NCBI GenBank assembly: GCA_963924565.1 | Contig: OZ004609.1 | Location: forward strand, 30,070,001-30,134,000 | Direction of reading: 5' to 3' | Source: Ascidiella aspersa | Taxonomy: Eukaryota | Length of the DNA: 64,000 nucleotides | Made by a program: the position numbers and the translations under genes | Notes under the pieces: generated by a model | Told to the model about the DNA's origin: nothing | Databases searched by the model: none | Seen by the model: the letters and a program-made list of their open reading frames with translations, nothing else | In this document: positions 1 through 64,000 of the stretch, piece by piece | Layout of the letters: each line of letters starts with the position of its first letter | Position numbering within the stretch: the stretch's first letter is position 1

Positions 1-335
1 TTTGTCATAGCGATGGTAAAACACACCAACTTGCTATATTGATTTCACAAAAAAATAATTTGTGGCACGTGATATTCATGTAAGAAAAAAAATACAGAAT
101 TTCGCGTCATTAATCAATGACGCATTCCTCAAAAAAATTGGTCGACTAATTTCGGTAAGCCTTCTCGAAGGCACCTGATGTTCATATAAGAATAATCGCA
201 TGATAAACTGGTTTCTCGAACGAATTAAATCTCATTAACGATTTCCGACCATTAAAAGCAGAGCATTTCGTATCAAAAAAACGTCCGCAAATGCTCCGCT
301 CTCCGTATTTTACCCCTCGCCTTCTCTCCGCGCAG

Positions 336-5393
<5,058 letters not shown>

Positions 5394-8300
5394 AGGACTC
5401 TTACACCCTGCATAAAAGCGCAAGCGGGGTCCCTAAGAGGGTTGGGCCAAGTACCACGACAACGTCATTGATGACGTTGGCTGCTTGAACAATGATGACG
5501 TGACGCTCGCGCTGTGTGTCGTCATCGAATTTTGTGACGTCACGCGCCGCCCTGCCGCGAGCCGCCGCGATCTCGTTAACCAAGCACTTACGGAACTCAC
5601 GTATTATTATTATGTCACCAACATCCGGCCGCAAGTTGTCTTTAAGCGAATATACGTGTAATAATTATTTGTTGTTTTCTACTCGAAAATCGGAATCTCG
5701 GAACATTTGAAAAGTGACCATTGTTATGACGTCATTACCATTGCGAGAGCTGGATTTACTCGTAACAGCTCCGTTTAAAAAAAAATAAAATGAGTTATTA
5801 TTTGTTATTTACCGTTAAGAAAATATTTTTAATAAATTATAGTAGCGCTGTTTAATATTTAGCTGTCACGTCATTCGTGACGTTATCTACCATCTTATAT
5901 GACGTCATTTTGCTATATTCTGCTCGAAGCGGGTAGGTATTTTTTCGTTTATGCACCCTTGCGCTCTCGCGTTCCGCTAACTGTGACGTCGAATTTGGTG
6001 TATGAATGACGTCACGGATAAATTATGTCATAGTGACGTTGTTTTGTGGTTCTTGTACATAGAAAAAGCGAATCTTCGGAACGGTTAGTCGTAATTGCGT
6101 CAGTCTATGTGACCGCCGCGAGCCATAAATGCATAATTGCGCCTTGTTATTATTTTTCACGAAATATTATCGTTTTCTGTATCGCCGTCACGCGCAGGGT
6201 GGCTCTCCGGACTTCAAAAATCGTCGTGCTACAAATAAAAAAATGAGAAAAGGAGGTAAAGTTTGAAATTAATTTACACACACTCGTAAATCCGTTGAAA
6301 TTCGGACGCGGCAAATAATTACTGGCGTCCAAAACGATTGCTCCTTGAGAGCGCTGAAAGTAGAAAAGCTGTGCCAATGAGTTGTTGTATTCGGAAATTA
6401 GTTGTTGTCTACAGGATTCATTCCTTGTCTACGGGATTTTAATGCGTTGTGTAGCCACCCTTGCGTTAAAAACGTTTTGTTCCGCGCTGTATTTATCACA
6501 TTTCTAGTTTTTTTTGCGTTGCGTCGCGTATATAGCCTCCTCTCATATCAATTTATCGTCGGTCGCTTCTTGAAAATACCCTCCTTCTCCTTGCGTCCAG
6601 TTAATTGGCCCTCGGAATCGATTTTCTTTGAAATCTGCCGACTTTTGATTGGCGCGTATCAACCAATGGCTATGCACTATTGGGTCACGTGATTTGTTGT
6701 GTGTCCGGTTTTGCGTTTAAAGTCTCAAGAAAGGCAGTTGTAATAATTATTTCTAGTTTTGTGTTAAACTTTACACGACGGTCCACCCTACAACGAAATT
6801 TTCTGTGTAATCAACTATTAACCTAAATTTTCGTTTTTGTTCATGAAAGCAGGTCTAATAAAGTATGATCAAGTGGTGCGTTAAAAAAATTGGTCACATA
6901 AATAGTTACATAAAGTTTTACCCTTATGAAAGCATATAAAATCGTTTATGTGGCTTTGGTATGCGAAAAAATATTAAACTAAACTGAGACGGAAAAAAAT
7001 AATAACCGTTTTCGATTTTTGCTTTCAAAGTGTTTTTAGGATCCTGACCCACTTTTTTTTGAAAAAGGATTTTTTTTTAATTTTTCTGATGCGACTAGGT
7101 TGCGGGAAAGCCTTTTTTAATTTTTAACCAATAAAATCGAAGCAGCTAAAGTACTTGGTAGCTTGACAGCATACAACTAAGAAAGTAAATGCATCTATTT
7201 TGTTTGTGCGTTTTCCGTTTGTTTGAGTGGTGCTAAGGCTGTGCGCAATTAGAAAAAAAAAATTGAAAGATTAATTGAAAATACGTATTAGGACAAAAAA
7301 AACAGATACGTTAAACAGCTGTATTATGCAAATTAATTTTTCTCCAAAATCATTACCAGTCTTGATTTGTGATCGTATGTTTTATTACAATCTTATTTTT
7401 AGTGCTCAATTAAAACAGTAAAAATGTTGGTATCTGTGTGTTTTTGGATACTCTTTTCATTTCAAAGTCATTTCGACACGTCTCAAATGGTAATTGCACA
7501 ACTTTTAATTGCTTTATGTGTTCTGTTGAAGCCTCCTTTAAAAACTATATGAATTTGCTTTTTGCCATCCTTCAGCTTTTGAATTAGATATTTTTGATAA
7601 AGAAAATCTCTCGCGATTTGCTATCCCTTCATGCGCGCTAGAGGGTATTTTTCTGTTTTTTGTTGTTGCTGTAATCTGTCAATTTTTACTCACGAACCTC
7701 GCGGCCGTCGTACAGTCGTAGAAATAAAGCCGCTCGGTTAACAAATAAAAACACCCTTAATTCTGTGCCAAAGCAACAACGGGCGCAAAATGTAAATCCG
7801 AAAAATTTACGCCGTGCAATTTCTTCTGCTTGCTTTGTAAAGCGCTGATCGGTGTATTTCCTTTCCATATATCTCCTTTTCTCCTTGTCTATCCTCTTTT
7901 GCTCGCTGATTTGACTCTTGAAAAGTCGTTGTTGGGTTCGGTCGTAAGGTCGCCGCCGCCAGTTATGTTGCGCAGGCGGGGCGAACGCAGCAGACGACCA
8001 TTTTACGCATGTTTAGTTTTCGAACGCGATATGTACAAAAAAATAAACGAAGGTACCACAAACGAAAAGTTTTCTCAAGACATATAAGTATATATTAATT
8101 AGATCATAGAGTTTCGCACAATTACGAGCCCCGATTTCTGTTATGTGAAGTCGCGAGGTCCCCAATCTTGTGCAAAAGCCTAAGCTGCTTTGTGATAATC
8201 AACGCCTGGTGCTGGTTGCATCGGGCGTCAAACGCAAAGCAACATAATCTATCTATTTTTACAATAATTTTATTAATGCTTAATGCTTTCCTAGCATGGC

Positions 8301-8902
8301 ATTCTGAATAGTTTGACCCAAAGAATTGAACAATCGTCATGAAAATGAAGTCCGTTTTTTAATGATTTAAGGCCGAAATCAGTATTGAGTAGCCCATATT
8401 GAATACTAAGGTTTATTTACCCCACGTTTGCTCGGCCTCTAGTCTTGCATGCATTTTGCCACAATAATTAGCTGAAAATAAACTAATGAATTTTTGGCCT
8501 CATTTAAAAGTAAATGTGCATAAATCGTCCATTTTCTGTCGATAAATTGCTTTCATTTTAACCTGAAATCCCATAAATCTTAGTAATTTTGGAAAAGTTT
8601 AAAGACTAGTATTGTTGCAATAAATGGCATTGTCCAATTTAGAAAAATAACCAACCAAATAAACACAAATACTACAAAAAATGCTATGTTGACTAACCGT
8701 TTAATATTTTTCTTAAGTAAAAGTTCAAGTTTAGAGTTGCTTTTCAACTGTTCAAACCAAAAAATTGCCTAAAACTAACCACTGCTTTAGGAACCAGAGT
8801 TTGTCAATTAAGAAACCCCATTAAGCGTTATCGCAAAATTTATTTAGCGTTATATTTTACAGAAGCAAGTTGTAGGGGCCTCCTCTTTTTAATGCGATAA
8901 AA

Positions 8903-9169
8903 ATGTCGAGCGAATCTGTACGAGGCACTCTGACGACACCCGGCGGCACAGTTGAGAATTTTGAAGCGCCGCTGTGTGGCGACACCGAAGATCTAAAGCA
9001 GGCAGTACTGACGATGCAAGGGCTGGTCGGTAAAAGTATTACCGAGAAAATCGAAGCGGCAAAAACAAACGAACCGGCGCGAAAAAAGAGCAAAAAGTCC
9101 GGAAAGATCGAAGAGGATGTTGCAGCGACCGAAGAAGAGACAGAGGCAGTGGAAGATCAGAGTTCATAA
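8903..9169 (+). CDS. Small protein, probable EKC/KEOPS complex subunit GON7 (C14orf142/LAGE3-partner-like)
   Basis: 88 aa, AAAATG start context, acceptor-like ttttacag ending 8862, AATAAA near 9652. Pattern: beta-hairpin (GTLTTPGGTVENF), amphipathic helix (LKQAVLTMQGLVGKSITEKIE), then basic/acidic tail, matching the fungal Gon7 pattern YxxPxG..F...LR..L..LQ..IN..LT..ME as recalled. Confidence 0.6.
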   Translation: MSSESVRGTLTTPGGTVENFEAPLCGDTEDLKQAVLTMQGLVGKSITEKIEAAKTNEPARKKSKKSGKIEEDVAATEEETEAVEDQSS

Positions 9170-12100
9170 TGCTGGTCGCGTTCCAAGTTGTAATCGTGGT
9201 TCTCGAAGTCAGCGTGTTCCTTCACGTTCATTTTTTCCGGGTCAGTTTCACTCCCGTCCTCGTGATGTTCGCCGGTGGGATGCTCTTCCTTGTACCTCGG
9301 ATCGTCGTGTGCTTGTTCGCCTGCACACAACAGTCCGGTTGTTAAGAATGTCCGATAAATGAAATACTTGTCCGATACTTTGGTGATTTCGGTGCCGATC
9401 CGCTAACGATTAATTTGCGCATTTCAGTCTTGTTTTGCGATCCAATGTAGAGTTTTACATCCTAAAAGTTTAAGTTTTTTCATAAAATTAAATTTAAGTT
9501 TGAAGGTTATAGACTTTGCCGCGCAAAGGAGTTTCAGCGTAATAATAACAACTATCCTTTTGGCCCAAATATTGGGATGAAACGCAAAGTATCGGACATA
9601 TGTAATACTATACCTTCGTGTGCTTTTTAAGCTTTTTTATATTTTGCGTAAAATAAAATAAACGCAATTTGCGTAGCTTGGTTTGTAATTTTTAGGATGT
9701 AGAAATACAAGTGCAGAAAAAGTGTTGTCAAAAACAGACACTTGTTACATATTTCGTCCCATGTTTAAGCGCTTTTTGCACCTTGCTTACACCTGATTAA
9801 AACCGGCATTTCAGCCCTATAAACATAACCTTTTTACCCTAAATTACGTGTTACCTGGAAAATAATTAACGAGTTTACAAAAAAGAAAGGCTTATTCTTG
9901 ATGCCGTAGCTGGTTTGCATTCAGGTATTAAAATATTTTTTGCTCTTTTCCAAAATATCGCGTATATGAATCCAAATATAATAGTCTACAAAGCGCAGAA
10001 CATTCCTTGTTTTGGAGCATGATGGTTGGAGGTTGTAGTAAGACGTAATAAGAAAATCAAAGCCCATACAGAAGTAGCCATCAATTTGAACGTTTCGAAT
10101 AACTCTTTATTCATTTGATGAATATTTCTTATTATTCCTTGTTTAGCTATGCAATTTCTTTAAGCAATGTTTGGAAATTAATCGGCTCACCCTCCTGGTG
10201 TAAAACGGCCTTGGCTAGGAACTCTTTCTCCTCCGCCTCCCACTTCGCTCTTCTCTCCTCCTCATCTTTGACGGTGTCGATGGGATGCATCTGATCGTGC
10301 CAGGAAGAGTCGTACTCGGCACCCCCTTCGTCCTCACTATGCTAAGGTACCATTTAAACATAAATTAGTATTAACATTGTTTTAAACCGGAATTTTATTT
10401 GGACAAACCCCGTCTTATTAAACTAAACGAAAGCCACTTGCAAACCGGGACATCAAATTAGATAGACCAACTTAAAATCCTCTTTGTCGCAAGATCTAGT
10501 GCCGACTTTTGTCCCTTTGTTGCAAAGTTGTCTATTTAGGAGCCATCCGGTTGGCTTTAAATTTAGAGATTTAGAATTGTTTCGAGATTCAGTAAAAAAA
10601 CTGAGGGAAGATCACTTAACAATAGCCTATACTTGTTTTTAGGTTAAGTCACTTCGATTTATTTGTTGTAGCGTGGCGCTAAAAGTATATGCTTTATTTC
10701 AAATCCTTTTTTGCCGAATTAAAAAAGTTAGTCCATTACAAGTAAGGCAACGTCTGCGCGTTTTGTGTTTTTGCCAAAAATAACTTAAATACTCACCGTT
10801 ATAACTTGATTGGCACCGTTTGTTTCAATAAATGCTTTTATGGACCCCACATCAACATTGCCGAGGTATTTCACACTCTAGAATGAAAAACAGTTTACGC
10901 ACATTATTTTGACGTGCAGTTAGTAAATCAGATGCAGCAAGTCAAGGCTCGAAAAATTAGTCGGCACAGGGACCGACGGTAGGCCTATGTCGGAGGTCGT
11001 GAGTTCAGAACTCACTGCGGGCAAGTTGTTCTAGCTTGGCCTTGCTTGCATCATTTTTCGACAGATTCGGTTAGTCTATTAAGGCTTCCGGAGTACTGTT
11101 TCAATGAAGTGTTTTAAATCGTTGATAAAAAACGACTTAAGAAAGACTTGGTTACAGTTGTTGTACACGTGTGTATTGTGTATCCTATGTATCTTTTATT
11201 TATTAAAATAGTTCAGATCAGAAGTTTTTAGTAGTTTAACAATAGGCCCACTGCGATTTTTGTAACAAAAAAGTGTAAAATTTTAGTTCCATAATTGCAC
11301 ACCGCATTTCGTTAGACAACAAAGACTTCTTAATAATAATTGAGTTATTGACGTCATAGCTGATTTATTTTTTATTTTTATACGCTTATTTAAAAATTTA
11401 GTAGGCCTAACACTAGCATATAGCCCCAGATCCATAAAAAACCTTAATCCGGCCCTGTAGGCCTATATACCTCTCCATTGGTTCGAAACATCTTGAAGCT
11501 TGGATACTTGATGTGAACGTCAATTTCTCCATCGTTTGTTGCCACGTTCATCTTGCCGAACGTGATGGTCTTGTTGCTTCTCATGTCTTTGGCCACCTGG
11601 TTGTAAACTCCCTGGGCCGAGTCCGAAGCGTCGTCGTTAGGTACGTCTGAATGAATGGTTAACATTTATTTTCTGGCCTAAATCGTCCGAATATTTTTGC
11701 TTCCTTAACTACTTAACCATCGGAAATGACTCCATTTTGGGTCAAGTTATTTGCGAAATACCAAGTCGCAGTCTAGCCTTTTTGCAAACAACCGTTCAAT
11801 TAAAGTTGTGCATTGGCTTCAAAACGAAAAGTCTATGCAAAAGTTGTTCGATTCAAAGTTTTGTTTAGACTTGTTTAAATAAAATTAACTTTTGCAATAC
11901 CAAACAATGTTTTAATGAAACCACTTCAAAAACAAACTGTGACTAAATTAGAAACAACCCTGGATGATAACGTAAACAAAACGACCTAATTTAGGTCATT
12001 CCACCTCACTAACTAAAGTCAAGTCAGTTAGAGTATAGTACAAAAACTTTGTTATCACACATTTGATAGCTTTACCTGAGAGTTTACAATATGATCTTCT

Positions 12101-15100
12101 ATCGAATTTAAACAAAAATCCCTAAGTGCTTGCATGATAGCCTACTCAACAGGGACAGTTTTCATAAGAAATTATGGCGCACCTAGAATCGGTTAACGTA
12201 TAGCGAGAAAAATGACATAAAACTTTACCAAATTTGTTTTGAAGCCGCACGCCATCTAACCGGATTTAATCAGCCATACTTACAATACATCATGAAGACC
12301 ACTCTCGTCTTGTCGTGGATGTAATTGTCATAAGTGGATCCCACTATGACCTTCACGTCATACATGTTCCAGTCTGTCGGCGGCTCATCGCTCCTAATGC
12401 TTCGCTGCGAAAGCATTAAAGTTAAGATTTTTGCTAACACACTTAAAAACATTGTTCAATGGAATATTAGTATTTATCACATGGCTTTTCATGTCATTAT
12501 TTTTAAGTTACCCATGTAAGTGCGCCAAAATTAGCAAGGATACATCTCTTTATTAACGCGTCAGTGCAATCTCATTCTGTGTTACTTCATTATATCGGTA
12601 AATCGCAATTTACTCAAAAAACATCATATTCTATATTCTTCAGTTGTGTATATGAAAATTAAACGGTATAGGCTACTTTGCCGTGATAGGCTTAAGGAAT
12701 ATATGCTACCATCGTACTCTAAACGAGGTGCTTAATTTTTGACGTTAGGCATATGTTTTATCGAATTTTCGCGACCTTCTAAATATATGTTAGCTTCAAA
12801 ACCTACAATAAAACGTCGGTAGCCTTTCAGCATAGGTAGGCTAAGGTTATAAAATTTTGCTCACGTAATGTCGTTTTCTGTTAGCGAAATCTCTTGAGCT
12901 TTTATTTTAAAAGAAAGTTGTTAGTCGTAATATTTTCTATTGTTTGCGAATCAATTAAATTCGTTTTTTTATTCAAAGGAACATCAAAGCTATATAGGAA
13001 CAATGATTGTTTATGAAAAATTGTTGATGATTAGGCCTATAGCATCTAGCCAAAGCGCGACCCCTAACCATCGCGGACCGCATTTCACAAGGTTCGAAAC
13101 TCACGTCGACTCTTCCCTCCATAACGTCGCTGGTGAACTTGGCAAAAGCGTCGGTCGAAAAGTCGCTCCTGGGCGGCTTGAAGCGGGAATGGTACTTGTC
13201 CACTTTGGTCATGCGATTGCAGGGCAACTCCTTGGTAGTGTCGATGTGGTAGAAGTTGAGGCTCTGACGAGAATCCTCGTGCGCAGTGTCAACGTGCACG
13301 AATACGACCTTCGAGTCCTGGCGAAAGGAGTCAGGTGAAACACTAGTTGTATAAAAGTATAACACAAAATATCAACTGTTGCTCGATTGAAAATACCTAT
13401 CCCTCGGCATTTTGAATTTTACCAACTACTTTGACAATATTCATCTTGCAGATAAGCTATGAGCATGATTTTATGACAAATTGACTAAAATCAAAAAAAA
13501 TTTTTTTCAAATAAAAATTGCAATCTTTTCAAAATATGGCTTTATGTTATTTTTTAAGGTAAAATAAACTCAATTTGGGTAATTGGTCGAACATTAGAGT
13601 TTTTGTTTTAACATATATGCAAAACCACCAAACATCATTCTAGTTAACAGCAATTCAAAAGAATTCTGCACTCGGCAGCCAATTGGGATAATTTTCGGAG
13701 TTACGTAACTGAACTGTGCTAATCAATTAAACAGCTCGGGTAAAATAATTAGAAGTTAAAGGCACATAGACAAAAAAACAGCAAAATATTTTCTGATTTT
13801 TCATTAGACTATGTCTTTTAAATCAGTTCATAGGAGACAGGGTAACAGGGTAACAGGATAACTTAATGTTGATCTTTTTGGTTAGAACTTACTTTGTCTT
13901 GGTGTCTTTAGGTATACAGCTACAATTGTGAAGTTTTTATTTACATATTTCAGTTTCACCTATACCTTATCTTACTCTAAATTTGTACCAAATTTAAGTC
14001 TATAATAGTACAATTGCTAGATCATACCTCCTAAAAAGTCTAATAGCGCCTTTTTACAACGTTACACCAGTGTAAATCGTTAGTCCTTTAATTTACTTAC
14101 ATTGGTTTGAAACTTTCTTGCCGCCTCCTTGAAATTACTGAAGGTTTCTTGATAGTTTCTATCTTTGCTAGACATGAACAGCAAGTGCTGGTAAATTTTG
14201 CCGGAATCGTAAATACGATGATTGTACTACAAAAAGAATAACAGAAAAATGATGAGTTTTATTAAAACAAACTGAATTTAAAGTGCTAAAAATATATTCG
14301 TATGCTGCCCAATTCAATCAGCAGTGGGAAGTGTGATAAAGAGATGCCTGAATGATATGGTTCAAAAGTTGTTACTTACACCGATTTGATTGTGTTTGTA
14401 GACGACGGGAACAGTTTCATAATCCACAAATTTCAGAAGCTCATTAAAGTTCGATGCGTCGCCTTTGAAAACCTCCTTGTTTCCGTCTTCAAACTAAAAC
14501 GAAAAGTTAGCACCAGATAAATTTAGTTCATTGGATAGTTCATTGGAAATCAGACAACAAAGCAATTTATCCTTGCGAACCAGCATTGTGGAAAACTACG
14601 ATTTTAAGTCTTTTTGTTTTTGTGTTTTTTTTTAATGTTTTTGAGTTTTGTATGGTCGCGAAAGATGTTGGATTGTTGGTGTTGCAAACAGACTTCTATA
14701 ATTTCCTTTCTTGTATTTATTTAGCCTACTTTATGGGTAACCTCCATTGTTTTAAAACCATAAAATGAACTTTAAATTCCCCCAAAAATCTTTTCGCTCC
14801 TTAATAACTTCTTACGTACATAAATCTACCTGTTATGTCACCAATCGCTACGTAAGTTGGTAAATCATGGAAACCTTGCATTTAATTTTTTTATGCTAGC
14901 AAATTGCTTCACTGCAATATTTCAAATGACATGGCTTGCTCAAAAGTATGCTCATTTAGAAAAAATGTACCAACTTCACCTTCTTGTAAACGGAAACTGA
15001 TCCACTGGTTAGCGAAAGCGTCCTCGCAATCTGTGCTGACGTCACAACCGCGAACCTGGGCAAGGTCATTTTGGGGTCGTAGACGAAATACTCGCTCACT

Positions 15101-17120
15101 TGGTAGAAGTTCTTGAAAGCGTCATCGGGCTTTTTCTGTGATGATCAAAATGTGAATTAAAACAGAATGACTGTACGATACACAGGTTGTATTTAACGTT
15201 TAGTATTTAGGTCGCCGCGAAAATAGGTTTAGAAGCACGGTATTGACTGGACAACGCCGTTTTGTTATAACGGAACTTCGGTATAGCGCTTACCCCAGGA
15301 AAGCACCCGACCACGACGCAGGTTTCCTCGCGAAGATCGTCCAGTTCCTTGGGGATGTTGATTATTAGGGGAACGTTCATAGCAAGTTTCACCCAAGCGT
15401 CGATGTGCTCGTTCGTTATCTTGCCTGAAACACAGTGTTACATTCCCACCGAATTGTCTTAATATGATATACCAAGATAAAAGAAAAAGAGCCAGTTAAG
15501 CTGTGGCGACAATTGAAAAGCGATTACACATTTATTTATTGTTATTAAGTCTGCGAAGACATAATTGCCTTTCCTTAATTTATAAATAACTAAATTTCAA
15601 GAACACACAGACACAGCATGGCAGTTTATGAATCTACCGGCTTTTGTAAATGTAGGCAATATATATTTAAAACACAAAACATAGTCTAACATAAAAAATG
15701 TTACCCACAAAACTGGATAACGCAACAAATACAACAAACACATACAGAATAGTCCGGGGTTTATAATGGTCCCCGTTCTCATGGGTTACAGAGCAGTCTT
15801 TGAGGGGCCACGCGAGTATAAAACTTTATTTTTGCTGCTAAAATTTGTCATTTTTTTATGACTTCGGACACCTCCCTTGTAACGTTCTGTAACGTTTTAA
15901 CGTGATCAGCGGGAACACAAGCAGTTAAAAGTACATAGAAGAAATGCAGGTTGAGAACCGCCGTAGTAGACAGTGACTATGTCGAATTTAAGAATACCCT
16001 ATCAAATCCCTCTTTACTGTAACGATGAACGCATTTGTCGCGACAAAAATGATTTGCTTAAATGTTTAAGTTCTTTACCGTGGTAGTCGAATCGACGCCC
16101 GTTCTTGAACAGCATGACCATGGGAAGTTGAAAAAGTGGGAATTTGCGCTGAATCTCTAGTTCCTTCTCAGTGTTGACTTTTGCAACGTGAACGTCCGGG
16201 TTCGACTTGTCCAGCGTTTCCTCCATGTACGTCATCACCTTTTCAGCGTCTTTGCTCTCCTTGTCCTTACCGACTGAAAACACAAAGATAACTTTCCATA
16301 TGAATATGCCGTTGCTGCCAGGCATTGTTTCAATTGTAGAATTGTTGTTCCGGCACCACATTCTAAACGACGAGGCGTCGGTACTTTAATAATATTTTGC
16401 CGGACAATTCTACAGTTATAACTTTCCTATTTTTTCATATAAAAACCAAAATTGTTGATCAGATTAAACAAATGCGTTAAAGTAACGAGTTAAAACGGTA
16501 GTAACTGGACTCAAATCTTAGACCGGAATGTTTTTGATTGAACATTATTCAAATGACCTGTATTCCATTTACGCATCAGGGTTTAAAGGTTTGCTATATT
16601 AACAGGTATTGTTTTGCTTTCCTCACTCTTTTTTGGTTCTGTTTTGCTTTCCTTTCCGTGTTTCCTTACCTTTTACAAGTTAAAAACGTGATATAAGTTT
16701 TTTTGTGACCTTAACTGCAAATTTGCACACCGATTAGTTTTAATAACATAATTAAATGTTCTGCTGGAATTTGATTTCATGACAGTCCCATTAACTATTG
16801 TCTAAAATACTGTGCAGTTTAGATATGGCCCAACACTCCTCCTCAGTTTGTAATGATTAGAAATAGTTTACTAGTTAAAATTCCGATAAAATAATGTTTT
16901 AAGATTATTTAGCGGTCTTTCTACCATGTTTAGGTGTTTAAGCATACTCACAGAAAAACACGAGAACGAACTTATACTTCATCAGTGCGGCGAAGAAAGA
17001 GTGATCGTCAAGGACAAGGACACCATTCTCCCTTGGATAAAACTCATTCTCCGTCCTTTTGCAATCAGCATTTCCCGCTAGCGCGACAATTAAAACGGCC
17101 AGTAACGCCACCGTCTTCAT
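9157..17120 (-). CDS. Non-catalytic protein disulfide isomerase family member (signal peptide, a-b-b'-x-a'-c), 598 aa
   Basis: 12 GT-AG exons: 17120-16952, 16273-16079, 15424-15294, 15135-14980, 14493-14380, 14226-14101, 13317-13105, 12404-12284, 11646-11471, 10877-10797, 10341-10191, 9320-9157 (1797 nt, phases consistent). PDI hallmarks: ENGVLVL, VAKVN, KFEDG, VVFVHVD, x-linker RSDEPPTDWN..VKVIVG, KMNVATND, cis-Pro loops LP/YP, C-terminal HYEL. Minus-strand AATAAA at 8839-8844. Confidence 0.9.
10011..10108. repeat. About 100-bp interspersed repeat, copy 1 (copy 2 at 26140-26237)
   Basis: tttggagcat(g/a)atggttggaggttgta...tcaaagcccatacagaagta...tttgaacgtttc.aataactcttt occurs in both introns with scattered substitutions. 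Confidence 0.85.
10960..11190 (+). mobile_element. 5'-degraded tRNA-derived SINE-like copy related to the 27-kb array
   Basis: ggaggtcgtgagttcagaactcactgcgggcaagttgttctag...tgcttgcatcat...acagattcggttagtct aligns with the units at 27.1-27.9 kb. Confidence 0.75.
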
Positions 17121-17215
17121 AACTTTATCTTTCTTAACAAATCAACGTTCTATCAACTCTCTTTGCATTAAATGTAGCTGCCTACTGCTGATCTGTAATA
17201 TATGCAGCTGCATAC

Positions 17216-17260
17216 ACGTGTAACGATTGGCTTACGGCACCCGTGTACATTTACGATTGG
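17216..17260 (-). promoter_or_regulatory. Two CCAAT boxes, one in an ERSE-like CCAAT-N9-ACACG arrangement, upstream of the PDI-like gene
   Basis: Minus strand 17260-17242 reads CCAAT cgtaaatgt ACACG (ERSE consensus CCAAT-N9-CCACG); a second CCAAT-cgtt-ACACG lies at 17230-17217. Confidence 0.5.
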
Positions 17261-18121
17261 GCGCGCGGCTAGTTATGAAGTGTTGCTTATCAAAACAGGA
17301 TTTTAGCAAGCATTTGTCATGACGTAGCCTTAATCATAACCCGGTAATCGAAGCACATTGTTAGTCGCTTAAAATTGCGCTTTTCCATCGCTGTTATGCT
17401 ACTATAATCATTTTAATTATTATGGTTAAAGGTTACGAAACTGTGGTGGTGCCGCGAAGGCAAGGCCTACACTTTTAAAACCAACCTATAAGTAAAACAG
17501 TCCATGGAATTAGTGGAACTATTTAGTATATCAGCATGTGCTTGATTTTTTTTAAGTGGGTTAACTTAAATGAGGCTGAGCATTTTCAGGCGTCAGCTAA
17601 ACTAGGGATGGCTCTATGTGCGACTCTTTAACCAGTTTCATGCGGCTATACATTCAGGTTGTATTCAGGTTTCAGTTTTTAAGGCTTGGTCTCTAACTGG
17701 TTTGCCAACCCCAATAAGTCTGAGCTGTGTAAGCTGTGGCATTTGGTGCTTAAAGTTGGCACCAAGTAAGAAAACTATTTTTTTACATTTTAACCTTATA
17801 TTAAATACGTAAAAAAAATAAATACAAAATGTGACGATCATTATGGTATAACCAAAGCGTACCAAGTGAACTTAGCGGTAAGGGAACACAGTTTTTTTCA
17901 AAAATAATGTACAAAAACTAACATAATCCAAACACAATAAATAAATAAATAAAATGTCGAAGAAAACATTTTTACAAAACGTATTTACACAAAACAAGCA
18001 TAATCAAAACAGCTTTATATAAAGCACAACGAAAACAGTCATAAAATAACTGTTGAAAACTGCGCTAATCGTAGCAGCCCTTAACAAGGCTGAAATCATT
18101 GTCACGAAAACCAGCGTTTTC

Positions 18122-19283
18122 CTAATTCTGAAAGTCTGCGAAATCGAGCATCAACATGTAGATCTCGACCATAAGGTCGCACGCATCCTTGAGGGAGGCG
18201 TCCTTTGCATCCACAACCAACCTCCCGTCGGCATGGACGACCGCCAACATCCTCTTTCGACCGAGGAAGATCAGTTGGCCTCGCATTTCCTCAATGTCCG
18301 GCTCGTAGATCATTTGAGCCGCGTCTGTGAGTGCAAGGCTTTGCAAACACACCGGAAAGCAAGCGTTGAAAAGCACGCGCCGTTTTTTGATTGTGAAGTC
18401 GCCAGGTTTGATGCTGCAGCCGTCAATTCCATTCTTCTTCAGCTGTTTTATGACGTAGGCGACGACTCTGGACTTTCTTCGAGCTGTTCCTGAGCGTGTT
18501 TTGGTCTTGACCCTCATTGCATTGTCGTTATACGTATCTATCCACAGCGATTGCGGACTTTGTCCTAAAATGCTCCAAGGAGAGGCATCGGAACTGGAAT
18601 CGCCACTCGACTGCGTGCTCGATTCCGATGACGAGGTTGTGACGTCATCGTCTGCGTAGTATCCGAGCTCGGGACTCCACCTCCCCTCCGAGCTGACGTC
18701 ACCGTGGAGGTCCGGCCATTCCTCGTGTTCCAGATCGGGCAAGATTCCCTCGTCTTCTTCTTCGTCCTCCGAAGAATGGCGCTCGGGACTTTCGGTTTTC
18801 GACAGCCTGAGTAAAAATTGCGCAATTTGAAAATGACGCGCATTGCGCCATGTATGAAATAAACAATGCAATTTGTAAAACATGAAGAGTGTTTCAAAAC
18901 GCGCTTATGTTAGACTTTGACAGAATTGCACCTCAGTTAGCTACACTGCACAAGTCTAATTCGGCCACTTTGTGCAATGACATGTACCTAATTATGTCAC
19001 TATATAAAACAAACAGACATGAAAGTTTTCGTATTGCACATTTAACTAAGGAGCAGTTTATGGATTTTGAAACCAAAAATAAACCTAATATTTGAAGTCT
19101 AATTATTTGTATCTAATATATGGTCACAAACAACCAATCTTAAAAACAAAACAAAAATAAGTATAAGGCTTTGCCTACAAATGTACTTTTAAAAAACATT
19201 TTGTATACAGACCTTTCCCAGTCTTTGTACAACGATTCTTGCGAATAAATGTGGAAAAAATCATCCTCATGCAATTCCGCCAT
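18122..19283 (-). CDS. Highly divergent TATA-binding-protein (TBP/TRF)-fold protein with acidic N-terminus, about 251 aa
   Basis: Exons 19283-19213 (MAELHEDDFFHIYSQESLYKDWER) and 18806-18122, phase-2 join. C-terminal half aligns to TBP repeat 2: DFTI~DFKI, FPVCLQSLALT~FPIRLEGLVLT, YEPD~YEPE, LIF~LIY, VHADGRLVV~IFVSGKVVL, EIYMLMLDF~NIYPILKGF. GILPDLEH resembles the core start GIVPQLQN. Exon 1 is less certain (donor gtctgt). Confidence 0.75.
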
Positions 19284-19525
19284 CGTAATTCAACTTTTTT
19301 TACTTAATAAATAACTATTGTCCAGCCCAGTAAAAACTAAATTCTGAAACACTGTGACAGTGGTTTCTAATCTGTAATAACTGGGCTAAAGTTGTTCAGT
19401 TTAGTGACTTGTAACTTACTCTAGCTACTAACGTTATTTTGGAAATGCTGTTTACGCAATTAACTATTTCCGGAAGTGTACTCGAGCCTAACTCCTGCTG
19501 AAATGACACGACTGACGGGCTCGCA

Positions 19526-19540
19526 GCTTTTATATAACGC
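19526..19540 (-). promoter_or_regulatory. TATA box of the TBP-like gene
   Basis: Minus strand gcgtTATATAAAAGc, followed by a plausible 5'-UTR intron 19419-19344 (gtaagt...tttcag). Confidence 0.6.
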
Positions 19541-20706
19541 GCAACTTTCGCAAAAAGTTACATGCTGCATTGTAAATTGGTAACTGAGAGGCTATTTTAG
19601 TTCAATTGCATAATTGTTTTGTCATTTTCCCGGGTACTTTCCCACGGGGTGTTTCTAATGGGCGCGTCCGGGCATTACCCTTTTTTGCTGTCTGCTGTGG
19701 CATGCCTAAACTTGCCCTTGATTCAGTTTTCAATACTTTTCGTTTTTTCACCAAAAACATATCATATGGGATCATTAGGTCAAGTTAACTACTGTATTGG
19801 GCACTTTGTAACGAAATAAAAACTCATCGTTGATTCTGTTGAAGCTTGAAAAACGTGGTTTATGAAATAAGTATAAAGCAAATCATATAAAGCGAATTGC
19901 GGTAATCACAATTGGGCTTTTGTTTAGTTTTGTTGGCCACACAACCGTTTCACTGTGAAAAAACTGCAAGCAATGTTCAAAATACGCGGCGTTCGCAGCC
20001 ACTTCTGCTTTATATACTCGCGTACAGAAAAAAGAAAAAAGCAACGCCATAGTTGCGCAATCAATTCTAGTTGCACTATAACGTACATACCGAACTGTGG
20101 AATTACATTGATTAAGGTAGAATGCTTCAGGACGAAAAGTCAGTGAGTGATAAAATGCAATATTTGCTTGCAAACTTAAGTAACGTTTTGTAAATTAATC
20201 CATTTGGCCCAATAGTTTTACTTCTTTGTGAATTTCGTCTGAACTGCAATAATGGTGTAGGCCTAATATATAAATCAGAGTGAAAGTAAACGATAAGTTT
20301 TCTTCAAATGCCCAAAGTTTTCGAAGTAGAAAAATGAACTATACAAACTTGAATTATTTTAAAAAACATAAGTCAACGGTTTGGTGGAAAATGTTGCAAT
20401 TTGGATTTCCTATTGTTTTTGTAATTATTTGACATACATCAGTCAGATTAACAAGAGTTGCTATAATTAAGCCTACCAGATTCTTTAATTGAATTTTATA
20501 AAAGAAATATAGCTTACACAACAGAAATATCTGTTTTAATGAAAGGTAAATTTAGTGCCTGATAAAAAATTGTGTTCATAGGGCATTTTTCTGTGGCTGA
20601 ACTATAACATACGTTTATAACTGTAACTATTCCTCGAAAACAATCGGTCTTTATTAAGACCATTTTAGTATGCAATGTCCAGCTGTAATCATTAAAAATG
20701 TTGTGC

Positions 20707-22482
20707 TCATTGAACAGAACTGCGCAGGACAATTCTTCCTTGGCTAAGTACAAATTCAGAGGAGTCAAATGAACTTTCGTTGTCATAAGTGTTGAAAGGC
20801 CCACTCTCGTTTGAGTTCGCGGTGGAAAGGTTTGAGTCGAGTTCCTGATTAAACCAATCCGGAAACTGCAAGGTGTGTTGGTCCAATGCCTTCGGATCCT
20901 TTCTAAAAAAAATTGGTGCCAAACAAAACAAAGCAAAGGTTTAAACCAAGTTTTTTTATGCTGTTTGCAAAAGCTTTGTAAAATTACAAGGAATATGCAA
21001 AGCAGTTAAGAGATATATAGACCTAGCATAACATAATTCAGCCTATTTGCTACTAATATAATAAAAATATCACATCTAACATAAACTTAAAAAATACCGA
21101 ACATTTCGAGAGTTTTTAATTACTACCAGTTTCGAATTTTTAGCCAATTTGAGTTTTAGTCAAGCAAATTAAAAAATATATTGTCGTAATAGACATTTAT
21201 ATTTCATTTTACCTGTCGTTTACTATGTTATCCGTTCCGTCATGAGATAGTAGACCGCTTACGACACTGCTCCAAGTTCTTTGAGAATCGTCACTAATAG
21301 TATAACAGGACGATTTTGAGTCGCTATTCACAAGGTTGGTATTTCTCCAAAGCCATTCATCGGATTTTTCCCTTAAATAATACAATCTTAAGGTATTAAT
21401 GAACTGTAGTCACCCCTCAGTAGTGTAGGTTTATATATATGTAAAATCGTTTGACACGTGGGATAAATCATCTTCAACCTTGACCGGTTATTCTAACATA
21501 AAAATCAGCTGTTGTTTTAGGAATAGTATAAATTGTAGGCGAACTGAAATTTAACTTAAATAAACCCATCCACGCCGTATCATCAAATTTCAGGTTGGTG
21601 TATTTAAAATTTTTGAACATTAAAGAGTTCTAATTAGCATACGAGAAATGCGACAAACAAGTAACACAATAAGTTTACCTGTTTTGACCAGCCAGAGATA
21701 CACCAGTAAAATTGTTATAAAATTCTGAGTCCAGAGAATCTGAATGTTTTCTTTTCCTAGAGTTCATTGACCTAACAAAAAAATTGGTTATCCTTTTAAC
21801 ATTACCAAAGACATGCATTTTTGTCGCATGCGACTTGCAAACAAGAACCTTTTCAGAAGGTAAAAATTTGCTCTACTTCAATTGGGGGTTCTTAAACTGG
21901 GATCCGTGGACCTTATGGAGGCGCTATACGTGACTAGTTTTAGGGGGTCCATATGAAGGTATAATTGAAATCTTGGTGCCTAATTAAAAAAATAGAATGA
22001 CTTTGAAAGTAAAAGGTTTATTTGAAAAAACGCTGATTAAATTTATTTAACCCGAAGGATATTTGGATTATGTCCGCCTTTTTTTTAGTTATGTCCGGGT
22101 AAAACAATGTTTAAAACATCCTGCCCTTAATCTAATTAATAGCCTACCGGTACTACAAAACCAACCGATTGCCTGTCCTGATGATGGGGTTATTTTCCGC
22201 AGCTGTTATTCTTTGTGAATCTACAACAGGGTAGTACCTGGCATCCGGGAAGCTTTGACAGGACATTTCTGAAATCGTGTCGTCGTCGGAACGCATTGCA
22301 ATGCTGCCGTAAGATTGACACGGCATGTCGGAAATAGTATCATCAGGAATGCTTTGCAAATTTATATTTAAAGACTTTGATTTGCCCTCTAATACACAAC
22401 TGACTTTCCAATGCTGTTCGGATCTGCTGCTGTGTTCTTGCTGGTTTATTGACACTTGAAAACTAAAATCGAATGAAGACAT
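20707..22482 (-). CDS. Orphan Ser/Asp-rich, probably disordered nuclear protein, 230 aa
   Basis: Exons 22482-22238, 21771-21679, 21371-21213, 20902-20707, all phase-2 joins, 693 nt open. AAAATG start, TATATAAAGC at 22620-22611, minus-strand AATAAA at 20650-20655, RKRKH NLS-like motif. Confidence 0.65.
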
Positions 22483-23094
22483 TTTTGTTTATAAGTTTGT
22501 GGAATTAAAATTCGGTCAAACCTGAGCTAAAGTATAATTCTGTTAACCATTTGCTTTAAAATTGCCTTTAGCTGTTTATGTGCGATAAGTTAAACAGCAA
22601 GCGTTCACTTGCTTTATATACGTAACAAAAATGATAAACATTACCTTATACGATATATGTAGGCCTATGATTACTATATTCGACTGCACATTTTATAGGG
22701 GGTGCGTTTAGTGTCACACTGCACGATACAACATAAATTAGCATACACAGACGTCAGTATTATAAACATATTAGGTATGACTACAAGTCGACATACGCCC
22801 GCAAATAGCTGAAAAACACAAAGTTGAATATCATAATTTTTATGCATACCCAACATTATTAGTTTACGAAGATTTTTTTAATAGTTTAGCAATGTGGGGA
22901 AATTTTATTACCGTTATTCTTTTTTGTATACATCAATTTATCCTTTTGTATCGATTAGAAGAATTCCAAAACCGAAATTTCGCCAGTCGTGTGAACGATT
23001 CAGATTTTACTATTTCGCTTGCCTATAATGTAAGGAAAAGGTTTATCATAAATAAGTATTCGATTGAAAGTGGTACCTTCTGTATAAACTTTTT

Positions 23095-23340
23095 GCGCTG
23101 GTCTAGAATCGTACTATGACGCACATTCTTTAGGTTAGGGTGCGGGTTAGCGTTTGGTTTAGGGTGGGTTAAGTATTATCATTAAATAATGAATATAATA
23201 GTACTTGACTTACCCATACCCTAACCCAATTATTGTGCGTTGATTTAATTAATAATTGTGGTAGGATTCTACAACAGCGCCCAGCGTTCAAATAATTATC
23301 AGCGCACAATATTTGGGTTAGAGTGTGGGTTAGCGTCTGA
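23095..23340. repeat. Palindromic repeat with degenerate telomere-like (TTAGGG/GGGTTA) units
   Basis: gcgctggtctagaatcgtac (23095) is inverted at gtaggattctacaacagcgc (ends 23280). Internal ttaggttagggtgcgggttag pairs with acccataccctaaccca. Confidence 0.5.
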
Positions 23341-23941
23341 TTAACCTACGCCAATAAAATATATATATATAATATATATTGAATTTTTTTGCTCTATCTT
23401 TTACTTTGGAACTGTTCATAGACAAATCATCCTTTTATGTGTGTGTGTTTTTAATATCGTTTTGCTGGCTCTATTTTAGAAGCATTTATCACCCCATTTG
23501 GCCAACATAAACTATTAACTTGTTTCCTAACTTATTACCTGATTTTAATCTTACTAATTTAAACCTCGGCAAACTTGGTACGCTGGAATGTTTAAAGTGC
23601 ACTATCTCAATATACTCCGAAATCTCAGCATGCCAAGTTTACAGGGGTATTATTACCCTGGGTGCCAGTCTACATTTCATTGCAATTCAGGATAAGATTT
23701 AGGGTGTGCAGTGCTACATTTTTGGGTGTGCAATAATTGACTAATCCAGGTGCGCACTCAAATTTCTTCAAAAAATATTAGGTGTGCACCTGCAACGGAA
23801 TGCAGACGGACCAGGATGGCAACTTTGTTATATCCTGATTTTTGGTCTGTATTCTACTGTAGATATCCTGATAATAAATAGATAACTACTTAATTACCCA
23901 TTTGATTTGATTTTCTTCAGGTCAAATTAATTGTTGCCGAT

Positions 23942-25591
23942 ATGGACATCAATTTAAAACTGCATTGTTGTATGCTGCTAATGGCAGTTGTAAGTCCATT
24001 GCATATTGTTGCAATCGAAACATTCCACGAATCCTCAACAATGTCGGTGATAAACAACAACCAGCTTTATTCCTACTTTAACTTCACCACAACCTTGGAA
24101 TTCCAGGAAAAATTTGTCGCAAACCACTACCAGCTCTTTCCTCGGTCCTTTGGAGAGCTGATGCAAAAATATCAAGTCGCTGAGTTGCACTTTACAATGA
24201 CCCAAGGGTTGTGGAGATACAATCAATGGGGCTATCCCCATTCACCCTCACCCACCGGGGCCCAACTGTGGGTCTGGTTCCAAAAGGACATCAAGGATGT
24301 TGACAAAAACTGGGTTGGTTTTACCAATGCACTGTCCGGTTTGTTTTGTGCCTCGTTAAACTTTATTAACAAAGCAGTTACCGTGTCACCAACTTTGTCG
24401 TTTCGTCCGTCTGGAGCTCTAAAGGGTGACGTTGATAATAAATTCCTGAGGTATGGTACTTTGTCTCGTGAAAACTTATGCACAGAGAACCTCACACCTT
24501 GGATGAAGCTGCTGCCTTGTGGGGCGAATGCCGGTCCTGCTTCCCTTCTAAACCCTAGTCAGTTGCATCACAGCCAGTATTTGGCGGTAGGCATTCATTT
24601 TAAAACTGTTTGTTTTGATGAGAAATGTGCCAGGACCTTTGTCCAACTGCAGCAAGACGTGTCTGCCGTCTTTGACCTTCGCACATCACTAGATAGCAAA
24701 CCAAATTTTAATTTCATGTCGGTGTTCTTGGTTAAAATCAAGCCGGCCTGTCCTCTGGCTAGTTCGAGCACTTTAAATATGAATATACCCAAAGAGGCAT
24801 CTGTGACACCAAAAATTAATGAACAGAAGTCCGGCTACATGACGTTGGACTTATTTGAATTACACAGCAGTGCAGACTTCAGTGTAAAGTGGAAGAAAAG
24901 GCCAATGCTTGCCATCCAAACTCCACCTGGAATTACCAGCCATTGTTATTTGACTGGCCTAGGTCTCAACGGTGGCTTAACTTGCTCATTGACAAACAAC
25001 ATGGACCACAATTTGACTGTTGTGTTCTTCCAGGTCTTTCCTTGGTTTCTATATACTAAGTTACACACACTGAAGATAGAAACCGCGACCGGGGCCAGGG
25101 TCCTACCGCATCGCACCCTCTTCACACCTGCTCGAATCCGAGAGTCACCCCACATATTGGAGGTGGTATTCCCGCTAGCGGCGAATTCTGTAACTGACCT
25201 TCAAATCCAGTTCACCAGGGGTTTTCTCAGATGGACAGAGCACCCTCCAGATGCAAATCACGGTTTCTACATAAGCCCTGCCACTGTTACGTTAAAGTCA
25301 GATGATTTAGATGTGCATGTACCCAATGGTAACAAGGTACAGCGCATTTACAGTGAGGCTCTGCTGATCAACATACCAGTTCCAGACTTTTCAATGCCCT
25401 ACAATGTTATTTGCCTGGTGTGCACTGTCATTGCAGTTGCATTTGGGTCTCTGCATAACTTTACCACCAGAAGGCTTCAAATGGTTTCTCCCAACAAGCC
25501 CAGTGCCTTGAAAGAAATGTTAAATAAACTGCTTGGTTTCTTTAAAAAGACAAAACCGTCAAAACCTGTTGATGAAAAGAAGACCGATTGA
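23942..25591 (+). CDS. PIGT: GPI transamidase component PIG-T (GPI16), single coding exon
   Basis: 549-aa ORF with signal peptide, HYQLFPRSFGE, NALSGLFCASLNFI, RENLCTENLTPWMKLLPC, EHPPDANHGF, PDFSMPYNVICL followed by a TM segment, and C-terminal KKTD (KKxx ER retrieval). Confidence 0.97.
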   Translation: MDINLKLHCCMLLMAVVSPLHIVAIETFHESSTMSVINNNQLYSYFNFTTTLEFQEKFVANHYQLFPRSFGELMQKYQVAELHFTMTQGLWRYNQWGYPHSPSPTGAQLWVWFQKDIKDVDKNWVGFTNALSGLFCASLNFINKAVTVSPTLSFRPSGALKGDVDNKFLRYGTLSRENLCTENLTPWMKLLPCGANAGPASLLNPSQLHHSQYLAVGIHFKTVCFDEKCARTFVQLQQDVSAVFDLRTSLDSKPNFNFMSVFLVKIKPACPLASSSTLNMNIPKEASVTPKINEQKSGYMTLDLFELHSSADFSVKWKKRPMLAIQTPPGITSHCYLTGLGLNGGLTCSLTNNMDHNLTVVFFQVFPWFLYTKLHTLKIETATGARVLPHRTLFTPARIRESPHILEVVFPLAANSVTDLQIQFTRGFLRWTEHPPDANHGFYISPATVTLKSDDLDVHVPNGNKVQRIYSEALLINIPVPDFSMPYNVICLVCTVIAVAFGSLHNFTTRRLQMVSPNKPSALKEMLNKLLGFFKKTKPSKPVDEKKTD

Positions 25592-25977
25592 CTTTTACCT
25601 CATCCGTGTCATATTCGGTTGACAAAATTTCTTACTATGCAATGGAATTTTAATTGGGTTCATAAAAGAATGGTGAACAAATTTTGACTACTAATATTTC
25701 TATTTGTTTGCATTTTTGTCCATTACTTGCACTGTGTAGTACATTCAACCGCATTAAGTCTCCTTTGGCTGGTTTAAAACCATTGCTAATTTTAGCTTGG
25801 ATTTCAGTTTGTTATTAAATTGTGTAACAATATTTTGTCTTTTTGCAAGTCTCTTGAGTCGATTTAAATGTTTTACAGCAGAATGACTTTTTGTTTTTTC
25901 AGTATCATAGCTTTTCAATTTTTTAGCAACAAATTATTTAATCCAAGTTGTTGTCCTGCTAAACCTCTCTTGCGGAG

Positions 25978-28900
25978 ATGTCGTCGAGGGCAATGCGAAA
26001 ACTGCACGGTCGTGGGGAAGTGATGAGCATCGCTGCTATGAGGGAGGAAAGTAGTGAAGATGAGGAGGAAGATACTGCAGAACAACCTCCAACCATCAAC
26101 AAGTTTTCATTGGTAAGATTTGTGTAATAATATAGTTTTTTTGGAGCATAATGGTTGGAGGTTGTACTAAGATGAAATAAGAATATCAAAGCCCATACAG
26201 AAGTAAGTATCATTTTGAACGTTTCCAATAACTCTTTCTTTCCTTTAGGGGTATTCGAAACATTCAAAATGATACCTACTTCTGTTTTTATCTTGTTTAT
26301 ATATATTTTTTTGGTCTTATCACTTACCAGTTTACTTTAAAATGAGGGTATTTTTTAATTTTAAATTTTGGTACTAATTTGGTTCTTTGTTTACTATTTT
26401 CTTTTTTCAACTAATGTTTTTAAGGCCTAAATACTTTATTTGATAATAAATTATTTCATAAATTGAAATTTGTAACATAACTAGTTGCATATCTTTGTGT
26501 AGATTATCTGAATTTATTTACTCAATAAAATCTCACTCTTTTTGTTCAGTTAAATGATGGAACTGATTCTGGTGCTGATCAGTCGGATGAAGTTCAAAAC
26601 AAAGATATACTGCAAACTGTTTCTAAAACATCAAGCGGGCAAAAACAAAAACGCAAGAAAAAAAAGAAAAAGAAACAAGCAAATCCGAACAGCAAAGACA
26701 CAGTATGTTTTATAGAAGCATTGTAAAAGCATATGTTTCTAAATGTTAGGTAACATGTCAGTATTAATAAAATTAGGTGCTATGGCTCAATCTTTCACCA
26801 ACAAAGTAGTAATTTCAAGTCTATACTATAAGATTTATGATTTGTGTGTTTTTAGTTAAATGAAGACATTGACAAACTGCTGGAAGTTATTGAAGATGAA
26901 CGCGCCAGCACCTCTAAAATATCTGCAAAGTTTTCTTCAAGTGACATGAATTCCAAATCTCTGAGATCTATCCTGACTGTGGAACACAGGTTATTACCTT
27001 CTCTTACTTCATACCATGTGTTGGAATAAATTAGTTAGGTAAAAGACTGCCAATACGGCACTAATGTATATGAGTTCTCTCGACTCGTTCCCTTTTGAGC
27101 CTGCATAGCTCAGTTGGTAGAGCGACGGTCCCGGCTTGACCGGAGGTCGTGAGTTCGAACCTCACTGCAGGCTAGTTGTTTTTCTAGTCTGCCCTGCTTG
27201 CATCATATATCAACAGATTTGGTGAGTCTGCAATGGCTTTCGCTTTACTAATTATAAACCGTAATCGTTAGTCAAAAGCAGCTTCAGAAGGGCTAGATCT
27301 CAGTTATTAACACACATATGTGTGCATGTTTCATTGAATAAATGATGTGGTACTGTGGATCCCCTTCAATGAGGATGCTTGTACTAACAGATTGAGCAAG
27401 CATTGGCTTTAAGGTTGTTTCTCGACTCGTTCCCTTCTGAGCCTGCACAGCTCAATTGGTAGAACGACGGTCCCGGCTTGACCGGAGGTCGTGAGTTCAA
27501 ACCTCACTGCAGGCTAGTTGTTTTTCTAGTCTGCCCTGCTTTCATCATAGATCAACAGATTTGGTGAGTCTGCAATGGCTTTCGGTATACTAATGATATG
27601 TAAGCCGTAATCGTTGGTCAAAAAGCAGCTTCAGAAGGGTTAGATCTCAGTTATTAACACACATATGTGTGCATGTTTCATTGAATAAATGATATGGTAC
27701 TGTGGATCCCCTTCAATGAGGATGCTTGTACTAACAGATTGAGCAAGCATTGGCTTTAAGGTTGTTTCTCGACTCGTTCCCTTCTGAGCCTGCACAGCTC
27801 AGTTGGTAGAGCGACGTGCCCGACTTGACCGGAGGTCGTGAGTTCGAACCTCACTGCAGGCTAGTTGTTTTTCTAGTCTGCCCTGTTGCATCATATATCA
27901 ACAGATTTGGTGAGTCTGCAATGGCTTTCGGTGTACTATATATGAGTTAGGTCTGATTTTTAAGCATATCTTAAAACCTGACTGTTCACAGTTTTTGATC
28001 TCGTAACTTGAAATAACTGTTAGTTAGAGAAAGGTTTGACCATTTAACCCGATATTTATTAATTGAACTGACTGGAATAAAAGTAAATACGTTTTGGATC
28101 TGTAAAACATTTCATACTGAAAGTTGTTTTTTAAAAAAATACTAAAGAAAAAATACAATTTGCTTATCAAATGAGGGATGATGAGACCTATTTTTACAAA
28201 CAAATATAATTGGTACTGGTAGTAAGACATTGTGAAAGACAATACAAACCAAAGGAAATATGTACTTTGTTCAAATATATTTTGTAAATAAAAATAATTT
28301 TTCAAAAGATCTCGACAAAATGTAAATCCACTCTTGACATTAATTATCATGCCATGCTCCTTAAATTAATATTCTAAATATGCAATATTTATTTCCATTG
28401 TATAATTTCCTACAGACTCCTGAATCCCGACAATGAACTGAGGAGGATCTTTGGGTCTCGAGCTCTCATGGAGGATGCATCATTCAGGAGGAGAACGCAA
28501 GGGAGAAGCAACAAGGGGGTCTGGCTCACCCAGCCCCAGAACAACTGGGTGAAGCTTGGGAAGACCGGGATTGACATGAACCTCATGGAAACAGTGAATG
28601 GGTGAGTTGGGTTTGGGTATCTGTAGTTTGTCTTAACGCCTCCTTAGAGAAAACGGTTACTGACAGGAATGTCCAATGTTATTAAATCCAACTTAATACT
28701 AACACTAGGTAGGAGCACTGCTTCTCATACTAAGAGATAATGACACACAATTTTTAAACGAATACTCGCATTTCATCCATGATTACTGATTAGTATTCCA
28801 ACACAGGATTTCATTCTTGAAAAATTCCCAACCTAAGGCAGTTTTATTGATTCCTAATCACTTAAATTGACAGCAAAACGTTTTAAAAAAATATCGGGTG

Positions 28901-31900
28901 CCAGTACTTACATACTAAAAATGTTTACATACTAAAAAATATTTTTTACTAGGTCTAACTCTAAAACATTACAATGTTCAACAATTGACATTGACAGTTG
29001 TTTGTTTTTGTAATTTTCTTTACAGAATCCAATACTTCAAGTACGAGCATTCCAAGGACTACCAGGCCGTCCAGTTCAAGTTTCTTGACGCCGTTGAGAC
29101 TTCTGATCACCGAAACATTGCTGTAAATTGGAAACTGTCTAATTTTATTTCAAATCGGACAATTTTTAGTAGTTTTAACATAAAGCAGTAAATTCCCCAA
29201 ACAGCTCAAATAAAACAATTAAAATACCAACGCAACCCAAAATATTGAACTATAATTTTGAAAGGTTTTATATGTAAATATTCATATACACAAGAACCCT
29301 TCTTACCAACCTGAAGTTAAAAAACATCTAAATGTGTCTAAGTAGAGTAATTTATCTCCATTACTTGAGCACAAGACGCATTCTATCACAAAAATTTAGG
29401 CCTAGTACTTTTTAAATTGAAAAGCACAGTTCAATGTGTTTTTATAAAGATATTTCGCTAATTTTTTATTCTATGGTCTAAATGGGTACAACAATTATGA
29501 TTGTTTAATTTCATTAGTCTGTTCTGGAGAGACACACGTACCACGCCGATTCGCTGGTCACCTTCAGTGACGTCTACAAGATACACGATGACGTCAAGAT
29601 GGCAAGAGAGCTCGTCGGTATGTCGTCATGTTTTTATATTTGGCCTCACAGAAATCTAATTATGGAAACATGCCTAGTTCCTCGGTATACGTAGAGCGAT
29701 TGATTCGGAATAATTTATGATTATGTCTGCGTCAACGTTTAAATTTACGCTTTCTTGTAGAAATACGTTTTGCATTTATTTACATGCAGCCCTTTGCACA
29801 TTTGCCTTACATGTCTTTGAGAATTAATCGTGGCCGTAGATTACATTGCGTAGCAGTGAGCCAATTAATGATACCAACTATAGTGTGGAGCATTTATGCC
29901 ACTACTGTCTTTTAAATCAGTACGAACCGTGCCTACAAATTTAGAGCGGTGCAAATTCAGTCATGTATAACCATCTACTATTGAACTACTTTGTAAAACT
30001 TCCACTTCTTTAAAGTTTGACCTTTTTACTTTTTGCAGAGAGAGCGCTTTTCTGCTTGGAACGTTCGTTTCACACATGTTTCAACCTCACAACCGGCACC
30101 TGTCGTCTGCCCTACAAGTATCAGGAAAATCGGTGAGTAAATTATTCTTAGCGAAAAAGTAGATATTAGCTGACTGGGTGACATTGCGGATAATTAGCTG
30201 AAAGTGATTTCCGATACTTCTTTCGAGTAAAGTTCTACAGCCAAAATTACCGATAATTGCTCTGCATTTTTTTATTTAAACTTAAAAGAAAGACACTTTT
30301 ACTTATTCAAAATGACAATAAATTAGGTTTCAGCTTACCCTGGCGACTTGGTTGTTCCCAAAATTTTCAAGGTCATCTGTAAGAATTTATTTTTAAAATG
30401 TAAACTTACTTGCCATTGCCTTCTTATAACTACTGTCTGCAAGATCGGGTCCATTTAAATACTAATTTCAGATGCTGGCTGTTGTATTTCTTTTTTTTTC
30501 AATGGAACACTTATATACGAAAGCATTTACCAGCACATATTAATGTATTTCCCTACTGTATTTTTTTTTCGCTTGAAGAGTAAAATAGAATGGAAGTAAC
30601 GAATAAATGAAACAAGCATTTATAGCTTGGATAATTGCCAATTTGCATAGACCAATAGTAATCACCACAGGCAAAATAGTAAAGGTATGTGGTACAATTA
30701 ACGAATCACGTGACTGTGAAATACGCGTACGCCATTATTGTCTTAAGGAAAGTACATGAAGCGGGACCACAACACAGGTCAAGGTTAATCCCCTTGTTGT
30801 TTTTTTCACACAAAAAAACAAAGTTTTTTGTTAGTTAACCTTACCAGCCCGTGCAAGTTTTTTTCTTGTTTAATTCAGTTGTTTGTTCCTCGCGTTGTAC
30901 AAGCACATGAACTTCGTGGCGCAGCGAGGTTGCAATCGGACTTCTCTGGAACTTGCTAAAGTTCTGCTCAGGTAACCATACAGTTGACTACTACTAAAAA
31001 CCTTCTTCAGGTTATTGATATTAAATCCTTTATCATCATAATAGCTTTAAACGTTACGTTGACTGCGATTTGTTAGTAGAATATTCGACTTTAGCTGTTA
31101 TTTTTTTGTAATGTTGTTAACTGCTGTTGATGGAATTTTATTTGAAATTCGCAACAAGTCAATAGTGTGGCGCAATATATTGTTGAGTTCTTGGTTAACT
31201 TACATTACACCAACAATTTATTAGAAAATGTTGCTCATTTAATTAAAAAAATGAAATTTTTGGTTTAATCTATTTTTAGGCTTTTCAACGAAATGTGTAA
31301 TTTGGAAAGTTTCGTTATATACCCACTATAGACTTATTTTTTTATTTTGAACAGTCGAATATATTGCAATACTGACATCCGAATGTGTAAAATAATAAAA
31401 TTAGACGTGTTCTTAGGGCCCGTTTTAAAATTGCCAAAGGTCTCTAAAAAATGTTTTAATGTTTATTTTTTTTCTCTTTCTCTCCAGCCTGGATCCCGAC
31501 AACGACCCGCTAGGTGTCACGCTTCTGCTCGATTATTTCGCTTTAAGGGCTGGCGAGTACGACTTCCTCATCAAGTTCGCATCCGAATGGGGGGTAAGTC
31601 GCCGAGAAAAACTTTTGACTAGTTTGTATTTTCTGTTGCTGTTGGCGTCCGTGTCGATTAGCCATAGGGTACAATAAGATTGCGAAAAATAAAGCGGCTG
31701 TGAAATTGTTCCAATCGATTAAAAATGTTTTTTTGGTTTATATAAATTAAATTTTTTTATAAAAATAGACAAAACAATAACAATATCAACAACAAAGAAG
31801 TTTACTAAATGAGGCAGCACGCATAGATAATTGTGGACACTAATAAATTATGTCCCAAACAGGTTTCTTTGGCAATTTTGGATTTTTGTTTCATTTCAAA

Positions 31901-34900
31901 TTAAAAAAATAAAGTTATAAAAAAAACATGAATAGCGAAAAAGTGTAAAAAACAACAAAAATTCTCATGCAGACTTTATATGGCAACGTGCTTAATTATG
32001 ACCACATCTATTCATCTGAACAAATCCCAGCATTATTCTGAACTTGTTGGTTTAATTTGCAGATGAATCGCAACCTGACCCAGCTGCCGAACTGGGCTTT
32101 CTCCATTGCTTTGGCCGAATACCTCCGTGGTTCGACGAAGGAATCGGACGGACGACTGCAGGACGCCCTCATCATGTTTCCATCAGTAAATATTATTGGT
32201 TTTCTGCAATGTTTTTTTACCAGACCCCCCCCCCCCCTGTAAGACAAAAAATTGGTATATGATGTTTTACACTTACACTAAACTATAGGCTTACTTGAGG
32301 CAGCTAAACGTAAGATTCGGTGAAAAAGACATCACGGTCGACAATTTCTTTGTTGAAACTGAGGTGTCCATTGTTAGGTTGCTGTTGAAAGACACTTGTT
32401 ACGTTGTTTGTTGAAAAGTATTATTTTTCATAGGAAATTTACTAGTATGTAAAGGCTAGTCCAAATACTGTGGGTTAAACAAAGCCACAAATTTTTGCGG
32501 ATACTACCAAAGCCCCGATTACAACCCAAAAGCTTCACTGAAACAGAGAAACCTGTTTAGGTTCGCAGCATTTTCTGTGACAAATGGGTGAAGGTATGAG
32601 GAAAAAAGGACGGCCGACTGTTGTTTTTAAACAAATGTCGAATAATATCCACTTTCGTGAAGAACGACATTCGTCGACATGTTTGGAAAACTTCAAGTTT
32701 ATTTTACCAATCATTAAATTTCGACAAGCTATAGTTTATTAAATCGTCCATCGCGCTCCGCCTTTATAGTTATTCAACAAGCTGTACCCCACCGTTCTCA
32801 AAAATACCCCACCCTCAACTCGACTTTATACAAATTATCGGATATCGGCACCAAGCCCCAGACATCTCCACCTTCCTGTTCGTTGCTACAATCTCGAAAA
32901 CGAAAAGCGCCACTCTGTCGCAGACATGTAAGCATAATAGTTGACTTTACGTTCTCGAGCAAGACAGTTTCTGGACTGTACGACAATGACGGCAAACACA
33001 CAAGCAAGTGCTCGCATAAGGCTACAGCTTGTCTCTAACCACGAGATTGCAAACTGTGCTCAAAATGCAGCCCGATTCTCTCGGTATCCACCCGACGAAT
33101 GGCGACGAAATACAACGCAATACGAAACGAAATCCCACACAAATAGATCAAGCAGCGCTGTGAAATTCACGCAAAGTTTTATTCCCCCAGGAAAACCAAG
33201 TGGTGGGTAGCCGATCTTAACGGCGATTCCCTCGGTCAGACGCATTAGTTTGGCACAAAAGGGCTACAACAATTAAATTTGTGACACACTTGCTTCTCTC
33301 AGGTTCTGCTCTCCCTGCTGGAGAAATGTTCGGTGCAGCCGGACAAGAAAGTCACAGACAGCGAGTTTTTCGCCGGCGACTGCTGCCGCCTCGAAAGCTG
33401 TCCGAGCGGCCTCCGCGTTCTTTGTCACCTTTTCGTCGGCCGCAACCACCTGCTCTGGAAGGACCCGGACGTCCTGGCCTGGCTGGAGCGCAACGTCTCC
33501 GCAGCCCTGACCCGCGTGGCCGCCAAGGACCCATTCGTGGCAGAGTGCGCCAAAAAGTAAGCGGGATATATGTTCTAAGAGTTTGTGCGACCGTGCTTTT
33601 TGACGCTATAGTTTGGTTAAGTGCAGCAATGTTTTGGGGTATTTGGATCGTTGTATTTTTTTCATTTTTTATCTGGTTAGAGAACCTGCATTGCCACAAA
33701 TATACTGCTGAAACACGGGGTTTCCACAAAGATATTGCATCTTGAAAAGTCTTTTAATGTATTTAAATTGATTTTTGGGTTGAAAAGTCTTTGAAAAACC
33801 TATATTATTCCAGAAGTATACTATTTTTTATTGTGGTGACTGGTGACCATGGTATTTTCTTTGAAAAGTCTTAAAAATTATTTTTTTTATAAAACTGTGT
33901 GGAAAACCTGTACAGTAACCTTGTTTTGTAGAGCTCGACAGAACAAAACCTGACAAATAAAATAACTTTATGAATTGCTGTTTTAACTACTTTTTATAAT
34001 ATTTGAAAATATATTTCGTAAACGGTTAAGTGTTGGCAATAAGGTCAAACAATGTATATTGTATATACTCCAGTAAAAGTGGCTGCTGTTTAGTATGCTT
34101 CGTTTGCTTCAGTTGTGCTTACGTTACAATACAATCACAAAATGCTTTAGGCGCTTATCAGAATTGTCAGTAACATTCTGTTCGCCACTCACTAACATTT
34201 GCTTATAAACGGCACGAACTCTTTTTGCTTTATACGTCTTATTAAAAACTTTAATTGAAGAACGTTTTGTGTTGTGTAAGGCGGAAAACGCGCTACCAGA
34301 AGCCACCGTTGAACGTCTACCGTCACGCCATGATTTCCGAGATCGAAGGAATTAGCTCTGTGTTACCGCTGGTGGGTGTTGATTTAGTGGCGATTTAAAA
34401 ATCCGTGTCTAGATATTTTTTCCTCTTTTTTGCACTCGTTTTTTTGTAAATAAATTTAAATTTTGCAAAAAAAAAGATATTTTTTTCTCTAATTTTGCAG
34501 GCTTGTGAATTGATTTTCCTGGACCGCAATCTAATTTTTTTTTATAAACAAAATATTATTTAACCATGGTTTAAAACGAGCGTTTTCCTGTCGTTGCAAA
34601 TTTAATTTCATGTTTAATTGAATCTTGCTGCATTATACTGCTGATTAAGGACGACAAACGGCATCTTCTACGCGTCGTGAAGCTTTTTGTTTCGTTTGCA
34701 AACTTGAAACTCGTTTTTAACTGTTTTTTTATTTTTGTTAAAGGAAATACGAATGGGAACGATGCTGAGTCACGACCCTCTTCCCCCTCCCAACACCGTG
34801 ACGTCATACGAAAGACCCCCCAGGTGAGCCTGACTGTGAAGTTGCATTTGGTAAACCCATGGTGGTATAAAGCTATTTAAGAAATTTTAAGATAAAAATA

Positions 34901-36038
34901 TAGTAATATTATAAATGCGAAACTTTACCAGCCTTAGAGTTGGACAATATAAGCACTTTTTAATGTCGCGCTTTAAAACCGTCGCACCACCAAGCATGAA
35001 AACGAACAATATAAACGCTTTCTGTCGTAAATGCAGAATGTCTCCAATACCCTTCGGGCTTTGATAAAATATTTGACTTTAATGACATCAGTAAATGTCT
35101 AGTTAAAAAGAAGTTTTCTTTGAACAGGTTAATGTGTTTGTTTAGTTCGATTTTTTGCCTTGTTATGATATATCCGAAGTAAACATGTCTTCAAATTTTT
35201 CGCACCCTTATATTGGGCGACTTATTGTATGATCTCACGTAATACTAATCATGACTCTACTTCACGACCGTAAACTTAGGTAATCAAAAACCTGTTTAAA
35301 ATTTTGATTTAACCGAGTGACAATATATATACTTGTTCAAAGTTGTAATTTTAAACCTCGCGTATCCATCGATTATCCTATACCAGGGGTGGCCAACACG
35401 CGGCTCGCGAGCCGCATGCGGCTCTTCACCCAGTTATATGTGGCTCTTACGTTCATGTTGCACTTATGATATTTTGGAATGTTTCGATTTTCTTTGGTTG
35501 AGTTATGGAATATTTTCGGTTTCGACTCGGACTGTTTACCTAAAGTAATTGAATTTTGAGTAACACTTTTTAAACAAGATAAACGCAAAAAATGTACCTT
35601 CGCGCGATCGCTTTGTGGGAGTGAGTAAAAATGGAGTGATAGGCTATTCATTTCGTTCCATGTGCGAAAGGTGTGGCTCTTTGCAGTTAACCAAGCAACA
35701 AATGCGGCTCTTGGTATCTGATTGGTTGGCCACCCCTGTCCTATACTATTTCAACTCGATTTTTGCCTTAACTCAGATCTGCGGGCAGCGGTCGAGTCAA
35801 CCCGGTGAGTCTCTTCTTCCACTCGCTACTGCCCGGTTTCAACCCGCAAGACGAGTTGGACCTGCCCGAGTACGATCCAGACGCTGGCGAGGCGCCCGAC
35901 GGCAACGTTGCTAGGCTCCAGGGCAACGTTCAAACCCTAATGAACGCGATGCGCGACCTTCTGCACACTTTTCAATTACCGCCAGACGGCGCCGCGGAGC
36001 CCGAGGACGAGGCCGAATTCGACGACGAGTGGGATTGA
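25978..36038 (+). CDS. TCF25: Ribosome quality control subunit TCF25 (NULP1/Rqc1), 14 exons
   Basis: Exons 25978-26112, 26550-26702, 26856-26989, 28416-28601, 29026-29122, 29518-29617, 30039-30132, 30879-30971, 31488-31593, 32063-32185, 33303-33556, 34281-34371, 34744-34823, 35777-36038. Motifs MSSRAMRKL, VEHRLLNPDNELRRIFG, ERAL..LERSFH, CRLPY..ENR, LSLDPDNDPLG, NLTQLPNWAFS, DPLPP, LFFHSLLP. AATAAA at 36096. Confidence 0.95.
26140..26237. repeat. About 100-bp interspersed repeat, copy 2 (copy 1 at 10011-10108)
   Basis: Direct alignment to 10011-10108. Confidence 0.85.
27067..27948 (+). mobile_element. Tandem 2.5-unit array (period about 345 bp) of a tRNA-headed SINE-like element, flanked by a 10-bp TSD
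   Basis: Units start at ctcgactcg 27079, 27421 and 27768. A box TAGCTCAGTTGG, B box GTTCGAACC. TATATGAGTT occurs at 27067-27076 and 27939-27948. Confidence 0.85.
33715..33911. mobile_element. MITE-like element
   Basis: Imperfect TIRs acggggtttccaca / tgtggaaaacctgt; internal ttgaaaagtctt occurs three times. Confidence 0.5.
35384..35738. mobile_element. hAT (Buster/Charlie-type) MITE
   Basis: TIRs caggggtggccaac / gttggccacccctg; perfect 8-bp TSD tcctatac (35376-35383, 35739-35746). Confidence 0.92.
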
Positions 36039-39000
36039 TCGTTCGCTTGGGTTTTTTCTCCGGAGGGGTTTAGGGAAGATTTTTTAAGTGCAATTAATAA
36101 AAAGTTGTGTGCCGCGCGCGCGCGTCTCTATTAAAGTGAGATTTGTATATGTTTTTTGTCTGCGCTTGCCAGGAAAGCGCAATGGAGGGGAGTTTGTTTT
36201 TACTCGTGTTCGTTTGAAAGCCTGACCACGACAAGTGATGTTATGCACAATTGTGCCCAGATGGAACACATTTTGGTGGCAACAGATGCGAATATTTAGG
36301 ACAGCCGATTGTATAATATAATATTTTTATGTATTTTTTGCCGTTTTTAACTTTTTACGTCATGCACCACGTAAACACCGCATAATGTAAAGTATTATTG
36401 TTGAACTCTAGTCTTTACTAACATAGTGGTTAAAACACGCGGTTAACGAATCACGTGGTCACAAAAAAGTTGTCGTTTACAGCTGACATCTTCACGCGTT
36501 AAATTGCCTTTAAATTATTTCATCAATTTTGTCAAAGTACATCAATCCTTTAAAAGTTCCCAAAGATGTGAAGGTTTCAATGCCTTAAAATAAACTGTCG
36601 TCAAGGTTCCCGAAACTGTTTGCGCTCGATTACTTATCGAACCGAAATTAACAATCTTTGGCGTATTGAGTTGAATGATAAGCTGGATTTTTCAGGTCAT
36701 TGCTGGATTTATAGATCGACCTTGTCAATCGAATTGTCTCCTTAAACGTTCATCGACCTTTCTGCCAACAAAATACATAACTGGAATTCGCATTTCTACG
36801 TATTTGCTCGAGGTCAAGTGAGCGACGTAGCTGTCGCGTGTCGCGAACGTCGCCGTCGTGACAACGCGACACAATATTTTGAAGAAGTAAATGACGTTCC
36901 GCACTGCGTCAACAATCATTGTGTAAACTGATTGCGCCGCCGGCGAAATTCAAAGGTTAACCATCAATCAGAAATATCGCACAAATGTTTTAGTACGATA
37001 TTTTTGCAGAACAAACCGGTATGCCGCCAGTATAGGCAAAATAGTTAACTGATTCGGGTTACAGGTTATTATCTGTAAAACAATTTTGCATTGTCATTGA
37101 AATAGGTAACAAGTCTCCTAAAATGGTATAAAATGTTTTCTTGGAGCGTGGTTCTCAGACAGTTGGTAATTATCTCTAAATCGGAGGTGTGACTTCTTTA
37201 AGCGGTTATTTATTTTCGGGGCATAAATATTGTTGTGTTCTAAAAATTCGGTTAATTAAAATCTACGAATGTTTTTCTTTTTGTTCCTACCTGTTGTAGA
37301 ACGGTTGCGGGAAAATTGATCAACCTTAAAATAGAATTTAGTAAGCAGTGCCACTTGTTTTTTCTGTTCTTGAAATCTACCCAGTCATCAGAAATAACGA
37401 ACCTCAAATTATAAACCAACGTCATACAGAAAATGTTGTTCAAAATTTGATTAGAAGAGAATATGATCTTTGTCCTTAATTTCTTTGCTCCTCCTGAAAA
37501 ACTACCATAATATACAGAATTTAGTCCTCGATGGCCACATACGAATGCGTTCGGCGAAACAACGAACATTGTTTCCAAATTTCTTCCAGCCGTGCCCGAT
37601 TTCAGTGCAAATACGCTCCGTGGCAGTTATTCCCGTCCCTCGATGTGGTGCTGTAAACACCGCAAATCCATCATCGGCTTTTAAAAGGCCGTTTTGCACG
37701 AATAAAACGCAATCACTGTCTTCGGGAGTTTAGACCCGAGAAAACTGTAGCGATTTTTTCGACTTTGCGGCACCCCGAAGTTGACACAGGCGCGTTTGTT
37801 TGAACAACCGCCGTTGTGAATACCCATTTGCGGTCGGAGAGCGTCTACCTTCGCTCTGTTTTAGTGCCGAAACTCACCCGGTAAAGTTTAAGGCTTTGCG
37901 ATGGCCAGCCTGCATCTCTTCACCTGCCTTGGTGTGCTAATAAGGGGAGAGCGGCAGACTGAAAGGTCAAGTTTTTGCACCGTTTGCCTTGTTACTTGAG
38001 AACCATCGACGACTCGACGCAAGTTTAATGCTTTAAGTCAATTATACATCAGCGGCGTTTCAAGTTGAAAACGAAGTAAACGTTCGTCAATCGTGGGTTG
38101 GGAGCGATATGACCGTAATTACTTTCCTTTGTTTCTTAAGGCTTGCTTTATGTTCGTTCTGCCTTTAAAGACCATGGTATGGAACTATTTTTTTTTTCAG
38201 TTTTTCATGTACTTCGATTAATACCAGGGTATACTTATTTCAAATACACTCAGTTAAATAAAGTTGTTTCAACACAGTGAAAAGCAGGAACAAAGTTTAA
38301 TTAGGGTTAAGCTTTGATGACCGTTAGGGAACGTTAATAGGAGACAACGATTTTATTTTAGTATTTTCTGTAAACAAAACCATATCCGTGGTCACAGCTT
38401 TCTATTAAACCCGTTTTACCAAAATTTGAGAGCCCGTTTGGGTCCCTCAAAACACCTTTGTAAAATACACAGAGAAGGAATGGGCTACAGTAAGCATAAA
38501 CACAGGTCGTCCGAAAACGTCCACCTGACAGGATTCAATCGGTCAGCTTACTTGGTCCAGAGTACATTGTATAACTTAAAGCCCTCGGTGTCACTTTTGG
38601 GCGGTTGGTTTTCGATTGGGTTTCTCTGCATACACGCTTGCTAGCAAGGGTTCGGCGGGTCAAGTTGTTCACGCGGTTGCCTAACTGACAAGCGTGACGC
38701 CGCGAATCTATCTTGCACCGTGATACCCTCCCTCGAATGTGCATTAATTTACTGAACATTGGCAGCTCAAGCCACCCTTTTGTTTTTGCGATTTCGATCT
38801 TTTTGGTCAGCTGGGACGTCATCCCTAAATTGCTTGCATTGTCCATTCCATTTTCCTTCTTGTTTTGCACTGCATTTTCAATGAAACTTGCATTACACTC
38901 TTTACGGCGTGCAGTTCTAATCGTGCACAAAAACAAAGAATGGTAACTGCTCCGGGTCACTGACCCTCGCCTTTTCAAACTCAGTCGGTCGGTGACCTTT

Positions 39001-39639
39001 CGCGGGGTTACGACGGGTCATTGCGTCGTACATGTGTCAATAACGATGCGTTCGGTTATGTGTGTTGAGACGTTGCGGTGTTCGTGAATGAGGTTTGTGT
39101 TTAAACTTGTCGCCTGTCACAGCGGACTCCATTATACGTGAGCAGATACGGGATTATGCCACCCACGGCTCTCATGGTCTGGTGGGCCCATCTCTTTACC
39201 AAGCGTGTAAATAATTGTACTACACATCGCTTTTTAAGTGTACCTGTCTTCGAACATGACACTCCCACTTAAATGGTTGTCGGGCCGCAAATGACATGCT
39301 AACTGGCGGCTGAAGTCCGCAGACAGCATAATATTTATGCAATAGATTAAACCTGTTTGTCTTCTATTACATAATGTCATCGATGGACCCTCGGTAATAG
39401 ATTGATTTTTGCTTTACTTTTAGCAATTCTGCTGTGTTCTTGCTTCGGTAGAGTTATTCATTACAAAATTACAATTGTTATTATTCTTGCAACTTATCTT
39501 CAACCATGGTCTACAAACTTATTACGTAGCGTCTCGTTTAGTTTAACAATAGCGTTGAATAGAATAAAATATATATATCATAAAAAACTAATTATATTTA
39601 ATACTTTAATTTCTTTAAACAATTTGATTTAATAAAAAT

Positions 39640-39992
39640 ATAAAAGCCATAATATTTGATAAAAGCGACATTTCGCAATTTACAGACGTTTCAGCAATAA
39701 CTCATGCCATCATCAGTGTAAAAATGAAGTAAAGTTAAAAGCGATAAAACGTAAAAAGAAAGGAAAAAGGACACAAAATAGCAGCGAAAAAAAGGCGATG
39801 TATGGGTCAGTGCATACTGCTAGGTGTTAAAAAGATATAAAGGTGCCGAGGTTGTATCTATGTTGAGTTCTGGTTTATGATGTTGGATCATCAGCGATTC
39901 CAGCAAAAAAAGGCGATATTTGTCATGCCGCGAACCCAATATTTCCGGTTTGTTGAAATTAACCTTATGTGTCGGATGTGTATGGGATATGA
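39640..39992 (-). mobile_element. 5'-truncated Penelope-like retroelement (GIY-YIG endonuclease C-terminus plus 3' hammerhead)
   Basis: Minus 39992-39820 translates IISHTHPTHKVNFNKPEILGSRHDKYRLFLLESLMIQHHKPELNIDTTSAPLYLFNT*, the H..F....IL......L.LLESL.I....P.LN....S.PL.LF end of PLE ORFs. Hammerhead about 100 nt downstream. Confidence 0.85.
39679..39722 (-). ncRNA. Minimal type-I hammerhead ribozyme, intact core
   Basis: Minus strand TTTACA-CTGATGA-T-GGCA-tgagttat-TGCT-GAAA-CGTC-TGTAAA: 6-bp stem I, 4-bp stem II, palindromic ACGT stem III, GUC cleavage site. Confidence 0.85.
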
Positions 39993-40058
39993 TTTAAGTT
40001 TAAAAAAATTAAGAACGACATATTTGTATTTCCAAGAAGCATTTTTTACGTGTTAGAC

Positions 40059-40590
40059 CAGGGATGTCCAACCTGCGGCCCGCCTGATATCTACGTGCGG
40101 CCCACCACGTATTCTTACTTTCAGTAGCCTTAATTAAAAACGACTGTTTCGACTATCATCAAAACGTGTAGAACGCGCAGTATTTGATGTAGGCCTAATC
40201 TTATTTTTTTTCTGAGACTATAATCGAGTCTAATGTCGCATTTCAACATCTATTGAACATTTTGTGCACCCATCATTGCTATAGTAAGATGTGTGTTTTT
40301 CTAAATGTGTGTTTTTCCGGACCGTTTTAAGGAAATATATCAGCCCAAACATGTAAAAACTCAAATTTTCGCGCTTCGCCATACCAAAAAATAAATAAGG
40401 TCGAGATTACTTGCATATTTGCGCATAAGTTCACTCTCGAAGAGCGGGTGTTTATAAGTTAGGTTGTTTTATGACGTCACGATATGACGTAACTTATGAC
40501 GTAACCCCTTTAATTTGAGAGGTTTTGCCGCCCATCGAAATTTTGAAAGTGACAATGCGGCCCATCCTGCTAAAAGGTTGGACATCCCTG
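40059..40590. mobile_element. hAT (Buster/Charlie-type) MITE
   Basis: TIRs cagggatgtccaacct / aggttggacatccctg; perfect 8-bp TSD tgttagac. Confidence 0.93.
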
Positions 40591-42200
40591 TGTTAGACAC
40601 TTAGCTTAGCTTATAGTCGATTCAAGCCAAACAAGCGTAATCGTAAATTGTCAATGAATAAATAACAAGAAACACCACAAGGGAAAATAAGTAACAATAT
40701 TACGTCAAGGATTTTTTTAGTTTAACAATAACTTGGCATCAACCAAACCTAAAGATAAACACTCTCCTCGCTTCACGAAGAACTTATTTGCCTCCTCTAA
40801 ATGCAACCGTCGCGATAACAATGGCCCCATCGCAAATTAAATGTTTGTCTTTCTTTCTAAACTTCGCCAAATCATTTTTATCGCGACTAAACTATTGTTG
40901 TGCTATCTCAAGTACGTATCTCTCTATTCAAAACTAAATCAATGCAATATAGTCAGGAAATTCCTAAAATGAGTCCTGAAAATATCTGACGAAACATTCA
41001 TTTAAACATAAAACAAGATTGCTTAAAAATATATACAAAAATAAAATTAACAATTAAAAAAAAATAAAAAAAAAATAAAATAACGTAGCCTAAGAAAAAC
41101 GAGAAAACATTTTACGCTTATTGCATCTCCAAATTTTTATGTATTTTGAACGTTTTGAAAATAAAACTGCAAACAGCACACACACATTCCCCTTTTCAGT
41201 TCCGACTCTCGTTGTGATACCAACTTAATTTTGCGATCTCATGTCTGAAAACGACATACCCAAATATACAACGTCGATCTGCATTTAGTTGGAATTTTTT
41301 AATCAGGGTTGAATGTACTTATGACGAATTGACAGTCGGTTGTCAACTCTACAAGCAACTGTAACCATAGCACCACTTGGCCACGGAAAAAGTTCCCCAA
41401 CCCTGTACTGAAACAACAAATTCACGGATTCTTGTAATTGTGACGTCGCGATATATTAAGCGTTTAATATTGCGCCGCGAAGGCTCCAGGGCTTAAAAAG
41501 GGTGAAACACCCCATTTACCTTGCGATCACTGCAACATTACACCACATTGATAAGAACTTCAACATGTGGAAAACATGCAATCAGTAGTGAGAAAATGCT
41601 ACGAACACTGTCAATAAAAAAATTAAGCGCTCAATATCGCGCCGCAAAGGCCAAGAAAGGGAAACTCCTTTTTCACCTTGTAATCTCTTTAATTTTTCAC
41701 GACAGTGAACTATGTTAAAAACGAGCAATCGGCCGTAGTAAGAAAAAACTTAACGATCAAGGTAAATGGAATAGTTTTAGGCTCATCTGTCACGGTCGGG
41801 TGCCATCTAGTCACGTGACAAATCCAAGCGTTCTCCCACGCGAATTTTCGCTTTGGCCTGATCGCTTTCTGTGCGTTTTATGGTCGGCCACTCGGCCAGA
41901 CACGGGCCTCCTAATCCCGATCGCTTTTCAAAACTGCTTTGTCGCAATTCGGGCTGCCGCGAACAAAGGGCGAAAAAGGAAGGAAAAGGCCAGCAGGGCT
42001 GCGTATATAGACTGGAAATCGTAGACGGCGGATATTGACGTATAAGTAGGCAGCGGATTTAGATTTAAGGTGACAATTTAATTTGATGCTAAGTAAGGCG
42101 AAATCTTAATGCAAAGTGTATTTCTTTTAATATCCTATTAATATAATGAAGCTTTACAGATTTCTATCGGAGTTAGTGTGTATACAACTATTTAAAAGAT

Positions 42201-45200
42201 ATGGACGCTGCAATAGCGGCCAGCCGAAACGCCTCATTCCTTTCGCCGCATCTGCAACGAACGGCGGGCCGGCAAGTTGAAAAGTCCGGCGGGATACCGG
42301 CGCCGGAACCCGAGGTCGCCCACCCCACGTGGAATCGGTCATGTTGGCCAGAATGGGCGTTCGCATTTCCCGCTTGGGGAGCGGCCGCCTACCCGATGTC
42401 CAGCGGCAACCAGCAACAGCAACAGCAGCAGCAACATGCAGAGTTGTATTCGCGCATTCTGGAGCTGCATCGCATTGCTGCTCTGCGGCAACGAATGAAC
42501 AATTTGACGGCAGGCGGCCTTGACCTTACACAGGGAAATTTTATAAGAAGCTTGGAAGAGCAAAATGCGGCAACAGTTGGCGAAACGCAAGCCTCTTCTG
42601 TCGGAAGCAGCCAACGATGCCAGGCGCACTGCTCAGCTGGCCTCAAGTCGCCCTATTCGCCCCATTCGAGTTCCGATTCGACTGCTAATAACGCCCCCGC
42701 TGCCCCTGACTCCCGCTCTTGCGACTCTGGAAGTAAAGAGGCCCCCGATGAGGTCCCTTTCCTCAAGTTTGGGGTGAGGGCGATCCTGGCCAAACGCCCC
42801 TCGTCCAGCGCTTGCTCACCCCCAAGCAAAGGTAGGCGACTTGCTCACCCTTTCAACGTGAATAGTTTTGTCTTTTGGTGGCAAATTTCGCAACGAAACA
42901 AATAAACCAGAGGTTTTTAAACTTTTTTACCACCGTAGGCAAAAACAACGTTTCTTCAAAAAATAGACTTCTTAGATATATACTAAAATTTCAATTAGGC
43001 CTACATGGACCCCCTAACACTATTTCACGGGCTTCCAACGGGTCGATGGGCCCCTGGTTAACAACCAATAAAATAAACGAAACCTGCGTTTCCTTTGTTC
43101 CGGATTATTTGTCCCATCTGTGTCATTATCTGTGAGGTTGGATTTCATTTTGGTCGAAAGCTTTTTAATTAACAGGAGTCTGGATTTGCTTGCAAGCACC
43201 GGGATTTGGTTTAAAATCATAGATATGAATTCGTTTTAATAAACTATTATAACTTGCCATCTACCACTTTGCGGACGTGAATCTTATACACATTGTAGCA
43301 GTGTATTTTTTAAGAAGATTTTAGGGACCGAAACGGCCTCCTAAATTTATTAACGTTTTCCTTCTTTTGTAACTAACTCAGGCAGTTGATAATAGTGATA
43401 AATAGTCGTTGTTAAGCGGGTCGTTGTGGTCTTTATTTTTCGGTAAAGTTTTCAAACGTCGCTACTAAAATTGAATAAACTTTACTGATACAGGAAATGT
43501 TATTTTTTGCAATCTATCTGATGTTTAAGGGCTGCTTTTTTCGTGACCCTGTTTATCCTTAGTTTCAATCAAACGTTAGTTATGTAAATAGCAATGCATG
43601 TTCGATAGGCATTTCCAAAATTCGCATTGTACTGTTGTTCGTGGTTTGTCATTCACGCACAAAATACAGCAATTTTATTTGGTATTGAGTTTACGTGCCT
43701 GTCAATATTTATTTGCAAAAAGGGCAAACATGCGTCTTCACCACATCTCAATTTGTCGGCCATTTTTATTTTCCCGACGCCGTGGTATAGCCTTGCTGTC
43801 TCCTGAGAAACAATTTTACAATTTTTTTGTTTAAACACAAGTTTAACTGTGGTAAATCGGTAAATATTAAGCCATAACACTGCTCTCTAATAGTCTTTCA
43901 TGGAGGGAAATCTCATTTTCAACAAGGCAAACATCCATATTTGCTCAAATAGCTCTTGTGTGCGCTCGAAATGGATTGCTCACTTGAGCTTCGTTCTTGT
44001 TTCGGAAACTTGCCTTTTGCGCTCGCGTTTATAAGTCCTTTTAAATAACCCAGATTAACGACTGCGAAATAATTATTATCTGTGATTTTTGACTTGTAGT
44101 GGAGATAGAATAAATTTTCCAATTATACGAATGTTTGTTAATAGGAAAAATTAACGAGCATTATTAAACCATCTTAGTTTCTGTTAGTTTATTTTGTGCC
44201 ACTGTCTTTTTTATACAAAAACGCAATCGGTATTCTAATTAATGAATAAATAAATAGTTTCGAATTCGCTTTATTTAACACATATGCTGAAATTGGGCTG
44301 TGTCAAGTAAAAACCTATATTTCCATCAAGCAAAAATTTTTTTTTTTCGCCCATATAATACCATTGAAATACAAACATCATCTTGCAAAAAAATGCACAG
44401 CTCTTTTTCAAAAGTGCACCCCTCTTCAATGCCCTGTTTTCGACTCGTCTCTCACCATTCGGCCTTATAGCAAGTCTGAAATGTCGCCACTTATTAAACC
44501 TTGCTTATGTCGCTCCCCGCAAAAACCTTTACGCCTTGACTCGAAAGCGTTGTAAGGTTTTTCATCCTCCGCTAATTTGGTTCCATGTCAGGCGCTGCTT
44601 TTGAATGTTTCTGCGGCTTTTTACACTTATCGAGTGGAGTGCTACCAGTTGGATTAAACAGTGTTTTCTCAACCCTTTGAACACATTGCCAAGGATACTT
44701 TGATTTGATGGTAATTCAGTTTAAAAGTTTTTCTGTTTTTTTTTAATCTGAACACGGTGTACTAGGTAACAAGTTCAAAAGGACATTGATCTTTTTAATA
44801 TATGGTCATGAGAAAAACACTATTCGGTTACTGCAACGCTGGGCACTTATTTTTTATACGGGCACCATAAGAAACACAAATTGTCTTTTAAAGGCCGGGT
44901 AAAAATGAAATTTGAAATGCAAATAATATAAAGCTTTATTCGTTTTAAACGAAAACTGTAAATACCTTGTTTTGACAAGCTGGCAAGAGTCAGAGTACAC
45001 GACGATGCCCTACAAGCGTAATTTGTATTATAAAATATTCTCAAAAAGTAAAGGCTTTATTTTGTTTGAAAATGCTTTTTGAAAAATACCGCGGGTTGTA
45101 GTTTGCCCAGGCCTGGGTTGGTGACAAGTGATAGCAAGTATATTACTTCTTCATTAGGTGTAAGCTTACTAGTGTTTGAGTGCATGTTTTATTACTCCGA

Positions 45201-48200
45201 GGTTCCTTAATGGAAATAGCGTTACGAACCCCGTGTGTTACACGATAAAAAGTGCAACCACGAGACAACTATCTTGTTTGCGTTACTCCCTCTTCTCATT
45301 ATAACAGTTACGTAATAACTTTGCTCATAAACCGATCGAATAACCATCTCGTCATCGCATTTGCGTGGTTCGCCCTCGTCACTTTTCCGAGGCGTTGTTT
45401 TACATTGCTCGAACGCCGTCGAGAAAAACTCCCGGTTTTCGATAAAGCTTTTGATTCGGACGGATGAATCAGCGCCATGTGCGCGGATCCCATGAGGGCG
45501 GCGTCCGCGTCGAGCAAACAGCGAAATCTCGTAAACGGAAACGCGATGTTTGCTCGCCAAACGATAAACGTCGCCGGGCGATTGGCCTCTTTGATTCGCG
45601 TCGCTTTCTTGGCGGGTGAATACGCGAAATAACACACACCTGGCGGTTTGGAGATTGCAGCAGCTCTTGCCACAACAAACGGCGTTTTACGGCGTGATTA
45701 AAAACAAATCATACGCCGCTGTCATGTGGTTTAAGGTAATTAGGCAACCATAACTCGCGGCGGTATATTAGTGTTTGAAACGGATAGCTATAACAGTTTT
45801 CGTTTGATGACAGTTTCATGATACCTTATAAGCACAAAATTACTACACAAAATTAACAAAAAAAGGTTTACTTCTTCGCTATAATTCAAACCAGTTATAA
45901 ATCTGTATGCTAAGGCGATTGCGCATTCTGTTACATATAGTTAAAAATGCTCAAACTTAAAAAAAAGGAAAGGCATTTCGTTCGTACCCCCAAAACTGGT
46001 TTGGCTTACGGCCTTATTGGCCCTTATACCTTTTATTTCATTGATCTTTTATCTAAAAACGTCACACTGAAAATTTATAAGCTGTTAATAGTAATTAATT
46101 TTTTAATGGAAAACTTCCTTGTGAACGTTATTTAGTATTTGGTAGCGTTTATGGTGCCACGGCAAAATGTATTCTTCAGTCGTAAGACTGTCCCTGATTG
46201 CTGTTAAATCAATAAAACAAAATACTGATTAAAAAGTATATTGTAGTGCTCTCTCAAATTTACTTTTAAGGTAATAAAAAAAAAAAAAAAACGCTGGACG
46301 TTGGCTTTAACTTTACGTAAGCGCGCTAAAACAAGAAGCAGCAATTTCCGTTGCCAGAATAAACAACCAGCTGGAATACAGAGTGTACTTTGCTAAATTT
46401 AGAATTTATAAATCTGGCGGCGGCGCGCACGCATAGTATTCAGGACGCCAATACGTTTCGCCGCTGTGTGTAAATGTCAACACTCTTATTATACTCTCCC
46501 AATACGAGGCGCAATACGCTGTAAGGCCTGGCGAAACATGGCGAATGCGTCGATCGGGAGTTTCTGTCGCCTTACGACCGGCCTTATCCAGCTGTTTACA
46601 TATTTGCAGCTCATTGTGACCTGCACAACGACATGCCCGGCGCAATTCCACTCCTATATACCCGCCCCGCCACTGGCTTTATCATCTGTTTTATGCCAAA
46701 CGATGTCCTGTCCGCGTATTGACACACGTGTAAGGATATTTGAGGTTTGCTTTACTTGGCGCGGAACATTATAGGCCTGTGCAACGTTTCTGTTTATAAT
46801 GCAATAATACTTCCTTGAGAAAAGGCTAACTACCCAACCCCTTTCCATGTCTGAAACATCACTAAAAACATATACATTTAATACCATTAAATAAAGACAA
46901 GAATGTTGACTTATAATATCAAGCATTCTGCGCCCACACTATCCATCTTGTCTAATAAAAATTGCTTGTGTTTTTACTTAAAAGTTGAATCAAAGCTACA
47001 CCTTTTCTTGAAACAAATACTTTCATTTTTATTGTTTTCAATAAGGTGTTTAACATACAAGAAAACTTGTTTACTTTAAAATATATCAAGCTCTATTTCT
47101 CAAACCAAACTGCCACATGTCCCGATTAGCATTTCGATATTATTAAAATTAACGACTGTTTTTGCTATATATGAGCATATATCAAGTTCGCTTCGCTCAA
47201 ATCAGCGTGTCAGCAATTCAGTCTCACGAAAATCGATTGTTTCTTCTGCCTAACCTCTGAATGTTCCCGGATAATTCAGTCATGTTAAGTCTGTTTAAAC
47301 CTTTCTTAACCGATATCCCTAGTAGCCAAGATAGCGATCTAGCGCGTAACCCAAGCGCAAACCCCAAACGGCCAGTCGCCAGAGTGACCTGAGAGCGCGA
47401 AAAACACCAGTTTCCTGTCCGCCATCCAACCTGGTCAGTCACGTGGCCGACCTTGATTTTATCAGCTGACCTTGGCCATTCATCGGCGGTCATTTGTCCA
47501 CATGGATCAGAAATCCGATAGCCTAAGCGCGTAGCTATGCTGGTCATACGACGCCACGCGATTGCGACCCTTATTAACCCCGCGACCCCGAGTCACCCCG
47601 CGCCCAGTTAAGCATCGCTAAAATGTTTAGGGTTACAGGGAATTAATTGGCCATCACCGGCCAAAAACCTGAACAGTCGTTTGTCCAGCGGCCGACCGCA
47701 TTTAACATCAGGTCCACGTGAACTGTATGACCTTCAACCTCTTCTCGCTAAGCCTGATTGGCTGCACGTGTTGCCTTTTCCGATGAGCACCTATCTCATA
47801 TCGCTTTTGCCAATCTTTGCTGCCCGCTTGGATTCAATGTAACGCAAGACCAGTTGGGAGCTGCCATTTTGTTTCGTTGATTTTTTCGGTTTTTTGTCCG
47901 ATTTCTCTGCGCGTCAAATTGTTAAGTAACAAGCGTTTTGGGGAGCAGTTAATTTGCTTCTTAATTTATTCCGCTTTGTTTATACAAATTGATATTGCAG
48001 TGATAAAAGTATCACCTTGGAGTTTACCGTAAAAAATATTAAACTCAATTTTTTTATTTGAATCTTGGATATACATTTGCGAAATACAAATTACGGAATT
48101 TCTTAAGTGCGCTGTTGTGGTTGAAAAGTATACGAACTTCGAGGTTCTAAAATATAATCTAATTTTTGAATGCGGATAGATCAATTTAGAATTACAGTGT

Positions 48201-51200
48201 TATTATTTACGTTTTTCAGTTCAACACTCTATTACGTCACGGTTTCCCGATCACGTGACAGTCTCCCCGACCAATGAGACTCCCTCACCGATGCATATCG
48301 CGCAGCCCTGTCACTACCTGCCCTCACCTACGTTTTTAGGTAAGACGCTATATTAGAAATAATTATATTATATATCATTCATGTCACTCCAAACGTTTAC
48401 TTTATTTTCGGGGATCACGCAACAAACGTTTTACACTGCTTTCCGTAAACAGTCTTTAAAAAGTATTGGAGTGCAATACAAACAAAAATTGCTAAAAACT
48501 CGTCCGTGAGCATAAAGGAAGGTTTTAGCTTTATTAAACTTTAATCGCAAACAACCGATACAATTACAATTTTAATGCACTAACCTCAAGCTGGTTTAGA
48601 CTTAATATTTCGACGCAAATGGCGCTAGTTTACACTTGAATTGACTTAAGTCATCCGGGCAAAATAACTTTACTTATATTACATGACTTGATTTAATTTC
48701 ATTTTATTTGGTGTTTTCTTTCTAAATATAAAATTCGACCCGATAAAGGTTTAGATAAAGTATAAAAAAATAATAGTATGACAAAAAAATGATAAAAAAG
48801 CAACATATTTCTGACATTTTCGCCTAATAAAAAGTCGTGTCGCGTCTAATCTCCAAGTCGAATCACTAATGAAAAAGTAAAACGATAAACCAATAAAATA
48901 GGTAAACTTCGATTATAAGCAATAATTCAACTAAGAAATAACCATAAAGTGGCAATCAGAAAAAAATCGAAGTTTTAATTTGAAAGGTGTCGCGTCTGAT
49001 TCAAGCGATCCAACAGGTATCTAAAGCCGGATAAACACCTTTGCAGGACACCGGTACGTTCCGCACCCGAACCTCAACCCACACAACCAGCAGCACCCTC
49101 ATCACCACCAGCATCATCATCCAGCCGTCCTCCCTTGGCTTCCCGCCGCCATCCGTGGCAAGAATCGTCGCGGGATGTTGCGACGAGCCGTGTTCTCGGA
49201 CGCTCAGCGCAAATCGCTGGAGCGCAAGTTCCAGCAGCAGAAGTACATCGGCAAGCCCGAGCGCAAGAAGCTGGCCGCCAAACTCGGCCTCAAGGACTCG
49301 CAGGTGAATTGGCACAATCAGCTAAGATATCAAGGCGTGTCAAATTATTTTTGATAGATTTTCTTAAGCCAGGGGTTCTCATACTTTTATTAACCCTGAC
49401 CCACTAAAATAATTTGTCAAGGACTCACAGGTGAATTGGACAAACAAGTGAAGAAATCAGTTCCATTTTTGACAGATATCCTAAGACATGGGCTTGAACA
49501 AAACACGGAGCATGGTAAATTCCATTCCTAAGGTTGTCCGTTCTTTTTAACATCAGTTAAAAGGTGGAAATAACCACGCTTTTACAGTTAAAAGGTGGAA
49601 ATAACTACGCTTTTACAAATTTCCACCCTCGGAGTTTGTAATTTCCACCCCAAAATCGTACCCCGATTTACAGTGCGGATACCCTTTTTGACAGAGACCC
49701 TTAAATAGGAGTGACTCTCAAACTAATTTTTAACGCTGACCCATTAATATGATTTGTCAAGGATTAATGGGATTTTCAGAAATTGCGTTAATGGGATTTT
49801 CAGAAACAGTCATTAGGAAACAAGTATAGAGTTAAGAAACCTGCTGTTTTTGTTTGACATGAAGTCTAAATACATTTGAGAAGAAAGCACGACTTTTTTT
49901 CAATTTAAACTATTTTCTTTTCTACACCAAGATTTACACACCAATTATACACCAAGATTTTAATTGGGCCTTCATGGATCCCTAAATCTAATCATCGAAC
50001 CTACAAAGTGGTCCCAGTTTAAAAACTCCTGTAAAGCAAGCCTGTGTTTTGTGACGCCCTCCTATGTGGCATATATCCTTGTTCGCAGGATATTTGGCAC
50101 ACTGAGTAATGGTTGTTCCTTTTTAGCTTTATATAATTGTGTTAGGGTGTTCGCATGACTTCCACCTATATGTGGCTTATTCTTGAGCTAAAATATAGTC
50201 GGAGTATATGACGGTCTGGATAAGAATATTAAGAACGAGGGGATTTCAACAGGGGTCCTCGAAAGTCATTTTGAAATTAAGTCCAAGTTACGTCTTCCAA
50301 ATTTAATGAGTCAAGTCTCAGTCAAAGTCTTCAGTTGCCCACGCCCACTCCCAATATCAAGTCATCTACAAGTCAAATTACAAAAGTAAAACGACAAACC
50401 ATTAAAATTGGTAAACTATTATCGATTATAAGCAATAATTCAATTTAACAAAAAAGAAGCACTATCGTTTTACGCGCAAAACTTGAGAGTAAAACTCAAT
50501 TTTATAACCAATGATCAATGAAAATTTCAACCCAAGTCAATGACTAAGGTCTAAGTCGAGTGAATTGAAAACATTGACTTGAGTACACTTAGTCAAGTCA
50601 TTACAACTGTTGACTAGATTATATCATTCATTTGTTTTGCTGTCAGTAAACGTTTTTTTGGTGGTTTATCTGCGTGTTTTGTTCAAAATTAGTCATGTTT
50701 TTTTTTAACTCTGTAGTGTCATCATACCGGACACATTGTGAAAGTCGATTTAATTCAAGGTAGCGTTTTTCCAAGGACTAAACCTTGGTGTAGCATCTGC
50801 AGGGACCGTTTGACTCCCAATTTACCTTTTTTATAGTTGTATGTTTCTTTTAATCATCCGTGATTTCGGAACGCTTTTTGATGCGTTATTCCCATTTTGT
50901 TTCGCGTTGCTGTCAATCTGCATAAACTATTAGCATACAGTGAGTTGATCACAAAATATATACATTGACATTTTCTATCAAAACCGGTGCATTTTGTGAT
51001 GTAGGCCTATATAGGTCACCGTTAAATCAAACACATACTTGCGTGTTAATTGTATTTTTTCCTATCATCCCCATATAAATTAACCATTTTGTTTAGTAAT
51101 GTTTTTGTGTTATGCTTTTTGAGTTGTTTTAGGGACCGAAAATCTTCCAACGGTATTTTTAAATACAACCTACAATTCGCTTTTTAGCAACATTGGTTAT

Positions 51201-54200
51201 TTAAACATAATTGTATAAAAAAGTTGTGGTCCTAAAGTACTTAATAGCGGTCTTCAGAAATAAACCTAAAATAACTCTGTGGAAGAGAATTTTGGTCTTA
51301 AATATTTTTGAAACGCAGGCGAAAAATTAACCGCTGTCTTTGAAATCGAATCGTTAAATTTCCTTTAATCTGTATACGTTAAAAAAAATGCCAAACGAAC
51401 AGGCTTCGCCCTACTATATTTCCCTAGTTGGGAACGAACTCCCTAATTGACGCAACTGCAAAATTGGCGAGATCGCGGCGTTAAAAACGGCACGAAAATA
51501 GCCTAGCAAAACAGGAAGCCATGTGCTGTCAAAACGGCCATGAAAACCGGCCAAAGGGCAAAAAGGGACGCAAAAAGGGAGCCCGTGGCCGCGGCCGTTG
51601 CGCATGCGGTCGCGTAAACCTGGCCGTTCAATGTCGCGGCGCCAAATTGCCAATTTCGCTGCAAACGTCAATTGGCGCGCACAAAGAGGGCCGACCGCGC
51701 GGCAGCTAGACAAATAAATCAGCCAGATGCTACAACGCCGAGGCGGCCAGCTATTGCAACAGGATAAGGCCTCGAGTCTTTGAAGTGGAAGTTTCGACCG
51801 GTTTGAGCGCGAGTATCACCCGCCCAGCGCCAGGCAATAACAATAAATTAACGCCTTTATGGCCTTGAAATTGACCGGCTTCTATTGGCTTCGAGTGAAG
51901 GCCGAATTGCTGCCTACGTGACTCCGCAGCAACGTACCTTGTTTCCCGACTCCCGTACACAGCCAGGCCGCGCATAAAGGTTGTTTTCTTGAGCCGGAGG
52001 TTGCCAGCGGAGACGTTTTACGGTGTTATTCTTTCCACGCGCCCGCCAATCCGAGGCGAGATTTATCGGAAGGCGCCCGAACATCGCTTCTCCGGCATCC
52101 TATGAGTTTGCTCCCCATTTTTTGCTGCTGTTATTCCAGCTATTAATAAAAGACGAGCCTTGTATATATGCACTATACGGTGGCCCGAGACCTTAATTTA
52201 TTTGTTCGTTACCCGACTCGCAAAAATGGTAATCCCGATATACTGAATCTATATTGAGGGTGGTGAGATTTCAAATATATGCTCTTTGCAACTCGCTGAT
52301 TCCACCAAATGTTATGCGTCTGTCAACGACTAACCCACACCGCAACTTGAATAAACGCCATTTTTTTTCTTTGATCAAAAAGTAATTTTACTGAAAATAA
52401 TTTAACAATTGCCTGGATCCGATATTTTAGAATAATGATCAGCTATTGAAATGCGATGAAATCAGACGAGGTTCAGGTTAATATTTTGTACACGCCTTTA
52501 TATATTAAATCCTGTTCATAAAATAATAACATTTTATGGAAATGTGTTTTTTAATCATTGGATTCCATAGATATTTAAGTAAGTAGATATTTTTTAAGTA
52601 GATATTTTTTTAATATAGACGTTAAAAATCGCAATTGTTCTGCCTTTAAAATAATCAATGTAGGAAGTCATAGCATTTTTTAAATAACCAACATTCTTTT
52701 AGTTAGATATATATTCGATTTAAATAAGTTTTTATCAGAACTAATGATACCGTTTTGGGGGTAATGCGTAACTATTCTGTGTTTTAGATAACGCTACTTT
52801 AGATCTTTTTACGTCATTGATTCGTTTTGGAACTTTAAGTTAGAGTGGTAAACGTTAACGGTCACACATGTCTAACATAAGCTCACTAAGTTAGTGACTT
52901 AAAACTAAGATTATAGTTACGTGCGACACAGCACATTTTTACCTTCACTAAAGTTAGGATTTGGGACCATTCATTGACTTGGTTAAATAGATTATTTTTC
53001 GATGGACGTAAAATATAAACAAGAAGCGGATTTGCGTCGGTAACGACACCTTAACAATCTGTCCAGGCAAGAGAGTTGTTTCTCCCGTGTGAAAAGGGTA
53101 CTCAATAAACAGTCTTGACGAGAGTTGTGTATTTGAAATGAATAGGGTGCTGAAATATTAGCATCGCCAAAGGGGGTCCGCACCCACCCGAGATTAAGCT
53201 TTCAAAAAGCCACAAATTGAAACCAACCATGGGCTGCCTTGTAAGAAACAAAAATAAAGTTGTCGCAACGGGCCAAGGTTTAAGTGGGACGTGACCCAAA
53301 AACGTGCCAAATCGGTGACTGACGGACCTGTCGCGCATAAACGTAAGCAAAACCTTCTCACGTTTCGGCATGGATTTAAACTTGTAATACGGCACTCAAT
53401 GGACCAGGTGTTATTTAATTCCAATACACATAAGACCAAACATCGAGGAGTATATTAGAAGCGCTCTGTCGCCGTTTCTGCTTCCAAGTGGCCCCACCGA
53501 TAACGCCTTGGTGTTTTTCTCGGCGTGTTCGCGGCCCTTTGGCGCAGATTAGTTCGATTTCGAAATGTTTGTTTTCATTTGAATTCGAGATCAAAGCACG
53601 CCGCGATTTTGGCGGGTTTAAAGCTTACGTTGTCGCTGTGAGAACCTATACAGAGCGCCATTGGAGCACCCGTTTCGCTCGCTCGGTCGGATTTTAATTT
53701 CGCGTTTCTGGCGACATGGCAACGCCAAAGAAAGATTACATATACGAACAAGTCGAATTGATAGGGTTTATCTTTTGTTGACGAAATATATCCCGGCTTT
53801 TCGCATTCGCCATTGTAACCTTCCTCAATTTTGGGAATTATCTGAATATTCGTTGATATATTGCTGTAATAACAGTGTTCTTTCTATATAGCTTCATTTT
53901 GAAAGCCTTCTTATACTACTCCGCGTTTAGCAATATACCGATAGAGAGTTTAGCAATGCGATCTTGGCGTGACGATGAAGGATTGACTGGTCGTATTGCG
54001 TTTTACGGTCGTGAATATAAAAAGATATCTTGTGACATACTCGATAGGCAGTGTACGGTTAGTGGTTGCGTTCGGGAAATAAACACGAGAAAGCAAAATG
54101 CAACGCAAATTATAATTTTTCACTTGGGCTTTCCGGGTGACGAATATTAATGTTGTCTTTCAAACAGGGCAGGTCGAAGTTGTTTAAAAATAATAAATCC

Positions 54201-56947
54201 TTAAAATAACATACTTGCGATAGAAACAACAAAATAAATTGCGCTTGAAGTAAACAAATATACAAGGTGATTGAAGATTGATTTAAAAAAAATGAGAAAA
54301 TGAGGGTTTAAAAAAACTCTGTATTTAGTAAGGCATAACCCGTAAAAGCTCAGCAATGACATTGATTTTAATTGCGTTGAATTTAAATAACCACGACAGT
54401 CGACAAATAGTTTGTTTAATTTTAACGTTTAAAGCAGTTTCTTGTCTTTGTATCACATGTATAGACCTACATTTTACCAGGGCACTTTAAAACTTCAATT
54501 TCTTTAGCATGTGTGTTACCAGGGCACTTTAAAACTTCAATTTCTTTAGCATGTGTGTTAAAAAAGATTGCAATGCGTGTGCTTATGAATAATTAGTTAA
54601 AATAATAAAGATCGAACAAGCCAAATTTTAAAATCTAGCAAACGCATGTATGCAAGGAAAAGAATGTCGACGAAAGGTACAGTTTTGGAATGTTCTCTTA
54701 GCAGCCCCAAACATTTTTGCAAAAGTTTGTTAGGAAAACTTTTGCACACGATTTGAAGATGTTCAAATATGTCTTCTTGTTGTAAAACTTTCCCAAAAAC
54801 CGACCGCTTTTTCTACTAACACACGACAATTGCTAGTAGGTTTAAGGCAAGCGATCACTTGGAATGGCATCAGACTGCGGTTTCAACCAAATTTTGTGCA
54901 GTTTTCTAGCTCTTATAGTTATTTAACACGGCTACTTGAAAAAGCACCTGGATACTCTTCCGACCATATTTTTGTGACACTATCCGGGCACGTCCGTGGC
55001 GGCCACGAATAGCAAGCTATCTGCCATCTTAAGGGGCGATATAAGTGAGCCAATTCTTCAAAAGGTCACAAAAGCGTGACTGAAAAACGGAGCCAGTTGC
55101 TTGTTCGTGTATTAACGGATAGACAAAATGGTGGGAAAATACGTGAAAGTGTAACTGAAAAGTCGAGTCGACTTGCAAAAAGTTGTCCAACCAAAAACCA
55201 GCATATATGGGGCCTGCGGACCCCACCTTACGGCCGCCGTGTGGTGTGCTGACAGCCCTAAAAACATCGCGTTATTGATGAGGCATGAGATGCACCAAAC
55301 GCGACGCAATAAATAGCTCGGCACCAGTTCGCGTGAAGTGCTGGATGCGAAAAACAACAAGAAGGCGGCGACGGTGCCGTGGGGCCCTCCACCCTCATCC
55401 CCTGGGGCACTTTTCAGGTCGCTGGGGCTAATCCGATTTCGCGCCGAAGACAAGCCCCTGGCTTAACCTGGCTTAACTGGGAACGCGCGGCTCTCGTCGC
55501 TTATTGTCCCAAGATCAACGAGCGTTCCCAGTACCGCGCCTCGTTACCTTTGGCAATGGCGCCCGAGGACGGCGATAATTTCCTTTTCTGCGTTGTTGAT
55601 TAGCCGCGGTGACCCCATGTGACCCCACGTGACCCCGGTCCCGGCGCGTCACGACCTTGAACCGCGACGCGGCGCGTCTCAGCGCGCGTTTGATGAATGA
55701 CTCCCAGCGCGCTGTCACTGCCGCACTTGAGAGCCGCGTTTAATGTTGTCGGTCGGGCGGCGGGTAATGGGGTGTACCACCCTCGCCCGGGTTATTTCGC
55801 TGCAAGTTGGCGTTGCCAAAGCATCGCCCCGTTTTTTGTCTGTACGCCGGCGTATGTGCGGGCCGTTCTTCGTACTGTTGTTGTTGATTTTGGCGTCCGC
55901 TCATTTAGCTCGACGGCTCATTTCACTTCAGCGGCGTGTCTTCGGAACACCGTGACGTTCATATGGGGCGAAGCGAGGAACCTTCGTTGTTTCGGAGGTC
56001 TCGTACATCATTGGAAATTGGTTCAAGTTTTTAAAGTTCTCTGAACTTGGCAAAGAGCATGCGAATGTTTGAACTTTTTTGCAAATTTGTTATGTGCAGC
56101 GTTCGCTCTTACGTGCTGTGTCAACATCAACACAGCAGTGGTCTGTCACTGTAAATACAGAGAAATATACAACATGGTTTGCTTCAAGCTAAAACATTCT
56201 ATTAAAACACGTTTAAAAAAATAACGTATATACTCTTACTCAAAAAATTGGAGACTTATTTAAAAGTGATATTGAAACGTAATTTCGTTTATGTTTCTCC
56301 AGTACTAATTAGATAAAATTTGAAGAAAATTATAATGTTGCTATTTTTTTTTTAATTTTCGTTCAGGTAAAATATGCTAATAAAACTCCCGAACAAAGTA
56401 GCGAAACAAGATTTGTTTTGAACAAACGTTAAGTTAAAACCGACAAATACCCGCAGAATGTATTTATGTCACCAGTGAAATCGCTACCAATTTCGTAAAT
56501 TATTGAAGTTACAATGTCTAAAATATCTCACTGTCTTCCAGGGCGGACACAAAATGGTATTGGTAATCAGACCAATGAATTAACAATTAACTGAACAACT
56601 GGTTCCTTTACAAAATGTCTGCTTTGGTGTTCCAGAGCTTTTCAAATGTCATTTTATAACTCTATATGTCCAACGTTTTCTTCGCTTTGTTTCAGGTGAA
56701 AATCTGGTTCCAAAACCGCCGTATGAAATGGCGTAACTCGAAAGAACGACAAATGCTCTCCTCGCTCGACTACAGCAAAAGCGATGACGTCGTAGTGGTC
56801 GATGACGTATGCCCCGTCGATGACGAAATTGACGTGACGTCACCGCCCCAGGTCGACGATATCTCGTCCGTCGCCTTTCCAACGTCCTTCGCTCGCCCCG
56901 ACACAACGACGTCATCCAATTTTTGTGACGTCATGATGACGCAATAG
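42201..56947 (+). CDS. Dbx: Dbx (developing brain homeobox) transcription factor, about 419 aa
   Basis: Exons 42201-42831, 48220-48339, 49047-49303, 56696-56947. eh1 motif FLKFGVRAIL; homeodomain RGMLRRAVFSDAQRKSLERKFQQQKYIGKPERKKLAAKLGLKDSQ|VKIWFQNRRMKWRNSKER, diagnostic for DBX. AATAAA at 57322. Exon 2 is inferred from phase and splice sites only. Confidence 0.95.
50260..50612 (-). mobile_element. GACTT-repeat-rich MITE, inverted relative to the copy at 57539-57808
   Basis: Repeated aagtc/aagtcaagtc; the end ttagtcaagtcattacaac is the reverse complement of gttg.aatgacttgactaa. An internal segment also recurs at about 48872-48935. Confidence 0.6.
54474..54560. repeat. Perfect 42-bp tandem duplication
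   Basis: ttaccagggcactttaaaacttcaatttctttagcatgtgtg occurs twice. Confidence 0.9.
55610..55635 (-). promoter_or_regulatory. Triple GGGTCA half-site array with 4-bp spacers (tandem DR4)
   Basis: TGACCC catg TGACCC cacg TGACCC within a GC-rich island of Dbx intron 3. Confidence 0.45.
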
Positions 56948-57538
56948 TGTTTTTTTCGCACTTTAGCCTTTATCTGGGCATCTGTTTTCCCGCTATGGCA
57001 AGTTTGTGACGATTTTCTCCGGAAGACGTAGAACACCAATATATGAGAAACCGCAGTGGGTGTTAAAGAACAACACCGCGCCGGAAACGTATTTGAGTGT
57101 CGTTTTTGTTGTCACAGCAGTGTTCGATGTGCCTTAGTTCGGCCTCTGTTTTCTTATCTCGTATACGTCACGTTCCGTTTACAAGACGACTGCCTCTTAA
57201 TCTTCAAGCGAGAAAGCGCAGAAGTTCCGAAGCGTTATGTTTTCCACTCGTGTCTGTCCGTTTTGCGATTGTTTTGTTGCTTGTAGATGCAATTTCCGGC
57301 CTTTTTCGGCCCGCAACAGCGAATAAATTAACAACAGATGATGTGCGATAACCTGTAGGGCGTGTTTAGGGCGTCGTGAGCAGTTAGATTCATTTGCATA
57401 TAAATGTTAATTTGAACAAACAACAAATTTCGTTCCAAGTCTTTTTAATATACTTGAGATTTTGACGCTCCTTACGATAAAAACTGATTTTTCTAGGCCA
57501 AATCAAATAGATATTTTACCTACCACGAAACTATAACC

Positions 57539-57808
57539 CAGGGTTGCAATGACTTGACTAAAGTACACTTAAGTCACTGTTTTCAAATGACTTGAAGTCT
57601 TTCGGACAATGGCCTGACTTGACTTTCGCCTTTACAAATAACTTGAAGTGTTTTCACGCTTGCTATATGTTAGTTTAGTTACGTTGTTGTTAAGAATCGG
57701 AAGAGTTTACCAACTTAATTTAATGTTTCGTTTTTATGACAACGACTTGACTTGGAATTGACTTGACTTAGGCTTAAGTCATTTAAAACTGACTTATTAA
57801 CAACACTG
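57539..57808 (+). mobile_element. GACTT-repeat-rich hAT-like MITE
   Basis: Ends cagggttg / caacactg, many gacttgactt units, degenerate TSD ctataacc / ctaacc. Confidence 0.65.
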
Positions 57809-60800
57809 CTAACCATAAAACACCTATAGCTAATACATCTCTATTTGCTTTGCACGAATTGCCACCGAAACAACAATTTTTCTTCTGAGCGCCAAACGTC
57901 GTCATGACTTTGATGATGTCACGCCCGCCCTCAACCGTGACGTCAACACCGGCCGCGTTCCTGAATGATTTCCAGCGAGATAAGAAGCGAGCTGTATCGG
58001 GTTGCGCCCACTGTTGTTTCAGCGCAGCCTAAAGGGTGACACGCAAGCGGGGGGTCTTGTGACGTCACAAAGGCGTTGGGTCGCGCGTCGCGGCCCCTGC
58101 CAAAGGTGCAACAATGAGGGTCTGGTTACGCGCCTTGCAAACGCTTGGCAAGAATGGTCGGCAGAAAGTTTGTCATGTTTTCCTAATTTTTTCGAAAATG
58201 TTGTTTTTACGCCAGGTGCTGCTTCAAATACTTCAATTGTAAGTTTTTAACTCTCTTATATTGCCAAACTTTTTTTTTTTAAATAGTCTGAACCAATACT
58301 TTTGGCGGAATAGGGTTTGAATTGGGGTGATGGGTATGACTATTTGCAAGGACGCAAAGCGAAAAACATGCATAAAGGACACAGAAAAATAGTTTTTGTC
58401 ATACGTTTTTACATTCTTATATATTCCCTGTAGTTTTATCTCCATCTTGCGAGAGTTTCGTTTTAAGGGTGCTCCTATCGCACATAAGCAATAAGCTACA
58501 CAATGCAAGAAGCAGAGAGGTGCCAAAGTTTTCAGATGTTTTTTGCGTCACCAGGGGCAAGAACCTTAGATTAGTGTTTTCATGTGTGATTCAGGAGGCC
58601 CTTTATACCCAAAACCACAGAGTGGAGACAGGTTATCTAAAGGCAGAAGCTTGTAAACAAGAAAAAAATCATTAAATATGTGTATGTTTTTTAACCTTTT
58701 AATGCCAATGCTTATTTTTGAGTTTCTTGCCTAAAAATGTGTAATTCAAGAGATTATTAAGTATGCCGCTCAAGTTTTTTGTAATTTATGAAGGTAACCT
58801 TTTGTATTTTATATCGGCATGCAGTCAAGCACGCAAAACTTAAATGGACACCATCCATTGGATAACTCATATTCTTCTTCTATTACCTACTCCCTGGCCG
58901 TGTATTTAGAATGATATGGTGAATAGGGTATAATTATATGATTTTGTAGAAATGTGCCACGAACTTTATTTTGTTTGTCGAGTGTGTCACACCCTGAAAA
59001 AGTTAAGAAGACAGATACGGATATCAAAACATTGGTAGCCTAAGCAAAAATTCTGTCTGGTAAGGCCGACATTGATCAGCAAGGATCAAAGCGATTTCAA
59101 ATGACTAAATAATTTTTATACTGAACAAAACTTTGTGTTATTGAGCATGCATATTTTCTTAAGGTAAGTCAGCAAAGTTTCACAGAAATAACTAACTTTG
59201 TTAATTATTAAAATATATTTTTATTTTAAAATGGGAACGAAGAAGACATTTAATTCACACAGCTCTTTTTTATTTTTGAAAGGTATTAGTTGCGAAGTTC
59301 AGCAACACTGACTATAACTTTTGCTATGCAGATTTTGCAACATTTTTTCGTTTTTTATTGTCCACTAATTACCCATCACCCACTAAATCTAAACATTCTC
59401 CGCATCTTACATGGCCTACCAAGAGACCAATAATTAAAAAAAATACAATCCAATTCGATGTTTGCAAAATTATTCGAAGCTTATATGTTTTTACCGGCTA
59501 TAAATAAACATAAAATCATGGTGAACTACTAATTTCTATCCTTTCTAAGGATGTTTAAATACGACTTAAAACGTTTTAAATTAACACAGTCGCCATATTT
59601 TTAAAGTTAAATGTTTCTTGTACATGCTTTCGTATTGTGACCAACGACCCGTGGCGAGCGAACGAATCCCTTTGCTTCCGCACGTACATCGGACTTACGC
59701 ACTTAATAGAGATGAAAGAGCATGTTTGTCGTTTCCTATTGTGAAGTTCGGACAACGCAAGTTGACGTCGTTTGATGCCAGATTACGACGACAATGACGT
59801 AGTGTTACGTGACACTCGTCGCGATTTCGCCGGACGTTTTACCGCCGCGGAAAGAGCACGACAGCAACGTCTTTTTGCGACCCATTTTTTCATGACGCGA
59901 CGCTTCGCGGGTCATATATCGTGACGTCGGTATTTTTTCTTTCTGAGATGCTTTTCTGAAGAGAAGTCTAAATTTTGATTTCCATATTATTCTTGGGTCT
60001 TATCTTTTCATTACTTTGTACCTAATGTGTTACAGTCTACGCAATACGTTTTACCCCATTGACCCATCCAATATTATACGATGTAGTACTGTAATGGCAT
60101 TAAGCCTTCTCCGACCCCCCCCCCTCCCCCCCAAAAATAAAAAATAAAAAAATAAAAAAATAAAATAAACAAATATATTAAAATATTAAATGAATGCCAC
60201 ATCGTTTGTTTTGAATTGTGCAGTATCGCTTCGCCCACATACAATAGAAAACCAAAAATGGATAGTTTGTTTTTCTGAGAAGCAGCGAAATAGATTTTTT
60301 AACCTTATCACCGGTTAAACCAACCCTTTAAAACACCCTTAGAATAGTTTGTATCCCGCCCTTCGTGAAACGTTGTTCCTGAATTAACAAGCTGTAACAC
60401 ATTGACTTTGAAATAATTCCAACTTTAAACCAAAGTTTTTTCTCGTTGTATCCATGTTTCATTACGTTTTTAGCCACGTGGACCATACCAATAGACCTCT
60501 AAGAGGTTTCTTGCTTGTCTGGGCTGCCCATGCAATCGTGTTACAAGGTGTTGACCGTTGGACAACCTTATCTCGTCGTAATTTGACCAGCCGGTGTGGA
60601 CAGACACTGCAGGGGTCTGTTTGTTGTTTGCGGTCGCGCAGTTAGCCTTTTAAGGTCGTCTTGCTGATTTATTGTATGATTACACGGCCATTCGGCCACC
60701 CATATGAACAGGAAAATTCCGCCATTTTTGCGTGATCTTTTAAAGTATTGAGTTTATCCCAAACAAACTTGCAAGGATTCTGCGAACTTACAGTATGGAT

Positions 60801-60988
60801 TGCATTTATATGCTGATGGACAGATTACTTCAATTTGTTTTAGATCAGCTTACTGGCTACTTCAATCAAAACATTGCAATGGATGCATGATTTTGAAATC
60901 ACCTCGACCCCATAACAAAACAAAATCGACCTTAACTCCTAATAGGTCACATCAGAATGTTCTAGCAATACTATTATTAAGGTAAGAC

Positions 60989-61827
60989 CAGGGGTGTCCA
61001 ACTCAAACATGCCGGCGTGCCAGTTTTTATCTTATAACTTCTTCCCGTGCCAAAGTTTAGTAACTATTTTTTTTCTAACATTTAAAGGTTTATAAGCACA
61101 TGAAAAACATTTCCTTATTTAATCAAGCAAACCATTAGGGCAGTGGTCGGCAAACCTTTTTTGCCGCGGCCCAAAGTACTCTTTTTAAGGTGAAGTATTA
61201 CACGGCGCCTGGATGGCCATAAGACTGCCATACCATGATGTAAAACATAGTATAAAACGAAGAATATACGCGCGAAGCGCGAAAATTTGGCGTATACATA
61301 TAGTTCAAGTTGGCAAAAAATATAGTTCGACATGTAGGCTGCTCAGGACCACATTTGGCACGTGGGTCTGAACCACGCTGAGACAACATGAAAATTCTAA
61401 GCCACATGTACTTTTAAAATAAAGTGCAATAAATGTATGGCTATCACGCGGCCCACAACACAACTACACGATAACACTAAACGATTCAACAGATTGCCGA
61501 CCACTACATTACCTTTAGCTGTGTAGTAGCAGTGCGCGTTATTGTATCTAAGTGTCCGTCGGTGAGCTGACTTTGCTACTTGTTTTTTTACAGTTTACAC
61601 CAAGCTCTATAATTATGTGAAGTCTTGCGTCCACTACAATTGTTAGTTGTAATTCCCGCGATTGTTATATAATGTGAACAAACAATGGTAATTGGCTGTA
61701 TAACAAATTTAGTACTTCTTGACAATTGGCCGAATAACAAATGAAGTATTTTTGGGGAGCTTGCGTGCCATTTTTTATTACGTGGCGTGCCACGTTTGGC
61801 ACCCGTGCCGCTTGTTGGACACCCCTG
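60989..61827. mobile_element. hAT (Buster/Charlie-type) MITE carrying a nested second MITE (61141-61506)
   Basis: Outer TIRs caggggtgtccaac / gttggacacccctg, TSD ggtaagac / ggttagac. Inner TIRs cagtggtcggcaa / ttgccgaccacta, both flanks starting catta. Confidence 0.85.
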
Positions 61828-64000
61828 GGTTAGACGCTTTATTAGGATGTTAAAAAATAAATATAGCCTATATATATTTCGCCGGAAAAGGCATCGTCTT
61901 TATATTTTATTCAAATAATATAAATACCTTTTGAAACACCTTTATAAAGTGTCTGAATTTATTAGTAATATTGCCAGACAATTCTGTTCCATCAAAGTGT
62001 TATAAATTTGCAAAAGAAAGTAATGTTTTTTAATTTACAAATATCAAATTAATTGAAATCAACCACGTTTTATCCCAGTTTAAAAAAATTCATTATTCCT
62101 AATCATGTTTAAATACACTTCAGACTATTGATTCGACACTCGTGTCTTTTAAGAATTCCTACACTCGACTTCTTGTAAAATTAATTGGGACCACTGGGTT
62201 CGCAACTTGTATAGTCGTAATTAAGGGTATGTACGTTGTATTTAATCCTGTGTTTTAGTTTTTCAGTAATCGCGGTCCTATATCGATGCTTGAGCACCAT
62301 TATGCGTGTGATCAGAGTTTCCCCGAAACTTTACAACATATTTTTTCCAACGCGATCCTTTATTTTAAAAGGGCGGTTGTTCAGATAAAAACAATTGTTA
62401 ATGAAGTCAATTTTAGCTTTTTTCACGTTAGCTTTTATTTTCGGGCGTGCTTCAAATTTTATCTTGCCTTATTGACGCCCCGTTTTGGGAACAATCACTA
62501 TCCGACCCAACCGCCGAAATAGAATAATAGATAGAAAGAAATTTTAGGCAATAAGGTCCCACAAAGGACGCCAGCTGTTAGCGACTCAAAATCGCCCGCA
62601 TCGGCACGCTTTGCAAATAGCACAACTCGCCTACGATTCCGGCCTGTGCTGATTCACATTTATTCATCTTTAGTCGCGTCGCCCGCCCCTTAAACAACAC
62701 GTGCGCCTCATAACGCATTGGTGTAGGTGCAAGATGCTGGCTTATTTGCGGTCCTTTGATTTCGCCGTGCTCTTCTGACTGGGAAGTTGTCCACCTGTCG
62801 CCTTTAGGGCAATTATGAGCGATGGGACTGGTAGGGTATAATGTATGCTTATGCTATCGTATTAATACTACACGTGTGTGGGAAGAGTTTGGTTAATAGA
62901 AAAAATGACCTCATTCGTTTGCTTTTTATACGTGTTGCTACTGCTACCCCCTTTTAGCTGTGTAAGTTCGCTTTTAATAAATTTAATCAAAATAAGTCTC
63001 GCTTTTAATAAATTTAATCAAAATATAATATAACCTAAAAAATGTTTTATTCCTATTTTCTCTTCATGTTTGCTACACTATATTTGTTCTAGACATTACT
63101 TGTGTTAGACAAGTGGATCCATTTTTACATAGCGGACTCCCTTTGCTGCATGAAATAATCAAGAACCCGACTCTTTCTTTCTTAAAACATGATTTCAGAA
63201 ATACCAAGGCATACACTAACATTTAAAATGCTAATTCAAACTACTTTTAGTTCATAAGCTGTAAAGTATTCAAACTTAACAAAAAAGGCTTCAGCTAATA
63301 TAGTTTAATTATTATCATTCAATGAATTTAAAAGACGTTGAGCGGACTTTTAAACTACATCGCGCACCCCAGGTTTAGATTATTTGTCAGAACTACTATA
63401 TTTACTGATTTAGGTTAGTAACGAGTGATTAAGTGCACTCAAGTTAAGTCATTGACTTACGTCATTACAACACTACAAGTGTATTCGCTATTCGCCATTA
63501 TGATAACAGAATTGCATTTTTGTTGCAGTTCTTGTAGCCAAAGGACAAAAAGGCAATATTTCAACGGTTGTAAGCTCGAATCTTGTACGGGCCTTTTACC
63601 CGCAATAATTTTCACTTTGAAGGCGATTTTATCTCTCCTTCTTTTCCTGTTAGTCAAAAAACCCCGGTATATTGAAGATGTCACACGCTCACAATGACAG
63701 CAACGGGCGATATAAAAGTGATAAGAGAGCGACGATCTTCTAGCGACACGTAGGCCGCTCATCGTCACGAAAAATGTATTTGCCGGCGGTAAATTTCACT
63801 CGCCAATATGTCGTACATATTGGCCCTCCCCGTCTCGGCGGAGCAAAAGGCAAACACTTAAACCCGAGATGTCATCTACTCTGGGTCCTTTGTGGAGCGC
63901 CAGGCCGCAGTAAACACCATTAAAGGCCAGTTTACTTGGCCGATTTGGAAAGTGCCCGTCAACCCCAACTTTACAAAAGATTTTAGTACCTTATTAACGA

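Follow-up and report, generated by a model that had tools for sequence, protein, structure and literature searches.

The gene described here encodes a four-domain PDI paralogue, present in several sea squirts, in which both CGHC active sites have been lost together with the Trp, Glu and Arg residues that serve them. We consider it probable that the product works in the ER as a redox-independent chaperone or structural subunit, whose remodelled b and b' surfaces and predicted tail helix would hold a dedicated, putative partner. Asp and Ser at the former active sites would then be capping or steric stand-ins, not metal ligands. Redox-dead PDIs are already known, and the loss alone is unsurprising.

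In the window (the analysed stretch of 64,000 nucleotides of Ascidiella aspersa contig OZ004609.1) the gene occupies positions 17120-9157 of the minus strand and consists of 12 exons coding for 598 amino acids (Table 1). The 11 introns all follow the GT-AG rule, and the spliced frame is uninterrupted by stops. The span 11624..16265 of the original prediction holds as the core of this larger gene. Neighbouring genes encode a HECT ligase, PIG-T and a homeobox protein and give no functional lead; a thioredoxin match 47 kb outside the window (locus L002) was considered as a tandem parent and rejected.

Table 1. Features of the paralogue gene and its upstream region, in window coordinates
Feature	Position	Strand	Remarks
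Exon 1	16952..17120	-	start codon, likely signal peptide (by eye), a domain begins; from orthologue alignment
Exon 2	16079..16273	-	a domain with former active site; Thioredoxin E 0.0021, under Pfam cut-off
DKES at CGHC position of a, residues 60-63	16254..16265	-	orthologues NQES, NKES, DHNG
Pro107, cis-Pro position of a	16122..16124	-	kept in 3/4 family members
Exon 3	15294..15424	-	a/b junction and start of b; FPG loop specific to paralogue family
Exon 4	14980..15135	-	b domain; six-residue insertion specific to paralogue family
Exon 5	14380..14493	-	b ends, b' begins; His251 versus PDI pocket Phe (4/4)
Exon 6	14101..14226	-	b' domain
Exon 7	13105..13317	-	b'; invariant Cys330 (13221-13219) and His321; His340 versus PDI pocket Met (4/5)
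Exon 8	12284..12404	-	x-linker with its Trp, a' begins
Exon 9	11471..11646	-	a' with former active site; cis-Pro457 kept in 5/5
DDAS at CGHC position of a', residues 413-416	11624..11635	-	orthologues DKKS, DQGS, EKKS, HDES
Exon 10	10797..10877	-	end of a'
Exon 11	10191..10341	-	conserved tail block: WHDxxHP, then predicted amphipathic helix W..EEKE.L..AV.H
Exon 12	9157..9320	-	acidic, His-rich tail; last residues HYEL, a likely ER retrieval signal, before the stop
ERSE-like element CCAAT-N9-ACACG	17242..17260	-	starts 140 bases upstream of ATG

The copy does not appear to be decaying, since orthologues were identified in Ciona, Clavelina and further database records (39-62% identity per domain) and, of the seven differences that separate the haplotypes within exons, six are synonymous (P 5e-4 against neutrality). 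The only non-synonymous difference, found in run X1 on one contig, alters the family-invariant Pro164, which is a point for decay and against our preferred explanation. Both runs, X1 and X2, behave like DNA, with no splice joints, and list no difference at the DKES site. Restoration of CxxC by splicing would have a parallel in the Ascidiella P4HB gene, which contains spare active-site exons; the paralogue gene differs from it in this respect, as neither a PDI-like CxxC word nor a duplicated active-site exon was found in a search of positions 9100-17200. Database proteins, moreover, have the sequence joined in the same way, with no Cys. Together with the open frame and canonical splice sites these data leave decay or a spliced-in CxxC, already largely refuted, with next to no probability. 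A selected function rather than decay had been proposed from the D-x-x-S swap: retention under purifying selection stands, also in view of a long stem followed by shorter tips in the tree, while the swap as its mark does not.

DKES and DDAS fall in the CGHC columns, as had been predicted, when aligned with 21 database PDIs and the P4HB of the Ascidiella genome itself. The a' alignment is gap-free and the one-residue gap expected in a is borne out by the Trp column, although HMMER places this gap after the motif when run on the Clavelina orthologue. The register is supported by two AlphaFold models of that orthologue, one from a PDI-rich and one from a family-only alignment, because in both the first motif residue (Asp or Asn) is predicted as helix N-cap and Ser as N3 in each of the two domains. 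All structure models are of the Clavelina protein rather than the Ascidiella one, which counts against our explanation.

Nine sites (four from a and five from a') could be compared in five family members. None contains Cys, so that no member read has the CxxC in a or a' that defines a catalytic PDI (EC 5.3.4.1). Catalytic CGHC sites are served by an accessory Trp, a buried Glu and Arg, and the alignment has them replaced or deleted in every member, with a hydrophobic residue in the Glu column and both Arg columns changed throughout. Ser occupies the last motif position at eight of nine sites (Gly in DHNG of P0010), and the first is always polar: Asp at five, Asn at two, Glu and His at one each. 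These positions do not vary freely (free variation would have spoken against the original prediction), in keeping with a likely role of Asp/Asn and Ser as helix caps and as steric substitutes for Cys. A thioredoxin active-site loop freed from catalysis would settle on a polar cap plus Ser. D-x-x-S itself is present at only one of four a sites and three of five a' sites, and at both sites in Ascidiella aspersa only (1/4); the expected conservation of the motif was not found, and it makes a weak shared signature of the family. A DxxS-like word in the b domains of PDIs stands in a different register and was excluded as evidence.

Coordination of a cation by the D-x-x-S sites, which the original prediction put beside a chaperone or structural role, would agree with the paired motifs of Ascidiella, the prevalence of Ser and the acidic first residue at four of five a' sites. 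However, that residue is Asn at two a sites and His at one a' site, P0010 lacks the Ser, and the middle residues are frequently Lys (compare NQES, NKES, DHNG, EKKS and HDES). In the models, furthermore, the motifs lie at helix N-termini, where the dipole favours anions, and a single Asp with a single Ser makes a poor site. We regard cation binding there as highly improbable, while the chaperone or structural part of the proposal remains likely; metal binding, if any, is more likely to involve the tail.

The four-domain PDI layout predicted from the sequence is supported by the modelled fold of the Clavelina orthologue, whose best match is human PDI (Z 27.5, rmsd 5.4, 443 aligned, residues 26-494) and which scores above the Pfam cut-off for PF13848 and PF00085, and for the window protein by alignment. 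Both cis-Pro positions noted earlier are present, although the one in a is not kept in every family member. Invariant columns number 14/108 in a, 32/108 in b, 27/121 in b' and 23/103 in a'; the b domain thus has the most of the four large domains, yet its identity to P4HB and PDILT is 18-25%. In b', Phe and Met of the PDI pocket are replaced by His, Ile by Thr and His by Gln, with several columns polar and others kept. The pocket-base His column holds Gln in three of four members, and the family's own invariant His stands one column further. As the b' pocket is needed for general chaperone activity and is here partly polar, generic client binding may be weak. An ESM Atlas search with P0016 returned thioredoxin clusters.

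The other remodelled part is a tail of about 100 residues, acidic and His-rich, with a conserved helix that both AlphaFold models predict and that has a hydrophobic face; most of the tail has pLDDT <50. Its conserved block is 59-61% identical to that of three orthologues and 32% to that of P0010, the same degree of conservation as in the core. In three species the last 105 residues contain 32-34 Asp plus Glu and 11-13 His; for P0010 the counts are 29 and 7. Neither Pfam nor PDB sequences gave a convincing match to the tail, and its ESM Atlas scores of 0.80-0.82 are at chance level. HYEL is likely to be an ER retrieval signal, and the hydrophobic N-terminus, judged by eye, a signal peptide; orthologues end in FDEL, HHEL and HSGL, of which the last, in P0010, is a doubtful signal and a point against our explanation, as is the absence from P0010 of WHDxxHP and of the cis-Pro of a.

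It may be that the His and acidic residues of the tail tune binding by pH or Zn2+. In a stronger form of this idea, the protein would be a Zn2+/pH-gated retrieval factor or luminal metal buffer on a PDI core scaffold, with the tail and the b' histidines as sensors; Cys330 might be a ligand or form a mixed disulfide. Its basis is the tail composition, WHDxxHP in four of five members, and Cys330 and His321 in all 11 exon-7 rows, some of which are near-copies. ERp44 (PDIA10) could serve as a working model: it has a PDI fold and a His-rich tail ahead of an ER retrieval signal, and it binds Zn2+ via b' and tail histidines (PMC6363758). In contrast to the paralogue it is an a-b-b' protein with an active-site Cys (CRFS), its tail has no similarity that we could find, and a separate CRFS gene (L017) exists in the Ascidiella genome. 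Calsequestrin (PDIB1/2) likewise combines thioredoxin folds lacking CxxC with an acidic tail and gives a weak Pfam match to two orthologues, but it has three such domains, a very acidic surface and no retrieval signal, and it too has its own locus. The paralogue core is near neutral (12-14% Asp plus Glu and 13.5-15% Lys plus Arg, versus 17-19% Asp plus Glu in P4HB), unlike a calsequestrin-type store. Considering also the low pLDDT of most of the tail and the absence of WHDxxHP from P0010, we judge such a retrieval factor or buffer unlikely. Rather unlikely, too, is an ascidian-specific, fully Cys-dead dedicated chaperone, whose tail would close on the His-lined b' pocket and open on Zn2+ or another metal, an ERp44 switch reinvented independently on a P4HB scaffold in the service of metal handling or of a secreted product peculiar to tunicates.

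For the preferred dedicated chaperone or subunit, descent from P4HB is favoured. P4HB/PDIA1 also serves prolyl 4-hydroxylase and MTP as their beta subunit, in a non-catalytic role. It is the best match both by sequence (E 9e-44) and by fold, despite 19-29% identity per domain, the absence of the catalytic Cys, Trp, Glu and Arg, the less acidic core and new sequence worth two extra tail exons. By a-b-b'-x-a' domain order and P4HB-type intron positions the family belongs, by descent, to the P4HB/PDIA2/PDILT subgroup: all nine introns compared with the Ascidiella P4HB share phase, seven in the same column and two within three columns. A phylogeny, which the original prediction had called for, groups the family among PDIs as a clade with 100/100 support (stem 1.82, tips 0.34-0.42, P0010 1.08) and places it as sister to the Ascidiella P4HB (86/81 and 67/82), a position that is unstarred and in this counts against our explanation. 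The sample has two PDILT rows and the family stem is long.

True orthology to vertebrate PDILT (PDIA7), with a role in sperm-protein folding, is improbable. PDILT of the vertebrate testis resembles the paralogue in its a-b-b'-a' order, its x-linker Trp, the absence of a complete CxxC and of the first Cys, and a long C-terminal extension; the Clavelina model matches 5xf7 with Z 19.2, one Ciona model is named PDILT-like (NCBI), and an AU test does not reject the grouping under LG+G4 (p 0.078). Under LG+C20, however, p falls to 0.042 for PDILT and 0.012 for PDILT+PDIA2, and PDILT groups with PDIA2 (100/99) within vertebrate PDIs (96/95). PDILT, which has no oxidoreductase activity and assists folding, is a precedent for the non-catalytic role that we prefer, and its SXXC is highly conserved (PMC4894388). 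It keeps this SxxC (SKKC) at a', both Arg columns and a basic tail stretch (PMC4894388), whereas the paralogue a' motif ends in Ser in all five members, the Arg columns are lost and the tail is acidic and His-rich with a conserved helix. Of the hydrophobic b' pocket with basal His typical of PDILT, a part appears to be retained, and another part is His-lined. We infer that P4HB was duplicated within the tunicate line, and the PDILT-like pseudoenzyme state probably arose separately in sea squirts. If the tree holds, P4HB would have given rise to such a pseudoenzyme a second time and independently, in the group that is sister to vertebrates, and this one went further than PDILT, to no site Cys whatever.

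Because the Ciona gene models are split and automatic labels read PDIA2-like or PDILT-like, the family seems to have escaped notice, and with it the tail, which has no convincing database match. Exon 2 had no match in the 90% protein collection (six candidates), and searches with P0002 and alignment A3 gave ordinary PDIs and no extra orthologue; as these missed known orthologues too, absence from other taxa cannot be deduced from them. A spot 'similar to PDI' in Ciona gill cilia (KH.C4.577; PMC4427456) was set aside, being of 95 kDa versus 69 kDa for the paralogue.

The ERSE-like element upstream of the gene, noticed after the fact, is one base off the ERSE consensus. Similar elements were not found in the stretches read upstream of ERp57, TXNDC5 and ERp44. 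They do lie upstream of the Ascidiella genes for P4HB (the same variant), BiP, GRP94, calreticulin and PDIA6, which suggests that the ER-stress response may control the paralogue gene.

The ascidian pseudo-PDI is real and conserved, and it has apparently not been described before. In Ascidiella aspersa its 12 exons give a stop-free spliced frame of 598 codons, with GT-AG at all 11 introns, and the residues first noted in place of CGHC, DKES (60–63) and DDAS (413–416), are borne out at their claimed positions; the protein has only four cysteines (20, 157, 162, 330). Intron phase equals that of the genome's own P4HB, located on the same contig 12 Mb apart, in 9/9 introns compared, while intron columns in the alignment are identical in seven and offset by ≤3 columns in two. 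Since this P4HB seems to carry duplicated active-site exons, spare exons were sought in the PDI-like gene as well, and splicing to a CxxC found no footing: neither a PDI-like CxxC word nor a second exon copy was found in 9100–17200. A genome search with exons 7 and 9 returned no second gene. For 14370–16290, two runs behaving as DNA (X1 and X2) list 39 substitutions; the introns there (1325 bases) have 32 of them and the exons (596 bases) have 7. Six of the seven exonic ones are synonymous (P = 5e–4 given 125 synonymous and 469 other sites), and the remaining one, present in a single X1 contig, alters Pro164, a residue that does not vary within the family. The four indels listed are all intronic, and the DKES codons differ in neither run. 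A decaying gene is hardly credible beside this frame and these differences.

Exon 7 matched 14 of 1.84 billion representatives, 10 of them clearly of this family, and Cys330 and His321 are unchanged in 11/11 exon-7 rows. Named relatives are ascidians only: Clavelina lepadiformis (601 aa) and Ciona intestinalis, the latter as split models labelled PDILT-like or PDI-2-like. P0010, a 588-aa member, is encoded on 2.1-kb Logan contigs and therefore likely derives from a spliced transcript, and a metagenome contig (L022) carries exons 7–11 from one further species. Two word-based searches added no orthologue and missed known members, so this range is a lower bound. We found no paper on the family, subscription journals and preprint supplements being outside the search; printed expression data may exist.

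None of nine former active sites in the family contains cysteine. The words are DKES, NQES, NKES and DHNG at a, and DDAS, DKKS, DQGS, EKKS and HDES at a'; HMMER aligns a differently, placing the gap behind the motif, and its register is likewise Cys-free. Ser is retained at 8/9 sites, while the first residue is Asp at five, Asn at two, Glu at one and His at one; DxxS at both sites is confined to A. aspersa among the four members with both sites readable. The Clavelina protein was modelled twice with AlphaFold, from 34 rows that were mostly ordinary PDIs (mean pLDDT 74.5) and from family rows only (61.2). Both models begin helices at 61 and 417, which would make the first motif residue the N-cap and Ser N3, the positions of the two CGHC cysteines in PDI. 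Asp and Asn are frequent N-cap residues, and Ser is the nearest substitute for a buried Cys, so the double swap, once taken to mark a new function, needs no new chemistry; cation sites at DxxS are very improbable with so variable a first residue. No member retains the Trp that precedes the motif, the buried Glu or either of the two Arg, whereas both Arg are still present in the frog PDILT row. The catalytic machinery is dismantled rather than retooled.

For its origin we aligned 30 rows, including 21/28 non-family matches from one of the word-based searches, and built trees from 25 (LG+C20) and 18 (LG+G4), leaving out near-copies, partial and fast rows. The family is monophyletic (100/100; stem 1.82, tips 0.34–0.42 and 1.08) and sister to the genome's own P4HB (86/81, unstarred), while PDILT groups with PDIA2 (100/99) inside vertebrates. 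The PDI family is tabulated in PMC12781119, and PMC4894388 describes the motifs, pocket and tail of PDILT and its lack of oxidoreductase activity. An orthologue of PDILT, as one Ciona label implies, is improbable: AU tests gave p = 0.042 (LG+C20) and 0.078 (LG+G4) for the family constrained to PDILT, and 0.012 and 0.020 for PDILT plus PDIA2. An independent duplication of P4HB is favoured by these trees, not proven, because the stem is long and a single tunicate P4HB gene was sampled.

Invariant columns among the four full-length members number 14/108 in a, 32/108 in b, 27/121 in b' and 23/103 in a'. The b domain, 19–25% identical to P4HB, has gained six residues in an insertion, and many of its invariant positions are peculiar to the family, a pattern as would be expected of a partner-binding surface. 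In b', several of the columns that form the hydrophobic pocket in human PDI are now polar (Phe to His 4/4, Ile to Thr 4/5, Met to His 4/5) and the pocket His is Gln in 3/4; other pocket columns and the x-linker Trp are retained. Tail residues 504–544 are 59–61% identical to three orthologues, matching the core level, WHDxxHP occurs in 4/5 members, and a helix predicted at Clavelina 520–540 (pLDDT 66–75) sets W, hydrophobic, L, A and V/I on one face in 5/5. The tail had no convincing match in Pfam, PDB or Atlas and is, by these comparisons, new sequence. The final 105 residues hold 29–34 acids and 7–13 His, while the core, with 12–14% acidic residues against 17–19% in P4HB, is not acidic. A tail sensing metal or pH, which this His content would suit (Zn sites of ERp44 are described in PMC6363758), seems unlikely. 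The likeliest mechanism is that of an ER chaperone or subunit which works without redox chemistry and has a dedicated partner; since prolyl 4-hydroxylase and MTP both contain P4HB as a subunit (database entries), a duplicate of it could retain such a role while losing catalysis. What makes the family noteworthy is its tail, its b surface and its probable independent origin rather than DxxS.

CCAAT-N9-ACACG, a variant of the mammalian ERSE (CCAAT-N9-CCACG), starts 140 bases ahead of the PDI-like ATG and 193 ahead of that of own P4HB. Fourteen further loci gave matches at three, read as BiP (two matches), GRP94 and calreticulin, and none at the other 11, where some gene starts are unconfirmed. 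Across 414 kb, ten matches had a spacer of 9 (seven ahead of ER folding genes, two within introns of such genes, one elsewhere), against 1–6 for spacers of 5–8 and 10–13. The element, noticed post hoc, supports putative ER-stress control of the gene. ERSE-like elements at L018 2138, L033, L031, L029 and L006 lie upstream of P4HB, BiP, GRP94, calreticulin and PDIA6; in some of them the second half-site begins with A instead of C.

Exons 2, 5 and 9 of own P4HB (L018) seem to be duplicated in tandem, and the copies probably exclude one another in splicing. With the spare copies the active sites would be CVHC at a, from an exon with a GC donor, and CKHS at a'. Neither chain meets a stop codon, and Thioredoxin is matched at E 1e–11 by the spare copies of exons 2 and 9, so that one gene may make PDIs with differing active sites. 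Literature on alternative P4HB active-site exons was not found. In an ERp57-like gene, the exon that encodes the cis-Pro loop of domain a seems to occur three times in tandem, which again suggests mutual exclusion. Near the PDI-like gene, an 88-codon frame without Pfam match, reminiscent of GON7/C14orf142, lies tail to tail with it and overlaps its last 13 coding bases; 2/5 differences inside are non-synonymous. About 1 kb upstream, a stop-free 260-codon frame, acidic, Ser-rich and also without Pfam match, is possibly transposon-derived.

Coordinates of the PDI-like gene, its window neighbours and other PDI genes
Feature	Location	Strand	Remark
PDI-like gene	window 17120 to 9157	-	
88-codon frame	window 8903-9169	+	
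260-codon frame	window 18122-18904	-	
Very high-copy short interspersed element	window 10010-10120		intron 11; many opposite-strand joints, MITE-like
Very high-copy short interspersed element	window 16310-16390		intron 1
HECT ligase exon	window 4143-4556	+	
PIG-T (Gpi16) gene	window 23906-25591	+	intronless
Homeobox gene	window 42177-49354	+	presumably Hlx-like
Own P4HB (L018)	G000:C3:18112331-18121800	+	
P4HB exon pair	L018 2932-3123/3167-3370	+	tandem duplicates
P4HB exon pair	L018 6310-6420/6551-6658	+	tandem duplicates
P4HB exon pair	L018 7806-7987/8290-8468	+	tandem duplicates
ERp57-like gene (L009)	G000:C6 ~901800-903340	-

Follow-up and report, generated by a model that had tools for sequence, protein, structure and literature searches.

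A highly derived candidate descendant of TBP, comprising little more than one repeat behind an acidic tail, in the ascidian Ascidiella aspersa

RESULTS

Gene structure, transcription and neighborhood

In the window (the whole stretch of Ascidiella aspersa DNA analyzed here, 64,000 nucleotides long), an open reading frame (ORF) of 253 codons runs from ATG to stop on the minus strand at 18122-18883 and supplies most of the coding sequence of a candidate gene with two exons, the first of which carries its ATG at 19283 (Table 1). The spliced product has ~251 aa, of which 227 come from exon 2; residue numbers given throughout (e.g., Met200 and His217) follow the 253-codon ORF. The gene is present as a single copy in the 308-Mb assembly. 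The stop-free stretch around the ORF extends over 260 codons. When the window was shuffled 40 times, its longest open run averaged 150 codons and never exceeded 214. The probability of 253 open codons arising by chance is ~5e-6 at the base composition of the ORF itself, and the estimates made span 5e-6 to 6e-8. The GC content of the ORF is 0.51, with a GC3 of 0.61, versus ~0.38 for the window.

Four public runs from the same species (X1 to X4) were mapped onto positions 15800-20800. X1 and X3, with even coverage of this region at depths of 60-100, have the character of DNA runs. Coverage by X2 is confined to 17976-18805 and 19212-19376, apart from a high-copy repeat around 16300 and a faint signal at 19825-19957, and one X2 contig links 18805 to 19212, skipping 406 bases; this joint is absent from both X1 and X3. 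The record of X2 bears no RNA label, and, because of the exon-only coverage pattern and the spliced joint, we infer that X2 is a transcript assembly. The splice keeps the frame: the last two bases of exon 1, together with base 18806, form an Arg codon that corresponds to ORF residue 26. The ATG at 19283 has an A at -3 and a G at +4, and the covered 5′ UTR is free of upstream ATGs. An earlier note, made from the letters of the window, had delimited a gene at 18122-19283 and had proposed UTRs for it; its start at 19283 is supported by the X2 joint with the frame kept, and the UTRs are directly visible in the transcript contigs. The splice signal also places transcription on the minus strand, that of the candidate, and not on the strand of an antisense ORF of 146 codons (18053-18493, plus strand), which lies inside the candidate's coding exon and is probably a by-product of the codon usage of the sense frame. 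In X4, the sole run recorded as RNA, zero reads fell on the candidate gene in the 6% of the run that was read; therefore, its expression is not both ubiquitous and high.

All three polymorphisms among individuals listed inside the ORF are synonymous and occupy third codon positions (18227 in D219, 18275 in Q203, and 18464 in V140), and the polymorphisms listed include no indels within the gene, compared with many in its flanks. The synonymous changes are suggestive of a maintained frame, three SNPs being a tiny sample. Elsewhere in the mapped region, word depth at 16301-16467 leaps from ~60-100 to 7,000-16,000 in the DNA runs X1 and X3, while it reaches 279 in X2; many loose ends fall at 16299-16355. 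The segment represents a short repeat of very high copy number within the neighboring PDI-like gene region.

About 5 kb from the candidate, at 23942-25591 on the plus strand, lies a single-exon gene of 549 codons for the GPI transamidase subunit PIG-T. Its product is 56% identical to PIG-T of Clavelina, 52% to that of Ciona and 50% to that of Styela, and the best identity overall (63%) is to host contigs in metagenomes. Those contigs (L010-L013; ENA ERZ27241785/86/99 and JGI 3300027611) are 20-58 kb pieces of a related ascidian in metagenome assemblies, and in them, as in Clavelina (L014), Tcf25 follows downstream of PIG-T. Farther along the window, an ORF of 234 codons (42201-42905, plus strand) contains a poly-Gln stretch and ends in a tail rich in Ser; it resembles the opening exon of a gene for a transcription factor.

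Table 1. Coordinates of the candidate gene and of the predicted parts of its product (positions in the window)
Feature	Position	Strand	Basis and remarks
Exon 1	19213..19376	-	X2 contig 19233-19376 and joint at 19212
5′ UTR in exon 1, at least 93 nt	19284-19376	-	X2 transcript-like contigs
Coding part of exon 1, 71 bases (23 codons plus 2 bases)	19283 to 19213	-	Acidic/aromatic peptide
Intron, 406 bases, GT..AG	18807..19212	-	Joint 18805->19212, CT..AC (cut +1), in X2 only
Exon 2	17976..18806	-	X2 contigs tiling 17976-18805; ORF
Coding part of exon 2	18125-18806	-	Stop at 18122-18124
3′ UTR, reaching at least 17976	in exon 2	-	X2 contigs
Acidic, Ser-rich region	18509..18805	-	ORF residues 27-125; net charge -21, 21% Ser, several Trp/Tyr/Leu
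Predicted basic helix, putative counterpart of helix H2 of TBP repeat 1	18428..18508	-	Residues 126-152
Putative degenerate TBP repeat 2	18134..18409	-	Residues 159-250; phmmer against PDB, Foldseek, Atlas features, exon-wise tests, secondary structure
Stirrup motif YEPDIEEM	18284..18307	-	Residues 193-200; alignments; putative counterpart of TBP YEPELF plus two extra residues

Similarity of the C-terminal domain to TBP

Searches were made with the ORF or exon 2 (227 of the 251 residues of the product) or with residues 125-253, and each similarity measure taken alone falls short of the usual line of significance. In a phmmer search of PDB sequences, 14 of the 15 matches at E<=10 were TBPs of plants, animals and fungi (E of 0.6-2.4), spanning residues 156-250 against the whole of repeat 2; the best aligned query residues 159-250 with Arabidopsis TBP 99-187 (E of 0.6), and the one remaining match was a designed repeat protein. 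Two AlphaFold runs were made free of alignments (mean pLDDT of 45-48). A check of the fold by Foldseek, as the earlier note had advised, returned TBP structures as the best matches (E of 0.03, probability up to 0.84), the model used being a poor one with a mean pLDDT of 45. A structure search by VIA, which is independent of Foldseek, aligned 85-89 residues with TBP at Z of 5.5-6.2, level with KH and other small alpha+beta domains (Z of 5-7), all of which are below the Z of 8 that the tool treats as meaningful. By language-model features (Atlas), residues 125-253 reached a score of 0.91 with TBP clusters, having 179-185 of 256 features in common with them, and 26 of the 30 nearest clusters belonged to the TBP set; the score of the whole protein was 0.79.

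The candidate was also compared with the individual exons of the TBP gene of this genome. Residues 134-186 match exon 2 of that gene (z of 3.5, p of 0.007; BLASTP E of 0.008) and residues 193-224 match exon 3 (z of 3.5, p of 0.009), and the two matches are adjacent and collinear; with the PDB alignments taken in, collinearity with TBP spans residues ~134-250. Both scores together were reached by none of 20,000 shuffles and by none of 734 windows of unrelated real proteins, and the reversed candidate sequence scored at background. The model elements (helices at 132-150, 177-192 and 231-252; strands at 163-172, 204-208, 212-216 and 222-225) coincide, under the sequence alignment, one-to-one with H2, S1′, H1′, S2′, S3′, S4′ and H2′ of TBP, such that residues 159-250 are predicted, in a low-confidence model, to keep the TBP order S1-H1-S2-S3-S4-H2. 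The helix predicted at 132-150 (pLDDT of 60-75) has as its aligned partner the '...RLAARKYARVVQKL' helix in the TBP of this genome, and residues 126-172 carry a net charge of +13.

Profile searches were negative. No Pfam family, PF00352 included, matched the whole protein or any of four pieces of it at E<=10, and a whole-genome scan with PF00352, whose curated cut-off is 22.9 bits, found TBP and TRF2 and not the candidate locus, which falls below that cut-off. Similarity between residues 27-125 and exon 1 of this genome's TBP was likewise absent (p of 0.61); in the alignment-free model, this region has almost no secondary structure and is predicted to be disordered (pLDDT <50).

On these comparisons, the C-terminal domain very probably descends from TBP. 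The collinearity with the TBP core that had been claimed for the last ~130 aa holds over residues ~134-250, i.e., H2 of repeat 1 and repeat 2. For the earlier part of repeat 1, the proposed remnants, GILPDL for GIVPQL and TYNDN for IFSSG, find no statistical support, the N-terminal part giving the p of 0.61 noted above against TBP exon 1. The acidic, Ser-rich region that had been described as disrupting repeat 1 is borne out by its composition over residues 27-125 (Table 1). As judged from these alignments, an acidic tail is followed in this protein by roughly one and a quarter TBP repeats, and a two-repeat saddle is not found. The earlier label of a TBP-related factor is apt insofar as descent from TBP is very probable; if it is taken to mean a two-repeat saddle such as TRF1-3, that label overstated the case, since no more than this share of the TBP core could be detected.

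Residues kept and lost

Compared with Arabidopsis TBP and with the TBP of this genome, the stirrup Y-E-P-E-L is kept as Y193-E-P-D-I197, after which two residues are inserted. Other landmarks retained are the D-F before S1′, the F-P that opens H1′, the Gly after S3′, and the I-Y..L..F pattern of the last helix. The residues that read DNA have fared differently: of the intercalating Phe residues of repeat 2, the first is replaced by Met200 and the second by His217, the groove-contacting Asn has become Lys167 within I-K-K-R-R, and a Thr has become Asp225. Asp225 and Asp219 are on or near the DNA-facing side, where TBP has Thr and Ser. The DNA-reading positions of repeat 1 are unalignable. The survival of the stirrup, and the substitutions of ELFPG by DIEEMRG, IFVSG by VHADG and IQNMV by IKKRR, thus appear in the alignments as they had been described. 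The roles of the four Phe and of the other TATA-reading residues in TBP have been reviewed previously (PMC3142196). Because half of the saddle is gone and the reading residues of repeat 2 are replaced, TATA binding of the TBP kind appears to be excluded.

Origin and the TBP family of this genome

TBP is among the most conserved of eukaryotic proteins, and one TBP plus one TRF2 is the usual invertebrate set. This genome contains a single canonical TBP gene (C1:15.03 Mb) alongside a single TRF2/TLF gene (C4:17.67 Mb), each split into several exons. The core of its TBP is divided among at least four exons, with breaks at NPK|RFAAV, QFS|SYEPE and LTG|AKV; in the candidate, the corresponding sites lie within the uninterrupted sequence of exon 2, i.e., the parental introns are absent. 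The exons of this genome's TRF2 match the candidate more weakly (z of 0.3 and 1.6) than those of TBP (3.5 each). The single-exon core, together with the fact that TBP is matched better than TRF2, makes it most likely, on sequence grounds, that the candidate arose as a retrocopy or intron-less duplicate of TBP, and not of TRF2, and that its 5′ exon was gained later. A retrocopy origin, at which the single-exon core had already hinted, fits this arrangement; in a copy of this age, neither a poly(A) remnant nor target-site duplications would be expected. Nesting in a described TRF clade had been named as a finding that would speak against a new factor; orthology to the metazoan TRF2 clade is not indicated, given the separate TRF2 gene and its weaker scores in the exon-wise comparison.

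A third PF00352 match, at C9:19421655-19421786 (21 bits), was rejected as a family member: it contains stops, lies in no ORF, and is either a chance match or a decayed TBP fragment. Split-exon genes for TFIIB (C9:9.60 Mb) and BRF1 (C1:35.23 Mb) were also located.

Search for relatives

Both the complete ORF and its residues 125-253, used as queries against a word-indexed protein library, gave zero matches, although Ciona proteins are present in the libraries searched (a Ciona PIG-T matched there). An exhaustive phmmer search of 1.84 billion representative proteins returned only a spurious multi-repeat protein (P0001), an exact-sequence look-up of the candidate found no record, and pattern scans of metagenome and viral contigs yielded zero relatives. 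Nothing was found by tblastn of the candidate against the PIG-T loci and their 10-kb flanks in the related ascidian (L010-L013, at 63% identity) and in Clavelina (L014, at 56%), and the upstream gene content differs from that at the candidate's locus. Since the nearest sampled relatives are distant (50-63% identical even in PIG-T) and the library threshold is ~45 bits, a fast-evolving orthologue could escape detection, and restriction of the gene to one lineage is unproven. In the literature, no tunicate gene of this kind was found described; the only trace is a Ciona EST labeled "TBP-like" that a figure legend names without comment, entered as a third Ciona family member ("ciTBP-like", EST BW175023) in the tree of Akhtar and Veenstra (2011; PMC3142196).

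DISCUSSION

Comparison with known TBP-family proteins

The predicted layout of the candidate follows that of the C-terminal part of TBP, in the order H2 of repeat 1, linker, S1′-H1′-S2′-stirrup-S3′-S4′-H2′. Unlike TBP, the candidate has an acidic, Ser-rich stretch where the first four-fifths of repeat 1 would be and are undetectable, its stirrup is longer by two residues, and its core occupies one exon versus at least four. To our knowledge, the known TBP paralogues TRF1, TRF2 and TRF3 all retain the two-repeat saddle. TRF2 (also TLF or TBPL1) does not bind the TATA box and has lost intercalating Phe residues, and it still binds TFIIA and TFIIB (PMC3142196). The candidate resembles it in the loss of the intercalating Phe and is likewise predicted not to bind TATA; in contrast to the candidate, TRF2 has two full repeats, is ~40% identical to TBP, and occurs in all metazoans.

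Monopartite TBP-domain proteins of Archaea, such as halobacterial TbpA, consist of a single TBP domain that can function alone (PMC3597702). The candidate may be likened to them, by description only, in having a single functional-looking TBP domain, whereas the archaeal proteins are ancient and have no acidic tail; the candidate appears to have become monopartite secondarily, via decay of repeat 1. The Ciona EST BW175023 offers another parallel, as it also represents an ascidian member of the TBP family beyond TBP and TLF. For the N-terminal half, the TAND region of TAF1, an acidic, aromatic-studded inhibitor of TBP, may offer a likeness that extends to general character only (marked acidity, interspersed with Trp, Tyr, Phe and Leu); such a composition is common to many acidic disordered regions.

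Preferred reading and proposed mechanism

Taken together, the most likely account of the locus is a real, expressed and highly derived descendant of TBP, and there is a high, if not complete, expectation that the gene is functional. As to what it does, the best explanation overall, which we hold to be somewhat better than an even proposition, is a TBP-derived protein of two parts that would act as a modulator or decoy of TFIIB-family factors. After a copy of TBP had been made, its first repeat would have eroded into the acidic tail. The surfaces that seem best kept are the C-terminal stirrup, with YEP-D-I for YEP-E-L, and the basic helix. In TBP, this stirrup contacts TFIIB and BRF-type cyclin folds; its contact with TFIIB is established by crystal structures of TBP-TFIIB-DNA complexes, such as 1vol and 1c9b, listed among the PDB and Foldseek entries. 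Because the stirrup and the basic helix are kept and the DNA-reading residues are lost, a protein-protein activity would be the most likely one, in which TFIIB-family factors or other partners of TBP would be bound without TATA DNA. The protein would then modulate the assembly of initiation complexes, or serve as a decoy in it, at certain stages or in certain tissues, with the acidic tail serving as an effector or auto-inhibitory region. This modulator or decoy mechanism, taken as a specific claim, is put forward tentatively and has less than an even chance of being right.

A bolder version can be outlined, to which we give only a minor share of our expectation: a metazoan "half-TBP" that discarded DNA reading and one repeat, kept the stirrup, and turned the dead repeat 1 into a TAND-like tail. 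Such a protein might be soluble and confined to certain stages; as a decoy or adaptor, it would titrate factors of the TFIIB family, or TBP itself, and thereby switch initiation programs in the ascidian germ line or embryos.

Alternative explanations

The alternative that survives best, although we regard it as rather unlikely, is that the protein is still a nucleic-acid binder, contacting DNA or RNA without TATA specificity through the repeat and the basic helix. It might do so by dimerizing or by pairing with a second half-saddle, and the acidic tail would regulate binding by masking the basic face. The strongly positive charge of residues 126-172 speaks for such binding, as do the Lys-Lys-Arg-Arg now found in the strand that carries the groove-contacting Asn of TBP and the precedent of single TBP domains that can be functional alone (PMC3597702). 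However, the two Asp residues, Asp225 and Asp219, are on or near the same face, in place of the Thr and Ser of TBP, and K-K-R-R could equally well be a nuclear localization signal.

It is improbable that the locus is an orphan gene whose resemblance to TBP is due to chance, its C-terminal domain being another small alpha+beta fold unrelated to transcription initiation. Such a reading can point to the absence of any single test that is conventionally significant, to the tie of TBP with KH and other alpha+beta domains in the VIA search, and to the absence of homologues among the 1.84 billion representative proteins. Against it, three differently built methods converge on TBP among thousands of families, the match is collinear over two consecutive TBP exons at scores that none of the shuffles attained jointly, and the alignment sets the predicted strands and helices on the elements of TBP.

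A transcribed, functionless retro-pseudogene of TBP that by luck is still open is less probable still, even though the core lies in a single exon, the divergence from an otherwise nearly invariant protein is extreme, and the sampled part of X4 held no reads, because neutral sequence at such divergence would hold stops (the chance of 253 open codons being that given above), an acquired upstream exon is spliced in frame, all three listed SNPs are synonymous, and GC3 is raised; the earlier judgment that this is not a dead pseudogene therefore stands, and a dead copy is unlikely.

Significance

With these alternatives weighed, the favored reading remains that of a TBP-derived modulator or decoy of TFIIB-family factors. 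If the gene is maintained and expressed, it would amount to a natural separation-of-function allele of TBP, in which partner binding is kept and DNA binding is lost. If this is true, it would provide a handle on the titration of initiation factors in the development of a chordate with a compact, fast-evolving genome, and it would represent a clear case in which a new regulator was born as a retrocopied core transcription factor partly decayed.

Follow-up and report, generated by a model that had tools for sequence, protein, structure and literature searches.

A tRNA-bearing non-coding retroelement in Ascidiella aspersa with the insertion pattern of Penelope-like elements, and a possible route to its template through tRNA splicing

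The window analysed here is a 64,000-nucleotide stretch of Ascidiella aspersa contig OZ004609.1 (positions 30,070,001 to 30,134,000); all features below are on its forward strand and in its own coordinates. A host intron with GT..AG borders (26990..28415), spliced out in 94 RNA reads, encloses a single retroelement insertion of 862 bp in sense orientation (27077..27938). This insert is flanked by a perfect 10-bp target-site duplication (TSD), TATATGAGTT, at 27067..27076 on the left and 27939..27948 on the right; among 20,000 random placements, 14 gave a 10-bp bracket lying no more than 2 nt from either insert end. It consists of 2.5 head-to-tail units of ∼347 bp each, namely unit 1 (27078–27419, 342 bp), unit 2 (27420–27766, 347 bp) and a partial unit 3 (27767–27938, 172 bp), and TRF reports a period of 347, 2.5 copies and a 94% match. 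The first tRNA-like module begins 21–22 nt inside the left end, and the insert has no A tail. An earlier sequence-only reading had described just this layout, with 2.5 tRNA-headed units inside one TSD, a start ∼20 nt before the tRNA head and no A tail, and is confirmed on these points.

Placed on the family-wide end map described below, the left end of the insert is an ordinary random 5′ truncation, and its right end, at unit position 172–173, is one of two preferred 3′ ends (site 1). The differences between units that had been remarked upon are real, with 19 between units 1 and 2, but they are mostly private decay: 12 of the 19 are private among the full units sampled, only one is common (present in 10 other units), and in young insertions the units are identical to one another.

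Each unit includes a tRNA mimic, matching RF00005 at 27099..27173 (unit 1, 55 bits), 27441..27515 (unit 2, 40 bits) and 27788..27862 (unit 3, 42.7 bits). The mimic of unit 1 possesses A and B boxes, a 7-bp acceptor stem and a non-canonical anticodon loop, while the D arm and B box have decayed in unit 2, as has the anticodon arm in unit 3; across copies, the stems are 85–98% paired. The anticodon arm contains a single additional A.G step, and the loop (27131..27137 in unit 1, 27473–27479 in unit 2), which lacks the usual U33, consists of the palindrome CCGG and 3 further nt; in unit 3 (27820–27826) it is mutated. Each mimic is followed by a T5 run resembling a Pol III terminator (27179..27183, 27521–27525 and 27868–27872), and a T-run trailer of this kind is also seen in the host tRNA-Met genes.

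Folding indicates that both flanks are complementary to the mimic. A leader, found at the same place in each unit (27424..27442 in unit 2), pairs with the D arm, and in each unit the 3′ acceptor strand of the tRNA forms a trailer hairpin with the sequence after the T run (27167..27192 in unit 1). These duplexes were tested on young and L067-type units: the leader–D-arm duplex was reached by 10 of 2,000 shuffles (3 of 2,000 in the second subfamily) and the trailer–acceptor duplex by 3 of 2,000 (19 of 2,000 in the second subfamily), and none of 10 flank tests on host tRNAs gave comparable duplexes. The leader is predicted to mask the tRNA 5′ half when transcribed, and the probability of the cloverleaf in the predicted circle is 0. 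A first fold had paired the leader with unit positions 205–219; that pairing was discarded, having a probability of 0 in the young circle and being broken in one subfamily.

Outside the tRNA part, segment B contains a long hairpin (27629..27724) that includes the second preferred 3′ end (site 2), and shows one compensatory pair change at the subfamily level, the second change being present in 10 of the 12 copies that have the first. The unit as a whole is structured (folding z −5.5). The stretch separating the two preferred 3′ ends (unit 173–268, here 27592..27687) resembles the tail of a Penelope-like retrotransposon (PLE) by end map and tail alignment, and its two edges are putative RT start sites.

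The family is dispersed and numbers more than 1,000 copies, segment B included. In the 308-Mb genome, 1,073 exact matches were obtained with a 19-mer of the unit, and the reversed 19-mer, used as a control, gave none; a second unit pattern has 1,257. Read depth, a rough lower bound, is ∼5,000 times the single-copy depth over the tRNA part and ∼1,200–1,400 times over segment B. The family has been recently active and is still young: most dispersed copies of the young subfamily, which has a 354-bp unit, are 98–100% identical. One locus, L249, is a chimera between subfamilies. In a sister-unit test, the neighbour was no more distant than the nearest outside copy for only 34 of 85 units, a result without power to separate a circle from an array because decay dominates. 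The sequence-only reading had named as contrary evidence that other copies be monomers starting at the tRNA head, with segment B unique flanking DNA; this was examined across copies and is not what they show.

I mapped the ends of 68 insertions, taken in positional order along one contig (70 loci, less 2 duplicates). They comprise 41 direct insertions, 27 tail-out inversions and no tail-in inversions. The outer 3′ ends cluster at two sites ∼96 nt apart, with 48 of 95 at unit positions 164–184 and 34 of 95 at 247–286; together these windows cover 18% of the unit and hold 82 of 95 ends. In 18 of the 27 tail-out insertions there is one end at each preferred site. The 5′ ends, by contrast with these fixed 3′ ends, are random, so that a random circular permutation of both ends, a possibility raised in the earlier reading, is not supported: only the 5′ end varies freely. 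TSDs in the family measure 10–15 bp; they reach at least 10 bp in 14 of the 68 insertions but in none of 60 control flank pairs, and at least 11 bp in 13 of 20 young loci. The earlier proposal of a single retro-insertion event within a dispersed family is supported.

The signature of PLEs is insertion as partial tandems, with a 5′ copy in inverted orientation and the tail confined to one end (Craig 2021, PMC8557442); that tail has been described as the stretch from one internal RT start site to the other (Frangieh 2024, PMC11167929). The Ascidiella element has two adjacent internal 3′ ends with the tail mostly at one end, 5′-truncated partial tandems along with inverted 5′ copies, and an initiation region whose sequence resembles that of an autonomous PLE. 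By all the features open to sequence analysis it qualifies as a non-autonomous PLE, for which mobilisation in trans is predicted, and I consider it very probable that a Penelope-like retrotransposon mobilises the family, a partner that the earlier reading had overlooked. MRC1 of Chlamydomonas (PMC8557442) and the short Penelope elements of Heliconius (PMC6685494) share with it the multicopy head-to-tail insertions, 5′ truncation, inverted 5′ copy, single-end tail and similarity to an autonomous family, but a tRNA module is not part of the descriptions given of them there. The tail is also longer, at ∼96 nt in the element and ∼82 nt in the host PLE family discussed next, against 30–40 nt in PMC8557442.

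The host genome contains several PLE lineages encoding an RT with a C-terminal GIY-YIG, and a minimal hammerhead is present in the pLTR of all seven host PLEs tested. One of these, family B, has the same RT and GIY-YIG organization. Its end map (42 loci, of which 20 were chosen by tail motif) places 21 of 60 ends at −44 to −21 and 33 of 60 at +45 to +58 relative to the ATG, centred at about −33 and +49; tail-out pairs are present, and the TSDs are mostly 10–14 bp. The 82-nt tail of family B aligns colinearly with unit positions 172–270, the first end falling on the first end and the second shifted by a few nucleotides. The alignment scores 40, against 13.1 ± 7.5 for random segments; with the young unit, 2 of 5,000 such segments did equally well, and with the older type 10 of 5,000. 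By z, family B is the best of 8 PLE junction regions for four of five real units. Since the similarity over a longer region is modest (z 1.8–3.3), and a profile search did not detect it, family B is best regarded as a candidate partner, or as a relative of the true one. No closer partner was found among the loci of the seven PLE lineages compared, a comparison drawn from two protein searches and one family search in which 116 of 187, 150 of 480 and 150 of 211 candidates were scored.

What RNA does this machinery copy? In a census of 143 arms ending at site 1 or site 2, 59 are at least one unit long, and of the 102 that reach the tRNA start 98 continue past it. Locus L305 holds 7.3 near-identical units within one 11-bp TSD, with an identical 1-nt deletion in all 7 T runs; similarly, an identical extra A is repeated in 3 units of L306, and both arms of L318 carry an identical substitution. 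The passage through the tRNA start and the near-identity of units in L305 point to a circular template. A circle is the simplest explanation of a template without an end, and the template is probably a circular RNA; the multimeric or circular template of the earlier reading is supported by the same data.

Retrozymes produce such circles with a ribozyme, and this was the analogy first drawn for the element. Their architecture is indeed reproduced: like animal non-LTR retrozymes (PMC7229834; bioRxiv 10.64898/2026.07.22.740005), it forms tandem non-coding units of a few hundred bp (∼350 bp) with long TSDs, and it is alike in its proposed rolling-circle copying and PLE dependence. The type I hammerhead in each unit that defines those elements, however, is missing. 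An Rfam search gave no ribozyme match at E up to 10 (hammerhead, twister, HDV-like and others), and the hammerhead core pattern occurs in none of 6 multimers, against 7 of 7 host PLE pLTRs. The tRNA mimic with its terminator, an addition relative to the retrozymes, thus sits where no ribozyme was found, as had been suggested from the sequence. Non-LTR retrozymes have now been argued to be non-autonomous PLEs themselves (Li 2026, bioRxiv 10.64898/2026.07.22.740005), and a term search of the main text of that study (Li, Clavereau and Pollet 2026) returned no mention of tRNA or Pol III.

The anticodon loop suggests a new route to a circle. Because CCGG is self-complementary, the loops of adjacent units can pair to give a bulge-helix-bulge structure (BHB), the motif that tRNA-splicing endonuclease (TSEN) cuts. 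The predicted structure consists of a 5-bp stem, a 3-nt bulge, a 4-bp helix, a 3-nt bulge and a 5-bp stem with a C-G proximal pair, and both cuts would fall at loop position 37/38, making the intron exactly one unit. Pol III would start at the tRNA mimic of unit n, leak through the first T run and stop at the T run of unit n+1. As the flanks are complementary to the tRNA, the resulting transcript, lacking leader n and trailer n+1, would leave exactly two tRNA halves unmasked, the 5′ one of tRNA n and the 3′ one of tRNA n+1. In the folding prediction these two halves form a single cloverleaf, with the two CCGG loops pairing as a BHB in the same RNA. By analogy with tricRNA biochemistry, TSEN would cut both bulges and release exactly one unit, which RtcB would close seamlessly. 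Within the circle, the leader and trailer helices are predicted to conceal the tRNA. A PLE protein would then prime inside the RNA at the two sites ∼96 nt apart, as the genomic pattern indicates, and roll round the circle, which would yield 5′-truncated multimers, tail-out inversions and TSDs of 10–15 bp.

The reading that I favour, at somewhat less than an even chance, is therefore of a non-coding element copied by a host PLE from circular unit-length RNA that is made by the tRNA-splicing machinery and not by a ribozyme. Circularisation by TSEN and RtcB, of the tricRNA type, is overall a possibility that I hold tentatively. A more speculative version is that a PLE passenger exchanged its hammerhead for a split, self-complementary tRNA mimic, so that a pair of units would imitate an intron-containing pre-tRNA from which TSEN and RtcB excise and circularise one unit as a template of rolling-circle retrotransposition.

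In read-through transcripts of L248, L305 and L067, the unconstrained MFE structure is the composite cloverleaf with the BHB, with a helix probability of 0.43–0.50. Of 33 real dimers whose loops are intact, 14, most of them young, likewise fold in this way, but the two decayed dimers of the window itself do not form the BHB in folding. Among the 16 palindromic 4-mers placed in the loop, CCGG is best (0.43, the next reaching 0.05), and none of 60 non-palindromic 4-mers reaches 0.2. Shuffling the leader lowered the BHB in 15 of 15 trials; 15 shuffles of the trailer did not lower it. A common loop variant alters the bulge and leaves CCGG intact. An older variant with a TAT loop gives a BHB probability of 0.02 whether it is set in the young background or kept in the majority background of its own type, and its isolated arms still co-fold as a BHB. 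The prediction depends on the copy and the parameter set, ranging from 0 to 0.72: for four dimers, the probability is 0.15–0.72 with Turner 2004, 0.22–0.29 with Langdon, 0–0.72 with Turner 1999 and 0–0.20 with Andronescu, and in two of the four sets it is near zero for most dimers. The composite acceptor pairing is not special to the element, as 3 of 4 neighbouring host tRNA pairs form it too. The palindrome was noticed post hoc, and a 4-nt palindrome has a prior of 1 in 16.

In flies, tricRNA production follows rules of a C-G proximal pair, a 3-nt bulge and 6-nt spacing (PMC6614914), all of which are present in the predicted fold of the dimer, where 6 nt separate the C from the 5′ cut. The putative substrate shares these features and a mature tRNA body with tricRNAs and with pre-tRNAs that contain an intron (Schmidt et al., 2019, PMC6614914), and its product would likewise be an RtcB-closed circle; the intron, in contrast, would be the whole unit of a mobile element, brought about by the pairing of two copies. 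Further differences of this predicted substrate are a fully paired helix, which reduces tricRNA yield (PMC6614914), and an arm with an extra step. This extra A.G step departs from the canonical TSEN ruler, which runs from the tRNA body to the cuts (PMC8479045; review PMC10485636). Xenopus TSEN cuts a BHB within a non-tRNA RNA (review PMC10485636). RtcB is the likely ligase closing animal retrozyme circles (PMC7229834). In algae and archaea, circularly permuted tRNA genes (Soma 2014, PMC3978253) also share a BHB between separated tRNA halves and a circular product, and in vitro cleavage at the BHB of a tandem tRNA repeat has been obtained with an archaeal enzyme (PMC3978253). Those genes yield functional tRNAs and are immobile, whereas the circle of the element would be a template for retrotransposition with its tRNA fold hidden.

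The splicing model requires read-through of the T5 run. At its predicted cut there is no significant excess of 5′ ends (6 against 3.1 expected, p 0.10), and those of 38 genome-wide matches are spread flat over positions 53–60; the lack of a pile-up is neutral for a ligated circle, and lends it no support either. In one stranded RNA-seq run the two strands are represented about equally, with no end pile-ups and a low signal per copy, in reads that cannot distinguish circles from tandem units and from a library whose selection is not on record; it lends the splicing model no support.

The same PLE-driven element might instead obtain its endless template from cuts by RNase P or RNase Z at every tRNA of a read-through multimer, followed by a ligase or by template-jumping of the RT, or else from an unrecognised ribozyme in segment B; I consider this explanation as a whole unlikely. 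The intact 7-bp acceptor stem and T arm are features recognised by both enzymes (PMC3978253); the maintained pairing of the stems, the structure and compensatory change of segment B and a mild excess of 5′ ends at unit positions 316–354 (22 against 13.8, p 0.026 uncorrected) are in its favour as well. The ribozyme searches above, on the other hand, gave no match, the 143-arm census shows no build-up of 5′ ends where the tRNA begins (5 against 4.4 expected) or where it ends (3 against 5.3), and the unit junctions are seamless, without CCA or duplication. With the cloverleaf predicted to be absent from the circle, these counts speak against the earlier suggestion that an RNase P/Z substrate takes the place of the ribozyme. 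Both variants leave the CCGG loop and the tRNA-masking flanks unexplained, and tRNA-splicing endonuclease fits the anatomy of the element better than RNase P/Z.

It may also be that no circle exists, and that the PLE enzyme copies linear read-through RNA of genomic arrays, made by Pol II via introns or by leaky Pol III, the tRNA being a promoter or passenger. Multi-copy transcripts have been proposed as the template of PLEs, whose hammerhead is dispensable in vitro (PMC11167929); the RNA reads, on both strands, resemble passive read-through, L249 is chimeric, and the long array of L305 could be the source of copies with its deletion, which L317 shares. Arrays copied in this way would shrink at every round, yet young insertions reach 3.0, 3.1 and 7.3 units. 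Among all 43 exact matches of the young-subfamily motif no array is longer than L305, no master array of more than 3.1 units was found in the assembly for the common young variant, and the young loci examined have no common 5′ flank. Given also the arms that run past the tRNA start, I regard this explanation as unlikely.

A tRNA-derived SINE is a monomer that begins with its tRNA and finishes in a LINE-type tail; Cassandra is characterised by LTRs, a 5S module and TSDs that are short. The element shares with these SINEs and with Cassandra TRIMs a Pol III-type module in a non-autonomous retroelement, but has neither the start, tail and monomer form of the former nor the LTRs, 5S module and short TSDs of the latter. 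A LINE-driven tRNA SINE, a Cassandra/TRIM-type LTR element (as the earlier reading had entertained) or a local duplication, which the tRNA head with A and B boxes, the TSD and the A-B-A look might suggest, is contradicted by the end maps and highly improbable: there is no A or repeat tail and no monomer starting at the tRNA, the ends are not TG..CA, the TSDs are longer than the 4–6 bp of Cassandra/TRIM-type LTR elements, more than 1,000 dispersed copies carry segment B, and there are two internal 3′ ends with tail-out inversions.

No tRNA-bearing PLE passenger and no TSEN-circularised retroelement was found in the literature listings searched. The family indicates that PLEs, as LINEs do, carry tRNA-bearing passengers, and a module of ∼250 nt appears sufficient for PLE copying. 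As a small and recently active substrate, it makes the origin of PLE tandems and tail-out inversions testable. If the splicing model is true, this would be a natural mobile element that hijacks tRNA splicing for ribozyme-free circles, and a natural counterpart to engineered tricRNA vectors; the self-complementary anticodon loop would then offer a simple sequence test for more such elements.

A second tRNA-headed family, hinted at by loose read ends, turned out to be a local satellite, and a metagenome scan for relatives returned 4 ordinary tRNAs. In sequencing runs labelled as other organisms the element is present in small shares, two of them giving near-identical short pieces, which do not bear on its range.

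The host genome holds at least seven lineages of Penelope-like elements (PLEs) with a C-terminal GIY-YIG domain and minimal hammerheads (L103-L120, L121-L122 and L195-L227). Tail length varies across these lineages between about 36 nt and about 82 nt, and is longer than the 30–40 nt given for PLEs in PMC8557442. Two of the lineages have a hammerhead core in which a variant, GTAA, replaces GAAA. Family B, the PLE family considered a candidate partner of the ribozyme-free element, is present on one contig (C2, 30.63 Mb) as a tandem of 3.4-kb units, at least three in number and nearly identical. At four loci (L106, L109, L190 and L216) a copy of the element lies no more than a few hundred bases away from an autonomous PLE copy; given the copy number of the element, chance alone could account for this proximity.

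The longest young insertion of the element is locus L305 (G000:C9:13803342-13805906), and in all of its units the T5 terminator is cut to T4, a deletion that L317 shares. This shortening could ease Pol III read-through, which could make L305 a source locus.

A long tandem array of tRNA-Met-type genes, spaced at 154 bp and with mutated anticodons in some of the genes, was observed on contig C1 (G000:C1, from 26980000; L293-L304). These genes have the T arm and the T-run trailer in common with the element's tRNA, and differ from it in the D and anticodon arms. At G000:C5:31810365-31823819 (L268-L292), pieces of the element's tRNA, leader and trailer make up a local satellite whose basic period is close to 126 bp, and all 45 exact motif matches fall inside it.

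At the insertion in the window, the stretch 27057-27076, which comprises the target site and the adjoining bases on its left, is similar to the sequence that the element itself has at RT start site 1, one of its two preferred 3′ ends (unit position 172-173). In many other copies the 3′ end of the element overlaps the target-site duplication by 1–5 nt. The host exons flanking the insertion (26859-26989 and 28416 onward) are expressed and spliced across it, and the peptide that they encode may resemble TCF25.
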